From Paramoeba atlantica (taxonomy: Eukaryota > Protista > Discosea), in contig CDRNVI010000029.1 in NCBI GenBank assembly GCA_977017575.1, forward strand, positions 806,001-870,000: a DNA stretch of 64,000 bases, read 5' to 3'. The position numbers were made by a program, and so were the translations under genes. Of the stretch, positions 1 through 64,000 are shown in pieces. The notes under the pieces were generated by a model. That model saw only the letters and a list, made by a program, of their open reading frames with translations. It was not told the DNA's origin and searched no databases. How positions within the stretch are numbered: the first letter of the stretch is position 1; the number at the start of each line of letters is the position of its first letter.

Positions 1-2204
1 TTGTAGTACCAGGCTACAAAACCAGCGAGGTTGCGACGTTGATTTTCGAAGGATCCGGATTCACTTGCTTCGCTTTTGCGATCGCTATAGATATCGTAGC
101 CCACGTAGATGGTGCCATTTGCTCCAAGCTCCGGAACGTTGCTCGGAATGTCAACCAGCCACAATGGCGTACCCATCTTAGCAGTCACATTCTTCGCAAT
201 GTTGTGAACATAGGGTCCTGCCGTTTTTGCCTTGCTCATCTTGTCAAAGTCTACGAATTGGGAGACGATGCCCATAGACCCCAGTTCGCTCTTCAACGTG
301 CCGTAGGCATCCTGACCACGTGTGCTGTGGCCGTTGCTGAGGACGCATAGCACAAGGGCGGGTGTACCTTCCGCAATGGCCTGGCGTACGGCATCGGTTC
401 GCACGGAGTCCAAGCATTTGTCGATAAAGTCGCGGTCGTCTTCACCACTATCGACGAAGGTGACAGGTCCTTTCGCCTTCCATACGCCACGAATGCGTTC
501 GTTGACATCCATAATTTGACGCACTAAGTCACGAGCCTTAGCACCCCAACCAAAGACTTGGTATTCTTTGCGTTCCTCGTTGAACTGAATCCGCATGGTC
601 TGGGGAGCGAAATCTTGATTCGGGCGGAGAGTCTCTGGAGAGCCAACGATCTGGACTTTGACGGTCTTCATTTCTTTCGGTTGTATGGTTTCCAATGCCG
701 CATTCTTGATCTGAAGGCAGTATCCGCTCAGGAGCTCTTTCGGTTCCTGTTCATCGAATCTCTTCACCAACTTGATACACTGATCTTGCATTTCCTCGGG
801 CATCTTGGAGCATCGCGTCGGAAGGAAGCGTCGTGCTTCAGTGCTTAATTGGTCCACAAGGACGAATTCAGGAATGAGGCGGACGCGGCCGGAGCGCTCA
901 CCCCAGATAAGAGGCTGATCCGTCTTTGTAACCTCCAACCCATACGTCTCCTTGTAGTAATCCGCATAAGAGATCGTTCGTCCGCTCTTAAGCTCGAAGA
1001 CGGACTCCACCGTCGTCCCCTTATCCACTTTGTAGACCATGTAGTTGCGCTTCCTCGTTCCGTAAGACGTCATCACCTTGAGACCCAGCAGACTGCGCGG
1101 CCCGTTCTTGTTGAGGTAGTCCAGCGCAGTTACACGTGCTTCCACATGACTTCGAGGATGAACAATGAGAACAACACCGTTGTCTGTCAACTGGAATGTT
1201 GCAAAGTAACCAGGTACCACAATCATATCGCGATACACACGTTGCCGAGTGAAATCGCAGTATATTTTTCCTGTTCGGCGAAGATCTAATGATTCCAGAA
1301 TTCGGCATAACACATGATTGTACACTTGCATCGTTTGTTCCTCATTAGAGCGGGGGTTGAGTTGCACCTTAGTGATGTCTTCTTTGCGTAGTTCCATTGT
1401 GGTCTTGAAAGATCCAAGGGAGACTTCACGTGAAAGCGGTTCTTGCAAATGTTCGGAGATATCCTCAAGGCAATAAAAGTTAGTTCCAGAGATGATCAAA
1501 TCGAGCTTCTTGAGGTATTCCTTTTCTAAGACTTGGCGAAGATATCCGAATAGAAGCTTCTTACGTTGAATTTCGCTGATGTTTTCATTTTTCTCGATGC
1601 TGAGGGGATACATGTAGACCTCCGCCTTACTGATGGAGACATTGACAGCATTCCACATTACGTCGCGGCATGGTGCACGCTGACGGAGGGCGTCACGTTC
1701 GGATGCCATCAAACGACCACGTTCCGTCCTGTCTTTATCAGCCCAGAAACGATCCCAACAGCCACTGCAACAGCGTTTATTGGGGACGTCCGCATGCTTT
1801 CCTACTCGGCATAACTTACCACAGCTGTCGCATTTGGCGTACTCGCTCCCAATGAAGGGCATCATGCTTCCGGTGCCCGGACCACCTCCCATGGGACCGC
1901 CCATCGGACGGGGACCACCGGGTGCACCACCCGGAGGGCCACCTGGTCGTCCTCCAGGAGCTGGGCCACGATCGTCTCTTCGGTAGTTGTCGTTTCGGCG
2001 ATCATCGCGGCGGTTGTCATCCCGGCGATAGTCTTGGCGCTGGTCACGCGAGCGATCGTCCCTGCGATAGTCGTCGCGACGGTCATCGCGTCGATAATCA
2101 TCACGACGGTCATCGCGCCGATAATCATCACGACGATCATCGCGCCGATAATCATCGCGCCGGTAGTCGTCACGTCGGTAGTCGTCGCGTCGATTGTAAC
2201 TCAT
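1..2204 (-). CDS. Argonaute/PIWI-family protein, 3' end beyond the window (N-terminal RRDD repeats, G/P-rich linker, CxxC-x15-CxxC, N/L1, PAZ, MID, start of PIWI domain)
   Basis: Not in the ORF track (no stop inside the window). Manual translation from ATG at 2204, frame-checked at several points, stays open to position 1 (>730 codons). L1 motif VVPGYFATFQLTDNGVVLIVHP; PAZ motif SYADYYKETYGLEVTKTDQPLI..RLIPEF; MID 5'-phosphate pocket YGTLK..GIVSQFV..NIAKNVTAKMG; PIWI start TPLWLVDIP..IYVGYDIYSD with the first catalytic Asp. Confidence 0.93.
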   Translation of the reverse strand, partial: MSYNRRDDYRRDDYRRDDYRRDDRRDDYRRDDRRDDYRRDDRRDDYRRDDRSRDQRQDYRRDDNRRDDRRNDNYRRDDRGPAPGGRPGGPPGGAPGGPRPMGGPMGGGPGTGSMMPFIGSEYAKCDSCGKLCRVGKHADVPNKRCCSGCWDRFWADKDRTERGRLMASERDALRQRAPCRDVMWNAVNVSISKAEVYMYPLSIEKNENISEIQRKKLLFGYLRQVLEKEYLKKLDLIISGTNFYCLEDISEHLQEPLSREVSLGSFKTTMELRKEDITKVQLNPRSNEEQTMQVYNHVLCRILESLDLRRTGKIYCDFTRQRVYRDMIVVPGYFATFQLTDNGVVLIVHPRSHVEARVTALDYLNKNGPRSLLGLKVMTSYGTRKRNYMVYKVDKGTTVESVFELKSGRTISYADYYKETYGLEVTKTDQPLIWGERSGRVRLIPEFVLVDQLSTEARRFLPTRCSKMPEEMQDQCIKLVKRFDEQEPKELLSGYCLQIKNAALETIQPKEMKTVKVQIVGSPETLRPNQDFAPQTMRIQFNEERKEYQVFGWGAKARDLVRQIMDVNERIRGVWKAKGPVTFVDSGEDDRDFIDKCLDSVRTDAVRQAIAEGTPALVLCVLSNGHSTRGQDAYGTLKSELGSMGIVSQFVDFDKMSKAKTAGPYVHNIAKNVTAKMGTPLWLVDIPSNVPELGANGTIYVGYDIYSDRKSEASESGSFENQRRNLAGFVAWYY
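1972..2192 (-). repeat. Coding tandem repeat, (Y)RRDD x13, in the Argonaute N-terminus
   Basis: 12/15-nt units such as tat cgg cgc gat gat, counted by translation. Confidence 0.95.
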
Positions 2205-2907
2205 AGAATTTGGTTAAAAGTAGTTAAATTTTCAGGTTCCGTTGTATGTCCTTGTTGTATCTGACATACAACAATTAGGACATAATGTCCGAGAAACGAC
2301 TTATTGATGTTGCATGTGATTAAACAGAGAAACTATGGGAGACTTTTATACATTCAGCGAATTGTGGGTTAAGTTGTTTCATATCAGCGAATCACTACAA
2401 GAGTAATCATCATGGAATTTTCTGGAGATACGTGGAAACAGTGTTTCATTGTGACAACCGGTCATCTACAGACTCTCCATTGCATTTTTATCCCCCCAGA
2501 CCCTTTTTTCATTCATTCTCGAGCCAGCAATCCTTCGGAGGTTTCACCTGCTTCGGATTCCGCTCCTTCGATTTCAAGTCCTTCAATCAAGACTTCCCCA
2601 AGTCAGCGAGATCGGATCGCAATCCCTGGACATAGCTACAACAATAATTGTTGTAATATTAATTGGTTAAAAGTAGCTAAGAAGAAAGAAATTAGTGACA
2701 AAGTTTATTGAAATTGTTCATGAGATGAAACCACAGGACCTTTTGAAGCTGAGTGAGCCGGCATAAAATATGGGAAATACATGTATGCATAGACCATGAG
2801 GCTGGTATAGAAGGCGAGTGTGCACTGTTTGGATGTAGTGCGTGAGTTTTTATTGTAGTGGCATGGGCGAAATGAATCTTCGGGAAATGTACAGAAGTTC
2901 CATGTAG

Positions 2908-4860
2908 TTATTCGACCCATCCTGTTAGCCACGTTAATGAATTACTTTGTGAAACTGAAGGTTCATCAGAACCGTTTCGTGTTGCATCATCAGAAAGCTT
3001 TCGATTAGGAGCTTGTGACGGTTCTTTTTTAAGCATAGGAGGCGGAAGGACATGATTAAATCCCTTTAAGATTTCTGGGTGCCAGGGCAACTGTGATGTT
3101 GCTATGCGTCGACGATTAATCGGAAAAGGGAGGCCATGAGTTGATTTGCCTGTACTTATGTCATTCCTGGGAGAATGAGATTCTGTGATTCCTGATTCTT
3201 TTGAAACTTGCGCAGAATTAAACTTTTCCCAATTAAGGTAAGATCCTGCGCTCCATTGCCTAGTGAATAGATCATCACTAAAAGACAAGATAAACCAGTT
3301 GGTAGTTTGACATGTATGTGATTCAGGTGGGTAGAAGTCTGCGGTGTCTGGATAAGTGTCGATGGGACCCAAACAGTGAATGTCTAACTCCAGACAAGGG
3401 TTCACGTGTTGTTCAGGTGGCGTACTGACTTCGACCCCGTCTTCACTGACAAGAAAGGTACAATTTCGTAACACAGAAGAGCTGGCATCCTGTTCGCTAG
3501 AATCCTTGGGAATGAATCTGTCTGCTTCGGTACAAGGTAACAGCTGTGTGCGAACAGGATCTGGTAAGCACTCGGGATAGGTTACATAGCGTGCTAGCGT
3601 TGGATCCAATTTTATAATGTATCGATACATAGAATGATCAATGGACTCTGGAGCAAGCACACAGTTCCTACCGCCGCCCGATACATTATTACTATTACGG
3701 TTTAAGGCGCCCAAAGCGTCCATAGTTTCTTGTCTTTTGAGCTGCAGGGAGGTATGTATTCCCTTTGACTTCAGATAGTTACCTTCTGATTCCATGTTTT
3801 TGAATGCTCGATTCAACAAAGGGTCTTGGCGTCTCGCATAACTCTGAAAGAAAAGGAGTACATGAAGCACTACCATAGTATATTGACAATGTAACGCAAG
3901 AACACGTAGCCCATTGATTTCTTGTGAAGAATATCGAAGCCAAGTTCGATGGTGAAGTTCAACTTCCTGAGACCATAGAAAATGCTGCAACTCCCCAATA
4001 ATAGCTTCGAAAATATCTGGCCTTGTAAAAACAGAACCACTTTTGTTCGTCGTCAAAACCTGGTCTAGGTCCAAAAACCGATACGCAGTTTCAAACGCTG
4101 CGTTGCTGGTTATTCTAGAACACAGGTCGATACATAAAGATGGATCCGAGCCTATTAGTGCGCTGATAATTTCAAAGCTAATGCAGTAGATTGTTTGATC
4201 ACCAATCCACTCCATTCGGTCGAACGCATGACGCTCGTCATCGTAGCTCACGGAAAAGTTAAGGATACCGTAGCGAATGAGGAGGCTCAACGCTTTTCGA
4301 AGGTTCAAACCAGTGAGAACAAGGTCTGTAGGATCGCATAAATCGGGAATGAGCGGAAAAGGTGATGCAGTAGTGCAGCGCCTTTCGGATGATACATGAC
4401 AATAAAGATTTACTGGATATCTACCAAAAGCGAGGAAAGCCCATCTACGTAGAACGCTCTCTCTGCGATGATACGGATATAGTGATAAGAAAGTTTTATA
4501 CATTATACGAGATGTATCGTGTCCTCCAGTTGTCAGATGCTCTCTCAAACCTTTATCTGCCATTGAGTTGCACATCCAACACCAATCTCGTTCAGATTCG
4601 TACCAGAATTCCTTCGAAAAAAAGTAGCAATCAGGGTGCGGATAGGCTTCAAGAAAATCCTCTATGAAAACTTTACCATCAATTGATCTTCTGTCATCAA
4701 ATTTAGAACTCGTTGTATCTATTCTTGGGTAAGGCTGAGATTCACAATTTCCATCAATTGAAAAGTTGTTTCGCTTACCTTCAGCGAAAGGAGAATTTCG
4801 ATTATCACTCTTTTCTTCAAGCTTAGAAGCCAGCAGCCCTCTCGAAGTGCTGAGTAACAT
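2908..4860 (-). CDS. RNA-editing endonuclease of the KREN1/2/3 type (U1-like zinc finger + RNase III)
   Basis: C-x2-C-x10-H-x5-H finger WCWMCNSMADKGLREHLTTGGH; RNase III signature FDRMEWIGD and second motif PDIFEAIIGEL with all four acidic catalytic positions. ATG at 4860 gives a presequence-like MLLSTSRGLLASK (the track extends to 5088). Which KREN paralogue is unresolved. Confidence 0.82.
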   Translation of the reverse strand: MLLSTSRGLLASKLEEKSDNRNSPFAEGKRNNFSIDGNCESQPYPRIDTTSSKFDDRRSIDGKVFIEDFLEAYPHPDCYFFSKEFWYESERDWCWMCNSMADKGLREHLTTGGHDTSRIMYKTFLSLYPYHRRESVLRRWAFLAFGRYPVNLYCHVSSERRCTTASPFPLIPDLCDPTDLVLTGLNLRKALSLLIRYGILNFSVSYDDERHAFDRMEWIGDQTIYCISFEIISALIGSDPSLCIDLCSRITSNAAFETAYRFLDLDQVLTTNKSGSVFTRPDIFEAIIGELQHFLWSQEVELHHRTWLRYSSQEINGLRVLALHCQYTMVVLHVLLFFQSYARRQDPLLNRAFKNMESEGNYLKSKGIHTSLQLKRQETMDALGALNRNSNNVSGGGRNCVLAPESIDHSMYRYIIKLDPTLARYVTYPECLPDPVRTQLLPCTEADRFIPKDSSEQDASSSVLRNCTFLVSEDGVEVSTPPEQHVNPCLELDIHCLGPIDTYPDTADFYPPESHTCQTTNWFILSFSDDLFTRQWSAGSYLNWEKFNSAQVSKESGITESHSPRNDISTGKSTHGLPFPINRRRIATSQLPWHPEILKGFNHVLPPPMLKKEPSQAPNRKLSDDATRNGSDEPSVSQSNSLTWLTGWVE

Positions 4861-5598
4861 TTCTCGTAACGCCGAATTTGAAGACAAAGAAACTGAGTAA
4901 GAAGGGACAGGAGAATTTATAAAGTGACAAGGTTGGGCAACATTACTGTCGTCCTGCACCCCGGAAATATGTGTGGAATATCGAGTTCGTCTGGTATCAA
5001 AAATATAGCTCACTTCAAAAGGCACCAGAAAACATATTCGGTTTCTAATGGCGGCTTGATAAGCCCACGACTGCACCGTCAACTTCATTTCTTAAAATCG
5101 AGTCTGTAGAGTCTGGAAATGAGTTGCCAAAGGATCATTTTTTGAAGGCTTAGCTCTGGCAACTTTTGTACGTGAACGTGCTTACATACCTCAAACTTTC
5201 GCTTACGTGCATCAAACTTTGCAAAACGGATAAAGACAGCTATTCGAACAGTTCTTTCGATATTGCGGGATCGATATTGCACGTACGATATCTTATATTG
5301 TACAAATATTAAAAAAATGGCCTGCTGTATACCTACAGTGCCGGTTTCATTCTCAAAATACATCGATTTCCGAAACACATGTTTCGGCATTGTGCGATAT
5401 TGACTGCATTAGTAATATACAGGTATACTTATACAGGTGTATATTCGTACATGTGAATTTACACATTTTGCGAAACATATTTACAATTTACGAAACAAAT
5501 ATCCTGACGTTGCTGAAGTTCTAGATTAGAAGTTTGGTCGTTGCGTGATAGTGAAAATGTGCATTTTCATTGGCAACACGAAAGTGAACTCAGATGAA

Positions 5599-6696
5599 TT
5601 AATAATCCGTCCTCCTTAAGTCACTACCTTCGCTGAGGAAGAGCTCTCCGACACATGAAATTTTGTTATCCCTCCATGTACCCGTAAATCGAGTTCCATC
5701 GGGAAGCGTCACTGTGGCCTTCCCTTCCTTGCACCCCTTCACCCATTCACCGTCATAGACGCTGCCATCGGGGAGGTACAGCTTCCCACTTCCATGTCTT
5801 AACTCGTCCTTACACTGCCCCTCATATCGAGCCTTGTTGTTATACACCGTGACCCCTTTGCCATAAGGTGCATCATCGCGCCACTCCCCTTTATAGCGGT
5901 TGCCGTTCGCGTAGCGCAACACGCCGCGGCCATGCTTTTTCCCCTCGACCCAGTTTCCGCGGTAGGTATCCCCCTCCGCGTAGGCAAGCGTTCCAGTGCC
6001 ATGAGCCTTGTCCTCCCGCCACTCCCCTTCGTAGCGCTGTCCGTTGGCATAGACCAACGTCCCGGTACCGTGCTTGGCATCCGCACGCCACTCCCCCTCA
6101 TAGACGTTTCCGTTCGGAAACCGGTACACCCCCTTCCCCTGCATCTTATCCTCCACCCAATCCCCATCATAGACCCCACCATCGGCGTAGTGATAAACTC
6201 CACGACCATGCATCTTTCCCTCTCGCCACATCCCCTCATAGTACTCCACAACTGTCCCCGCACGGGTACTACCACCACCACCGCGGCTGCCATAACTCAC
6301 CTTCCCCTTTCCATGTCTCTTATCCTCCCGCCACTCCCCCTCATACCGGTCCCCGTTCGCGTAGAGGTAGCTCCCGGTGCCGTGCATCTTCCCGTCCCGC
6401 CACTCCCCCTCATAGACATCCCCGTCGGCGTGCTCGAGTGTGCCGTTGCCGTTAATCCGGCCAAAGACCCAGGTTCCGGAGTACCGATTGCCGCTGGCGT
6501 AGCGACACACCCCGGTGCCATGGACTTTGTCCTCGACCCAGTCCCCAGTGTAGACGGAGCCGTCGGCGTACTCGTACCGGCCGTTGCCGTGGCGCTTGCC
6601 GTAGACCCACTGGCCGTTGTACTTTTCCTTGTTCGGGTAGACCAGACACCCGGAGCCGTGCATCTGACCGTTTTCAATCTCCCCTTGGTAGTGCAT
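5599..6696 (-). CDS. MORN1: All-MORN-repeat protein, orthologue of trypanosomatid MORN1
   Basis: About 15 tandem 23-aa YxGxWxxxxxHGxG repeats. N-terminus MHYQGEIENGQMHGSGCLVYPNKEKY and C-terminus GELFLSEGSDLRRTDY match my recollection of T. brucei MORN1. 365 aa from ATG 6696. Confidence 0.9.
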   Translation of the reverse strand: MHYQGEIENGQMHGSGCLVYPNKEKYNGQWVYGKRHGNGRYEYADGSVYTGDWVEDKVHGTGVCRYASGNRYSGTWVFGRINGNGTLEHADGDVYEGEWRDGKMHGTGSYLYANGDRYEGEWREDKRHGKGKVSYGSRGGGGSTRAGTVVEYYEGMWREGKMHGRGVYHYADGGVYDGDWVEDKMQGKGVYRFPNGNVYEGEWRADAKHGTGTLVYANGQRYEGEWREDKAHGTGTLAYAEGDTYRGNWVEGKKHGRGVLRYANGNRYKGEWRDDAPYGKGVTVYNNKARYEGQCKDELRHGSGKLYLPDGSVYDGEWVKGCKEGKATVTLPDGTRFTGTWRDNKISCVGELFLSEGSDLRRTDY

Positions 6697-6984
6697 GCGA
6701 AATGGGGAGGGTTGTAGGGGATGAGAAAGAACTTGAATGAGAAGAGGGTAAAGGGGTAATTTGCAAAGGTAAAGGATGGAGGGTATATACAATATACATG
6801 TATGTAAGTTGGAGAAAAGTGATAGTGACAAATCAAATGAAGAGATATGCTTTCTTTAATGCTGGATGGTTACGCATAGCAAACAAAAATGAGCCAGCCT
6901 GCCTTATGATAGGAACATAGAAAAGAGGCCGTCGTTAAAATCATTGTTACTAAGTGGAGGCGAAACGTGTTTTAAGGCACCTAA

Positions 6985-8232
6985 TCATGTGGATGGATGA
7001 GCCTTCAGAACCCCGTCTTGCAAAGCAAAAGGAGAATCTTGAAAAATCGCTTCTGATTTATGCTCTGACTTTGGTGTTTTGATTTGCGTCACTTTTTTCG
7101 AAGCTTGATTTTGCTGTTCACGGTTATAGTCCATTATACGGCGGAGCAACTTGGACAGCATTTCGGTCCAGTTAAAATCCTTTGTTGTGTAGTCCACAAA
7201 TTTACCCTCAGGATCCATTAGGTAGTGAATAATGCTGTGATCAACAAGGTAATCAGTGGGACTTGTGCTTTCATCCGAAATAGAAAAATAGACACGATAG
7301 GCTCTTGCTACTCTTTCAATGTCTTCTAAATTCCCAGTCAACGCCAATATACGTGGATGGAAGTCGCTGATATATTCTTTTAGTACATCAGGTGTGTCTC
7401 GTTCAGGATCTACCGTAATAAATACAGGCTGCCATATTTCTTTTCCGATCTTTTTATCGAGTTGAGTAATCATGCGGGTCAGTTTCTGCATCTCGTTCGG
7501 ACATATGTCTGGACAGTTCGAGAAGCCAAAATAGATGTACAGCCATTTCCCCCTGAGATCTGTGTCCTTAACTATTTTTCCGTTCGTATCAATCAATTCA
7601 AACGGACCCCCTATAGAAGGACCTCCTGGTTGATCAAAGGTTCGTATTTGTCGAATTCGTGGATCAAATCTACGGCGTTCGTTACGTAAACGAAAGCACA
7701 CTATAACATATCCCACTGTGGCAGCAAGAAAAAGGAGTGCATAGAGCATCCAAATAGGATTATCGGTAAACTCGTCCAATGCAGTGAAGATTTTTTGTAC
7801 TGATGTCTTCATTGCACTGTCCTCTCGGTCAAGGTATTCTTGCAAAGTATACACCGTGTAGGGCCTATCCTGTACAGAACCTTTTTGTGCATCATATAGC
7901 TCCAATTCATCGTCCCCGGCATCTGTGCGCCGTGCCCATCGTACTGAAGTTCTCCACAGGGAAAAAGACGCGAAATGGGGCCTGTATCGGCCTGGCACCT
8001 CACCAGAGGATTGCGTCAAGATCTGTGGGGTGTGAGATCTAAAAGAGAAATTAGCAGGGGTAGATGAATATACACGATCTTTCAACTTGCCGTAACTCAA
8101 ACCAAAAAGTAAATTTCGTTTGCTTACGGAAGTTGAGCATCCTTTCTTGAAAGCTTTGTCTACAAAACAGATCCCATCAGACTGACCACACTGCCCATTA
8201 GGAAGGCCAGATCTTCTAGCAAGAAGATTCAT
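6985..8232 (-). CDS. SCO1: SCO1/SenC cytochrome c oxidase copper chaperone
   Basis: TM helix, then IGGPFELIDTNG, YFGFSNCPDICPNE (CxxxC), VFITVDPERDT, YLVDHS; long presequence-like N-terminus. ATG 8232 preferred over the track start at 8364. Confidence 0.95.
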   Translation of the reverse strand: MNLLARRSGLPNGQCGQSDGICFVDKAFKKGCSTSVSKRNLLFGLSYGKLKDRVYSSTPANFSFRSHTPQILTQSSGEVPGRYRPHFASFSLWRTSVRWARRTDAGDDELELYDAQKGSVQDRPYTVYTLQEYLDREDSAMKTSVQKIFTALDEFTDNPIWMLYALLFLAATVGYVIVCFRLRNERRRFDPRIRQIRTFDQPGGPSIGGPFELIDTNGKIVKDTDLRGKWLYIYFGFSNCPDICPNEMQKLTRMITQLDKKIGKEIWQPVFITVDPERDTPDVLKEYISDFHPRILALTGNLEDIERVARAYRVYFSISDESTSPTDYLVDHSIIHYLMDPEGKFVDYTTKDFNWTEMLSKLLRRIMDYNREQQNQASKKVTQIKTPKSEHKSEAIFQDSPFALQDGVLKAHPST

Positions 8233-8529
8233 CTTATGGGAACACCAAATATTATGGCAACGCCGTATTAAGACATTACTGTAAACAACCGCAACAGGAA
8301 AGTGATAAAAGGCTAAGAAAAAAAGAAATAGCATAATTTTAACAAAAAAAATCCAATATTTCAAAAAATTAGGAGTTTTTTATCAAATATAGTTTCTTAT
8401 TTTTTGAATATATCCAATCCTCACATGATGTGCGGGAACCAAGTGTCGCGCAACGTACTTCAAAAACAGAACAATACATTTTGTTCACTACATAAAGAGC
8501 ACTTTTTTTTCCTTCAGCCCCCGAGCCCA

Positions 8530-9445
8530 TTAGCGCACGCCCCTACGGTACCAATTTTGTACCGCGGCATGCGCTATCTGGGCGTTCCCCTTTTGGATGG
8601 CTACCCCGATTGCCATGATAAAGTGGCTGAGGCAACCATTCTTCTCGCCTGTGGCCTTCCGAGCGACCAGATTTAGAAACTGGGGGGTCTCGGGGACGGG
8701 GACACCGTACGTGGTGAAGGCCAGCGGGAAGAAATCCATCTTCCTGGCCCCCGCCATTTCTTCGTGAGTACGCCTTTTGAGGCGTTCGGCCTGTCTCACG
8801 GTGAAGGAGGGGTCTGCTGCCTCCTTGTCCACATAAGACGGTGCCAGTGGGTTCACCACCGTCACGTCTACGAGGACGAGCTTCCGCCCCAAAAGGAAAC
8901 AGATGTCCGGTCCCCGCCCGTTGTCGAACCTAGGTTCGACTAGGTCCGGGGAGAATCCGTACTGGGTCAGTAGGTTCCTGAAGGTTTCCTTAACCCCCTT
9001 ATGGCGAGAGGCCTGTGTCTTGCCACGAAACTTTTTGCAATCCATGGCATGGACGCAGAAATCCTCGTTTTTGAGGGCTGCGCCACACACACATTGGATC
9101 TCAGGTTCGGAGGTGGGGGCCACCATGTACCGGAGCCTAGCGGCGGTCTCCTATTCGGGATCCCGCATGTAGTACTCCGGCCTGTTCGGCCACGCGTTCA
9201 TCCACTTGGTGGAGTGGGTGTTCTGGATCTGTCGCATGCAGACCAGATGCGTGGCCGACGGTGCCTTGTCCATAGCCGCCGCCCCATAAGCGCTGCTCCC
9301 TGGCTGGGGTGCCAGGGGATCGGCCTTGTAAGGCCTTGACGGCTTTGGCCTGCATGTCCTCCGCCTTGTCTTCGAAGGGGATGGTGCCCAGGAAGTCCGC
9401 CGTAAAAAGTTTGTTTGCGAACGGCGTCGTTCCTATTGCACCCAT
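8530..9445 (-). mobile_element. 5'-truncated, decayed CRE/SLACS-clade non-LTR retrotransposon (zinc knuckle + restriction-like endonuclease)
   Basis: STKWMNAWPNRPEYYMRDPE*ETAARLRY (premature TAG near 9151), CVCG..HAMDC, SRH, EPR..GRGPD..VDVTV, FFPLAFTTYG; a frameshift near 9330. No RT domain present. Confidence 0.85.
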
Positions 9446-9451
9446 CCCCCC

Positions 9452-10288
9452 TATAGTTTATAGTGTTTCAAGAAAATGTGTAGTACTATTAACCTCGTTT
9501 ATAGTACTATAAACACTATGTAGTACTATAAAAACTATATGGTGTTTATCAGTGTTTCATGTCCAGAAAGGCGCGCGGTAGACAGATCGGTCGATGGACC
9601 TGGAGGAATTTCGCGGGGCAGGAGAGAGCCGATGAAGGTGTAGAGGCTTAGAGGGGTCACGTGATGTCAGGTGGAGCAAGTGGTGTGGATACGCTGACGC
9701 GTAGAAAAACGTGAAAAGAGTTGTAGTTTTTGTGCAGAAATGGAAAAAGACGGGATCCTATAGCTCACAACACGCATTACAGTTGTCCTTCAACGAGTTC
9801 CCGTTAGATCACTCGTTGAATCCTAGACGTGGCGTATTCAATGGCAAGATAAAACACAAAAACACATCGCAGAGCCTGCAAGATTCAATATCTGCAAAAT
9901 TCATAATCTTTTGAAGAAATTTGAAGAATCACTTACCCGCTATTTCACATTTATACATTATATTTCGGCAGGAAAGGCGACCTAAAAAGACAAGGCGTTT
10001 GGGCTGGAACACATCTGAAATTAAAGTAGGCGGACTTCCCCATCGACCTCAACGAAGTGTGAAACCACGACGCTTGTTGAGCATAATGATGAGAAAAATA
10101 GTGAGAAATCTTTCAAGAAAACGGGAGGGATAAAAATAAATTGCGTCGAGTCGGCATTTCAAGCAAAACGTTCAGAAAAAATTTACTAAGAAAAATAGTA
10201 AAAAATATAGTTTTTATATATAGTGTTTCAAAGTTTATAGTACTATAATAGTACTATAAAATAGTTTTTGTAGTTTTACGGACCTCTG
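9452..10288. mobile_element. Non-autonomous hAT-like element, copy 1 (left tip missing)
   Basis: 9483-9772 aligns with 35621-35908 and 10182-10288 aligns with 36726-36822. Ends in the family terminus ...ttttacggacctctg; subterminal TATAGTACTATA/TAGTACTA palindromes. Confidence 0.8.
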
Positions 10289-10489
10289 GATGAAACAATT
10301 CAGGTTCGGGGTCGGTTCGCCTGGGTTCGCCTGGCGCAATCTATTCCCCTTCTACTAATTCTTATTTATTACTTTTTTATTAATTCGTCCTTTTTATTCG
10401 TTTTTCTGTTTTTTAATGTATGTATTGAATACATACCTTATTCTAATATATCTATCATATTAAATGTTGCAAGACAGCGACAACTGCAA

Positions 10490-11260
10490 CATCATTAAGG
10501 AACTGTACGGAGTTCCTATTGATGGGACTATTCTTCTTGAAGCATTAGTGCTCATGTCACAGGCTCGTGATACAGGGCTATTGTTTCATGAAAATGCGTC
10601 CAAAACGTCGCTTTGTCGGGTGAAGGAGAAGAATCTTACAAACACTTGCATGCATCCGTACCATCACCGGTACCTCCGACCCCTTTTTATAACAAGAATA
10701 TAACATAAAAAGATCAACAACATCTCCCTAAAGCTCCTGGCTCAAAGCTTGAATGCGAAGCAACAATACGCAATCCGCGTACACACACCTTCAGAGACAG
10801 GTGAAGCTGTAAAATTGTTTGTTAAAAAGGTGGAGGAGGTTATTCAGACGTGGCTGGGTCTGCTTACGGCAGAGAAAATCGAGCCGGCTCGCCTTCCTAT
10901 TAAGAAAGGGGGATTGCGATTGACTTCGCGTACTAACATTAGAGAGGCGGCATATACTTGTAATACTTCGCTTCATATGACAAAAGAGCGCCAAAATTCC
11001 TTTTCTGCTCGTGCCAATGGAGTGAGGGGCAACGGAATTCTCAACGCCGGTAACTCCCACGATCTAGTACCACCAACACACGACAAGAACAATCGCAGCG
11101 ATATACCACGACGAAGTACTAAAGATCATAGAGAAGGACCCATTCATCTCCAAGATCCTAAGGGCAACGACGATAAATGGGCCAGAGCGAGACATTCCTG
11201 CATCCAAGCGCGAAGCTGAGGTACGAAGTGTGCTTCGAGGAAAGGTTGCGAGAACTGGCG
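10490..11260 (+). mobile_element. Second CRE-clade retrotransposon fragment (end of RT/thumb region), pseudogenised
   Basis: LYGVPIDG; YAIRVHTP; ARLPIKKGGLRLTSRTNIREAAY (the LPxxxGGLGL block typical of CRE elements); LRYEVCFEERLR. Several frameshifts. Confidence 0.65.
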
Positions 11261-12249
11261 GTAATTTTTTTTCTCCACCCTCAAAAGATAGAGTGGTTTT
11301 TTTGGTCAAGGGGCACCTTATTGCATTACCTAAGGTGCAGGGGCATGGCACACCCCACCTCCCTATCTTAGTGCTGCTGCTGTGACGTCAGTAGGGCACC
11401 TAGGCTCACCTCCGTAGGGCACCGCAAAAGCTATATTTTTGTAGCTGGCTCACGCAGCGAAAAGCACTCTTTTTGGAACCTTTCGAGGTATTTTTTTCGT
11501 GTCTGTGTAGATGACTCGTCATCTTCATGGGCGCCTACGTCCCGCTGATACAGGCTTCGGTACCAGAGAGGGATGAGACCACATCGCTTCGGCGACAAAC
11601 AGTCCATTTTGAACATTGAACCGGCACCTCCATACTGCAAAGAAATTTTCCATGATACTGGAGGTTTTCTCCGTCTTCCAGTAAAGACTTCACTTCTCAG
11701 AGCCAGAAAAGTTTGCAGCTAACTTTGAAAAACACGCCAAGTAGAAATCGCCATTGGTTTCAATGGGATTCGGTCGGTTCGCCTCGGTTCGCTTCGGTCC
11801 GTCCAGGTGACGTTTTTTTAAGTTTCACCCCTCTAAATCTTCTTGTACATCTAGGCCCCCTGGATCAGTTCCCCTTCGGATCCCCGCGCACATTGCGGAA
11901 AGACCCCCCCCGTTGAAGCACGGCAATCCCCATCCTCAAATTCAGAAATTAACCACGAGGCTTAGGAACCAACTCCTATTTCAACATCATCATTTCCTCC
12001 GCGGACACAAGTGGAGCGAAAGGACGCCGCTGATACTCGTCGTAGGCGTCGAGTAGACGCCTTGGATTTTGCGTCTAGTGCGGTGCAAATGCATCTAAAG
12101 CGGAAGGAACGGGGCGGCAACAAAATGCTACAGAAAGCAAGGATAAAGAAAAACTTCGAAGAGGAACTTTGGGCTAAACTGAAGCAAAATTCGGTTTTTT
12201 CGTTTTTTTCATAAATCTGTTCAAAAATTGTTCAAAAATTGTTGAAAAA

Positions 12250-13106
12250 CTTAAACTGACAACTTTAGGCTTAAAAAGCGGACACTGTACATATACGCAA
12301 GCGCAATGCTCTTTTAGATTTTCAAGCACGCGCAACAAAGCATCCCCCCCATTACACTTCAAACTTCCGCTTCCCTGCTCTGCGTAGGCCTGCACCCGAT
12401 CTTCTCTCCGGGCCCCGAGACAAATATTGTGACGGGCGCCATCTGTTCAAATTCTGGTACGTTCTCCTGCAGATAGTTCTGTAATTCCGGGGACAAGAGA
12501 ACCGGAAGTGCGATCTGGTACTACTTGCATTAAAATTTCGGATAACTTGTTGTTTCGAGTCGTCACCGCAACCGTTTGGGCGACTTGCGCATCTTCTGCG
12601 CGAACGCGCCTCACACCATGACTACCTCGGTGACGTTTCCGAACCGAGAAAAAAGTTTCATCACACTGCATCGAGTGGACACTCCCTCTTTATCGGGCGC
12701 GTCGACTCACATGACACGTTGCCATGATGGAATCAATCCACTGACGTGGTGATATAATTGTTTTCTCACTGAGCTCCGTCTCTGCAACAGACACCTCATG
12801 TCTATTTCCCCGAACGTAAAGTACAATGTACTTCAGTGTTTGTTTAGCGCTTCGCTGCGCCCTGCCCGGCAACAGTGGACCCGTCTTCTCATATATCCCT
12901 TTGCAAGACTTCGTACACTTCCATTTTTCACCATTGATTTCCATAGTGTGGTCACTCGTGTGATTTCGCTTGCAACATATGACCTTTTGTGCCACCAACT
13001 CATTATTTTGTAGCGACTCCACGCACTGCTTTTCAGTCCAAGTTGCAATCTTACTTATTGTCAGCTTTCGCCGATAAGCGAACCCAACACACCCCGTGCA
13101 AGGCAT
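12250..13106 (-). pseudogene. Merlin/ISXO2-like DDE transposase pseudogene
   Basis: Cys-rich N-part (ICCKRNH..KWKCTKSC), then *RGSVHSMQCDETFFSVRKRHRG, VVPDRTSGSLVPGI, RI*TDG. In-frame TAA at 12690-12692 and TGA at 12447-12449, all in one frame. Confidence 0.85.
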
Positions 13107-13124
13107 GGAAAGATAGCCCAAGTA

Positions 13125-13756
13125 CTATACCCCCCCTGCTTATGAGTTCCCCGGTTTTGAGAAAAAGGAACTCATAAGCATACCAGACCAAAAATCGGGC
13201 CCTGAAAATATCGAAAAATCGGGCCCACGGCGCTTCGCGCCGCGAGTTATCCATTAAAATGATACTACACCGTGCAGCCCCATGCGGCTTGCCCCCGTTT
13301 TTATCCCGCGTCGCGGTTTTCGATAAAAGGGCACATTATCAATATACATGTAAATTATTCACATTATCAATGTAAACTATGTGATCGGGGAATCCATTGC
13401 CAAATACGAAAAGAGAACCCATTTGCGATTGTCAAACGAATAATTTCAAAGATTACATACAGTCCGGGTTTTGTAATATAGGTGGGGTGCCCTTCTTATT
13501 TATCCTATATCAAACTTTTGTTTTTGTTTTTTTCTTGTTTTACTTTTTTCTTTTTCTTTTTTTATTAACGACCGCCCACTTTATAGTCGCTTCTTGGGTC
13601 TCTTTTTCTGCTGAATGGTAGTTTAGAATTTTATGAAAATTTGTTAAGTGCCAAAAAATAATCGCTTCGCGAAAAGTGGGTACCCAACCACTCACCTTAG
13701 AAAAGGAACTCATAAGCGTACCAGAATTGGGGGAACTCATAAGCAGGGGGGTATAG
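13125..13756. mobile_element. MITE with TA target-site duplication (Tc1/mariner-type), nested in the Merlin 5' region
   Basis: TIR ctatacccccc(c)tgcttatgagttcccc at both ends; TA at 13123-24 and 13757-58; subterminal aggaactcataagc repeats. Confidence 0.9.
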
Positions 13757-14805
13757 TAACTGAAAATGACGAAAAGAATAGCGAAAAACTCAAGAAAATA
13801 CGAATACGATCTCTGGAGAAGTATTTTCTACAATCAGAGAATTTGATCGACAAAAATTGAAAAAAAAACCGAATTTTGCTTCAGTTTCACCGAACTTTGC
13901 ACTGATCGTGCGAACTGCACTTTATACGGCAGAAAGCACGCCGATGAACCAAAGGCACTTCGTGACAATATGCAGCAGCTGTTTCACCTAAAGTGCCGAC
14001 ATTGCGGCAATTTGTCACTCCTATGGCGAGAGTTATTACAACTCTCATCTAAACCATACGTGCCCCGGCCTTCAAAAGTCCGAGCCAAAAAAAACAATGC
14101 CTGAACAGGGCTCGGCTAGAACCATCCAAGAATACTGGAGTCATGTGTTTCCTTCCGTCATCGCAACAACAAACATTCCCTTATCAAGGGCTCTCCGCAC
14201 ACAACAAACTCTGATGAAATTATTACCCAACGGTACGCGTAAGGAAGATATAGTTCTCGGCATGACAAGGACCGTGCATGAGCTGGCTCACCTTTCAACG
14301 ATTGCGAAGCACATATGGGAGCAAGTCCACGCCAGCATTGATATGTATCACTTGTTCGGGAAGTTCACATGTATAATATTTATAGGTGGAAGCACAAGTA
14401 GGTGCACTTACCCAGATGGAAAACGCGGCAATCGTTGCAAGCACCAGTTCTTCATTCGTATGACGCAATGGGAGTGAACGAAAATGATGAAAGTTTGTAA
14501 AAAGCGACGCTTTCGGCGTCTGACCTTCGGCGTTTACGATAAACAGTCAAGTTGAAAAGACACTGTAACATGAAGCTGGGGTGAAGAAATAAAAAATACA
14601 AAAACATCAAATAAAAATTGGATACCATCGAGCCAAACTTTAAGTACATTTGCAACAAGAATCCCTTTCAAACCGTCAAGCCGGACATAGGATGTCAAGG
14701 TTCCTTCCACATAGGGGGTTCCTTCTGCGTTGGTATCTACAGACTGATACCGTGGATAGGAACATCAGTATATAAAGCCCAATCAGTTAGCACACAAATA
14801 TACTA

Positions 14806-15168
14806 AAGGGAGGGTTCGTCTATTATTAACAGTTTTGTTTTGTTAATAATAGACGGTCTTTTAATAATAGATGAAATAATACCTCCTTTTTCGAATACTA
14901 GATGAACATTTTTATCTATTATTAACAGTCGACCTTTTAGGCTTGTTATAGGCTCGTTTTCTACCCTTATCCCCACGAATAAGTTATTCGTTGGGTTACG
15001 TTTACGAAAAAAGCCCCATGAAAGTTGGTTTTAGCGATTTTGACTTTAGGGAAGCTGCGAAAAATGAAGGAAATTAATTCTTGTTAGTAATAGATGAATG
15101 TTAATAATAGATGAAATAATACTATTGTTAATAATACATGGTTGCTACTAATAGACGAACCTCCCCTT
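14806..15168. mobile_element. AT-rich MITE, TA-flanked, 363 bp
   Basis: TIR aaggg(a/g)(g/a)ggttcgtctatta / taatagacgaacctcccctt; TA on both sides; internal ttaataatagatgaa repeats. Confidence 0.8.
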
Positions 15169-15241
15169 TAATTTCTTTTATAAATGTCTTTTATGAGCAC
15201 AATTTAAGTTTACGAAGTCGCGTAAGCTTAATTTTGAGGTA

Positions 15242-15420
15242 CTGTTCCCCCCCGTTTAAGCGCACCTTGATTTCCGTGAAAAGTGCGCTTAAACGGGGGG
15301 AGTCTGAATCAGTACGTAACAAAAATTTGGCACCGCTTCGCGGCGCCGGAGTCCGCACCTCAACTCTATGTGCGCTTAAACGGGGGGTCTGACCGGGTGC
15401 GCTTAGGGGGGGGGGGACAG
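15242..15420. mobile_element. 179-bp MITE, TA-flanked
   Basis: ta|ctgttccccccc..ggggggggacag|ta; four aagcgcac/gtgcgctt subterminal units, three of them as gtttaagcgcac/gtgcgcttaaac. Confidence 0.8.
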
Positions 15421-15790
15421 TATTACATTTTATCCCCACTCTAAGTGGGGGTAGCCCCAATCATCCCTTTGCAATTTTTTTTAATACCAGCAAATTGTCA
15501 GTGGCAGTTTTGTAGCAGATACAGTATGTTTGAAATTTATTCCGAATGTAAGTTTACGGTATGGGATATAGGGTAGAGGGAAGATAATGAGGGGTAAAGG
15601 AGATCAAGTCTCGCCCGTCTAAACGTGAGCTCTCGATCCTTGGAGGACGAATGAGATCTTCACAGAGGATAAATCTCCGAGATTATTAGCATTTAAAAAA
15701 ATTTGGATGAATCACACTCGTTGCAAAGCGAACGATAAAATGCATTTCTGTCTACTAGAAAAAACGAAGTTTCTACAGGAAAGCCTCTAG

Positions 15791-16219
15791 CTAGTCACTT
15801 ATTAGATTACACGTATAAGGCACGGGTGTTTTATTTAGCCATTCGTATTGCGTAATAGGAATCAGACCCATCCACATGCATTTGAGAACAACAACGGAAA
15901 GTGCGATAAGATTGAACAATGCAAAATTCCATTTCGCTGCACGAACAGCTGGTTGAAGCTCTGCATCGTGCTCATACGTGTTGAAATGACTGGCCAAAGA
16001 CATAATAGCTTTAATGGGCTGCAATATGGACATAACAGTTACAACAATGCTAAAAAGGTGAATTTCATTCCCGATCATCCATAACATGAAGAGAGTCATC
16101 GGGATGCTTCGCAAAGGAGCACGACCGAGAGATCTAATGCGGTTTTCTTTTACATGCCAGTCTGTATTAAGCGTCGGTGAGTCACGTTTCAAACATGTTT
16201 CCGAACCGCTCGATTTCAT
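15791..16219 (-). CDS. EMC4: ER membrane protein complex subunit 4
   Basis: APLRSIPMTLFMLWMIGNEIHLFSIVVTVM..QPIKAI and KCMWMGLIP match the EMC4/DUF1077 pattern. Confidence 0.88.
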   Translation of the reverse strand: MKSSGSETCLKRDSPTLNTDWHVKENRIRSLGRAPLRSIPMTLFMLWMIGNEIHLFSIVVTVMSILQPIKAIMSLASHFNTYEHDAELQPAVRAAKWNFALFNLIALSVVVLKCMWMGLIPITQYEWLNKTPVPYTCNLISD

Positions 16220-16473
16220 GTTTTACAATACGAAATGTCTTAATGCATTCAAACCGCCCCCTGTTTGACTAAAGTAAATAACCGTTAATGCACCTAGTAT
16301 AACAACATACCTAGTATACTCAGTAGAGATGTGTGTTGTATATCGCTTTAGAACGTATTACCACATCTTTTACGAAAGGAGTGCGGGAAGTCTCAATTCA
16401 AAGAGAGACAAAATATTGAGTCAATTTATCTTAATCAGTTGACTGTACATCATTGTTTTTATGTTCGTGTGAG

Positions 16474-17208
16474 TCACTCGAAAAGGTCTTCAATGGAAGA
16501 AAATAAGACGGTTGGCCCTTCAATTGGATCAGAGTCTTGATCATTCGGACCGGAGTCTTGGTGAATTGGTGCTACATCCACCAAAACACACGATGGAACT
16601 TCATCAGTCGAAAGCTGAATTTTCGTCATGCGCATATCAAAGGATATCAGAGATTTAGGTAGAGAAGTAGTTTGCAGAATGCCAGAAAACAAGTTGCTAT
16701 CTATTCGAATGTAGCGAATTCCGGAAGGCAGTCTGCTAGTGTCCACAGTACCCTGAAAATAATTGTCTGAAATATTGAAGTATATTAATGCTGAAGGGAG
16801 TAAAGTAAAATCGATAAATCCCGTGAATCGAGAGTACATGACGCTGAAGTCTTCGAGACATGAAGGCAATAAAGTTACGTCGATAGAACCGTGAAGATGA
16901 TTTCTGTCGTGATATCCGCTGACGTCAACCGAAACAACTGTTCGTGGCGTATGAGTCCATTTCATGATCCCATAGAGATCCCTTCCCAAGCGTGTAGAAC
17001 TCCATAAAAGTTTTGAAACTTGACCACTCTCATCGCACTCCACACCTTCCCAAGCGCATGCCGAAGTTTGCTCAGTCCAGGATGGAAATGTGTGAACTCG
17101 ATTTTCTATTTCTTCAGTGAGACGCAATAACTCATACTCTTGAGGAAGCAATGCGCCATGAATCTTCCTTGCCTCATGATCCATGTCGGAGAAAGAAGCG
17201 CGATACAT
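16474..17208 (-). CDS. Short LRR protein, paralogue 1 (CxWxGVxC cap, LRRs of the LxGxxDxxxLPxxL type)
   Basis: CAWEGVECDESGQV; LHGSIDVTLLPSCL; FTGFIDFTLLPSAL; FQGTVDTSRLPSGI. Confidence 0.85.
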   Translation of the reverse strand: MYRASFSDMDHEARKIHGALLPQEYELLRLTEEIENRVHTFPSWTEQTSACAWEGVECDESGQVSKLLWSSTRLGRDLYGIMKWTHTPRTVVSVDVSGYHDRNHLHGSIDVTLLPSCLEDFSVMYSRFTGFIDFTLLPSALIYFNISDNYFQGTVDTSRLPSGIRYIRIDSNLFSGILQTTSLPKSLISFDMRMTKIQLSTDEVPSCVLVDVAPIHQDSGPNDQDSDPIEGPTVLFSSIEDLFE

Positions 17209-17507
17209 CGTAAAAAGGAACTAGAAAATGCCTCGATAAGGAAACTTAGCAACATGTGTAAGCAAGATTTTGGCACCACCGTAGACCGCACGACTGACAC
17301 ATCACATACATAACATCACATACTAAAGCTGATTGAGCGAATGTGCTCTACATATTGTATTAGAGATTGTGAAAGTAAGGTGGGGATGGCACCATACTTA
17401 CTGTATTGGATTTGACGCATTCTTCTCGAAAACAAAAATGTGGAGAATTTTTGAATTCAGCTTTACTCTAAAGATTCTGAAACTATTTTCAATAATACAT
17501 CACTCCG

Positions 17508-18284
17508 TCAGTTCAGTTCTTGTGAGATTTCGCTCACGCACTTCTCAGCCACATCGGTAATGTGTTGAAAACGAACCGGGCCCAAAAGTATACCTCCGAA
17601 CCATCGTGTAACTGAAACAAAATGAGAGATACAGCGATTTTTACGTAACACAGCCAATATCTTACCCCCAGCAAGTCGTTCTCCGTCGTCCACAGCACCT
17701 TCTTTTACGTGCATTGTAGAGTGGAAATCCGTGGATTCGCATTCTTTCCCGGCGCTCATACTTGAAGCAAGTTTGAAATCCAAGGGTGTCTGATTTTTTC
17801 TTTTTTTATTTAGCGACGTGGGCTCATTTGATCTTGAATTGATATTGGAGGCACACTTCATATGCACATTCTTGCTTGAAAAAAGGCCTATATCCGTCGA
17901 ATATCGATACGCGTGTATGGATGGATGAGCAGCCTCAACGACATCAGGGAATCGAATCTTGATAAGCTCAAGTGTATCCACCACGTCTTGTAGCGAGCGT
18001 ATTCCTACAGCAACGTGACCAACAAACCGCGAGCCTCTGTCTTGTATTTCACGAGTTCCCCGAATCAAGCGTATCTGACGTGATGACAAACGGGACGCAA
18101 TCACGGTTTTTCTATCTTTTCTGAATAAGGATAACATGGGCGACATCGTTGTTGAGCGATGTCCATTTTCACTGATGTTTTCTTCGTCATCAACGTCTAT
18201 GCTCTTCTGGTATAAACATTTGAAACCGTAGGTCGAGAGAGAACCACTTTTTTGAAAGGAATCATGGTTGTTTAGTGACTTCAT
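17508..18284 (-). CDS. IMPACT: IMPACT/YigZ (UPF0029) family protein
   Basis: DRGSRFVGH; AAHPSIHAYR; DDGERLAGGKIL; VSVTRWFGGILLGPVRFQHI. Confidence 0.88.
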   Translation of the reverse strand: MKSLNNHDSFQKSGSLSTYGFKCLYQKSIDVDDEENISENGHRSTTMSPMLSLFRKDRKTVIASRLSSRQIRLIRGTREIQDRGSRFVGHVAVGIRSLQDVVDTLELIKIRFPDVVEAAHPSIHAYRYSTDIGLFSSKNVHMKCASNINSRSNEPTSLNKKRKNQTPLDFKLASSMSAGKECESTDFHSTMHVKEGAVDDGERLAGGKILAVLRKNRCISHFVSVTRWFGGILLGPVRFQHITDVAEKCVSEISQELN

Positions 18285-18455
18285 ACAAATAAAGAGGGAT
18301 AAACATTTATCACTTCCATGACTACTGCCTTCTATTGTTAGTGTTTTTCAGAAAATCCAGAACGGAAAAAAAACTCTGTTGTTCTGTCCTTGTATATTTT
18401 TCTGTCCTTGAATACATAGTTTTGTTAACTTGTTCGAACATGTTCAATTACGCAT

Positions 18456-19643
18456 TCATCTGGCGACCTCAATCTGAATGGAGGGAATCTTTTTCTTCCA
18501 CAATCCCTCCGTAGCTTGTGAAAATTCTAAGGCTGCCTCATCCGACATCATTGCGGGATGCTGAAAGATTCGAGGTATTTCTTTGCAATCAGCATAGAAT
18601 TCGCCCGATGTAAGTTGCTTAGAGTATATACAATGCAGGATACTATGTGATCCCTGTTGTGAAGTCTGAAACACTAAAGGGAGAAATGTTCGCGAAATAA
18701 AGTTATAAAAGGAACGAGGCAAAATGCGGTCGTAAAGATTCGACATCACAGCGCCCGGATGAACGGAAACGGAGGTAATACCCACCGCGCTGTGCTCTAA
18801 GTGCAATGCTCGAGCATCCAGAGCATTCGCAAGCTTGGATACACCATAGCACGAGACACCTGCGAAGCGCCCCTCCACCGGATAGAGGTACTCCAGAGCG
18901 TTGATCTCCCTGGGGGCGGTCAGAAAACTCGCAATACTGGACACGCAGACCACCCGCGCGTGACTTCGTTTAAGTTCGCCCATAAGCAGTCGGGTGAGAA
19001 GATAATGGCCAAGATAGTTCGTCCCATAATGAGCCTCAAATCCATCCGCTGTACATTGAGTTCCTTCAAGATAAAACACACCTGCATTGTTTATGAGGTA
19101 ATCTAACGACGTTTGGTAGGATTGAAAAAGGTTTGCACAGTTTATTATGGAAGTAGAATCCGAAAGGTCCAAAGGAAGAATCGTCACTAATGCCTTCGTG
19201 TTTTCTTTGCGGATTTCAAGGGCTGTGAGTTTCCCTTTCTGAACATTCCGACATGTCAAAAAAACATGACAATCATGAGCGCAGAGATCTTTGACCACTT
19301 CACGCCCGATGCCGGAGTTTCCACCAGTGACCAGCGCGACCTTGCCCTGCAACGAGTGCCGACAGGTGCAGGATACCCCGCGTGCGATCCAACGGCAAAA
19401 CGCGTATGATGCAATCAGGAGTGATCCCCAGGCAAGGGGTGTTGATGGTACCAAGCACTTGTATAGCACAGTAGGGACGAGTACGCATGCCAATGCCGCT
19501 TTTCCTAGCGTGAAATACACAATCCGAGGAGTAAGCCGAAGGTTTATCATCTTTAACTCTAAGATGGTAAGGACTGTTAAAGTGTTGGAATGTATTTGAT
19601 ATGCGAAAATAATAGAATATCCCACATTCCTCAATACAGACAT
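18456..19643 (-). CDS. Short-chain dehydrogenase/reductase, retinol-dehydrogenase-like, membrane anchored
   Basis: ALVTGGNSGIG (TGxxxGxG), LINNAG, NYLGHYLLT, YGVSK (YxxxK), SVHPG; hydrophobic N-terminus. The start could instead be the Met of MINLRL. Confidence 0.93.
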   Translation of the reverse strand: MSVLRNVGYSIIFAYQIHSNTLTVLTILELKMINLRLTPRIVYFTLGKAALACVLVPTVLYKCLVPSTPLAWGSLLIASYAFCRWIARGVSCTCRHSLQGKVALVTGGNSGIGREVVKDLCAHDCHVFLTCRNVQKGKLTALEIRKENTKALVTILPLDLSDSTSIINCANLFQSYQTSLDYLINNAGVFYLEGTQCTADGFEAHYGTNYLGHYLLTRLLMGELKRSHARVVCVSSIASFLTAPREINALEYLYPVEGRFAGVSCYGVSKLANALDARALHLEHSAVGITSVSVHPGAVMSNLYDRILPRSFYNFISRTFLPLVFQTSQQGSHSILHCIYSKQLTSGEFYADCKEIPRIFQHPAMMSDEAALEFSQATEGLWKKKIPSIQIEVAR

Positions 19644-19765
19644 GTTTCTTTTTTCAACATGGTTTCAATATGGTTTCGGGGTTCTTATTTATGTCAGTAC
19701 TAAAGGTTGACAGTGATCTGTTGACGTTCAAGAAACAGAAAAAGAGAGAACAGACCTATCGATAT

Positions 19766-21055
19766 TCAGTGACCTCTCTTTCGCGCCCTCCAATGTGCCG
19801 ACTTTGCGGACCACATATTACTGGGTGTTAGTCCGATCGCCGGGGCAACACGGCGACTGCGCTCACAGGCTCCAAGCTGATGAACATCCGAGAAATGTAC
19901 ACTTTCTGGGTCCGCAGTAGAGAACACTGGACGATATATTCGCCCAAGCGCATCGTAGATGGCTCGAAAAACAAGGCCTGTAGGGGAGGAAGAAGTGCCC
20001 ATTGATAGAGTAGTGTCTTTACTGTCAACCGTATCCTCCAGTGCATGATCGGGAATACAAGATACGTGCGAGATAGAAGAGAGAACCCCGTACCCTTTCG
20101 GTGACGTATGTGAAATCGCAGCGTAAAATGGACCCAAATCAAGTGGCACATCTCGCGCTGGGAGGCGAACCTGCGTTAGTTTTCGTTTTAAGAAAAGGTT
20201 TAGATTTTTGAAAGGAGATAACGTGGCGCCGAGTCGTTCTAAATACGAAAGTTGCGGATACAACAGGAATAAGCCAATGAGCTGTGAACCCAAAGTATCA
20301 GTATCATTCTCTTCCGGGCTTCTCGGTAGAAAAATACTTTTATCAAGGGAAAAAACCCTCTCCCATGACTTCAGATGCTCATAAAGCAAAAAATAATTTC
20401 TTAGGTTAACATGCGCTACTAGATTTTCAGAAAGTGTACGCAAATTCATGGTTTCTTCGGGTTCCATTTGACGTTCGTCAACGATTTTAATTAAAGGCTT
20501 CACAAGTTTCTGAACAATGGATACTGTAAGGTTCGCCAAGTTTGCAAAAGAATTGCTAGAGACCGATTTTCGAGCACTTTCAAGTCGCACATGCGGTCGA
20601 AATAGATAATGGAGTATGGAAATAGGCCCATGAAGAGAATAGGTCGCACGTCCTATAAAATTGTGAGAAAGAACGCCTTTCCCTGCTTCGTTCAGATATA
20701 TCTGATCCTGGCTAATAATGCCATATTTCAAAGATTTCATTAATGAAATTGGTCCACGTAAAGCAGAAGGGATGGTCGTGACGGTTGATGAAGGTCGATC
20801 GACAAGATGCACTCTGCAAATCCTAGTTGACCCGGATCCAACAGGAGAAACACTTGTTATACTTGCATGAGGAGAATTTGAAATCAATTCGAAATTCCTA
20901 TATTGCAGCGCGGCACGAATGGACCAACAAGTTGGTGAATCATCATCATTTGCAAAGACAAGTTTCCCATGTCGGCCGTTTTTTTCCCATAATTCACTCT
21001 TTGATGATATTAGTCTCTTACTACGGGACTGAATGACGGAACTGATTCGTAGCAT
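19766..21055 (-). CDS. Hypothetical 429-aa protein; weak GST/glutaredoxin-N-like motifs, presequence-like N-terminus
   Basis: Long ORF on the coding strand; SPTCWSIRAALQY and LHGPISILHYL resemble GST-N elements. Function not established. Confidence 0.55.
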   Translation of the reverse strand: MLRISSVIQSRSKRLISSKSELWEKNGRHGKLVFANDDDSPTCWSIRAALQYRNFELISNSPHASITSVSPVGSGSTRICRVHLVDRPSSTVTTIPSALRGPISLMKSLKYGIISQDQIYLNEAGKGVLSHNFIGRATYSLHGPISILHYLFRPHVRLESARKSVSSNSFANLANLTVSIVQKLVKPLIKIVDERQMEPEETMNLRTLSENLVAHVNLRNYFLLYEHLKSWERVFSLDKSIFLPRSPEENDTDTLGSQLIGLFLLYPQLSYLERLGATLSPFKNLNLFLKRKLTQVRLPARDVPLDLGPFYAAISHTSPKGYGVLSSISHVSCIPDHALEDTVDSKDTTLSMGTSSSPTGLVFRAIYDALGRIYRPVFSTADPESVHFSDVHQLGACERSRRVAPAIGLTPSNMWSAKSAHWRARKRGH

Positions 21056-21338
21056 TTACCACACGTTACCACACATTAAGTTCAATTACCAAAATATAAC
21101 GCGTAGGGGTGGAATACATGTAATACGGTATTATACGCGTGCTGTAATACGCGTATAATTATTGTAATTTAATTTATTGTAATTTAATACGCTGGTGAAG
21201 TGGATCATTCCGGGACACACGTACAGGACTCTAAAATGTGTAGATACAATACATGTACAAGGAATACATGCACCTTGGCGCGCCGAAGCACGATAGATAT
21301 CATGATAGAATCCCCAGTTAGAGCGATGCTACTACACG

Positions 21339-22310
21339 CTAAGTCGACTCGTGAAGCCTTTTATTCGCTTCGAGCAGCTTTTTCGCAATATCCGGAAAAT
21401 CTGTAATGAAGATATCAGTTAGCTCACGAAAAGTAAGCGAAATACGACGCGAGGAAATGTTGCTTGTCGCAATAGCATGTTTCCAATAGTATCGGCTTGG
21501 ACCTGAAAGAACGTATACGGCTCGTCTGGGAACCGTAATGCGAGCTACGTAAGAATCACGGACTTCCCTCTTACGCACTTGATTGACCCAAGATTCAGAC
21601 TCTGCATGAGTCAAAGACGAGTCCGAAGTATTTAGATTTTCGTGTTCCATCGTAAAAATGAGCTCCGTACCCGACAAAAGGTTGAATCCGACAATCCGTG
21701 GACCCCATGCCCACGTATCGTCCAGGTGTGGATCAATATGAGAGCCTCGAACGGGAGAATACTCTAGTGCTACCATCTCTGCTGCGCGAAAACCATGCAT
21801 AACATCCTTCACTGTACCATATGGCATACCAGAGGTCTCCGTAGCAGTTCCTGAATGCTTGAAGTTAAACTCATAATTATCCGGTTGAACAACCTCAGTA
21901 CAACTCGACAAACGTCGCAAAGCGTCACCCACGATACCTGGAATAGGTTCAAAGTCAGTGTCTAGCTTTGCTCTCCGACGCAAAAAGTTAATTTTCGGTC
22001 CAAAATCTTGTTTCCGGCGTCCGCTTTGTGATGGAGTCCAATTCCGCACTTTTGAAGCGTTTGTAATGGATTCATCCTTTGAGCAAGCAGATGATATGCA
22101 TGGTTGAAATAGAGTGTCTTCATTGTCAAGGAATTGTACTAACGATTTTTCTTCAGATAAAGTGAGAAAATCAGGCAGAAGAATTAATCCGGGAACATCA
22201 ACTGCATTGGTGGTATCAATTCTAGTTGGTTCATAAAGAGGACGCTTGTTACAAAGCTTACAAGACCGTATTCTTGTGCAACAACATGCCTCGACTCGGG
22301 ATGTTTCCAT
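21339..22310 (-). CDS. ALKBH4: AlkB homolog 4-like 2OG-Fe(II) dioxygenase
   Basis: CCCTRIRSCKLC; SQSGRRKQDFGPKINF; LEYSPVRGSHIDPHLDDTWAWG (HxD); WKHAI; RRISLTFRE. Confidence 0.93.
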   Translation of the reverse strand: METSRVEACCCTRIRSCKLCNKRPLYEPTRIDTTNAVDVPGLILLPDFLTLSEEKSLVQFLDNEDTLFQPCISSACSKDESITNASKVRNWTPSQSGRRKQDFGPKINFLRRRAKLDTDFEPIPGIVGDALRRLSSCTEVVQPDNYEFNFKHSGTATETSGMPYGTVKDVMHGFRAAEMVALEYSPVRGSHIDPHLDDTWAWGPRIVGFNLLSGTELIFTMEHENLNTSDSSLTHAESESWVNQVRKREVRDSYVARITVPRRAVYVLSGPSRYYWKHAIATSNISSRRISLTFRELTDIFITDFPDIAKKLLEANKRLHEST

Positions 22311-22806
22311 AGTAACCAATCTGTACGTGTTAGCTCCACTTGGATATTCTCTTGCTCCGGTTAGGGATACTATGAATACATTTTCCTATTGATTTAGAGA
22401 AATAGCCTATAATTTATTTATGAATTTACATCTTACTATAATGTAGCCTAGCACACTAAGACTTGGTGTACCACATCTTAGAGCCCTGCCTGTGACATCT
22501 TTCGAAAAGGCAATATTAATGAATCCTTCTAAAAGTATCATACAGTATAAAATGCTTTGCTTACTTTTACACTGTGCGGTATACTGTAATGCATTGTACT
22601 GGCTGCATGACTACCCTATGCAATGGTTGCTTTAGAAATATAATGCTTATAGAAAATGAGAACATTGACCAAAATCTTGGTTGCACTAGACAAAAAAGTC
22701 TGGATTACAAGTGCATTCGAATAGGATTAGTTCTACATACTACTATATGAACGTACTAGAGATCATGTGCTAGATATCGACGCTAGGAGAAATACCCCAC
22801 AGCCAC

Positions 22807-23961
22807 TCAAGTGCTCGGTTTTCGTCTCTTTCTTCCAATACCCTCTTCTACAGCTGTAATAGCATTCGGTGCAGTATCAGTAAAAGACAATGTACCCATT
22901 TTTGGTAAAGTAGACGATTCTTTCGGATCATTGGAATGATTTGGTGAGCTGAACGGTTCGAAACGACGCTTTTGGGCCGTTTTCATTTTTTCGGGAGGTG
23001 AATCGGCCGTTTCTAAAGATGAGTCTGTCCTCAGTGTCGCACTTGGCATGTCGCGCGCCTTGGATAACACATGAACCCATTCGTCACCCATCAATTTATT
23101 TCGCAAAACATTGTCTTTGAGTGGATTATCCAGCTCCCTTCCATGCTCCGGAGGTTCTGTGATAGAAGCGGGAAACGGCTCTCGATGCTTTGGGTCATGT
23201 ACCGCATATGCGTTAGGATCCGCCGTTGCTTTAAACTGTGCGAAGCGGGAGAGAGTATCGTTACCTCTTGCTTCATCATTTTTGTCGGACAAATGTTTGG
23301 TGGAAGACAATTCCGGTTTCGGAATGAACACGGGTGTCCTTACTACGCCAGCAATGTCACCACCTCTACGATCTCGGGCGGAAGCGATAGACGGATCTGT
23401 GCTGGCCATCTCGTCAATAGACTGCATGGAAGGCAGCGGGGCTGATATCCGGTAAAAAAGCATGTCCTTCTTTAGCACAAGATGTCGATCCATCCCGCTT
23501 CCTTCGCTGTGATGCCCAAGATTGTACAATTGTGCCAGTCGATGCAACTCTTTTCGATCGTAGCCGCTAAGATTTGACGGACAAACGTAGCTTGTTTGGG
23601 TGTCATCCTCCACAAATTGCGCAATGTGCTTTGACCAAAAATGTACAAAACGGGGTCTATCTTCTGCCACAGTAAGTTCATTTCTTGCCTTTACAAGTCG
23701 AATATCTTCGGAAGTAAGCTTCATGTACTGCGGCAGTAACTGTAACGTCTCCGGAGCAGTCAGCGCGGCCAAAGTGTCCACTCCATACATCGTACTTGTC
23801 GAAAAAGACTTCCCGTCGTGTTCCGTGCTAAAATCACCGCCATTTCTTTGCTGTTGCAGAGCACGTGCAGCCTGGGAAGCAGCAGATAGGAAATGACGCT
23901 GCTTGCGAACAACATCGCTTGCAGCTTTTGCCATTGCCAACACTTCGTCAGACGAATTCAT
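22807..23961 (-). CDS. R3H-domain single-stranded nucleic-acid-binding protein
   Basis: PSNLSGYDRKELHRLAQLYNLGHHSEGSGMDRHLVLKK (RxxxH); basic NLS-like tail RKRRKP. Confidence 0.82.
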   Translation of the reverse strand: MNSSDEVLAMAKAASDVVRKQRHFLSAASQAARALQQQRNGGDFSTEHDGKSFSTSTMYGVDTLAALTAPETLQLLPQYMKLTSEDIRLVKARNELTVAEDRPRFVHFWSKHIAQFVEDDTQTSYVCPSNLSGYDRKELHRLAQLYNLGHHSEGSGMDRHLVLKKDMLFYRISAPLPSMQSIDEMASTDPSIASARDRRGGDIAGVVRTPVFIPKPELSSTKHLSDKNDEARGNDTLSRFAQFKATADPNAYAVHDPKHREPFPASITEPPEHGRELDNPLKDNVLRNKLMGDEWVHVLSKARDMPSATLRTDSSLETADSPPEKMKTAQKRRFEPFSSPNHSNDPKESSTLPKMGTLSFTDTAPNAITAVEEGIGRKRRKPST

Positions 23962-24232
23962 TCAAGTAGTGGAAAAGATAATAAAATTCTTCACCCTTAT
24001 TATGGAGTGAAAAAGACTCTCTATGTCAATATCACATTTATTTATTTACGTCATATTATATGACATATTGATATGATGTACTCTATTTCTCATTGATTTT
24101 AATAAATGGCAAGTCACAAATTTTGAAAAACAGTTATGAAAATTCTAAAATTAATAAATTTAGTTTTTGTTCATAAAAATCTTTTAGAACATAAACGGGG
24201 GTACGGCTTAATGTACCGGGTACTTTTTTATA

Positions 24233-24274
24233 TACTGGGGGGGTATATTGGGTAGCGATTATACCCCCCCAGTA
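24233..24274. repeat. Perfect 15-bp inverted repeat with 12-nt loop, followed by 15-bp tandem units (gtattgccccttcat-like)
   Basis: tactgggggggtata (24233-47) / tatacccccccagta (24260-74). Confidence 0.9.
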
Positions 24275-24561
24275 TTGCCCCTTCATGTATTACCCCCATC
24301 ATGTATTGCCCCTTCTAACATTTTTGGTTTACCGCAAAAAAACATTGGAGCTAATACAGTAACTAACAAAAGTGTTCAAATGTTTTCACAAATTTTAATG
24401 TTTTTATATTTTACAAAAGAGATGCAGAGGATAATGCAGTAGTATATTACAGTAGTGTAGGCTGGAGTAGTGCTTACAATCCCACATACTTAGACTTCAT
24501 CAACGATCTTACTATAAAAAACTATGAAAGATAATGCGAGCCCAACACTTGAACACTTTTT

Positions 24562-25586
24562 TCACTTTTTTGAGATTATTTTTTTTTGACCAAAACTTTG
24601 CCTTACTTCACCCTTACCAAACCAAAATGACCAAAACTTAATACTTCGTAAGTCCCCCCTTCGCCCTAATTCTGCCTTCAAACGACGGGGCATGCTACGG
24701 ACAAGAGGAAGACATGCACTCGGAGGAAGGCCTGCCCACGCTTTTTGGGCGCGTCCCCAAAGTTCCAACATTCCTACGGGAGGATCTGGATGATCCGCAG
24801 TTGACTTTTTGAGCTCGCCCCACAGGTGCTCTATGGGATTTAAATCAGGAGACTGCGGGGGCCAGTCTAGGACACACAATTCTTGTAAATGAAGGAATTC
24901 CAGGGCCTTCTTACTCGTGTGCTTTGGATCATTATCTTGCTGGAAGATGATCCAGTCCTTCATGACTTCCAACTTGTGGAGGGAAGGAGACAAATCCTGT
25001 GAAGTATTCGAACGTACTGTTCAGCATTCATGTTGCCATGAACCAGAGCAATGGAGCCCACGCCGTGAAACATCATACACCCCCATACCGTGATGGATCC
25101 CCACCGTACTTCACGGTGCTGTGTGTATTTCGCTCTGAAAGTGCTTCCCCAAAGCTCACCCACGCCCACCTGCAGCCATTCGACTCGAAACGGCAGATCT
25201 TACTTTCATCAGTGAAAAGCACACGGCTCCAGTCGGCGTTCGTCCAATGCTCGTACTTCTTTGCAAAAGCAAGACGTAGAGCTTTGTGACGCTTCGTAAG
25301 GTGGGGTTTCCGTAATTTCTTCTTCCCCTTCAAACCACGCTACCAAAGGTAAACCCGAATGGTTTGGGGTGAAACATCTGCAACCCCCTCATCTCTCAAC
25401 CGTTTACTGGTAGCGACTGCATCCCTTAACAGGGCGACCTGTTTTCGGTTTGTTAACTAAGTTGGGTGTAATGTTATTTACATTTCCTACGCTCAATTGT
25501 AGATATAACGATACTTTCCGAATTGATAATCCGTTCTTTAGTTTTTCTATAACAAGCCTACGTAGATCACTGGGTGTACTGCGCAT
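24562..25586 (-). mobile_element. Tc1-family (DD34E) transposase pseudogene
   Basis: HTH-like MRSTPSDLRRLVIEKLKNGLSIRKV; RKPHLTKRHKALRLAFAKKYEHWTNADWSRVLFTDESK; TVKYGG/GSITVWGC; FQQDNDPKH..WPPQSPDLNPIEHLW with exactly 34 residues between D and E. At least two frameshifts plus an internal deletion; TIRs not confidently located. Confidence 0.95.
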
Positions 25587-25687
25587 AGTGCAATGAAACG
25601 CAAAGTAAATAACGAAAATCTTACTCCATTTACTGTACTTTTTATGCGCAGTACACCCAGTGATCTACGTAGGCTTGTTATAGAAAA
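25543..25687. repeat. Perfect 45-bp inverted duplication (55-bp spacer) of the Tc1 transposase start
   Basis: 25543-25587 is the exact reverse complement of 25643-25687 (tatgcgcagtacacccagtgatctacgtaggcttgttatagaaaa). Confidence 0.95.
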
Positions 25688-26054
25688 GTTAAAGACCGTC
25701 GCCGTCCCCTACGCCGGCCCTGCCTGCCGCCGTCCTCGCGCTCCTTCTGTCCATGCGTGAGTGACACCGCCCGGTATCGAATATAACAAGACACCAAACA
25801 ATTATTGGTGTTATTCGGAGTCTCTTTTTACCGGCCGCTGATAAAGTAATTGCCTGCTTTGCTACGCTGATTCGTCAGCGAAGTATATGAAGTCTATGGA
25901 AATATAGCATGGCTCACACAGCACAAAGGCAGAACAATTGGAAATTCTCCGGCGGCTACGTCCCCTAGTTGGATATAAAGCCTCATCTATCTATCTAAAC
26001 CTTCTTAACTGATGCAAAAAAGCCGACGCGAAAATCAGTATCCTTGAGAAGTTT

Positions 26055-26136
26055 TCTCATTGATTTTTATAATTATAATATAGTAAATATAAATTTTCAT
26101 TTTTCTTGTAAATTATATTTATAAAAATCAATGAGA
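26055..26136. repeat. 82-bp AT-rich foldback with 18-bp inverted ends
   Basis: tctcattgatttttataa / ttataaaaatcaatgaga; a similar tctcattgatttt occurs near 24087. Confidence 0.7.
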
Positions 26137-26491
26137 GGGAGACTGCATTATTCATGCATCTGTGCACAACGCCTTTTTTTATACCCGAAGCAAATATTCA
26201 ATGCAACTACTGGATAATTCTGAAAGAACCACTCTGAACTTTCGTTAAAGCGCAAAATCGTTGTAAGTTGTCCCAAAGAATCGCTTAGAGTTCCATTGTC
26301 CATTTTCCCCAATAATTGAACAAAGTATCAAAGATCGTTCTATGTATGTACTATGTATGTATGATAGTATTTGCAACAAAATTGCGTCAGGCAAGACATG
26401 TTAGAAAAGGAAGTATAAGACATTTATACAGAGTTACCACAATTAGTTATGATAAATTCGGTAAAGCCATTTAAGCGGACTCTTGTATGAG

Positions 26492-26875
26492 TTACGCTTT
26501 TGAATGCTTCAAGGAGTAATCATAAAGTTGTTCTAGAACACGTTCTTCGTTTTTATCAACACAGCGCTCAAAATCGTCAATAGTGGAAGAACAATGCTTC
26601 ATCAAATTAATCTTGATAGTGTTCAAATTGCTGTTCTTAGCATCAGGGCTATGTTCCCAGTCTACAGACATGGAATCTTGTGATCTTTCAGCCGAATACT
26701 TATTGTAGCATTGCGCAGCACGCTCCCATTCTTCCTTGCAGGGTTCATCTAATACTGGCGTATTACTCTGTATAACTTTCTGAAAGCTTTGGAACGAACG
26801 ACTAAGGTGGTCTTGTACAACTCGATACGTGTTTATCTCCGAGTCCAACGCGTCTATATCTAGTGAATCTGTCAT
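26492..26875 (-). CDS. Small twin-CX9C (CHCH-like) protein, probable mitochondrial intermembrane-space protein
   Basis: CKEEWERAAQC and CSSTIDDFERC are both C-x9-C; 127 aa. Confidence 0.6.
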   Translation of the reverse strand: MTDSLDIDALDSEINTYRVVQDHLSRSFQSFQKVIQSNTPVLDEPCKEEWERAAQCYNKYSAERSQDSMSVDWEHSPDAKNSNLNTIKINLMKHCSSTIDDFERCVDKNEERVLEQLYDYSLKHSKA

Positions 26876-27110
26876 TTAGTGAAAATTAAGGCTCATGTTA
26901 GTCAAAATTGTTGCGCTACAAAGTAATCCCATAAATTCTATATCGAAATACTGCGTTATGGTCGTAGTACTACATACAAGTTTTCATGTATTGCACTGTA
27001 TATATCAGTCGTAAGAACTGAAATTCAATTCACAGATGATATGCCATCAAACTAGCATAAAAGCTTCACTAAACGACTTCCTACGCGGTCTCAGACTAAC
27101 AATTCACATT

Positions 27111-30100
27111 CTATGCATAACTCACAAAACTCGATTCCAGGGAAGCTAAGGCCGCATCCCATGTCGTCCACTCAGGTATGATTCGACGAGCGGAGTGTAA
27201 CTTTGGCGTCTTCGTTAAAGGGTTATTGCAGAGATCTATCGTTTTAGCCCGTGCTTTGCTCCTATCATCACACCAAGTCTCGCACCAGAGCCATTCCTCA
27301 GGCAAAGAGAAGATCGGGACGACCTCCTGAACGTAGTTGGGCAAATCCTGATCCAGATTAGCTAAGCTATGCGATTCTCCTGCAAGGCTATCATAGATTG
27401 TGCGATACACATCTCCAGCTGTTCTCTCTCGAAAACGTGTAAGATCGACAACATAAATCGCGCTAATGTGATAATTTTTACCTTGTAGATGTGTTTTCCA
27501 AAAGCCGTGTTTCCAAAAACGAAACCCTTCGGTTTCCTTTCGAGCATTTTTGGTACAAAATGGAGTGTATCCCACTGCATGACCTTGTAAATCCATATTG
27601 TACAACTCTTGCACGTCAGATCGTATGACTTGATCGGCATCGACGAATATGATTCTTTGCACAGATAAAGGAAACAATACGTCAAGAAACAGAACCTTAT
27701 ATGCCCATATCAAACGCTGCTTTTCAGACTGGGCATGCAGCCAATCAGGCCATTTGTAAGTGACGAGTTCGTAGTCGCAACCAAAAGACTTGGCGTATTG
27801 TGGGAGAACCCTTTTAAAAGAAGGTGACAAAAAATTCTCTACAAGCCAGAATTTCACTCTAGCTTTTGTGTGATTCGTAAGAGTATACATCATCAGTCGA
27901 AGAAACCTCTCATAAAGAAACCCGGAAGCGATGCTGAATATATGTACCCTGGGATCATTTGTGGCAGGAACTCCCTTCACCCCTGAGTCGGAGTAAAACG
28001 GAGTTGTGGTGGCGTCCTTTCCATAACTTGCTTCACACCTTTCAACTTTAATTTCTAAGTGAAGATCCGAAAATTTGTCAATGGAAATAGAGAATGAGCT
28101 CCCTTTTACGTTCATATTGAACTCGGAACTCATGGACACATGTACTACGCGATATTTCTTGCTCCAATCTCCTTCTAGTATTGATATGGTCCATTTGCCT
28201 GGGCTCAGTTGCAACTGAAAGTAACCAAAATTGGACATCACAGTGGTATCGCGTGTTTCAGTAGTACCAGATTTTCGAGCGAATAATGGCAAACCTGGAA
28301 CTGGTTGCCCTGTGACACGATCCGTACATGAACCGGAAAGTACTAGAGAGCGTAGCTCGTACTGGACCTTTACAGATGATACTAAGCCATTTTCAAGGAA
28401 TATATTGTCCAAATCGTGGTGAGAGCGACTTGGAAAACTCAGCCAAGTTACGGGCTCCTGTACACTCATGGTGTATAAAACTGTTTTTGGCAAATCGTGG
28501 AACACAATGGGGGGATGTAAATTATCGTGAGGAACCCAGTCATAGTTGAAGGCGTATTCATAATACGCAGGTGAGGGTATTTCAAACATAATTCGTTTAG
28601 GATTCAGGAATATACGAAGTGATAGAGTAAATTTCTCGTAAAGAAGATTTGCCAGTACCAACAACTTAGACGCATCTGGAGAAAGAGGATTTATGATTGC
28701 CGAAATGGAGTGAAGACCATGGGATCGATTGTTGGGAGAAAAAGGTAATCCTGGAAGACAATCTGTATAAAAGATATCTCTGTCCCCATGCTTCCGTGCA
28801 TCTTTGTCCACGATGAGCGAAAAGACAGCACAAAACGCACTCAGAGTACCATTATTGACGTTTAGCCTATGTAAGATGCTGTTTAGCTGAGCTGAAAACT
28901 CTGGCGTAAATAACCGCAACAATTGTTCATTAAAAAGTGCAAAATCCTCCTTTGAAAAGAGAATCATCCCATCGTTGGATGTGCTCAAATCAACACAGCG
29001 ACCATTGGATATCAAAAAAGCAGGTAACGCACCGCAGACCTGAGCAGCGATTCTTTCATCCAATATGTAACGTGTATAATCGATTTTATCAGGGTGATCC
29101 ATATTATCCGGAAATTGCAGTGAAAAGTCATGAATTAGCGATTCTGAAAGATTATGTATTCGGGGTTTACTAGCGCTTGGGGTACTAGCGTCTGCCAAAT
29201 TCGACAAGTAGGCCTCTCTCAAATAGTTTGCTATTTTAAGTACTTTAGAAAAGCTTTGAGTCGAAAGAGCACTAGTTATCGCACGGATAGAAAAGTCTTC
29301 GCTGCTTCCTATAAAATAGAAGGCTACGCGTATCGCATTTTCATGCTCATTTCCATTTTTGAATGGAAAAGTGCCATTCACAATTTGTGATACTATACCA
29401 AGCAATGAGTCAATTCCTTGCAAAGTGCGAATGTCAGATACTACGATGTGTGACAAATTGAAAATTCGTGTATCTTTATCGTCGGAAATCCAATTGCCGC
29501 TCTGTAAAACACGTATGTAGTCATCAATACTCAAAGTCACATATTTCGGAGCTGTATACAATGCTGGTTGTAGATGTATTACAGAACCTAAATTTTTCGC
29601 AATGTTTGTTGCACTGTCTTTTGTCAAAGAGTTCAAAAGTCCCTTTTTAACCAAGGGTCGAAGGGCAACACGCTCCTCATCCACCGCTTTTGCAATGTCT
29701 AAATCCTTTGCCAGCGGATTTCCGTTCATGAAAGTAGCAGGCACTTCGTTGCCTCTTCCTGACTTTCGAACGTATTCCATCGCTTCTTTGTATGTTGCGT
29801 ACCATTTTCGATTTTTTAAAATTTTGGTCAACGAATGTGTAGTAAATGTGTTCAAAGTTGATACTATTAACGATTTATCTATAACGACGTTCTTTGTACC
29901 TGCCAGTTTATACAGGAATTTATAACCAAGCGTTGGATCAGATGCGTCGTTTTCGGAAAGAAAGAAAAAGCAAGAGATTATTATTTCTGCAAGCGAGACT
30001 TTACTTCTGGAGAGGCTCATATCATTTTCAACGTTTCTGATGTCTTCCATATCAAGGGTGATGGGCGCTGAAGTTTGTAGCTTGTGTTGATCTACAAGGA

Positions 30101-31795
30101 TAACGCCAAATCGGACGGGAAATGACTGCAAATACGCTTGCACAAGATGAGCAAGCGTTTGAAGACCTCCTCGGGTTGAAGGATCGAGAACTGCCACGTA
30201 ATTTATAATATTTTTAGACACAGCTTGAGGATTTTCACTTAGGATTAAGAGATTCGGATCAGAGGGTAAATTTTCTGTATTAGAATCACCTTCCAGATTG
30301 TTCAGCCATTGCACATATTTACCATTGATAAACCAACGAGGGATAGAAGAAGTCGATGGTTTAAAAGGAACACCCAAAAGACTCCTGAATAAGATTACAG
30401 CAGTATCACGAAAGCTGATATTGCTATGGCATTCTTCATCGTGAAGTTTCGTATCTTTGATACAAGCATGAAGAAGACGCATCAACTCATCGATAAGAGC
30501 ATGCTCTGCAAGCATAGCGCTACAAATTCGGAAAATGTCAATGTTATTAGCATAATACATTCGGTTGTTCAGTAAAAGCATAGATGCTCCATCGGCGACG
30601 TTATTAGTATCTTCCCTTGATTGATTTGGTAGCAATAGAGGACTGACCTGGCGTAAATCTACCCGCGACATTGCTTTCAAAGAATCTGGCAACCGAGAAC
30701 TAATGCGACGTAAAAAATGTTGAGGGTTCGTTGAAGACATTATCTGCGCACATGCCTTCATTCCCAAGTGTTGTATTTCCCAGGGACGTAAACGAGAAGA
30801 CCGGGGAATCGAAGCCTTCGTAATATTAGCAAGATGTTCTAGAAAATTAGGGAAAAAAACTGAGGAAATCTTTTGAAAAGCACATCAAGCTCAATTCCGC
30901 AAGCGATGTTGGTCACATTTCCGGTTCTGTCGTTTCCCATAGTTACATTCCTGGTGCTTTCATCTACAGCACGATATTCAGTACTTTTAATCGTCATTGC
31001 AGCTCCAAAGTTCTGGAGAGAAACATGTGCATCGCGCTCATCGGAGACTAGGTCACCTAAGAATGTGCTCTGGAATGTATAACGCAGTCGCTGCGGATAC
31101 TTTGCAAGAAGTCCTTGAATGGCGACATGGAATATGGCAGTTGATAGGTTTCCTAAACGACCATATAAAGTCATATTGTGAACTTTGTAACCATGGTTTA
31201 CATTTTCTATACAACCCGATTCAAAGTCATTGACCTCCTTTCGAGAAAGCATCAGAAAGCTCCCTTCAAGATCGTCAGGAGAAAAGACGTAATTTCCCTG
31301 ATCAAGTTCCACAAACGTTTGCATGAACATATCATGCCTTTCAACGATATTTTTGACTGGACCACTCGAGAACAGATCAAGAAAAATTCCTGCATTCGCT
31401 AGACCTTCCGTCTTTTCCTTAACAGGCTGACGCTGGGAAGCAATTTTTGGAGAATAAAAGCGGGAAGCCAGACACATTTCAAATAGATTTCGTTTTTCCA
31501 GGTCGTACGCCATCACAATATTACCCACTTCAACTACATGCTCCCAATGTGATTTGTATGAATTTCCTACACTTTTGCCCGACGCTACAATTATTTGTGA
31601 GCTTGTATCGATGAATTCCCTGGATATATTCGTGTTTGTGCAGAATTCGTAGGCCTCGTCAAGTACAGAAGTTTCTGTCCATGAGGAAAGTAAAGTTACT
31701 TCCACATCTTTGCAGGGGCAACAACAGAAAATTTGAAGGACTAATAGTAGGAATAGGTGTGATGCACCCGATGCTCTGCTGATTGAATGTGTCAT
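27111..31795 (-). CDS. UGGT: UDP-glucose:glycoprotein glucosyltransferase, split by one frameshift at about 30853-30859
   Basis: Signal peptide and KDVEVTLLSSWTETSVLDEAYEF in the upstream ORF; LRPWEIQHLGMKACAQI after the break; GT24 domain IFSIASGFLYERF..KQRLIWAYKVLFLDVLFP..FVDADQ..LDQDLPN..WLWCETWC. Adding one T at the T7 run gives one ORF of about 1561 aa. Confidence 0.95.
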
Positions 31796-32094
31796 CTTTC
31801 GCACTTTTCATGAATTCATTCTGTAATTCTACTGGTACATAATTGAATTGTATGAATTCATAAAAATCCTTCGTCTTCAACAACAAATATCCATTCCACA
31901 AGGAAATAAAGTGATCAAAATTTGACCAAACATGTTCCGTTTTTTTCGGTATCATGGAACTGTATTTCAATAGAGTAATAATGTAATGGTTTACCCAAAA
32001 CGAAAATTTGTGGGACGGTTTGCTCACATCTGAAGTGATGGTGATAGTAATAATAATGTTTCCAATTTTTATTCAATTTACTTGCTAATTTTAT

Positions 32095-33390
32095 TCAATC
32101 ACCGGATAAGAGCCATGGGAAGTATCTCTTGGGTTTACTTTTCCCTAGCGCACTTTCATTAGTACCCAAATTTGTAGCGTACGTAAGGGCATAATGTTCG
32201 TGTAGCAAGTTCCATTCTTCCATTTCATCCAAATGTTCGATTGAATTTATGTATTGGAGAAGAGCTGGATTGTTCCTAAAAAGATTCTCCGCGTATTCCT
32301 TGAGATCTGAGGATATCGCTTCAGCCCAACCTGCCCTTCGAAATCTGTCTTCTAGGAGAAAGGGATTATTCCCAGATACAGTAGACAACAAAGGACAACC
32401 TTTGATTTCAAGAGCTCCGCACCGCTTCCTACCAAATGCGTCTTCGTTTCGAATAGGATCATACGATATTATTGAACTCTCAAGAAAGTTCGTTTGCAAC
32501 ATTTGTAGCAAAGAATCAACCACAGCAGAATCCAAATAAGAAAGGACGCATTCAAAGATAAACAAAGTTGGACGACCCCAGTCAAGGAAAGCACCAAGTA
32601 TTTTACCCATACACGAAACATATCGCATATCCGAGGAAAGATAGATGAGTGATGTTCCCTTAACATTTTTGTGACTTTCAAACTCAGAATCAGTCTCGTT
32701 TCGGTATCCGTTGTTTATAGATGTATACGAGGAAAAATCTTGATCCTTTGTTACCTCGGCGGATGCCTCGCAAATACGTACGTGATTTTTAAGAAGAAGA
32801 GCAAGCACTGTTTCACTTCTCTGAAGTATCTCTTTTTTCTTATCAAGTACTTCCTTAAAATCTACATCAACCCAACAGACGCCGTCAGGCAGAGGGGACT
32901 CATGTGATGACAAATGGGACTCTTCCATGTTAGTGACTGTTTTATTTCTTTCTCTCGCTTCAAGAAGCGCGAAGAATAACGTATCATAGCCGCAACCAAA
33001 GTTCACTACTTGACACTGTGTAGAATGGTTTTTGAGAAAATGTGAAACTGCGGAGTGAACAGCCATAGTGCGAAGCCAATACCCGCGATTCATCACCGGC
33101 GAATTTCCTCTTGCGCTTACTAAGGGTCTGGATATAGAATTTAAATGAGTCGATTGCTCAGAATTCTGTGTGCCTCCAATCGATGTTGCAGTAAATTCTA
33201 TGTTCGACTTTCCGTATTTCGAGACTCCTACGTGTTGTGAAATGTTTTGCTCAGCGTTCAATTCTCCAAGAGGATTGGTTGCGACGTATTCGAACAAACG
33301 TAAGTATGGATCATTCCAATACCCACGTGCGATAGCTCTTATTTTGCTTGCAGTGGAGTCATCATTGGTAGACTGAACTAGATGAGTCAT
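32095..33390 (-). CDS. LCMT1: Leucine carboxyl methyltransferase 1 (PP2A methyltransferase, PPM1-like)
   Basis: VQSTNDDSTASK..GYWNDPY; SPVMNRGYWLR; VVNFGCGYDT; FECVLSY; LDEMEEWNLLHEHY. Confidence 0.93.
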   Translation of the reverse strand: MTHLVQSTNDDSTASKIRAIARGYWNDPYLRLFEYVATNPLGELNAEQNISQHVGVSKYGKSNIEFTATSIGGTQNSEQSTHLNSISRPLVSARGNSPVMNRGYWLRTMAVHSAVSHFLKNHSTQCQVVNFGCGYDTLFFALLEARERNKTVTNMEESHLSSHESPLPDGVCWVDVDFKEVLDKKKEILQRSETVLALLLKNHVRICEASAEVTKDQDFSSYTSINNGYRNETDSEFESHKNVKGTSLIYLSSDMRYVSCMGKILGAFLDWGRPTLFIFECVLSYLDSAVVDSLLQMLQTNFLESSIISYDPIRNEDAFGRKRCGALEIKGCPLLSTVSGNNPFLLEDRFRRAGWAEAISSDLKEYAENLFRNNPALLQYINSIEHLDEMEEWNLLHEHYALTYATNLGTNESALGKSKPKRYFPWLLSGD

Positions 33391-33825
33391 AAGAACTGTG
33401 CGAGATGAGATAGAACAATTGTTTCAAGCATCTCCTGGAAGCCAAAGATACTTAGTATATTGGTGACACGGGCAATAATTGGGAAGTACGATGCGAAATC
33501 GTATTGCGAGAGTTTATCACCCGGAAGATCATGTCTTTTCGCCACAATAACTCGAAAAAAACTAGAAATATACAGACAAAAACCAGAAACATACATGTAC
33601 ATGTATGTTTGTGCTGCAGACACATTAGTTGTGCTATTATCAAAATAATTTTATTGTTTAACTATGATCTAGTCAAGTTTACGAAAACAGCATCTGGAAT
33701 CAGAAGTATAATATTGCCTTTTGATACAATATCAATATATTACATTGTGGTCGATGATGTACGTTCGATTTGATAATCTTATAAAAATATTACTAGTGTG
33801 TATACATGTAGCATCTTATCACGAT

Positions 33826-34662
33826 TCAATCTAAGTGGTCTTCACCAGCATCTGTACCTCTCTTGAGTTGCTTCATATAGAACTGAGCTACGCTTGCACG
33901 GGCAACCTTATTACGCTTTTCAAATAAACTCCGCTGATTATCTCGACGTTCCACATGTTTCGGGGGAGCCAACTTAAAAGGAAGAATAAAGCGCGCGGCT
34001 TCCCAAAAGTACTTACACTTCTCACCCAATTCAAGAGCGTGAATTAAATCTTCTACGCACAACAAACCGTATGCCTCCAAGTGATTCTCCACAACTAAGT
34101 TATTGTCAAGCGGGAGCAAATTTCCCTTGTCATCGCGATATCGCGCGTGATGCTTAACTAAATCACTGAGTTGTTCCTGTGAAAGAGAACCCGCGAGCAC
34201 GTAATCCTGCAATACATGCATGTCTTCCGCAACGTCTTTCGTGGAAGGAAGTATAACTGCGTCGTGAAGCTGGGACAAGCGATATTTTTCTAATAGAATC
34301 TTCGTAATGCGGCTGACATCTGTGGAGCCTTTGGTTCGAACTGCCAGCAATGCTCCTCCAGTCACCGGTGTCTCCAATGTTGCCTTTTCCAAATGCTTTA
34401 CTCGCATGTTGACTTTGCGCTCCAAGCGCTCTCTGCGTGACGCATTCAGCATAAACTCTTTCGCGGATCGGAGTCGCTTCTGCTTGGTTCCCGCCACAGC
34501 TTTTTTAGCGGTGTAGTGAGGTCGGGACAACTGATGGGAGCGGATTGCGTTTCGTATTTTCTGGTTCCGGTGTTCCTCGATTGATTTGCGACGCTGAAGT
34601 ATGGTTACACGTACTCTCTCCCCTTCGCCCGCACCAATGTGCTTCGGGATGTTTTTTCCCAT
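33826..34662 (-). CDS. RLP7: Ribosome biogenesis protein RLP7/RPL7-like (uL30 fold)
   Basis: LLEKYRLSQLHDAV; DNNLVVENHLEAYGLLCVEDLIHAL; FILPFKLAPP; divergent from ribosomal L7 itself. Confidence 0.8.
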   Translation of the reverse strand: MGKNIPKHIGAGEGERVRVTILQRRKSIEEHRNQKIRNAIRSHQLSRPHYTAKKAVAGTKQKRLRSAKEFMLNASRRERLERKVNMRVKHLEKATLETPVTGGALLAVRTKGSTDVSRITKILLEKYRLSQLHDAVILPSTKDVAEDMHVLQDYVLAGSLSQEQLSDLVKHHARYRDDKGNLLPLDNNLVVENHLEAYGLLCVEDLIHALELGEKCKYFWEAARFILPFKLAPPKHVERRDNQRSLFEKRNKVARASVAQFYMKQLKRGTDAGEDHLD

Positions 34663-34905
34663 TGTAAGAAATGCAAGTAGTGAAAATCAAGGAAAGCGGA
34701 ATAATGTTAGGAATATTCAAATCATCAAGATATATGGCATATTATATGATATAAGAATCAAAAAGTTTACCTTTCCGAAATATTAGTTCCCGAAAATGAG
34801 TCATTCAGTTCAACGAACAAGGTTACTGTTTGCAGGCTCATATGTTCCCAACCATTAAGGCTGAGCTTGGGCCAAATCTGAGCATGTGATAAAGCTGAGT
34901 CATAG

Positions 34906-36822
34906 CAGAGGTCCCTAAAACTATATATAGATAGTTTATAGTGCTTCAAGAAAATTTATAAACCACCGTCCGGGTTATTATACCTAGGAGGTATAATAAG
35001 TGTCCCTAGGTATAATAACTTTGCTTTGCAAAAATGGGTAAAAAAAACTTCGCGGCGCGTTCTTTTTCGTATTCCCCACAACGTGTTATGATCCATTTGC
35101 AAGTTTCCCTATTGCGCCTGGGGAAACGTGCGCGAGTGTGGGAGGGAGTTTATTTTCTGGGGCTTTCCGGGGTAAAAGAACATGAAATGCCATGAATACA
35201 TATTTTTTCGTGGATACTATACCCCAACTCGTCAAAACTCTTGACAATGTCAATCTGATTTCTTGGTAAGTTTTCCTCATCAAACGCAACATTGAAATTT
35301 ACGAGCAGTGAGGGGAAAAGATTGTGTTGCTTCGTAGTCGACAACAAAGAGCATGCACCAGCATGCTTTTACGTGTCCAGGCGAAGAATTAATACTTTCG
35401 GAGTGTTAGAGTTTAATTAACCCTTTCGGGGTGTTAATGTATGTTAGGGCGATCGTCCGTAATCCCGTCTTTGTGGCATAAATCAGGGAGGCAATCAGAA
35501 AAATTGTGAAAAATGATGCGGTAGGGGGCAGGGGGAGGTATAATAAGGACCCTAGGGACACTTATTATACCTAGGAGGTACAATATGTGTTCCTAGGTAT
35601 AATAACCCGGACGGTGGTTTAGTACTATAAACCTCGTTTATAGTACTATAAACACTATATAGTATTATAAAAACTATATGGTGTTTATCAGTGTTTCATG
35701 TCCAGGAGGGCGCTCGGTAGACAGATCCGTCGATGGACCTGGAGGAATTTCGCAGGGAAGGAGAGAGCCGATGGAGGTGTAGAGGCTTAGAGGTCACGAG
35801 ATGTCAGGTGGAGCAAGTGGTGTGGATACGCTGACGCGTAGAAAAAAGTGAAAAGAGTTCTAGTTTTTGTACAGAAATGGAAAAAGACGGGATCCTATAG
35901 CTCACAACAAGTTCTTCCCATAATGCTCTTTCCTTGTAGCGTGCAAACCGCCTTACAGTTGTACCTTGTTGTCATACTACAACACGTTCTCAGACGGCCG
36001 CAGAGGTCGCGATGCGGCAGGAACAGATGAGTTCTCATCCAGAGGAACAAGTGGACGAGACATTACCAATCTATCCGTCTTCTCACAAGCGCAGAGCGAC
36101 GCGACAACGCTCGCGTTCTGTTCCTCGTCTATCTAATCCTTTTACCCGAGTTGTAGAGGAGGAAATCCCGCAAACAAGCGTTCCAGACCCAAGATTGCAC
36201 TCAGCGAACCAAATGGTGGAAGTATTTGGTGGTCTCTGTTGGAGGCGCTTGTTAGTTGGAGGCGCTTCTTAAGAACCAGCAGGAGCAGCAGTCTCTTTGG
36301 GAGCGGCGTAGCGCCCAAGCAAGTGAACGGTTTGAGACGCTTTAAGTAAAATACGGATCGGATCTTCGCTCCACGGCGGTGAACGGGCGCATATGGCATC
36401 AACTCCCGGCACACCGGGAGATCAACCTTTGACACTGGACAAAGTCCGGGATGAAGTGCGAAAGATAAAAGATCTCTTGGATGATTATGTCGTGGAATTG
36501 AAGGTAACCTGGTATTGGACAGGAGAGTCCCCAGCGTGTGCACAAACATGGAGAGGCGTGGCACACACGACGGGTCCTTGCTGGTGCCTGAGAAGGATTA
36601 TGATGTGTTGGAAAATCGTCTCCGTGTGGGATTACGTATGCCGACTACATTAACTCCGGAATTGGAGGATAATATCATTGGAGGATAATATTGGAAAATT
36701 AAAATTCCAGGATCCAAGATTAAAATTTACTAAGAAAAATAGTAAAAAAATATAGTTATTATATATAATGTTTCAGAGTTTATAGTACTATAAAATAGTT
36801 ATTGTAGTTTTACTGACCTCTG
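34906..36822. mobile_element. Complete non-autonomous hAT-like element, copy 2, with a nested MITE
   Basis: Termini CAGAGGTC(cc/ag)TAAAACTA, an 18-bp TIR with 2 mismatches; identical 8-bp TSD AGTCATAG at 34898-34905 and 36823-36830. No transposase recognised. Confidence 0.9.
34961..35619. mobile_element. 659-bp MITE with TA TSD, inserted in the hAT-like element
   Basis: Perfect 29-bp TIR aaccaccgtccgggttattatacctagga; TA at 34959-60 and 35620-21. The empty site is visible in copy 1 at 9471-9490 (agaaaatgtg-ta-gtacta). Confidence 0.93.
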
Positions 36823-36896
36823 AGTCATAGTGTTAGTCTTTTCAGGACAAATAGCACAAATAATGATAATCCACAAAATCCAATGTCGAAGCACCC

Positions 36897-37565
36897 TTAA
36901 TTTGCCTTTTTTCTTCTCTTATCAAATTTTCCCATAGAAGCAGTGGCAATATTTTTTTCTGTATGAGCAATCGCTCTTAGCTTTTCGGCATCCCGTGACT
37001 TCGGTTTGCGATCCTCTGTCCCACTTATTCCCCCACCGGCACGCTTCTTGTTTTTCAACCTCTTTCCCTCGATCACCTTCTGTTTTCGCTTTTTAGACTG
37101 TGCTTTGTCTAGAAAAGGATCTCCCTTCACGGCATTTGGAAGGTATGTCGTCTTTACCTCTTCAGCCCACTCAAACTTCCTATTATGTTGTCGAGCTCGC
37201 TTTCCCCAACGATCTCTCCACTCTTTCGTGTTATCATCCCACATCTTATTTTGTTTTCTTCCCTTTGGTTTAATACCTTTTTTGCGGGCGAATTTTTCCC
37301 ACGCCGTTTCTGTGTGACTTACTTGGGGAATGGGCTTCTCCCGGGGCAATACTTGCACCGGGGAAGGACATGTCACAATCTTGCCCTCCGGCAGAATGCG
37401 GCCTGGTAGTTCGTTGAGTTTATGTGAAAGAGTAGGCAGAGCGCTGCGCAGCGTATCAATCAAAGTCTTGTCGAAATCTGCGGCATGAGGGTCTGTAGAA
37501 ACACCAGGACAATACCCGCAAAGGTTGCCGACATCGAATTCAACAGCACTGGGCAACTCCGTCAT
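36897..37565 (-). CDS. RRS1: Ribosome biogenesis regulatory protein RRS1
   Basis: FDVGNL; LPREKPIP..TAWEKFARKKGIKPK..WDDNTKEWRDRWG. Confidence 0.95.
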   Translation of the reverse strand: MTELPSAVEFDVGNLCGYCPGVSTDPHAADFDKTLIDTLRSALPTLSHKLNELPGRILPEGKIVTCPSPVQVLPREKPIPQVSHTETAWEKFARKKGIKPKGRKQNKMWDDNTKEWRDRWGKRARQHNRKFEWAEEVKTTYLPNAVKGDPFLDKAQSKKRKQKVIEGKRLKNKKRAGGGISGTEDRKPKSRDAEKLRAIAHTEKNIATASMGKFDKRRKKAN

Positions 37566-37765
37566 AATATACTACGTAAATGAAAAAAGGGTTCGAAAAT
37601 GTACAGAGCGTTTTTCAACCAAATCAAGTTCTACGGAGTAAAGCACATCACTTCAAACGTCAAAAACACGAAGAACAAGAACGTACTAAAACTATTTTCT
37701 CCAATAAAACCCACAATCAAAATCAACCCTTTTCACCAACCCTATCCCCCCTTTCCTACCTTCCC

Positions 37766-38929
37766 TTACTCCTCCCCTTCTCCCTCCCCTTCCCCCTCCT
37801 CCCCCTCCCCCACCGCCACCCACCTCTCCTCCCACACCCCCGTCCCCTCACACTCCATCGCATCCTCCCGCCCCCCCCGCGGCCGCAGCCCAAACCCGCT
37901 CTCCGACACCCCCCGCACCACCCCCAGCCCCCGCCCCAGCGTGCTGAGCACCACACTTCGGGGATCCGACACCGAGACGACCTCGGCGCGTATCGAGTCC
38001 CCGGGGCGGAAGCACGAACTCAGGGGGCAGTGCGTCGTAGCACTACTACTAGCACTCCCCCCTCCCCTGCCGCCCCCCGCGACCCCCACCGGGACGTCCG
38101 GCCGTACCTCCTCGGGGCGCAGCACGGCGTGGTGGGGGAAGGGGAGGGGGGCGCCGCGCAGGGTGGTGAGGTCGACGAACACGGCGGTGCGGGTGACCCG
38201 GGTGACGGTGCCGGTGACGGGGTCGTGCAGGGCGGGGAGGAGGGCGTCGAGGGGGGGAGGGGGGAGGGCGAGGGGGGTAGAGGGAGGGGGGAGGGGGGGA
38301 GAGGGGGCCGTGGGTGAAGGCGTAGAGCCGTGGGAAGGCACCGTGGTGGAGGGCGCATTGGAGCCGTGAGTAGGCACAGGGGTAGAGGGAGCAGTAGAGC
38401 CGTGAGAAGGGACAGGGGTAGAGGGGGGATTAGAGCCGGTAAAGGGGACGCCGGTAGAGGGGGGGTTAGAGCTGTTAGAGGGGGCAGGGGTAGAGGACGT
38501 GTTCGTAGGCAGAACGGGAGAGGACAGCGAAGTAGCCGTGGTAGAAGAGGCTTTAGGGGGGAAAGCGGGAGCGGAGGACGAGTTAGAGGGAACAGCGGTG
38601 GAGAGAGCTGCAGGGGAGGTGGAGGGAACCGGGATAGCGGGAGGGGTAGAGGCGTTGGAGTAGGAGGTGACAAGCGTTGTGCCGGATGGGAGAGAAAGGG
38701 AGTCGTTGTATAATGCAAACCGAGCCGGTCGGGAGAGTGGACGTACGGAGATTGTGGTGGAAGGAGACGAAGAGGAGGGGGAGGAAGCATCGGGGAGTAG
38801 AAGTAGACCGAGCCTCGCGGAGAGGAGATGGGAACCGTAGGGGTAGACGCCTTCACCGCAGGTGAGTTGGGAGGCGTCGCCGAGGGGGGTTCCGGGGAAG
38901 ACAAGGGTATGGTGGGGGAGGAAGGCCAT
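37766..38929 (-). CDS. CSL4: Exosome cap subunit CSL4 with a long S/P/T-rich insertion
   Basis: N-domain VFPGTPLG..GEGVY; S1 domain VTGTVTRVT..CFRPGDSIRAEVVS; C-terminal LGVVRGVSESG..MECEGTGVWEERWVA. Confidence 0.88.
   Translation of the reverse strand: MAFLPHHTLVFPGTPLGDASQLTCGEGVYPYGSHLLSARLGLLLLPDASSPSSSSPSTTISVRPLSRPARFALYNDSLSLPSGTTLVTSYSNASTPPAIPVPSTSPAALSTAVPSNSSSAPAFPPKASSTTATSLSSPVLPTNTSSTPAPSNSSNPPSTGVPFTGSNPPSTPVPSHGSTAPSTPVPTHGSNAPSTTVPSHGSTPSPTAPSPPLPPPSTPLALPPPPLDALLPALHDPVTGTVTRVTRTAVFVDLTTLRGAPLPFPHHAVLRPEEVRPDVPVGVAGGGRGGGSASSSATTHCPLSSCFRPGDSIRAEVVSVSDPRSVVLSTLGRGLGVVRGVSESGFGLRPRGGREDAMECEGTGVWEERWVAVGEGEEGEGEGEGEE
38320..38463 (-). repeat. Four 36-bp (12-aa) tandem repeats, PSTPVPxHGSxx, inside CSL4
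   Basis: PSTGVPFTGSNP PSTPVPSHGSTA PSTPVPTHGSNA PSTTVPSHGSTP. Confidence 0.9.
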
Positions 38930-39344
38930 AGGAAAAAATGGGATGGTGGATGAAACGGTGTAGGAACAGACAGAAGGTTCTGTGTATAAAAACTCGATTG
39001 TTGTTTGATTATTGGATTGTACGAAGATGTTTTCAAAATACTGAGCTTGTTATAATTGCTCTATAATATAAGTCGTATATGTTTTAATGATTGGTCTGTT
39101 GACGTACTAGCCTTTGTCGGTTCTAAACCGATAAGAGTGAATGAACAGGTTTCTTTGAAAGATTTTCTGTTGCTGCACAAATGTACTAATCAGCACCCAC
39201 AAGATAAATTCCATGGATGACTGCATGCTATGATATTCCAAACGTACAATATTCATGTAAGAATTTCGCGAATCTGACAACCAAGTATTCTAGAATGTTT
39301 AAACTCGTTGAATTTTATCAAACTCAGTATCCTTGAAGTTTGCA

Positions 39345-42300
39345 TTACGATATTGCTTTTCGACGTCGCTGGACTTTTTTGTGACTAACCGACTCTACGC
39401 GAGGAGAATCAGTTAAGAACGCGTGCAGCGTGGAGGCCAGTGACTTATCCCTACCTGGAGACATTACAGGGACCAAAGAACGCATTACAGGAGAGACGCC
39501 CTCTTGTACCTTCGATATACTTTTCTCCTGTAGCTGTTCACGATGCCGGCGTGCCCATACACCCACCGGAGAGGCCTCTACAACACCTGATTTATTTGAC
39601 AACGTTCTTTTAGCGGGTGCTATGTGATTCGCCTTTGTAGGCCCCCGAGGCTTGCTTCTTGAGGTCTTGGACTTATTATTTGCTGTAGCTACGAGCGAAG
39701 GAGATGCGGAATGTTTATGCGAAGGATTCAAGCGGTTTTGAGTTGAAGAAAGGGGAGTATTGACATCTGCTTGTGATTGTGAGAGTCGTCGTTTTGGTAA
39801 AAGAGCGACTGTATCTGTGGGCAGTGTGTTGGCGATTTCTTTTTGCTTCGTAGCAGGTGATCGACGTGTTAAAACGGGCGTGACATTGCGGAGAAGAGTT
39901 CGCGATGTGGGTGAAGATTGGAGTGTACGGTCCAATTTTTTAGTCTTTTCTAGAGGTTTGTTTGCAGACTTTCTGGTACTGGCACAGATTCCACGTGTTG
40001 CAGTTTTGCGCAGACGAGGAGGAGTGGATAATTTGGCTCTCGCCGTTGTGGGAAGGTTGTCTGCACCCGATTTTGATTCCCGATTTTTAGACCTCACATC
40101 CTTTGGACCTTTCTGATGCGTCAAGCCGGTCCTAGACTTGGATCGCTTTGACTCCTTCTGTTTTTCGTAGGAGCGCGAGCGATTGCGTTTTTGTGAACGA
40201 GAAACAGAGATCGAGGCTTTAAATAAAGATTTATGTTTTGTTACGCTGCGCGTGCCTAATTCAGTTTTTGAAGTCGGTAAAACGTTCTTTCTGGATGACC
40301 CTTTAGATTCTGCTCTGGCCTTTACACGCGCTGCAATAGAGTGTGCATTCAAAGGTGACGAATGTATCACGGAGGGAGAAACCGAACTACGTTTGCTTTT
40401 ACCTTTGACAGGCGATGGGCTGCGACTGTTACTTTCAACGGGTGTACTTCCGTCTGAAATTGTGGAAAATGTTTGCGAAAATACGTCTAGCTCAAGAGCG
40501 CTGGTTTCAAGAGCTTCGTCGGTAATACACATCGGAGCTGAGGAATTTTTTTCGAGGACGGATTCGCGATTTGTGCTACAGACATGCGCAGAGGAACCTG
40601 GAAAAGCATTTTTTTTTGTAGAGAGCAATGCAGAACTGGCGTTCAATTTGGTTGATAAACCAGTGCGAGTGTTCAATGCTTTGCGCCCAGGGTTGGATCT
40701 GCTAGATTTATTTTTTCCAGTAGTCTTGGCTAGGACTTTCCCGCTCTTCTTTGATGAAATACTTGGAGATTGTTCTATAAGCATGCTGATGTTATGAAGT
40801 ACACTAAATCCAGAATCCATTTCAGGGGGTGGTACTTCCGCACTTCTTTCTGGCAATTCTATTGACACACTGTGATTATAAGATGCATGCTCCATTGCGA
40901 TATCGGAACTTAGTGGCAGTGAAAGACTTTTTTGTCCGAATGCTCGCAGTTGTGCACTTAGGGCCCGAACTTCATGTTCACGTCCGGCAACTCTGCTGTG
41001 TATTAAAGAGAGCTCTGTAGTCATTTTTTCACTTTCTTGCGTGTATTGACCAGTAAGCGGGTCATTAGAGGGGTTCAAATCCCTACCTAATGATCTGGCC
41101 CGAGTATAGGTCTCACGTAATTGATGTAGGGTTCGAGTCTTGCGTTCGACATCCTGAACAAAATTATGAGGATGTACCATAGCGTGCTCTTTTTCAGATG
41201 CTTCTGTAGCTTCCATGTGCTTTTGACGCTTTGCTCGATGCTCGATCTCGTCTTCTCTTGTTCTTATGGACTTTTCCTGGGCTGCAGTAACTGCGTCAAT
41301 CCAATGTTGCTTTCGAGTATTCGTAAGTGCCAATGCTTCAGCATTCACTGATGTCGCATGTTCGTACTCTATACGAGTTCTCTTGCGATCTCCTCGAATA
41401 GTATCAAGATCTTTTTGGCATTTTGCCAGGATATCTTGTGATTCTCTCCCTTGTTCCAAAACTCGGAGCAATTGATTTTTCCGCTCAGCGACTTCTTTTT
41501 GAGTCAAGCGGTGGGTACAGTATTCATCAAACAGTGTTTTAGCAATTGCATTAAGTTGCACGGTAGCCTTTTCTTTTACTTCCACCAGACTATGAACAAG
41601 TGAGGCTCTGAAAAAATTGCGTCGAAGAGATGTGAAACGCAGAGCTCCGCTTAAAGCTCCTCTCCATCCCGCGGCAACACCGCTAGCGTACGTATGCCGT
41701 AACCGTGCCTGCACACTTTGAGCATACTCTGGGAATGTTCCCAAACCGTCTCGAATGCGTGCCAAGACCCTTGAGTAATTTATGGAAACATACAGTCGAG
41801 CGTCACGTAACGTTGTCAGATGACGTAGCGTATTAAGTGTCATGCCGACCGAGCGCGACTCATTCGCAATGCTCACTATGGTGGTGAATAATCCCCCACC
41901 AAGAAGGATATGAGAGCAAAGTTTTTCTATTGCATGAAGTGGACGCTTCATATTAAAATCTTTATTTTCTGAATCAACAGCAGTCCCTCCAGGAGCAGTC
42001 AGAATTCCAGTCGACTGTGAAGGAGTCAATATTTGTTTGGAATCAAGGGTACCATGCTCCACTAAAGATTCCATTGAGCTCCAAAACACGTCGATTAAAT
42101 GCCGAGAAGGGTTGCCTTGCCACACCTTAGTATGAGACTCTTTATCAGAAAGTTGGGGAATATAGGCCAACGTAAGTGTAGACCGTGCATCGCGTCCCTG
42201 TTCTATTGCTTGCAGAATCTCAACAACAATAAGGATGGCGCCTGTTTCTCGGGATTCTGCTTCATACTTTTCATCAGCGCCAGGTACGTTCTCTGTTGCT

Positions 42301-42881
42301 AAAAAGGAAGTGAAGAAATGATGCAAATCCTGCGCACAGCTCAATTCTTGGTAGTCCTCATGTGACGCAAACAATCCATGATTGGTATGCCACAAGTCAA
42401 GATCAACAGCTTCTGGATTCTGTTTTCCATATAAACTAGTATGAAGAACTGAAGAGTTTACGTTTCGCTTTTTACGCAATGTAGTATCCCGGATAGTAAG
42501 AACTTCATTGTCCGGAGTAATATGGAGGGCTGCTGCCGAGCAGTAGCGCTCTGCTGCATCTGGTGCGGTGACAATTGTACGCAAAGAGTTCTTGCATAAC
42601 GCCAGGAAAATTTCGGGTGTCTCGGTAGAGCTCCCAAGAAATACAAGCGAGACGTTTACGCCGCATAGAGCATGCTTCACTTTCCGTTCCAAGACTTCAC
42701 GGTACAGATTGGGAACCGCATCAGAAGTTGTTATGTTTGGATAAATGGCTCCAGGAGCAAAACTTTCCGCTTCAGAACCCTTCAGTTTAAGCGTATGAGA
42801 ACCAATTTTACTCCAAACTGGCTCTTGTTGAGCGCGACGATTCAGAAGTACCGCAACATCAACGGTGCCGTGGTTAGTCAT
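39345..42881 (-). CDS. 1178-aa protein: degenerate kinesin-motor-like N-terminus, coiled coil, basic S/K/R-rich tail
   Basis: ALCGVNVSLVFLGSS (position of GxN..FAYGQTGSGKT), AILIVVEILQ..STLTLAYIP, HILLGGGLFTTIVSI..TLNTLRH follow kinesin motif order, but the P-loop and DLAGSE are absent. Confidence 0.55.
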   Translation of the reverse strand: MTNHGTVDVAVLLNRRAQQEPVWSKIGSHTLKLKGSEAESFAPGAIYPNITTSDAVPNLYREVLERKVKHALCGVNVSLVFLGSSTETPEIFLALCKNSLRTIVTAPDAAERYCSAAALHITPDNEVLTIRDTTLRKKRNVNSSVLHTSLYGKQNPEAVDLDLWHTNHGLFASHEDYQELSCAQDLHHFFTSFLATENVPGADEKYEAESRETGAILIVVEILQAIEQGRDARSTLTLAYIPQLSDKESHTKVWQGNPSRHLIDVFWSSMESLVEHGTLDSKQILTPSQSTGILTAPGGTAVDSENKDFNMKRPLHAIEKLCSHILLGGGLFTTIVSIANESRSVGMTLNTLRHLTTLRDARLYVSINYSRVLARIRDGLGTFPEYAQSVQARLRHTYASGVAAGWRGALSGALRFTSLRRNFFRASLVHSLVEVKEKATVQLNAIAKTLFDEYCTHRLTQKEVAERKNQLLRVLEQGRESQDILAKCQKDLDTIRGDRKRTRIEYEHATSVNAEALALTNTRKQHWIDAVTAAQEKSIRTREDEIEHRAKRQKHMEATEASEKEHAMVHPHNFVQDVERKTRTLHQLRETYTRARSLGRDLNPSNDPLTGQYTQESEKMTTELSLIHSRVAGREHEVRALSAQLRAFGQKSLSLPLSSDIAMEHASYNHSVSIELPERSAEVPPPEMDSGFSVLHNISMLIEQSPSISSKKSGKVLAKTTGKNKSSRSNPGRKALNTRTGLSTKLNASSALLSTKKNAFPGSSAHVCSTNRESVLEKNSSAPMCITDEALETSALELDVFSQTFSTISDGSTPVESNSRSPSPVKGKSKRSSVSPSVIHSSPLNAHSIAARVKARAESKGSSRKNVLPTSKTELGTRSVTKHKSLFKASISVSRSQKRNRSRSYEKQKESKRSKSRTGLTHQKGPKDVRSKNRESKSGADNLPTTARAKLSTPPRLRKTATRGICASTRKSANKPLEKTKKLDRTLQSSPTSRTLLRNVTPVLTRRSPATKQKEIANTLPTDTVALLPKRRLSQSQADVNTPLSSTQNRLNPSHKHSASPSLVATANNKSKTSRSKPRGPTKANHIAPAKRTLSNKSGVVEASPVGVWARRHREQLQEKSISKVQEGVSPVMRSLVPVMSPGRDKSLASTLHAFLTDSPRVESVSHKKVQRRRKAIS

Positions 42882-43195
42882 TTAATAGAAATGTTCAGTG
42901 TTAAAGAAATGCATCATACGCGTAAATTCATTGGCCAATATTTATTGCCCAAGCAAAAATTATCTTTCTTTTTTAAGCTTAATGTAAAAAGATAAATGTT
43001 TAAAAAATAGTATTCTCCTACATACTGTACAGATGTATGACAGAAAGAACTTTTGTTACATTCGATTGCAAAAGAAAAAAAGTGGACAATTTAAAAAAAG
43101 TGTACAATTTACTTACCGTCACAAGATTGGTTTTCGTGGAAAGGTTAGCTAGCAACAATCTTTGAAGCATTGCGGAATGAAATATTATGTTTCGT

Positions 43196-43894
43196 TCACC
43201 CTACCAATCCTCTGTGCCTTCCATTTATTTGAAGCTTTTTATTGTTCGCCAATACGAGCACAAGGACGCGTTCTGATACGTTGCTAACATCAACCTCACC
43301 CTCAAGGCGGTTGTCATTTAGATTGAGCTCCTGTAATAACACAGGCAAACTGCTTAAAAAAATCTCTCCGCTGAACCGGTTTTCGTTTAGATGCAACCAT
43401 TTTAGACGAGAGGGCAAGTGGGTCAGGTCGAGGCTACCGGTGAAGTCATTTTTCCCCAAGAAAACTTCAGTGAGACTGCGAGGAAAGGTAGGTAAGGGTA
43501 CTTGTCCAGTGAAATGGTTGTCACTAAGGTAGAGTTCTATTAGATTTTTCGGCAAAGAAGAAAAACGAACTTCTCCTTGCAAATCGTTGCTATGCAGATA
43601 AAGTGCTGTGAGTGTTTGCGGAATATACTCCCAGCTTATATTACCCTTCAGTCCTTGACGAGCCCAGTGGAGGCGATGCAATTCTGTGTATGCCGTGTCA
43701 AATGCTACTCCACTCCAAAACGTGCATGGTACACCTTCTTTCCAGCTTACATGAAGGGGGTGCACATTCTGAAGTAGGCGCAGCAACAAAATTTCTGGAG
43801 GAAGCACGAGACCGCGTACTTTTCCGCAGCGAACAGGCGTCATCGCGTCAGCATGCGATACACACGAGAGAGAGTATCGTGATGAATGTAGCAT
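43196..43894 (-). CDS. Short LRR protein, paralogue 2
   Basis: CTFWSGVAFD; LKGNISWEYIPQTL; FTGSLDLTHLPSRL; FSGEIFLSSLPVLL. Confidence 0.88.
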   Translation of the reverse strand: MLHSSRYSLSCVSHADAMTPVRCGKVRGLVLPPEILLLRLLQNVHPLHVSWKEGVPCTFWSGVAFDTAYTELHRLHWARQGLKGNISWEYIPQTLTALYLHSNDLQGEVRFSSLPKNLIELYLSDNHFTGQVPLPTFPRSLTEVFLGKNDFTGSLDLTHLPSRLKWLHLNENRFSGEIFLSSLPVLLQELNLNDNRLEGEVDVSNVSERVLVLVLANNKKLQINGRHRGLVG

Positions 43895-44256
43895 GAAAGT
43901 TTAAAAAAGCTGGAAATAATAAAAGATAAAGCTGAATAAATCTAATAAAAACAAAGAAATTCAGTGTTTTTGATAAACACAGACCGAGAATTGTACAAAA
44001 AAGAGAAGCAAAGTGGACAATAAAAACGAAGAGAGTGATCCCTTATTAGCTTTATATCTTAATGTGCACGATTCACGTATAAATACACGTGAGGAATTTT
44101 GGGCCCTCATATTGGGCCTCACCCGCAGCCTCTCACGTATTTATACTGTTACAGTATAAATACAGTCTGTATACATTCTGTATATCCGATCCTGGGTAAA
44201 TAGAACAAAATAAACCAAATGAAAACACTGGTCCCAGTATCGTGAAGTGTCAGACT

Positions 44257-45336
44257 TCACCGCTGCAAACTCCTTTGAGGTCTGCCTTTATTCAAAACAT
44301 CAAGCAACTGGCACGCTCTACACAGTCTTTGTGATGTCATGTAGCTACATCTCTCACATTTGCCAATGTCTGACGACCTCCAATCACCCACATTTATTTC
44401 TCCTTTTCTCATGCATTGTCCGTGAAGTTCAATATTAGGCGAAGTTCTCGTGCTACTTTCTGTAATAGTATCTCGATTCTCAGGATCTTTTCGTTCAAAC
44501 GATTCCCCACTCTGCACAATACGGAGCACGGACCTACTGTCGACGGATTCCAATTCCTTTAAAAAGTTTCGAACATATCCTCTGAATGCTTCCTTTGCGT
44601 AAGTACATTCGGTAGAGAAATAATCCAGCTTGCGGTGGCGCGCGTAGAGCACAATTTCTTTTTCGTAAGCATATTTCAAAGGTTTAACTCGAGGAAGCGT
44701 AAATCCAGCTTTCTCACCTGTGTTGGTAGAAATTGAGGTGCAACGAACAAGACGCGCGCTATCACCTCTTAAAAGATTCATTAGAATAGTCTCGGCCAAA
44801 TCATCTAAATTATGGCCCGTTGCTATCTTGTCTACGTGAAGTTGTATCGCACCGCGATCCAATGCTTGTCGACGAAAAACGCCGCAAAAAGTACAGTTCG
44901 ATTTTGTCCCTATATGGGACACAATTTCGTCCATCGACCACCCATACAATTCTCTATAGCTTAGCACGTGAAGAGGCAAATTGTACTCCATCATATTCCT
45001 CTGAACTGTACGAAGAGAATCATCTCGGTAACCACGAATGCCTTCATCAATACTCAACAAAACAAGCTCTAAACCATAATGGTGAGTACGATTTAGGCGA
45101 AACAATACATCAAGAAGGACGGTGCTATCTTTTCCACCACTCGCACCAATGGCAACTCGTTCACCCGAGTTAAATAATTGATATTTCGTAATAGTGCCGT
45201 GGACTTCCATCTCAAAAATTTGCAAAAAGCAAGAACGACACAACAGAGCGCCATTTTTAGGGCGCCGCAATACAGGTGCTGATTCCCTGCAGTGCTCACA
45301 GATTGGTCCGATCGATGCGCTTGAATATGGTGGCAT
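44257..45336 (-). CDS. CTU1: Cytoplasmic tRNA 2-thiolation protein 1 (Ncs6)
   Basis: CEHC..CRSCF; PP-loop ASGGKDS; [17 protein letters not shown]; [11 protein letters not shown]; ECTYA; CERC..CRAC. Confidence 0.97.
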
Positions 45337-45759
45337 CTAGCGATGTTGCGTCAGATGTTTCATGTCGTTTAATACTATAAAGAGGCCGCTACAACCAACC
45401 AAAAAAATGAAGCAATTTTGTTTTGTACAGAGTGTGTAAGTAGGTGGTGCATTGATGTGTAAATGCATGTAGACACCTGTAAGAACCTGTACGGTATCCA
45501 GATATACATGAATGTTGGGTTTCGTCAAGATTTTACAAAATTTAGGTTGGATCTTTGCGTGATAAACCAATTTTTAGTAGTGAAACGCAGAGTATAAGAA
45601 GGCATATAATAAAGAAATATTGCGCTTAATCAACCATGTCCTCCTGCGATCTACAGTGAGCTACGTTCTGACATCACATTCTAGACTTTATAAATAACAT
45701 TGCTTGGTACATTCAGAAGAACATCATTTTTAATATTCATTCCAAAACCGTTCAATTAT

Positions 45760-46593
45760 TCACCAAACGTCGGTCTCTTTTCTCATTTGTTCCAAAGCAT
45801 TGCCGGGATGATGAGGTGGAAACCGAGGGATTTCTACATCATCTGCTTCCTGATGATCAATGTTCACATTCGAGAAAATCGTCCCCGTAGTTCTTAGAAT
45901 CCGGTTCCCACTGAGTCGTATCGCAGTATCACATGTTTCGGGAGAAAGAATTACCGTGTCAAAGTAGTTGTCGCGAAGACTGAGATGAGTTAGACGACTC
46001 GGCAACTTCGTCAGATCGATAAGGCCTTTTAGAGCATTACCTGTCAGATTGATCCGCTGTACATTCGGAGGAAGATGCGTCAGGTCAGCGTGGCCGGTGA
46101 ACAAATTTCGCCACGCAAGTAACGAAACAAGCTTTGGAGGAAGTGACGTTAGGTTAATTTCACCAGAAAATTTGTTGACAAAAATCTGAAGCGTCAGCAA
46201 TCCTTGGGGAAGAGCATCAAAAGAGCAAGATCCTTGCAGGGTACGATGATTCTCCAAATAGATATCCACCACTGACTCGGGTACGTAACCCCATGAAAGA
46301 TTGCCACGCAGAGCTGCATGCTTTAATTCGAAACAAAGAGCAGAGTAGTCCCAGATTAACCGCGCCACACGCTGTTCTGAATCACAATACACTCCGAACC
46401 ACTGACAAGGGGAAACCGGTTGAGCTCCCCACAACCAATGTGACTTTGACAGCACCCATGAGGAATGCTTGTTCTCAATATGCTCAACAAGTCTCGTTAT
46501 TAAGTCCTCTTGAGGAAGCGTGACGCGACTCACTCGATGAGGCCTTGCTTGCACATCAGCAAAGGAAAAAGCCAAAATACGATCAGGTATCAT
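45760..46593 (-). CDS. Short LRR protein, paralogue 3
   Basis: CQWFGVYCDSEQRV; LRGNLSWGYVPESV; FSGEINLTSLPPKL; FTGHADLTHLPPNV. Confidence 0.88.
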   Translation of the reverse strand: MIPDRILAFSFADVQARPHRVSRVTLPQEDLITRLVEHIENKHSSWVLSKSHWLWGAQPVSPCQWFGVYCDSEQRVARLIWDYSALCFELKHAALRGNLSWGYVPESVVDIYLENHRTLQGSCSFDALPQGLLTLQIFVNKFSGEINLTSLPPKLVSLLAWRNLFTGHADLTHLPPNVQRINLTGNALKGLIDLTKLPSRLTHLSLRDNYFDTVILSPETCDTAIRLSGNRILRTTGTIFSNVNIDHQEADDVEIPRFPPHHPGNALEQMRKETDVW

Positions 46594-47256
46594 TCGAATG
46601 TTGCAGACAATGTAGAAAAAAAATACGTACTCCTGTTCTGAAGGCTTTTGTCGTCCGTAGTGCCTTCTTCCAAAAATCGAAATTAATTTTCAAAAATATA
46701 TTCAAATCAAGAAACGAAATATTATACGTGCACAGGTATTGAAATACATATCTAATTTCTACAGGTCGTTGGTAAGTACCACGTCGTTCGTATGGTTCTG
46801 CATCTAATTTCAAGGTAAAGAGTTTACAAGTACATGTAAAGAATATGCAGGCGGACATATCATGTAGATGTCGCTATCGCGGAAATAATTAGATCCATGA
46901 GATACAACCCCTCAAAACGTCCGAAATGCTAGGCGCAAAATGATGGCCGCAAAAGTGTGTTGTGTCATCTCGAAATTGAGTTTCGAAAATGGTACAGAAT
47001 TGGTTTCGAAAGTAGGTACTATACCTATTTGAGTTATGCAGTTAATTTTCGAATATGTAGATTCGAACTGTATCCTGCCGAGAAAGAACACGAAGGAAAG
47101 CAAAAATGTAGAGCGCTTTTAAAGAGTTCCACCTTTAATAATCGGTTAGGACCACATTGAAATGTGACACCTCTTGATTCTCCATCCTAACAGTTACTTT
47201 AATAGTATAAGGCAACGAAAGACGTGAAAAAATAATGCCTGATAGAAAAACGTCAC

Positions 47257-48765
47257 CTACGAAAATCTCCGATGTGACCGCATGATTGTTTGAATATGGT
47301 TTGCATTTTCCTCCTGAATAAGAGCATAGGGGTTAGTCTCCTTTTCCGCCACCCTTCGACTTTCAATGCTACAATACTCCATCACACACGCATAGGGGGA
47401 CAACAACAGCTGGTAATCCAGCACAATCGGGGTCGCAAAAAAGGCAAAGAAAATAACCAGCGCCACGACGGTGGCCACAGAAAACACGGCCGTGCCTACC
47501 CAGTACGCCGCAGCGAGGTAGGAGGTCGTGTTTAACACGTGGTTGGTCCCGAAACACCGTTTCAGTAGACTCAGCGTCTGGGACAGGGTAAACACCGCCA
47601 CCACGGGCAGGACCAGCAGCAGGGTGTAGCTCATGGTCGTGCTCACCAGGTAGTGCAGCCCGGTGGCGCGGGGGAGTACAAACCCACACGCGGCCATCTC
47701 CCCAAACAGTAGGGCCCCGGAGAGCAGGGCGCGTCGGGAGTACCCGCGGGGGAGCCGCCGGGCGTTTCGCTGTAACGTCTTACGTAAGGCTTTGTGTACT
47801 GTCCGGGGGGTTGAGCCAATGGGTTGTGACACGGCAATGTTGGTTTTGTTATTGTTGTTAGGTTGCGAGCTGCTGGGAGGTTGTGCTAACCTCTCACTGG
47901 TCCACAGGACCGTGGCACTGGACTCCTCCCCGGGGGCGGAGAGCAACCCCTCATGAGGGGAGAGGGCTCCGAGCTCCGAGGGGGAGGCACGGAGGTAGGT
48001 GTGGGTGAGGGCGGTGTAGAGCCGTTCTCGGGGGAGGTACCAGTTGTATCGAAGGTTGCCACAGGCAATGCCAAGGAACAGGTAGCACAGCAGACGGAGT
48101 TTGAAATAGGGAATCGCGTGGGGGAGATCACCGCCTAGAGCCCAGCCGAGAAGGAAGGCGACAACGTAGTACAGCTCGCGGGCAGTGTCGGGCATGAATC
48201 CCTCGTGGAAGAACATGACGGCAACCCAGAAGGCGAGGAAGTAGGAAATGAGAAGTGGACGACTAGTCCATGTTGGGGCCACCTCGGCCGGCGTGGACAG
48301 GTTTGTAGAATGCGAGGAAGACCGGAACAGGGCCTTCCATGTAGATAGGGCGGACGATAGAGATTCCCAGGAAAAGTGATCGGAAAATAGAACCGTTTCC
48401 CCTATCGGAAAGACATTCGACTGATTACCCCATTTTATCTTTTGGTGCATTCCCCGCACGTGAGGTTCTGTAACCATTTTTCTTTCATGTTTTGATGAAT
48501 TGTTCCGGTCTTTTGACGACGACGTACTTCCAATAGAAGGGCCGCTTTTCGTGGGATACGGTTCTTCATACTGTAGTAAGGACAGGGTGAATATAGGAAT
48601 CCATACCAACAAGCCCCATTTTACACGGCTAAGGGTTTCATTCCAAGTAAGGGGAGGGATACGGTGTGAACGTGGAGTGCGTGGGGTACGAGGACTTGAC
48701 CGAGGTGTATGCTTTCCATGTCGACGAGAGGATAGACGACCTGCATGAGCTTCACTGTCATCCAT
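47257..48765 (-). CDS. Hypothetical multi-pass membrane protein (502 aa)
   Basis: Long ORF on the coding strand with several hydrophobic segments; no family recognised. Confidence 0.7.
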   Translation of the reverse strand: MDDSEAHAGRLSSRRHGKHTPRSSPRTPRTPRSHRIPPLTWNETLSRVKWGLLVWIPIFTLSLLQYEEPYPTKSGPSIGSTSSSKDRNNSSKHERKMVTEPHVRGMHQKIKWGNQSNVFPIGETVLFSDHFSWESLSSALSTWKALFRSSSHSTNLSTPAEVAPTWTSRPLLISYFLAFWVAVMFFHEGFMPDTARELYYVVAFLLGWALGGDLPHAIPYFKLRLLCYLFLGIACGNLRYNWYLPRERLYTALTHTYLRASPSELGALSPHEGLLSAPGEESSATVLWTSERLAQPPSSSQPNNNNKTNIAVSQPIGSTPRTVHKALRKTLQRNARRLPRGYSRRALLSGALLFGEMAACGFVLPRATGLHYLVSTTMSYTLLLVLPVVAVFTLSQTLSLLKRCFGTNHVLNTTSYLAAAYWVGTAVFSVATVVALVIFFAFFATPIVLDYQLLLSPYACVMEYCSIESRRVAEKETNPYALIQEENANHIQTIMRSHRRFS

Positions 48766-49003
48766 TGTACCAGATTTCCATTCAATAATTTAGGAAAACT
48801 CGGAACTAATGTTTAAAATATTATGGTAGTTAAAATACGTAGTCACTGGACGTGATATGGTGGAGCGCTCTATGAACGCGTTGAACACCATGGATTTATG
48901 CTACAAGGCATTTGATCTTGTAACTAATTTAATCTTTATAAGTTGAACGGAGAATATAATGTATGTACACGTGATTCATAGCTTTGCACGCGTCTCGAAA
49001 CTT

Positions 49004-51046
49004 CTAATCACGCTCCATTTCCAATGAAAGACCAAGTTCATCCTCTAAGAAATTATACTGAAAAGTAAACCCCTGTTTTACGCGTTGTTCCCACCCATTC
49101 TCGTAATCAAAGTACAAGTAATTCCCTTGCTCACAATCCTCATTCACTGTGGTTGGTTTATTGTGACGTTGAAACCATGTCAAAAACTTTTTATGGTAGC
49201 GCCAACTCTGCCTTTTAAGCTCTCGAGCCGCAAGAAATTGCTGATACGTTGCCTGCTGGTAGTAAAAAATAAAGAAAAGGGTATCCGTGTCAAATTTTGA
49301 AAAAATGTCCGGAGAGCGAAACGCAGAATGCGGCTCTTGAGGATACCAGGACATGGTGGCATAGGGATTTGGTGGGACGTATGGCTTTCGACGTTCCGCA
49401 TCAAATGGCTGTGGCAGTTGTGCGGCGGACATAGAGAACATTCGCAATGCTTGTTCCGCAGACCACGTCGGGGTATCGGAGAGAGGCAAGGACTCCACAA
49501 TAGTCTCATCGGTGCTGTGGGGGGTGGCAGGGCTCATGGCGACGGGTCGAGGCCCTTGCGGGGCAAAGCCTTGTGGGGCAGAGGGCAAGGAGATGTCCTC
49601 AAGGGTGCCGCCCGCGGCAGAACCCAGCGTAATTCGCTCTCCTGTGCCAAGCCGTAGAGTCTTCCCCTCAGAAAGAGGAGTTGGGCGCTCCGCGCCTTTT
49701 CGAGTGCCAAAAGAAGTGGCTCCCTGACGGGTATCTTTCTCCGTGGTCCCGCCGCTCGAAAAGGTTTGAATGGGACTCGCCACTTTCTGTGTCGCAGTAG
49801 CTGTAGCAGGTACTTTGCCGGGAACTCCGTGAGTCGCAGTCCGACCCTTTGTGGTTTCATGAGGTGCCGAGGCCGTGGTCTCGACTGCACTCCCGCCTAC
49901 GCTGCTTGATCCTCCGTTAGGGTGTCCCATCACTACGGGCGCGGTACTCACGGGCGTGAGCGTCTTCACCACCGCCGGTTGAATTGCGGGAGCCTGCCCC
50001 CCGGTGCGAGGCGACGGTCCTTTCACCATGCCCGCACTCGGAGCATTTGCGTGAGTCTTGTCTTGCATGATCCCTTTTCGGGCTCCACCCACTTCCTCCG
50101 TACGTGCATCTGAAAGTGGTTTACCACTTGTGGTACGTGGCCGATCGCTTTTTTTCGGACTGAGATCCGCCGTCTTGGTCGTCTTTCCTGATAACACAGA
50201 TGTGGAGGATTTACCCTCCTCTTCCACTTTCGCGGGGATTTCCTCCGTGGTGACACTGACTGAGGGCTCCCTGGTCCCGAGAGTGACCCCTGCTGTTTGG
50301 GGTGTACTCGGATGGAGTAACCCAATCGGCGTGTCCAGCACGGGGAGGTCGAGGCTCTCATAGGTGTGATCGTCCTCTTCCTCATCCACCACCCCTTTCT
50401 CCTCTATGTAGTACTCGACCGTGTCCTGGGTCTCATCGACATCCGCCGGGACCAACTCGTCGTTGTCCATCATGCGCAAGATTTGCTCCAGGGTCGCAAT
50501 GTGCCATTTATGTCGAGTGCTGCGCTGAGTAGCAGCTTCGTGGGCATCGCCGGAGTGTCGGGAGGAGGTAGATTTCTTTCGACCCCCGCGGGGTTGCGAC
50601 TCGGTGGTTTCCACCTCCAGCTCACACTCGTCCACAAGCTCTTGAAGAGACTGTAGGGACGTGTTGATCCACGAAATGGTGTGGTGTTTGGCGACTTCAG
50701 CAGGATCAGTCTTAATGGGGAGGGCGAGGCCCTCCTTGCTGTATGCCTTCGTCTTGGTTTCTTTCTCCACAACTTTAAAGGCCTCCATCTTGCCCTCGAT
50801 GATCTTGCGCGACTCGTTTAAGGAGGTTTTGTCTTTTATTTCAGGAGTACTTTGCCAGTTTTTAATCTGCTCTCTAAGACGCTGGAGCTTTTTGATTTCT
50901 TTTTTTAAGTCGGACTCATGTCTCTCCTTTTGCACTTGGGTTGGGGCAGAGTGTACTTTGTCCCACAAGGCATCAAAAATTTCAATACCTTCCTGCACCT
51001 TCTTTAGTGTTCGTTCGATTTCAGATTGTATTTTGCGACTGGTCAT
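49004..51046 (-). CDS. CNOT3: CCR4-NOT subunit NOT3/NOT5
   Basis: RKIQSEIERTLKKVQEG..KKEIKKLQRLREQIKNW..MEAFKVVEKETKTKAYSKEGL; NOT box DTLFFIFYYQQATYQQFLAARELKRQSWRYHKK. Confidence 0.97.
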   Translation of the reverse strand: MTSRKIQSEIERTLKKVQEGIEIFDALWDKVHSAPTQVQKERHESDLKKEIKKLQRLREQIKNWQSTPEIKDKTSLNESRKIIEGKMEAFKVVEKETKTKAYSKEGLALPIKTDPAEVAKHHTISWINTSLQSLQELVDECELEVETTESQPRGGRKKSTSSRHSGDAHEAATQRSTRHKWHIATLEQILRMMDNDELVPADVDETQDTVEYYIEEKGVVDEEEDDHTYESLDLPVLDTPIGLLHPSTPQTAGVTLGTREPSVSVTTEEIPAKVEEEGKSSTSVLSGKTTKTADLSPKKSDRPRTTSGKPLSDARTEEVGGARKGIMQDKTHANAPSAGMVKGPSPRTGGQAPAIQPAVVKTLTPVSTAPVVMGHPNGGSSSVGGSAVETTASAPHETTKGRTATHGVPGKVPATATATQKVASPIQTFSSGGTTEKDTRQGATSFGTRKGAERPTPLSEGKTLRLGTGERITLGSAAGGTLEDISLPSAPQGFAPQGPRPVAMSPATPHSTDETIVESLPLSDTPTWSAEQALRMFSMSAAQLPQPFDAERRKPYVPPNPYATMSWYPQEPHSAFRSPDIFSKFDTDTLFFIFYYQQATYQQFLAARELKRQSWRYHKKFLTWFQRHNKPTTVNEDCEQGNYLYFDYENGWEQRVKQGFTFQYNFLEDELGLSLEMERD

Positions 51047-51301
51047 GGTTGATAAGTTGATATAAGCCTGTTTACTACACTACAGTACTGTGATTTACGA
51101 ACTTGTTCCAGTAAACATGAATAGGCAAATAAGATGTACGTTCTTTTGGTTCACAATATCTGCTATTTATCTGATTTATATCTAATTTATCTATAGGTCC
51201 TAAATTTATGTAATTGTTTTGAAGGCTTTTGCTTATTCGGTCAAATAATCTATCACCCGGCCGCGTCAGAAATACTGAAGGGACGTATAACTGACCGTGT
51301 T

Positions 51302-52363
51302 TTATAGGCCTAGTGCTTGTTCATACTCATAGGTTAGCTGAGCACAACATCGAGCCGCTGAAAGCGTATCTGGTGCGATGCGAACCCGTTTTAAGCCCAC
51401 ACCATGAGCTTTTGCTTCTTTATCCCATAATTCGTCATCGATTTTACCCTCATGTGAAAAACCTCCTATTATGAACACAGGGGCAATAGGTACATTTTCA
51501 TATAGGCTAGACGAAGTTTCTACCTCCTTTCGGTTCTTCTTTGTTACATTCTCTGAAGTAATTTCGTTTTCGTCTGTAGCTCCAGCTGTTTCTGGATTAT
51601 TGAAGTTGTCGTCCTGTTTTACTTTTTCTGTACTCAGTGACCAAGGATCTATGGGAGCATGGAGACGAGCAAGTTTACGAAGAGAAGAAACTGGATGCTC
51701 TGCAGATGTTGAAAAAATGTATATCGAAGGTGCTGGATTGCTAATTTGTACAGAACTGTAGGATTCTGTTGCGAGTCTATGACTATCAACCAAAGTAAGT
51801 GGCACGTGCTGAAGCAATGATCCCTTCATAGTTCGCAGTACAGATATCGGGATACTTTTTTTGGCAAAGTCTGATGCGGCAGAGAGTCCATTCTGCTGAC
51901 CATGAGCGCTCGCTCGTACTTTGTACTCCAGTAAAACCCCAGTGATCATTTCACAAAATTCCTCTATTTTTAGTGGACAACGAAGTCGAGGATCGACCCT
52001 AATTAGTATTCCGCGTATAGTGCGAAGATAAACCTCCATATGGCCGCTGAGGCTTAGTGCACTGTCTAGGAGCTGCAAGAGACTTTGTAAAATCACGTCG
52101 GGGCGATATTTTCGAATCTCTGAATCTTTTAATACCCGACGAATATAGGAACGGTGAGATGCGTGCCTAGAGTCTAAGAGGGTGGGAAGCGCCTCCTTGC
52201 TCCCAAATTTCTTTGTCTTTAATTTCGCAGATCGATCGGCATCCTTATGACCTTGTAAAGGCTTTACCGTAGCTACATCCAGTGCGCACCCATCTAACAA
52301 AACAACAACGCGTGACCAGTGATGATTCTCAGAGAGGTTACGTGGAACTCGAGGAGTTTGCAT
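51302..52363 (-). CDS. EMG1: 18S rRNA pseudouridine N1-methyltransferase (SPOUT)
   Basis: VVVLLDGCAL; YRPDVILQSLLQLLDS; VYLRT..LIRVDPRLRCP; FIIGGFSHG-like FIIGGFSHEG; LSAARCCAQLTYEYE. Confidence 0.88.
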   Translation of the reverse strand: MQTPRVPRNLSENHHWSRVVVLLDGCALDVATVKPLQGHKDADRSAKLKTKKFGSKEALPTLLDSRHASHRSYIRRVLKDSEIRKYRPDVILQSLLQLLDSALSLSGHMEVYLRTIRGILIRVDPRLRCPLKIEEFCEMITGVLLEYKVRASAHGQQNGLSAASDFAKKSIPISVLRTMKGSLLQHVPLTLVDSHRLATESYSSVQISNPAPSIYIFSTSAEHPVSSLRKLARLHAPIDPWSLSTEKVKQDDNFNNPETAGATDENEITSENVTKKNRKEVETSSSLYENVPIAPVFIIGGFSHEGKIDDELWDKEAKAHGVGLKRVRIAPDTLSAARCCAQLTYEYEQALGL

Positions 52364-52544
52364 TCGTATTTAGCTAAGGAGGTAGTGTCAAAAATATGCG
52401 AGCGAACTATTACTGTAGTAGTACTTAAAAATGTATGAAATGCAGCGTATAGAAATCCAGCTGTCACAATGCATGATATGTTAAGAATCATAATGCTCAA
52501 GAATGAATAATGCTCAAGAAATTGAATTGAAAAAATATCGTTAA

Positions 52545-52601
52545 TACAAAGCGACTACTGGTACAAACAGCGACTACTGGTACAAACAGCGACTACTTGT
52601 A
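52545..52601. repeat. Intergenic tandem repeat, about 19 bp x3
   Basis: tacaaa(ca)gcgactactgg repeated three times. Confidence 0.85.
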
Positions 52602-52959
52602 TTGTACATAAACATCTTTTTTCAGTGGATGACGCTCAGTTAAAAACTTATTCTTCGCTCCATGTAGTCTTTGTACGTCGTATTGACGTAGTTGTACTGT
52701 TCAAGACATGACTCATATGTAAATCTCGAAGTATTGCATTCAGGTCACCGAACGTACGTCAGAATGATATGAAACCGAAAATTATAGCCCGAATACAGTT
52801 TACCTTCACCTACTCTAACTATCAATATAACCTCTTTTCCACACATAAAATATCATGTCACTGGTATGCTTAGAAGTATTTTTGGATTATTTCGGTTACT
52901 CCAAGCACGGCTCACACGACTATGTACTGAAATAGACTACATACTAACATGACAACGTA

Positions 52960-55488
52960 CTAAGATGGAGCGCTGCACTTAGAAAGTGAAGCCATTTGGT
53001 TCCAGAATAAACAAGGCGTATTCAAAAGACCAGGTGGCATGTGGAGCTTACTGCACTTCGGCGTGGAGCAACACCCAGACGTAGAAAATTCCTTACACGG
53101 TTTTGTAAGTTTGGACCACTCAGCCACAGAGGAACAAAGCACTGGCACAGGTATGGGCACATATACAGGTATCGCATCATCCGACAAGGAAAGAAGCGTA
53201 TCCTTCACTTCCTCGTCCTGCTCTCCAGTTTTTACCTTTGAATCCTCATTAGAACCCGCTGCCGTCATCGAATTTTCACCCCCCTTCTTCGCTTCCACAT
53301 CCTTCTTCGTCCCCCCTCCTTCCCTTTGCGTTTTCTTCTTTCCCCCCTCCACCCCCTCCCCCTCCGCCACCCGCGATGGCCAGTGCGGCGATCCCGCATA
53401 CACTCTCGGAAACGACCCTTCCGTTTTCATTGTCGCTGCCATCACCCCCTCCTCCTCCTCCTCCCCCGTCTCTCCCCCCCTCCCCCACCGCCGCACCATC
53501 CTCCCCCGGCGCTCCACCTCATCCGGGTGCACGTACGGGCAGCACGCCGCGAGCAGGTGTTCCTGGCACAGCCCCCCTGCGGGGCACGCCACGGCCTCGT
53601 GCACGTACACACACCCGCGGTCGCCGCACGCCCCGAACTCCTTGTAGGCCGCACACGGCAGCGTGGGCTCCGCGCACACCCGGCAGCGGTACGCGAGCCG
53701 GGGGGCGGCGGGGGCCAGGGAGCACAGCTCGGGGACGGGGGTACACATGAAGTGGGGCGCTACCCGGCGGCAGTCGATGCAGCGCTCCAGCAGGGCGTGC
53801 CGGAGCTGGGCGCGCTTGGTGTGGAGACGACGCGCCCGGCGTAGGCTGGCACGGGAACGGGGGAGGGGTGGTTGTGGTTGTTGTTCATTTTCTTGTTCTT
53901 GTTCATTTTCTTCTTCTTGTTTATTTTCTTTTTCTTGATCATTTTGTTGTTGTTGTTGTTCATTTTCTTGTTGTTGTTGTTGTTGTTGTTTATTTTCTTC
54001 TTCTTCTCGTTGTGGTTGTGGTTGTGGTTGTGGTTTGTTGGTTTTGGATTGATTCTTGTTGATTTCGGATGGGGTTGGGTTGGGTTTCGTTTGTTCGTCG
54101 GATGGGGTTTCTGGTTGGTGTGCCTCGGTTTGAGGTTTGTAGGTTTGTGCTTGTGGGTTGTGGGCTTCGGTTTGTGGTTTCTTAGTTTGTGTTTGTGGTT
54201 GGCTTGTTTTTGTTTGTGGTTTGTTTAGATTTGGTTGTTGTTTTCGTGTAGATGGAAAGGCGGAGGACACGAAAACCTTATAGCCGACGCTGTGGCTACG
54301 GAGAGGTTTGGAGCTTCCTGTGGGGGTCGCCTTACGCTGTTGAGTGGTACTGTAATGAGGTCCGGATGGAATGGAGGAAGACGGGGGGTGTTTTTGGCTG
54401 CGAGGGTAGTGGGTGGATTTAGCTGGAGCCGTGCTTCGAGCGCGTTGATGGGGATTGAAATTCGCTCGTTCATAGTCCTTGTGAGAGAATCCGTGTCTTC
54501 TTGACATCTCCTGGCCGTGTTCTCCTGTGTCTTCGAGAGTCATGGCACCGCGTTCGGTGTAGTGCGCATAGGCAATATCCAGGGGTACGTAGGGGAGAGG
54601 CTGCAAGTCCAACCGACAATCAGTGGACAGAAATTTAATACTATTGCGCTGCAGTTTACACCAGAAATTACGCGTGCCTGCCTGAAAACTTGCTAGCATG
54701 GAGGCGTATTCGCTTAAATCATGGGACGTAGCGAGTGCATGCCGTATGGGATCTTCCTGGAAAGGGAAGTAGTCCCCCATAGCAGGTAGTCGCAATACAC
54801 CACGACGATTACGACCGCGATGTTCCTCGGTATGTGTCCCTGTCATTGTCATGGCTAGTGCAATGTCAATGAAATTATGAGGACGGAAGGGTGGTGGGAC
54901 CCTTCCACCTGGCGCTACGCCATACGCTGACTCTGCGGGGTGAATTTGCTGCACTGCAGCAAGTAGAGGACGTGCATCCCAGACAGCTTTGCTGATCGTG
55001 TTGCACTCCAGCAGTGGGACGAGGTGGGTGAGAACGGACTCTGAGGTTAAGGACGCGGGCTCGCACAGTAATATGTAGTTTCGCTGAGTAATCGATATCG
55101 CTAGGTGCGTGGGAAGGGGTCGGAACGGGGATCCGGAGGGTGAGACGTCGGCCAGATTCATCCAAATCGGACAGAGACCCACAATGGCGACGTCCATTTT
55201 ACGTTGACTCACCCGAGTTGAGACCGTTCCGATGTAGTCACGCAGTTGGCATCCCAGCTCGTGAGGGGTCGAGACTTTTCGCACGGGGATACTGGGGGAA
55301 AAACCTGTAGTGGCAGTGGAGGTGATGCCACGTGGTTTCGGAGATTCTACATTAGAAGAGCAAGTTTGGAAAGGCTTATCCGCTGATTTACCATATACAC
55401 TTGTTGTAGCTCCGTCTGATGCGTCCGGATGCGCTGCCATTCCTGTATTTATCTTGCTTTCTTGGTTCTGAAGCTCCTTGTTCGACAT
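52960..55488 (-). CDS. 842-aa protein: degenerate DEDDy 3'-5' exonuclease-like domain, Q/E-rich linker, several CCCH zinc fingers
   Basis: LECNTISKAVWDARPLLAAV, FIDIALA and LQPLP resemble the EXD/WRN-exo scaffold. CCCH-like CAAYKEFGACGDRGCVYVH and CKEFSTSGCCSTPKCSKLH; polyQ/E microsatellite at 53870-54030. Confidence 0.6.
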   Translation of the reverse strand: MSNKELQNQESKINTGMAAHPDASDGATTSVYGKSADKPFQTCSSNVESPKPRGITSTATTGFSPSIPVRKVSTPHELGCQLRDYIGTVSTRVSQRKMDVAIVGLCPIWMNLADVSPSGSPFRPLPTHLAISITQRNYILLCEPASLTSESVLTHLVPLLECNTISKAVWDARPLLAAVQQIHPAESAYGVAPGGRVPPPFRPHNFIDIALAMTMTGTHTEEHRGRNRRGVLRLPAMGDYFPFQEDPIRHALATSHDLSEYASMLASFQAGTRNFWCKLQRNSIKFLSTDCRLDLQPLPYVPLDIAYAHYTERGAMTLEDTGEHGQEMSRRHGFSHKDYERANFNPHQRARSTAPAKSTHYPRSQKHPPSSSIPSGPHYSTTQQRKATPTGSSKPLRSHSVGYKVFVSSAFPSTRKQQPNLNKPQTKTSQPQTQTKKPQTEAHNPQAQTYKPQTEAHQPETPSDEQTKPNPTPSEINKNQSKTNKPQPQPQPQREEEENKQQQQQQQENEQQQQQNDQEKENKQEEENEQEQENEQQPQPPLPRSRASLRRARRLHTKRAQLRHALLERCIDCRRVAPHFMCTPVPELCSLAPAAPRLAYRCRVCAEPTLPCAAYKEFGACGDRGCVYVHEAVACPAGGLCQEHLLAACCPYVHPDEVERRGRMVRRWGRGGETGEEEEEGVMAATMKTEGSFPRVYAGSPHWPSRVAEGEGVEGGKKKTQREGGGTKKDVEAKKGGENSMTAAGSNEDSKVKTGEQDEEVKDTLLSLSDDAIPVYVPIPVPVLCSSVAEWSKLTKPCKEFSTSGCCSTPKCSKLHMPPGLLNTPCLFWNQMASLSKCSAPS

Positions 55489-55742
55489 AAGAGTATACTT
55501 TTAGTCTGAAGTAGAAAAAAATGCAAGAATTATAAAAGCGTGTACAACCGTGGGAAAAGAAAAGAAACTTTGAAAAGCTTTCTAAACGTAAAAATTTGTT
55601 TACACGCCTTTATGGAACGAGCCCTGGACTGCGACAATTAGAATCCACGCGGAACCCTTCCTGTAATTATCTATTGGCGTTAATCATTTTTAAGAAATCG
55701 TTCGGATAATGCGTAGATAAATCACTGTGCCTTACTCTACTG

Positions 55743-58700
55743 CTACGACGATTTTAAATAATTCCGAAGTGAGTCATATCGTACATTTTTAACTAGTGTC
55801 CCGGGTCCCAAAAGTTTCTTAAAACCCTCCCCCAATAACTCAAGTTCAGCGGTTTTACAAACACAGAGTATGTATCGTGCAGAGACTTGTAACACTTGTG
55901 AAAGTTGTGGGGCTGCTCTACGCCATATTTCAGGTGCCGCCATTTGCTTTGCAGTTTCGTAGTATGTTTGGGGAAGTAGCCCGAGACAGTGAGAGAGAGC
56001 ACTGGAGCGTACGTCGGAAACGGTTGCCCATGATGAGCAAGCCGAATATCTAAAACTGCACATTGCATTCGTGTATTTATCTCCGGACAACCAGTCAGGT
56101 AGTGCTGAGGTACCCTCGCGTAAATGTATATTTGTCACTTTTCTATCTTTCACGTGTTCTAGGGCACGCTCTATTGGTAATAGCATGCTTTTGAGCGCTT
56201 TCACGGGGTCAGTACAATCATGTGCTTTAACCGTCAGAAGTTCATAATATTTATCGATACGTGCGTACGCCCCGTACGCGTATCCCGCGTCGCGTACAGA
56301 AGTTTGCAGTGGCCCATCCATCGTGCTGAGTGCGTGGCATACAAAAGAGGTAGCAATGAAGTCTTCAGAACTATCTATGCGTAGTGGAACAATAATCCGA
56401 ACGTCTGCTCCGTCGGCCTCGTCGACACCGGTCAGGAGACATTTCCCTGCCCAATTGCAAATCAAGTCATTAAGGAATGAGTTATTACGTTTAACAATAT
56501 TTTCGTCGTCGGCCAGTATTTCCGAAGTTCGTTCTTTCTGAGAATCTAAAGTTGCAGTGGTAATTACTTTTCGATGAAGAGTTACGGATTTTTTGACCAA
56601 GACCTGTCTTTGCCATTCGTCTGAATCCACCGTGCTGTCCGAAGACTCATTTGCTTGTTTCAAGAAATAATCCATTTCTTGCATTTGCGAAGCTATTTTC
56701 CAAACATCCTTCGCAATTCGGGCAGATGATTCATGCCCTGGGGAGGTTACAAGTATATAACAAGGACTCTGTTTCACTAAAACTCTTTCGTATACTTTGG
56801 ACAGTGCCTCGACGTCATCATTGGTGCATACTTTTCGTATTCTTTGGAGAAAACATTCCAAGTGGAATGAAGACAAGTAATACAATAAAAAGTTATCTTT
56901 GCTAGCTTTGAGAAGTAGTGCAAGCTGACTCTCAACAAAGCTTTTTTCCCTTCGCGATTCTTGAATAGCAACAAACAAACGATGCGCTATGACCTGCACC
57001 CGCGCTGCTGTAAATTTAACCTTTTGAGTAACATTTTCGAACCATTTCAAAAGTGAAGGAACAGCTTCTTGACGGACAGTAAGTTCAATACAAAATAGAT
57101 GAGGAGCTGCACCCGCAGAAAAATAACGATTCGGACCTATTCCAAAATAGCAACTGTAGGATTGAATCTCATGGTGCAGATCGAAAGCTACTTGGGCGTA
57201 AGACATGTCTGGAGACATGTCAGATTCGAATAGTAGATCCCCCATCATAGCCAAATATTGAATCAGCTGAGGTGTATGTGGCACCTCGGAGACATCATAA
57301 AAGGCTTGCACGCTTACAAATTCCGTACAAGGAACAACCGTAAGGCACTGTAGCTTTGTACATAAATCTGTGTCAGGCATCGCTAGTGATTTTTTGCACT
57401 GCATTTTTTGTCGTCGAGAGAAATGAAGATATTCAACTATCACTTCGTGCGGAAGCAATGATACACTGGAAGAAAGCATCGCAGGGTGATCATGAAATAC
57501 GTTCTTGCATAACTCAATGTTTTTGCGAAGCAAAACTCTTTGTTGGTAATGTCTCATTAGACTTCGATGACCCGATCTACTGATGCTATGTTGCAGTAAC
57601 CCTTGTAATCTTTTAGAACATTTTTCTTTGTTTTTAGTGGCTCTCCTGCTCGGAATCATATGTATCTCCACGTGATGACAAGTCGCCTTCATAAAATACG
57701 TTTCAAAAGTAGACAACCATTGCGGCGCACTAAATTGTTTACATGTCGTAACTGCGCCACTGAGTACATCCTTCACACATGTTTGGGGATGTGAGGGATG
57801 GTAGACAAGTTCATGTAATAAATGTGAGCTGATATGCTCAAGGGGTTCCTCTTCATATCCATATTGTGCATCATCACATGATTTTTCCACCTGTCTAGAA
57901 AGCTCTCGTAGAACACAGGAGCTGTTTCCTTCTAGGTCCCGATGGATTTGATGAAAAACTTCTTCGAATTTATTCCAAAATTCTTCAAATTTACGCTTTC
58001 GCTGAACACCTTGAAAACACACAACGATTGAGCTTTCTTGGCGCAGAATAACATCGAAAGATACTGATGTTGCCCATGGTGGATCACATTCTACAAAGGC
58101 TTGATGGCATGGAGAAGCATTGTGTCCATTTATGTATCCGATCAGTACATTTATCGCGAGACTGAGTGCGGGATCCTTCCTATGGCACTGGGGTAGTCTC
58201 CAGGCAAGATAGACAGTTGACGATGAGAGATCTGTACTTGGAAATAAAATGCGGCGTCGACGGGTGACCGCGCGTTTCAGACGATTTCCGAAATCATGAA
58301 TTGTATTGAAGGATTCTGGGTTAACAGTCCTCCCTGCGACAGTCCTATAACCTGGGCTTTGCATTCCACACAAAAAGTCGAAATACTTGTCAATGTGTCC
58401 CAGTATGCTTTCACGGTTCCGAAACTGGCCGACAAAAACAAAGATCAGATTTTGAGGGTAGTAATGCTGTCGGTGATATCGTCGCACATCTCCCACGGAA
58501 AGTGTAGCAAGATCTTTCGTGCGACCTCCACTATCGTATATGTAGCGACTTCGAGGGTAGAGAAGTCGATGTAACGCATTTTGGGCTAGATCGGTTTCCG
58601 AATTCTCACGGTTAAGCATTTCACTATACACCACTCCGCCATGTGTGCCACGGGAAGTGAAGTGCTGCACCTCGGTTCGGAAATCTGAAGGCAGGAGAGA

Positions 58701-59099
58701 TGGTCGTAATACGTGCTCCAAATACATGGGCAACATTGCGGTAATGCCATCTTCGGATAGAGTATCTATGGTATATACGGTGTGATCTGTGGCAGTGTAC
58801 GCATTCGTCCCGTGACTAAGACAACGCAATGCCACGGCGTCTAGATGACCCCTCGAGTGGTGCTTAGTTCCCATAAAACACAAATGCTCCAGGCAGTGTG
58901 GTAACCCTCGGTTGTCATGAACTGGTGTACGAACCGCAATGTTGAGGCGATAATTCGGACCTGGAACACTAGCAAAAGCTATTTACGTGAGATACGACTT
59001 GTGCTCATAGACACATACGCCGTGCCTCGCGCAGCCGTCGAAAAATTCCCATGGTCCGATATCATAATTCTTGGAGGCACAGCTATCACTGTCAGGCAT
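55743..59099 (-). CDS. M16C-type zinc metallopeptidase (insulinase family) with an in-frame TAA at 58983-58985
   Basis: ATG 59099, then ..VYEHKSYLT*IAFASVPGP..DNRGLPHCLEHLCFMG (HxxEH), TNAYTATDHTVY, GVVYSEM. Both parts are in the same frame; the track start at 58883 omits the catalytic motif. Confidence 0.88.
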
Positions 59100-59450
59100 T
59101 TGCTCGTAGAGTTTCTTTCTACTATAAGGGACATGTAAAACAGAATGTAGAAAAATTAATTGTCTAAACATTTGCGCATGTATGAACTAGGTTACTTAGT
59201 TCATGAAGTAAGTACATGTCACAAAAATGACATTATCTAATTCATATTGATTCGCCATCAAATTTTGAGTAAAGAAGCAAGGTCAAATTGATCAACGTGT
59301 AACTGACGAGTTTGTATTGGCATTTTAGAGTTTTGAGTTGGTTTTTTCTAACCGCTGTTGAGTGAAACGTTCCCCCCAAAATTCGTGGCCAATGAATTAA
59401 GCTACATGAGGCCATGCTACCCAGTAGAAGTATCACAAAGGTATCACAAC

Positions 59451-60980
59451 CTATCCAGGACATAATTCGTAAAAAGCCATGTAGATTTCACATCTATCTA
59501 CCTCTTCCTCCGACACGGCTCGGTAACTGTTATCGCTAACGTAATACCACTGATGTCCGCGTTGCAAATAACACACGAAATGTCCCGAGTTCGTGGCCTC
59601 CCCTTCGTGAACTACAGCTGCACGGAGCTGATATGATTTCGCCAAAGAAGGCGAATGAGTGAAATCGTTTCGCCCAGTTTGGCTGGGATTAAAAATTCCT
59701 CCTGGAACAAGATCTGCGAAGCAAACGGGTAATTTTTCTCGAATTTTAAGAGTGCGGGGGGGTACGGAACCGAGCGCTGGTGTAGTGCTGCCGCTGTTCG
59801 TATGCTGCGCAGGTTTTAAATGTCTTTCGAGGTGAACTGTAAGAATAACTGGCCACTGGACGGAGTGCGGTATATCGTTTCGTGGGGCTTGTTCAACCGC
59901 AATAGCGTAATTCTCAGTACTAGAATTAGTACGTGCACTTGTTCCTAAAGACTTCTGCCCTACAACTAGATTCTCGAAATCTTTAATCATCTTATGAGGC
60001 TCTGGTAATTTTTGTGATATTATTTCATTACCCAAAGCCAAGAGTGTGGGTTGTATTCTTCTGTAGCTCGTAGGGTTTCTTTTGAAAATCGGTTTAGCTC
60101 CATATTTCAAAAGGCTTGATGCTGATTTCCTTTCATCGTGACGCGCCAAATCAGTATTCTTCGCGAATTGTTTCCATGAATTGTATGGAAAAGAAATGAT
60201 TGAAAAATAGTCTTTCTCCATACGACCTGTAAAACATTCCTTGAAGAGCGCCAATGTCTTCGAAAATGGTGAATTTTCAGTGCAACATTCTTCGAATTTA
60301 TTGAGTATTTCTCCGTAAACAACGGCACAATCCCGCATCCCCCGTTTGCTTTCCTTTTGGAACAACGAAGGATAGTCAGATCTCAGATGGATTTTATCTT
60401 TAGAGCACTTCTGTAGCTCAGTCAGAACGCCGAGCAAATCAAAACAATACGAAGTATTAAGACAATTTCTAGTGGCATTAAAAGTCCCCGAACGAAGTGA
60501 ACTCCTGTACTCCAGAGTACTATCTCGAAATTGCTGAAACATGTTTAACGGTATCACGCTTCCAAGACACTGCAGTAGAACAATGAGAGCACAGTCCTCC
60601 GCCTCGTTTACTACGGATCGTGGAGCACCTCGTAGAGGGGATGAATTATGCGGTAGCAAAATATATCCTCCTTCATCGTAATTTTCACTCCGGTCATAGT
60701 ACGCACCTTGTTCTACAGGGTCCCTTATCTCTAAGGCGGAGAATACGTTCCTTACTCTGCGGCGCTTCTGATGGCTCAATAGATGTTCTTCACATAGCGC
60801 GATGTGACAAAAACGACATGATACGCTTACACGTTTACAACATGAACCATTTATTTGGTTAGTTTTGCGGTTTCCCGACACGATGTTTTTTCGATGAAAA
60901 CGGCAGCTTGCTAAGTTGCCCTCTCGACTCAAATGCGATGTGGAAGTTAGTAATTTGCATTCAATGCAAACTTGCAGCAT
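59451..60980 (-). CDS. Divergent ubiquitin-specific protease (C19) with Cys/His-rich N-terminus
   Basis: His box YQLRAAVVHEGEATNSGHFVCY..WYYVSD..YMAFYE; altered Cys box VVNEAEDCALIVLLQCL; N-terminal CIEC..CRFC..CEEH. Confidence 0.85.
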   Translation of the reverse strand: MLQVCIECKLLTSTSHLSREGNLASCRFHRKNIVSGNRKTNQINGSCCKRVSVSCRFCHIALCEEHLLSHQKRRRVRNVFSALEIRDPVEQGAYYDRSENYDEGGYILLPHNSSPLRGAPRSVVNEAEDCALIVLLQCLGSVIPLNMFQQFRDSTLEYRSSLRSGTFNATRNCLNTSYCFDLLGVLTELQKCSKDKIHLRSDYPSLFQKESKRGMRDCAVVYGEILNKFEECCTENSPFSKTLALFKECFTGRMEKDYFSIISFPYNSWKQFAKNTDLARHDERKSASSLLKYGAKPIFKRNPTSYRRIQPTLLALGNEIISQKLPEPHKMIKDFENLVVGQKSLGTSARTNSSTENYAIAVEQAPRNDIPHSVQWPVILTVHLERHLKPAQHTNSGSTTPALGSVPPRTLKIREKLPVCFADLVPGGIFNPSQTGRNDFTHSPSLAKSYQLRAAVVHEGEATNSGHFVCYLQRGHQWYYVSDNSYRAVSEEEVDRCEIYMAFYELCPG

Positions 60981-61455
60981 TGTAATCTTTGCGAAACTTC
61001 AATTTCTATACCTGTTTTACGTGGAGAAAACGTGGCAGAAAACTTTTTGTTCTAACTTTACTCTTATTAAAGGAGGCTTGAGACATTAAAGAAAGCAAGA
61101 AGAATTCAGAGGATGAGGAAGGAGAAATTCGATGGAATGAGAAGAGGGAAAGGAAGACGAAGCAAAGGACGGCGACAGGAAATCCGTAAAAAGTACATTA
61201 ACTGGGGCATCCCCCAAAAAGACAACACTCTAAAAAACAGTGCAACTTAATCCGACGTACACGGAAAATAGGATACGGCTTACAGTATACACAGTACACA
61301 TCATCTAAAAAAAAATTTGCGGGTGGGTGCGGGCTGGGTGCATATACATGTAAACTGTATTAATATTTTTCTGATATAAAGTATGATCTGGGACACATTG
61401 TCCCACAGAGAGTAGTCAATGCGCCTGTAAAAGTACTAGCCAAGATGCAGGTGGT

Positions 61456-62358
61456 TTAGCCCTGCTCCGACGTCGCCCTGTAGTGCGCATTCTCAATGAG
61501 GTAGCCATAATCGTCACTTCTAAACCCTGGAATGAGTTTCGCGCGATTAGGGTGAGGGAGCAGCTCCTGACCATACTCCCTCCAAACAGCCTCTATGCGG
61601 GTAACGTACTCCATCATGCGTACGTAGATGGCTTCACAGATCAACGAAGTGGCAACGTAGGACGCCAAGGTGTGCTCGACCCCTGTAAAAGCTGTCGGGT
61701 ATGGTTCGTCGGGTGGGGGGTCCACATACTCCTGTAGTTCCCCTAGTATCGAGCGTAGCATTGTGGATTTTTCGAAAAAACACGGCCTGAACCCCTTTGG
61801 AATATTTAAAATCTGATCCACTCCGAGCAAATCCCAGAGAGTCTCCATGTTATAGGTTGCCATAGCCTGTTGAGAGAGTGCCGTATGATGTTTGGCCTCA
61901 GCCATTGGAAACAAATGTAATAGGGGATAGACGGAGAGCTTGTGCATCAGGACCGCTCCCTTGGTTAATTCCTGTCGGGCGGCCTGATAACGTCGAAGAA
62001 ACATCCCTTCGGGAATCTGTGCACATTCAGGGAGAGACCACCGGATGACGCCTTTTCGTTTTAGGTAATGCATCGCGGCTAATATTTTTTCGCGTCGAAT
62101 CCGGTCATCCAAGTCAAGAGACTTTTGTGCACTTGCCACAGAGAACGAATGCAACGTCATTCTTTTCCACATGTCCTTCGGCACCCAGCGCCGGGAATAG
62201 GAAATGAGACACTCAAGGAACATTTGAAGACACATGTGATCCTTCTTTCCCACGTGTTCTCCCCACGCGTTGTACGGCTCTTTGCACAAACTACACCAAT
62301 TTGGCGTCATATTCCACTGTCGGCACTTAGCATCTAAGAATTTTGTTGCACGTTTCAT
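61456..62358 (-). CDS. Editosome KREPB4/KREPB5-like protein (U1-like zinc finger, degenerate RNase III)
   Basis: WCSLCKEPYNAWGEHVGKKDHMCL (CxxC..H..H); YNMETLWDL; MLRSILGEL at the position of the RNase III EAxxGxL block; presequence-like N-terminus. Assignment rests on recalled trypanosome sequences. Confidence 0.62.
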   Translation of the reverse strand: MKRATKFLDAKCRQWNMTPNWCSLCKEPYNAWGEHVGKKDHMCLQMFLECLISYSRRWVPKDMWKRMTLHSFSVASAQKSLDLDDRIRREKILAAMHYLKRKGVIRWSLPECAQIPEGMFLRRYQAARQELTKGAVLMHKLSVYPLLHLFPMAEAKHHTALSQQAMATYNMETLWDLLGVDQILNIPKGFRPCFFEKSTMLRSILGELQEYVDPPPDEPYPTAFTGVEHTLASYVATSLICEAIYVRMMEYVTRIEAVWREYGQELLPHPNRAKLIPGFRSDDYGYLIENAHYRATSEQG

Positions 62359-62594
62359 GAAAAGCAATGTGGAATGTTCGAATACAGTCGTAATATAGGC
62401 AGAGTGTGGAATAGCTTTGATTCAAGATAATTAATTAATAATTCAAGATAAGAAATTACTTTAAAGGAAACATATTTTTTTTAAACATAAACATAGTGCT
62501 ACTTCGAATTGAAAGGGAAATAGGCAATAGGACTCCTTCAGACACGTGATACACGTTCACTGGGGGGAAAGCAAATAAATCCCTGTGATTCGTT

Positions 62595-64000
62595 TTACGT
62601 GTTGTTGTTTGCCTCTACTTGTGCAGAACCTTCTGAAATATTGCCCGGAGAGGAAGATAACGGCGTGTCCATTGTATTTGCAACTTTCGTGTTATCGGTT
62701 AGTCGTCCTTTCGAGGTCGGAGTGGCCCAAATATCAAGTCTTCCTTCTAGTGGCAGAATGCTCCCTGGGGCAAACGTTTTCTCGCTTTCATTCGCCTCGT
62801 GATGTGTAGGTTGGGAACCAGGGGTACTCATAGGAGAACACAACGAAGTCGGTCGAGGAGCGGAAACGTCCTTTGGAGTGAAGAAGGACGTAGTTGGTGT
62901 GGCAATCAAATGTTTCGGTGTAACAGGAGCCTCTGATCCCAGGACAGAAGTCGGTGCTAGGCTTGGGATCGGAGAGACATCATCGGCGAGTAGGATCGCG
63001 TTTGGGGTACCCGGACCAGATCCCTGAGAGAACAAATCGCGTTGGGGGGTGTACGCGGGAGAAGTCTGACTAAGCGGCGTTTGACTGAGACGTGCCTTTT
63101 CCGATTCCTGCGAAGGAATGGAAAGCTTCGGCTGTGAAGCGGAAAATTGGGTTTGCGATGGTGATACAGCTTTGTCCGCCTTGTCCTTGTTCTTTCTCCT
63201 GGCGGTGAGTACGTTCGGTTTGTTTGTCGGTTGCACCGCTCGACCCTGGAGAAAGGAGGCATTGTTTTCTCGCAACGATTGACGCAGACTCTCTAAACGA
63301 TCAAGATAAATACGAATGAGAGGAGAAATAACTTTGTTATCGGTATCATTTTCGAGCGTCTCATTTCGTGACGCATCGATCGGCCGAAATATTGAATGAA
63401 GCGTAGCAAGAGTCACAGTTCCATCTTCGGAGCTTATGGCGATGCGTAGTCCATCTGAGCACCATGAAAGTCCGGATATCGGTGCGGGGTGCATATTCGA
63501 GAATTGGACTCTCGGATAACCTCTGTTCGTTGAAAAAATAGTAACCGTTTCAGACGTGAATAGGGCAATAGCCATCATGTATTCTGCAGGACCCCAGATA
63601 TTCTCATTTTTCATAATTTCGCTTGAGGTGGGACCCTCGTCTATGGCTTCGGAGACCGAAGAACCTTCACCAAGATTGTCTTTCGGAAGAGCACTGCTTG
63701 ATTTGTCTTCGTCCCCCTGATAAAGTATAGGAGAAAATATGGAGCCTATGACAGATACAGAAGACTTTATCCTCAGAGCTTTATACGGACGGTGGAAAGC
63801 ATGACGAAGGAAAACGTAGGCGCATTGTTGATATTCGGTCCTACTGGACGTGGGCCTGATCTCCATATTTTCTGCCTCAGAAGGATCAGGATCTTGTTCC
63901 TTGGGTTTCCCAGGAGCGTGATCCGAGTTTTGATTCCTCTGAGGATCTTTCGTGGGATCGTAAAACCCACAAGGTATAGCCATCATACCCCCATCAGGAG
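62595..64000 (-). CDS. CHAF1B: Chromatin assembly factor 1 subunit B (Cac2/p60), C-terminal part; 5' end outside the window
   Basis: PDGGMMAIPCG; AIALFTSETVTIFSTNRGYPRVQFSNMHPAPISGLSWCSDGLRIAISSEDG (last WD40 blade of CAF-1B/HIRA); S/T/P-rich tail; frame stays open to 64000. Confidence 0.75.
   Translation of the reverse strand, partial: PDGGMMAIPCGFYDPTKDPQRNQNSDHAPGKPKEQDPDPSEAENMEIRPTSSRTEYQQCAYVFLRHAFHRPYKALRIKSSVSVIGSIFSPILYQGDEDKSSSALPKDNLGEGSSVSEAIDEGPTSSEIMKNENIWGPAEYMMAIALFTSETVTIFSTNRGYPRVQFSNMHPAPISGLSWCSDGLRIAISSEDGTVTLATLHSIFRPIDASRNETLENDTDNKVISPLIRIYLDRLESLRQSLRENNASFLQGRAVQPTNKPNVLTARRKNKDKADKAVSPSQTQFSASQPKLSIPSQESEKARLSQTPLSQTSPAYTPQRDLFSQGSGPGTPNAILLADDVSPIPSLAPTSVLGSEAPVTPKHLIATPTTSFFTPKDVSAPRPTSLCSPMSTPGSQPTHHEANESEKTFAPGSILPLEGRLDIWATPTSKGRLTDNTKVANTMDTPLSSSPGNISEGSAQVEANNNT

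What the first reader, a model, noticed from the sequence alone, without database searches (positions are those of the whole stretch)
1..2204. Hidden PIWI-type Argonaute with a 13x RRDD mixed-charge tail and a zinc-ribbon-like module
Seen: an ORF missed by the track, with PAZ, an intact MID pocket (YxxxK..Q..K) and the first catalytic Asp. Its N-terminus is MSYN(Y-RRDD)x13, then a GPPGG linker, then CDSC-x15-CSGC. Known: T. brucei AGO1 and animal PIWIs have RGG/RG-rich N-termini that are Arg-methylated; trypanosomatid PIWI-tryp proteins are described as lacking a canonical PAZ; the KMGxxLWxVDIP..VGxD stretch is the PIWI-clade pattern; RD/RE mixed-charge tracts (U1-70K, NELF-E) promote condensates. 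Inference: this is an architecturally unusual, PAZ-containing PIWI that may assemble into granules without Tudor/methyl-Arg binding and may bind Zn. It is a candidate anti-transposon small-RNA effector in a genome visibly full of transposons.
Basis: partly seen in the sequence, partly recalled or inferred. Interest (0 to 1): 0.82.

Follow-up and report, generated by a model that had tools for sequence, protein, structure and literature searches.

The report
Slicer-dead kinetoplastid PIWI with zinc module
This is a real, expressed, multi-copy PIWI-type Argonaute gene of a free-living kinetoplastid; it can probably bind small RNAs but not cut targets, carries an Arg/Asp repeat known from an amoeba Argonaute as a nuclear-targeting signal, and has a conserved cysteine module not described before in any Argonaute.

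Summary
Window 2204..1 (minus strand) is the first 734 codons of a 970-aa Argonaute (P0001). It has a PAZ domain, an intact MID 5'-phosphate pocket and a Piwi domain. The N-terminus has 13 RRDD units, a Gly/Pro linker and a Cys cluster, CDSC-x17-CSGC (not x15).

Transcript contigs from the same species begin with a kinetoplastid spliced-leader tail joined 34 nt upstream of this ATG and end in poly(A). So the repeat lies inside the mRNA's first open frame.

The gene is one of at least three near-identical tandem copies. Earlier notes of this scan flagged the same architecture on neighbouring DNA.

- The catalytic tetrad is D-K-D-S, so the protein is probably not a slicer.
- The architecture is not a one-off. 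Two kinetoplastid relatives (64% and 45% identity) share the Cys module, and one also shares the DR repeat.
- DR-rich plus RGG N-termini also occur in neighbouring AGO1-type and other Argonaute lineages.
- Entamoeba EhAgo2-2 has a published RGG plus RRDDR tail that acts as a nuclear localisation signal.
- In trees the family is a separate clade from trypanosome AGO1, inside a protist PIWI-like group.

The Cys module is the new part. Its fold type and zinc binding remain unproven. Verdict: new variant of a known kind, moderate interest.

The parts
1..2204 (-). Codons 1-734 of a 970-codon PIWI-like Argonaute gene (P0001). The last 236 codons lie left of the window.
   Evidence: Open frame. 100% match to P0001. 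Full gene in L001 10001-12913. AlphaFold2 model of aa 112-970 has pLDDT 91.5 and pTM 0.90.
2205..2238 (-). 34-nt 5' UTR. The spliced leader is joined at 2238/2239. There is no ATG in the UTR, so 2204 is the first AUG.
   Evidence: Transcripts L003, L004 and L005 begin GTTTCTGTACCTTGTTG and then match the genome from 2238 downward, with 7 mismatches in 2238 nt.
1968..2192 (-). Arg/Asp mixed-charge tract, aa 5-79: 13 RRDD units, 8 of them preceded by Tyr; 32 R, 29 D, 8 Y.
   Evidence: Eleven different 12-mers encode the 13 identical units, which points to protein-level constraint. TRF finds 15- and 27-nt periods. There are no length differences among 4 genomic copies and 3 transcripts.
1866..1967 (-). 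Gly/Pro-rich linker, aa 80-113. It is a true RGG box in the 64% relative and degenerate here.
1743..1856 (-). Conserved Cys module, aa 117-154: FxGS-x4-C-x2-C-x3/4-C-x12/13-C-x2-C-W-x2-[FW]-W.
   Evidence: F117, G119, S120, C125, C128, C146, C149, W150 and W154 are invariant in three kinetoplastid species. pLDDT is 76-90 in the full model. The model shows a hairpin carrying the first CxxC, with the second CxxC at a helix N-terminus.
1680..1766 (-). Long helix, aa 147-175, linking the Cys module to the Argonaute N domain.
   Evidence: Predicted as H36-64 in both models, with pLDDT 83-93 in the full model.
858..1100 (-). PAZ domain core, aa 369-449.
   Evidence: Pfam PF02170, E 5e-17. Aligns to the MILI and MIWI PAZ domains.
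177..305 (-). MID 5'-phosphate pocket: Y634, K638, Q649, K676.
   Evidence: These columns are at least 90% conserved in the 82-sequence alignment A2.
3..353 (-). Start of the Piwi domain, aa 618-734, including the first catalytic Asp D704 (window 93-95). K755, D815 and S943 lie beyond the window edge.
   Evidence: Pfam PF02171. Tetrad columns from alignment A2.

Best explanation
The window holds the 5' three quarters of one copy of a tandemly repeated gene in a free-living kinetoplastid. Its trans-spliced, polyadenylated mRNA encodes a 970-aa PIWI-like Argonaute.

Shown:
- PAZ, an intact MID 5'-phosphate pocket, a Piwi fold and the usual ...YYL C-terminus are present, so the protein should load small guide RNAs.
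- Two of the four catalytic residues are replaced (D-K-D-S), so it most likely acts by binding targets and recruiting partners, not by slicing.

Inferred:
- The 13x RRDD tract with its Gly-rich linker is a disordered mixed-charge targeting module. By analogy with the RGG plus RRDDR tail of Entamoeba EhAgo2-2, and with R/D mixed-charge domains in animal cells, it would send the protein to the nucleus or to nuclear or perinuclear RNA bodies.
- The conserved C-x2-C...C-x2-C-W module plus helix, just before the N domain, is a small zinc-binding knuckle that serves as a docking surface for a partner protein or RNA.
- The likely targets are the abundant transposons, some of which lie antisense in the spacers between the PIWI copies.
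For: Gene, domains and model.
Transcription and start codon: three transcript contigs begin with a spliced-leader tail 34 nt before the ATG and end in poly(A), at 99.7% identity to the window.
Tetrad D704-K755-D815-S943, where 68 of 82 relatives have E and 68 of 82 have H. Relatives form a series: D-E-D-H (P0131), D-K-D-H (P0132), D-R-D-G (P0002).
MID pocket conserved.
Repeat under protein-level constraint and kept in frame in a 64%-identical species.
Cys module invariant over three species down to 45% identity.
DR+RGG N-termini recur in four more Argonautes of neighbouring lineages.
EhAgo2-2's DR-rich region is necessary and sufficient for nuclear localisation (PMC6796981).
R/D mixed-charge domains enter nuclear speckles or the nucleolus.
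At least three genomic copies exist, with integrase and HTH remnants on the opposite strand between them.
Against: No localisation, small-RNA or zinc data exist for this protein.
The EhAgo2-2 tract is C-terminal and comes from a distant eukaryote, so function may not transfer.
The RGG box of trypanosome AGO1 mediates polyribosome association instead (PMC8989244).
P0131 has the Cys module but a Pro/Ala/Gln-rich N-terminus in place of the DR tract, so the tract is dispensable for the family's core role.
Fold searches for the module gave nothing significant: Foldseek E about 1, VIA Z 4.6 at best.
The base pair before the splice junction is GG in all genomic copies read, not AG.
All public runs were available only as contigs, so no read-level 5' ends were seen.
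Confidence: 0.6

Rival explanations
1. It is a cytoplasmic RNAi effector like trypanosome AGO1. The charged Gly-rich N-terminus tethers it to polyribosomes or mRNPs, and silencing is post-transcriptional, achieved by recruiting other nucleases.
For: The TbAGO1 RGG domain is required for polyribosome association and RNAi (PMC8989244). AGO1-type relatives P0161 and P0145 carry DR repeats directly before their RGG boxes. The careful tree weakly joins the family to the AGO1-type group, at 82/84 support.
Against: The family and the AGO1-type clade are each 100/100 and separate. P0001's own linker has almost no RGG. The only experimental data for a DR repeat on an Argonaute point to the nucleus. The loss of E and H argues against an AGO1-like slicing role.
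Confidence: 0.2
2. One reading: the RRDD tract mainly drives Tudor-independent granule (condensate) assembly of an active, slicing anti-transposon PIWI.
For: R/D dipeptide repeats condense in a length-dependent way (10.1101/771592). Blocky R/D patterns phase-separate with RNA (PMC9324279). Few RG/RGG methylation sites are present in P0001.
Against: The tetrad is D-K-D-S. Condensate formation and nuclear targeting are not exclusive, so this overlaps with the best explanation except on slicing. No granule data exist.
Confidence: 0.12
3. The N-terminal extension is not part of the functional protein. Translation would start at Met114/115, and the repeat would be a drifting 5' leader. Alternatively, the array consists of decaying copies.
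For: One gene caller started copy C at Met114. One copy, L007, carries three single-base indels. Differences between copies are not biased towards synonymous changes, at 1 synonymous to 4 non-synonymous and 5 to 6.
Against: The ATG at 2204 is the first AUG, 34 nt after the spliced leader. The frame stays open through 167 upstream codons in a 64%-identical species, with the same composition. Thirteen identical peptide units are encoded by 11 different 12-mers. The Cys module lies downstream of Met114 in any case. Two genomic copies and three transcripts are stop-free.
Confidence: 0.05

Closest known systems
Entamoeba histolytica EhAgo2-2 (PIWI-like Argonaute with an RGG plus DR-rich tail; PMC6796981)
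   Same: It is a PIWI-like Argonaute carrying about 12-13 RRDD(R/Y) units next to a Gly/Arg-rich stretch. The E. marina homologue P0003 was found through the repeat itself.
   Different: In Entamoeba the tract is C-terminal with RGG before the repeat. Here it is N-terminal with the repeat before the Gly-rich stretch. Entamoeba has no Cys module. The two sit in different parts of the tree. Nuclear targeting has been shown only for EhAgo2-2.
Animal PIWI-clade proteins (MIWI/PIWIL1, MILI, Siwi, Ephydatia Piwi-A, Drosophila Piwi)
   Same: They are the best sequence and structure matches over N-PAZ-MID-PIWI. The MID pocket and both catalytic Asp residues are shared.
   Different: Identity is only 20-22%. 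E and H of the tetrad are replaced. There are no arginine-rich Tudor-binding RG repeats in this copy. The zinc module is extra. In animals the zinc-finger cofactor GTSF1 is a separate protein.
Trypanosomatid AGO1 (T. congolense argonaute-like protein P0183; TbAGO1)
   Same: Same class of organism. The N-terminus is low-complexity and followed by N-PAZ-MID-PIWI. The careful tree puts both in one protist PIWI-like supergroup at 100/100.
   Different: They are separate 100/100 clades. AGO1-type proteins are equidistant from PIWI and AGO in PDB searches (6e-7 against 2.5e-6), whereas this family clearly leans to PIWI. AGO1 has a pure RGG box and no Cys module.
Arcella intermedia Piwi-domain protein (P0135) and unnamed protist PIWIs (P0134, P0136, P0143, P0150)
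   Same: They are the nearest relatives outside the family by E-value (3e-44, 28% identity over nearly full length), with the same domain order.
   Different: They keep an intact E and H. None shows the Cys module in alignment A2.

Membership tests
Argonaute/PIWI superfamily | PAZ domain | tested here: met
   PF02170, E 5e-17, above the gathering score.
Argonaute/PIWI superfamily | MID 5'-phosphate pocket (Y-K-Q-K) | tested here: met
   Y634, K638, Q649 and K676 lie in columns at least 90% conserved.
Argonaute/PIWI superfamily | Piwi (RNase H-like) domain and overall bilobed fold | tested here: met
   PF02171, E 4e-33. Model pTM 0.90. Foldseek E 2.5e-52 to Hili.
Slicer-competent Argonautes | DEDH catalytic tetrad | tested here: not met
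   The tetrad is D704-K755-D815-S943. 68 of 82 aligned relatives have E and 68 of 82 have H.
PIWI clade (as opposed to AGO clade) | Closer in sequence and structure to PIWI than to AGO proteins | tested here: met
   phmmer: PIWIL1 4e-31 down to Drosophila Piwi 7e-17, against AGO1 2e-9. The Foldseek top 18 are all PIWI-clade.
PIWI clade (as opposed to AGO clade) | Monophyly with PIWI proteins in a tree rooted with AGO-clade sequences | tested here: inconclusive
   The trees hold only the 150 best hits and no verified AGO-clade outgroup. The family sits in a 100/100 protist group with the Arcella Piwi, but the trypanosome AGO1 type is in that group too.
Trypanosomatid AGO1 orthologues | Nested in or sister to the AGO1 clade, with an RGG-only N-terminus | tested here: not met
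   The AGO1-type clade (P0183, P0145, P0161) and this family are each 100/100 and distinct. The link between them has only 82/84 support.
PIWI-tryp (TcPIWI-tryp / TbPWI1) | Orthology to the trypanosomatid PIWI-like protein | not testable with these tools
P0149 and P0155 (weak PAZ, about 1000-1100 aa) may be of that type, but they are unnamed.
EhAgo2-2-type DR-rich nuclear localisation region | At least 5 RRDD(R) repeats adjacent to an RGG/Gly-rich stretch on an Argonaute | tested here: met
   13 RRDD units plus a Gly/Pro linker. The relative P0002 has a true RGG box.
EhAgo2-2-type DR-rich nuclear localisation region | Necessary and sufficient for nuclear localisation | not testable with these tools
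   This needs cell biology in the kinetoplastid.
GATA-type zinc finger (C-x2-C-x17-C-x2-C) | Cys spacing plus the family sequence profile | tested here: not met
   The spacing fits (x17 in two species, x18 in P0131), but there is no Pfam hit even at E up to 10.
ZZ, A20 or ZAD zinc modules | Significant structural match | tested here: inconclusive
   p62 ZZ at Foldseek E 0.8. Rabex-5 A20 plus helix at Z 4.6 and ZADs at Z 3.5-3.8. All are below the tools' noise guidelines. The module model has pLDDT 65 alone and 76-90 in context.

The most novel reading that the evidence does not exclude
Free-living kinetoplastids keep a third Argonaute lineage, lost or unrecognised in trypanosomatids. It would be a nuclear, non-slicing PIWI whose built-in zinc module replaces a trans-acting zinc-finger cofactor of the GTSF1 type. 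Its DR-repeat plus RGG address tag would be a shared, ancient or repeatedly evolved Argonaute targeting device across Euglenozoa and Amoebozoa. The tandem PIWI genes, interleaved with antisense transposon debris inside a polycistron, would form a self-contained small-RNA source and effector locus.
Probability: 0.15. Interest if true: 0.78.

Novelty: new variant of a known kind. Interest (0 to 1): 0.55.

Why it matters
Small-RNA biology in kinetoplastids is known almost entirely from parasitic trypanosomatids. They have a divergent AGO1 and a PIWI-like protein described as lacking a canonical PAZ. This gene shows that a free-living relative expresses a much more canonical, PAZ-containing PIWI-like family in several copies, with its slicer residues decaying stepwise across species.

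The finding extends the DR-rich Argonaute tag, so far described only in Entamoeba, to at least three Argonaute lineages that are probably euglenozoan. Gene callers routinely cut the tag off. That makes its role in nuclear or RNA-body targeting a general and testable question.

The conserved Cys module is, as far as the searches here show, the first zinc-finger-like domain fused to a eukaryotic Argonaute N-terminus. It is a concrete handle for finding partners. Kinetoplastid genomes are transcribed polycistronically, so how a non-slicing Argonaute could silence transposons there is an open mechanistic question.

Tried and rejected
1. Dicer next door. The upstream 726-aa ORF has RNase III-like motifs, but it matches the editosome endonucleases MP61 and MP90, so I rejected it as a Dicer.
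2. Word-index protein searches. The first found only three proteins. The profile search of A1 found nothing new, swamped by low-complexity words. The third went to an organism marker (CTU1), which showed about 57% identity to very diverse eukaryotes and named no species.
3. Rfam on the whole window gave no hits.
4. Pfam on the Cys module alone at E up to 10 gave no family.
5. Fold searches of the module (Foldseek PDB, VIA wide, ESM Atlas shape and feature searches) gave only weak, generic zinc-finger or helix matches.
6. Sequencing runs. All holders are stored as contigs with coded names, so I got no read-level 5' ends, no strand information and no species name.
7. Matveyev et al. 2017 on RNAi loss in kinetoplastids is not in the held library.
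8. Species. Neobodo designis is my guess from memory of which kinetoplastid transcriptomes are public. No tool confirmed it.
Full report
**The observation.** Window 2204..1 on the minus strand is open for 734 codons and runs off the left edge. Pfam finds PAZ (E 5e-17, aa 369-449) and the first third of Piwi. An identical 970-aa protein, P0001, is on record from a public assembly. Its contig supplied the missing 236 codons, and on the full protein Piwi reaches E 4e-33.

The N-terminus is as described:
- It has 13 RRDD units in aa 5-79 (32 R, 29 D, 8 Y). The composition of the rest of the protein predicts 0.0014 such units.
- A 34-aa Gly/Pro linker follows.
- Cys residues then sit at 125, 128, 132, 145, 146 and 149, which gives CDSC-x17-CSGC.

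In an 82-sequence alignment, Y634, K638, Q649 and K676 (the MID 5'-phosphate pocket) and D704 and D815 fall in columns that are at least 90% conserved.

**Organism and expression.** Every ORF of at least 250 aa but one in the window lies on the minus strand, closely packed and without introns. Three transcript-sized contigs from one JGI sample encode the 970-aa protein.
- Each begins GTTTCTGTACCTTGTTG and then matches the window from position 2238 downward, with 7 mismatches in 2238 nt.
- Two of them end in a run of A.
- From my own knowledge, GTTTCTGTAC is the conserved 3' part of the kinetoplastid spliced leader. The transcript of relative P0131 begins AGTTTCTGTACTTTATTG.
- The 34-nt leader contains no ATG, so the ATG at 2204 is the first AUG of a trans-spliced mRNA.
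- The ORF just upstream (5088..2908) matches the trypanosome editosome RNase III endonucleases MP61 (E 5.5e-6) and MP90. That is another kinetoplastid hallmark, and it means the neighbour is not a Dicer.

No tool gave the species name. Run names were coded, and a CTU1 marker was about 57% identical to very diverse eukaryotes.

**Copies.** One public assembly holds three copies:
- One is identical to the window's gene.
- A second lies 13 kb downstream on the same contig and carries three single-base indels.
- A third is intact, on another contig next to MCM5.

The copies are 98.6-99.6% identical to the transcripts and share at least 86 nt upstream of the ATG. They fall into two 3'-UTR types that diverge right after the stop codon: copies A and B share one type and copy C has the other. 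Both types appear among the transcripts, so at least two copies are expressed. The spacer holds an rve integrase and an HTH fragment on the opposite strand. Earlier notes of this scan describe the same architecture 22-24 kb to the left and on other pieces. I could not read those places, so I treat them as leads.

**Relatives and the N-terminal parts.** An exhaustive HMMER search of 1.84 billion representatives gave 1122 hits. Only four are close: P0002 (63%), P0131 (45%) and two fragments. The next hits are at or below 30% identity.
- The transcript of P0002 is open for 167 codons upstream of its called Met. That stretch encodes a DR repeat, a true RGG box and CDGC-x17-CAGCWDRFW.
- The transcript of P0131 encodes a Pro/Ala/Gln-rich N-terminus, a Gly-rich stretch and CTGC-x18-CKSCWSQWW.

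So the Cys module is conserved down to 45% identity, with F117, G119, S120, C125, C128, C146, C149, W150 and W154 invariant. The DR tract is lineage-specific.

Reading upstream of the called starts of more distant neighbours revealed similar N-termini without any Cys module:
- P0161 has 12 PRDDR units followed by an RGG box.
- P0145 has (RRDE/RRGDE)n followed by RGG.
- P0155 has interleaved RDDR and GGG within its called protein.
- P0149 has the same, but no ATG upstream of its called Met, so that case is uncertain.

**Placement.**
- phmmer against PDB ranks eleven PIWI-clade proteins (4e-31 to 7e-17) ahead of AGO1 (2e-9).
- The AlphaFold2 model of aa 112-970 has pLDDT 91.5. Its 18 best Foldseek matches are all PIWI-clade.
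- A careful IQ-TREE run (42 rows, 701 columns) gives the family 100/100 support.
- The AGO1-type clade also gets 100/100. It holds the T. congolense argonaute-like protein, which has an RGG N-terminus, plus P0145 and P0161.
- Only 82/84 support joins the two. Both sit in a 100/100 protist group with the Arcella Piwi, apart from the animal, Dictyostelium and Entamoeba PIWIs (quick tree).
- All of these branches are long and there is no AGO-clade outgroup. The protein is PIWI-like by similarity and is not an AGO1 orthologue, but strict clade membership and its relation to PIWI-tryp remain open.

**The Cys module.** Modelled alone (three sequences, pLDDT 65), it forms a hairpin carrying the first CxxC, with the second CxxC at the N-terminus of a long helix. 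In the full model the same region scores 76-90. The best structural look-alikes are all small zinc domains followed by a helix, but none is significant:
- p62 ZZ, Foldseek E 0.8
- Rabex-5 A20 finger plus helix, Z 4.6, and ZAD domains, Z 3.5-3.8
- generic zinc ribbons in the ESM Atlas

Pfam gives nothing at E up to 10. Zinc binding is therefore an inference from four invariant Cys in two CxxC pairs. I found no paper describing a zinc finger fused to an Argonaute N-terminus.

**Mechanism.**

Shown:
- The mRNA exists and is trans-spliced just before the ATG at 2204.
- The RNA-binding pockets are conserved.
- The catalytic tetrad is broken.
- The Cys module is conserved across three species.
- The DR tract is under protein-level constraint, with 11 different 12-mers encoding 13 identical units.

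Inferred:
- The DR tract and Gly-rich stretch act as a targeting module. The RGG plus 12x RRDDR tail of EhAgo2-2 is necessary and sufficient for nuclear localisation and does not affect small-RNA binding (PMC6796981).
- R/D mixed-charge domains enter nuclear speckles or the nucleolus, depending on charge patterning (10.1101/771592 and PMC9324279).
- The main rival is an AGO1-like cytoplasmic role, because the TbAGO1 RGG domain mediates polyribosome association (PMC8989244).

**Unexplained.** In all four genomic copies the two bases before the splice junction are GG, not AG. Contigs of three runs show a second genomic form with 32 extra bases at exactly this point, which puts AG before the junction. 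That form also has a 1-nt deletion at 2212 that the transcripts lack.

**Verdict.** This is a new variant of a known kind: a PIWI-like Argonaute family of free-living kinetoplastids with a broken slicer site, a known type of DR-rich tag in a new position, and a previously undescribed Cys module.

Noticed in passing
window 2908-5088 (-): The 726-aa ORF just upstream of the PIWI gene has no Pfam hit. It matches the T. brucei RNA-editing endonucleases MP61 (E 5.5e-6) and MP90 over an RNase III-like region, and it has a U1-like C-x2-C...H...H motif. It is an editosome-type RNase III gene, not a Dicer.
   Followed up: partly
window 2237-2239 (-) and runs X1, X2, X5: The spliced leader joins at AACCTG, but GG precedes it in all assembled copies. 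A second genomic form has 32 extra bases here, which creates AG at the junction, plus a 1-nt deletion at 2212.
   Followed up: partly
L001 12914-22913; L007 9966-12919; L006 2866-5778: There is a tandem array of at least three near-identical PIWI copies. One copy carries three single-base indels, which could be a pseudogene or a long-read error. The spacer holds rve integrase and HTH_32 remnants and an RRM fragment on the strand opposite to the PIWI genes.
   Followed up: partly
L009 2407-3000; L013 1-282; L010 3001-3250; L012 2554-3000: Four more distant Argonautes carry DR- or ER-rich repeats plus RGG boxes at their N-termini, mostly upstream of the called start codons. They are P0161 and P0145 in the AGO1-type clade, and P0155 and P0149. 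Gene callers systematically truncate these regions.
   Followed up: partly
window 1862-2173 (-), 1922-2206 (+), 2034-2264 (+); L006 2915-3208: Out-of-frame and opposite-strand ORFs of 76-103 aa lie over the repeat. They are by-products of the periodic DNA. In one public copy such an ORF pushed the called start to Met114.
   Followed up: yes
window 1-64000: 26 of the 27 ORFs of at least 250 aa are on the minus strand, with short spacers. They include SCO1, a short-chain dehydrogenase, an R3H protein, CTU1, NOT3/5 and a UCH protease. This is a single kinetoplastid-style polycistronic unit.
   Followed up: partly
P0003 (Entamoeba marina PIWI, KAL7712523.1): The gene model begins in mid-PAZ and ends with an RGG stretch plus a long RRDD(Y) tail. 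It looks like the EhAgo2-2 orthologue with a truncated 5' end.
   Followed up: no
L010/L011 (ENA ERZ25333188 ctg450_9x_l): The 1096-aa Argonaute P0155 (weak PAZ) is also tandemly duplicated, with two identical copies about 4.1 kb apart.
   Followed up: no
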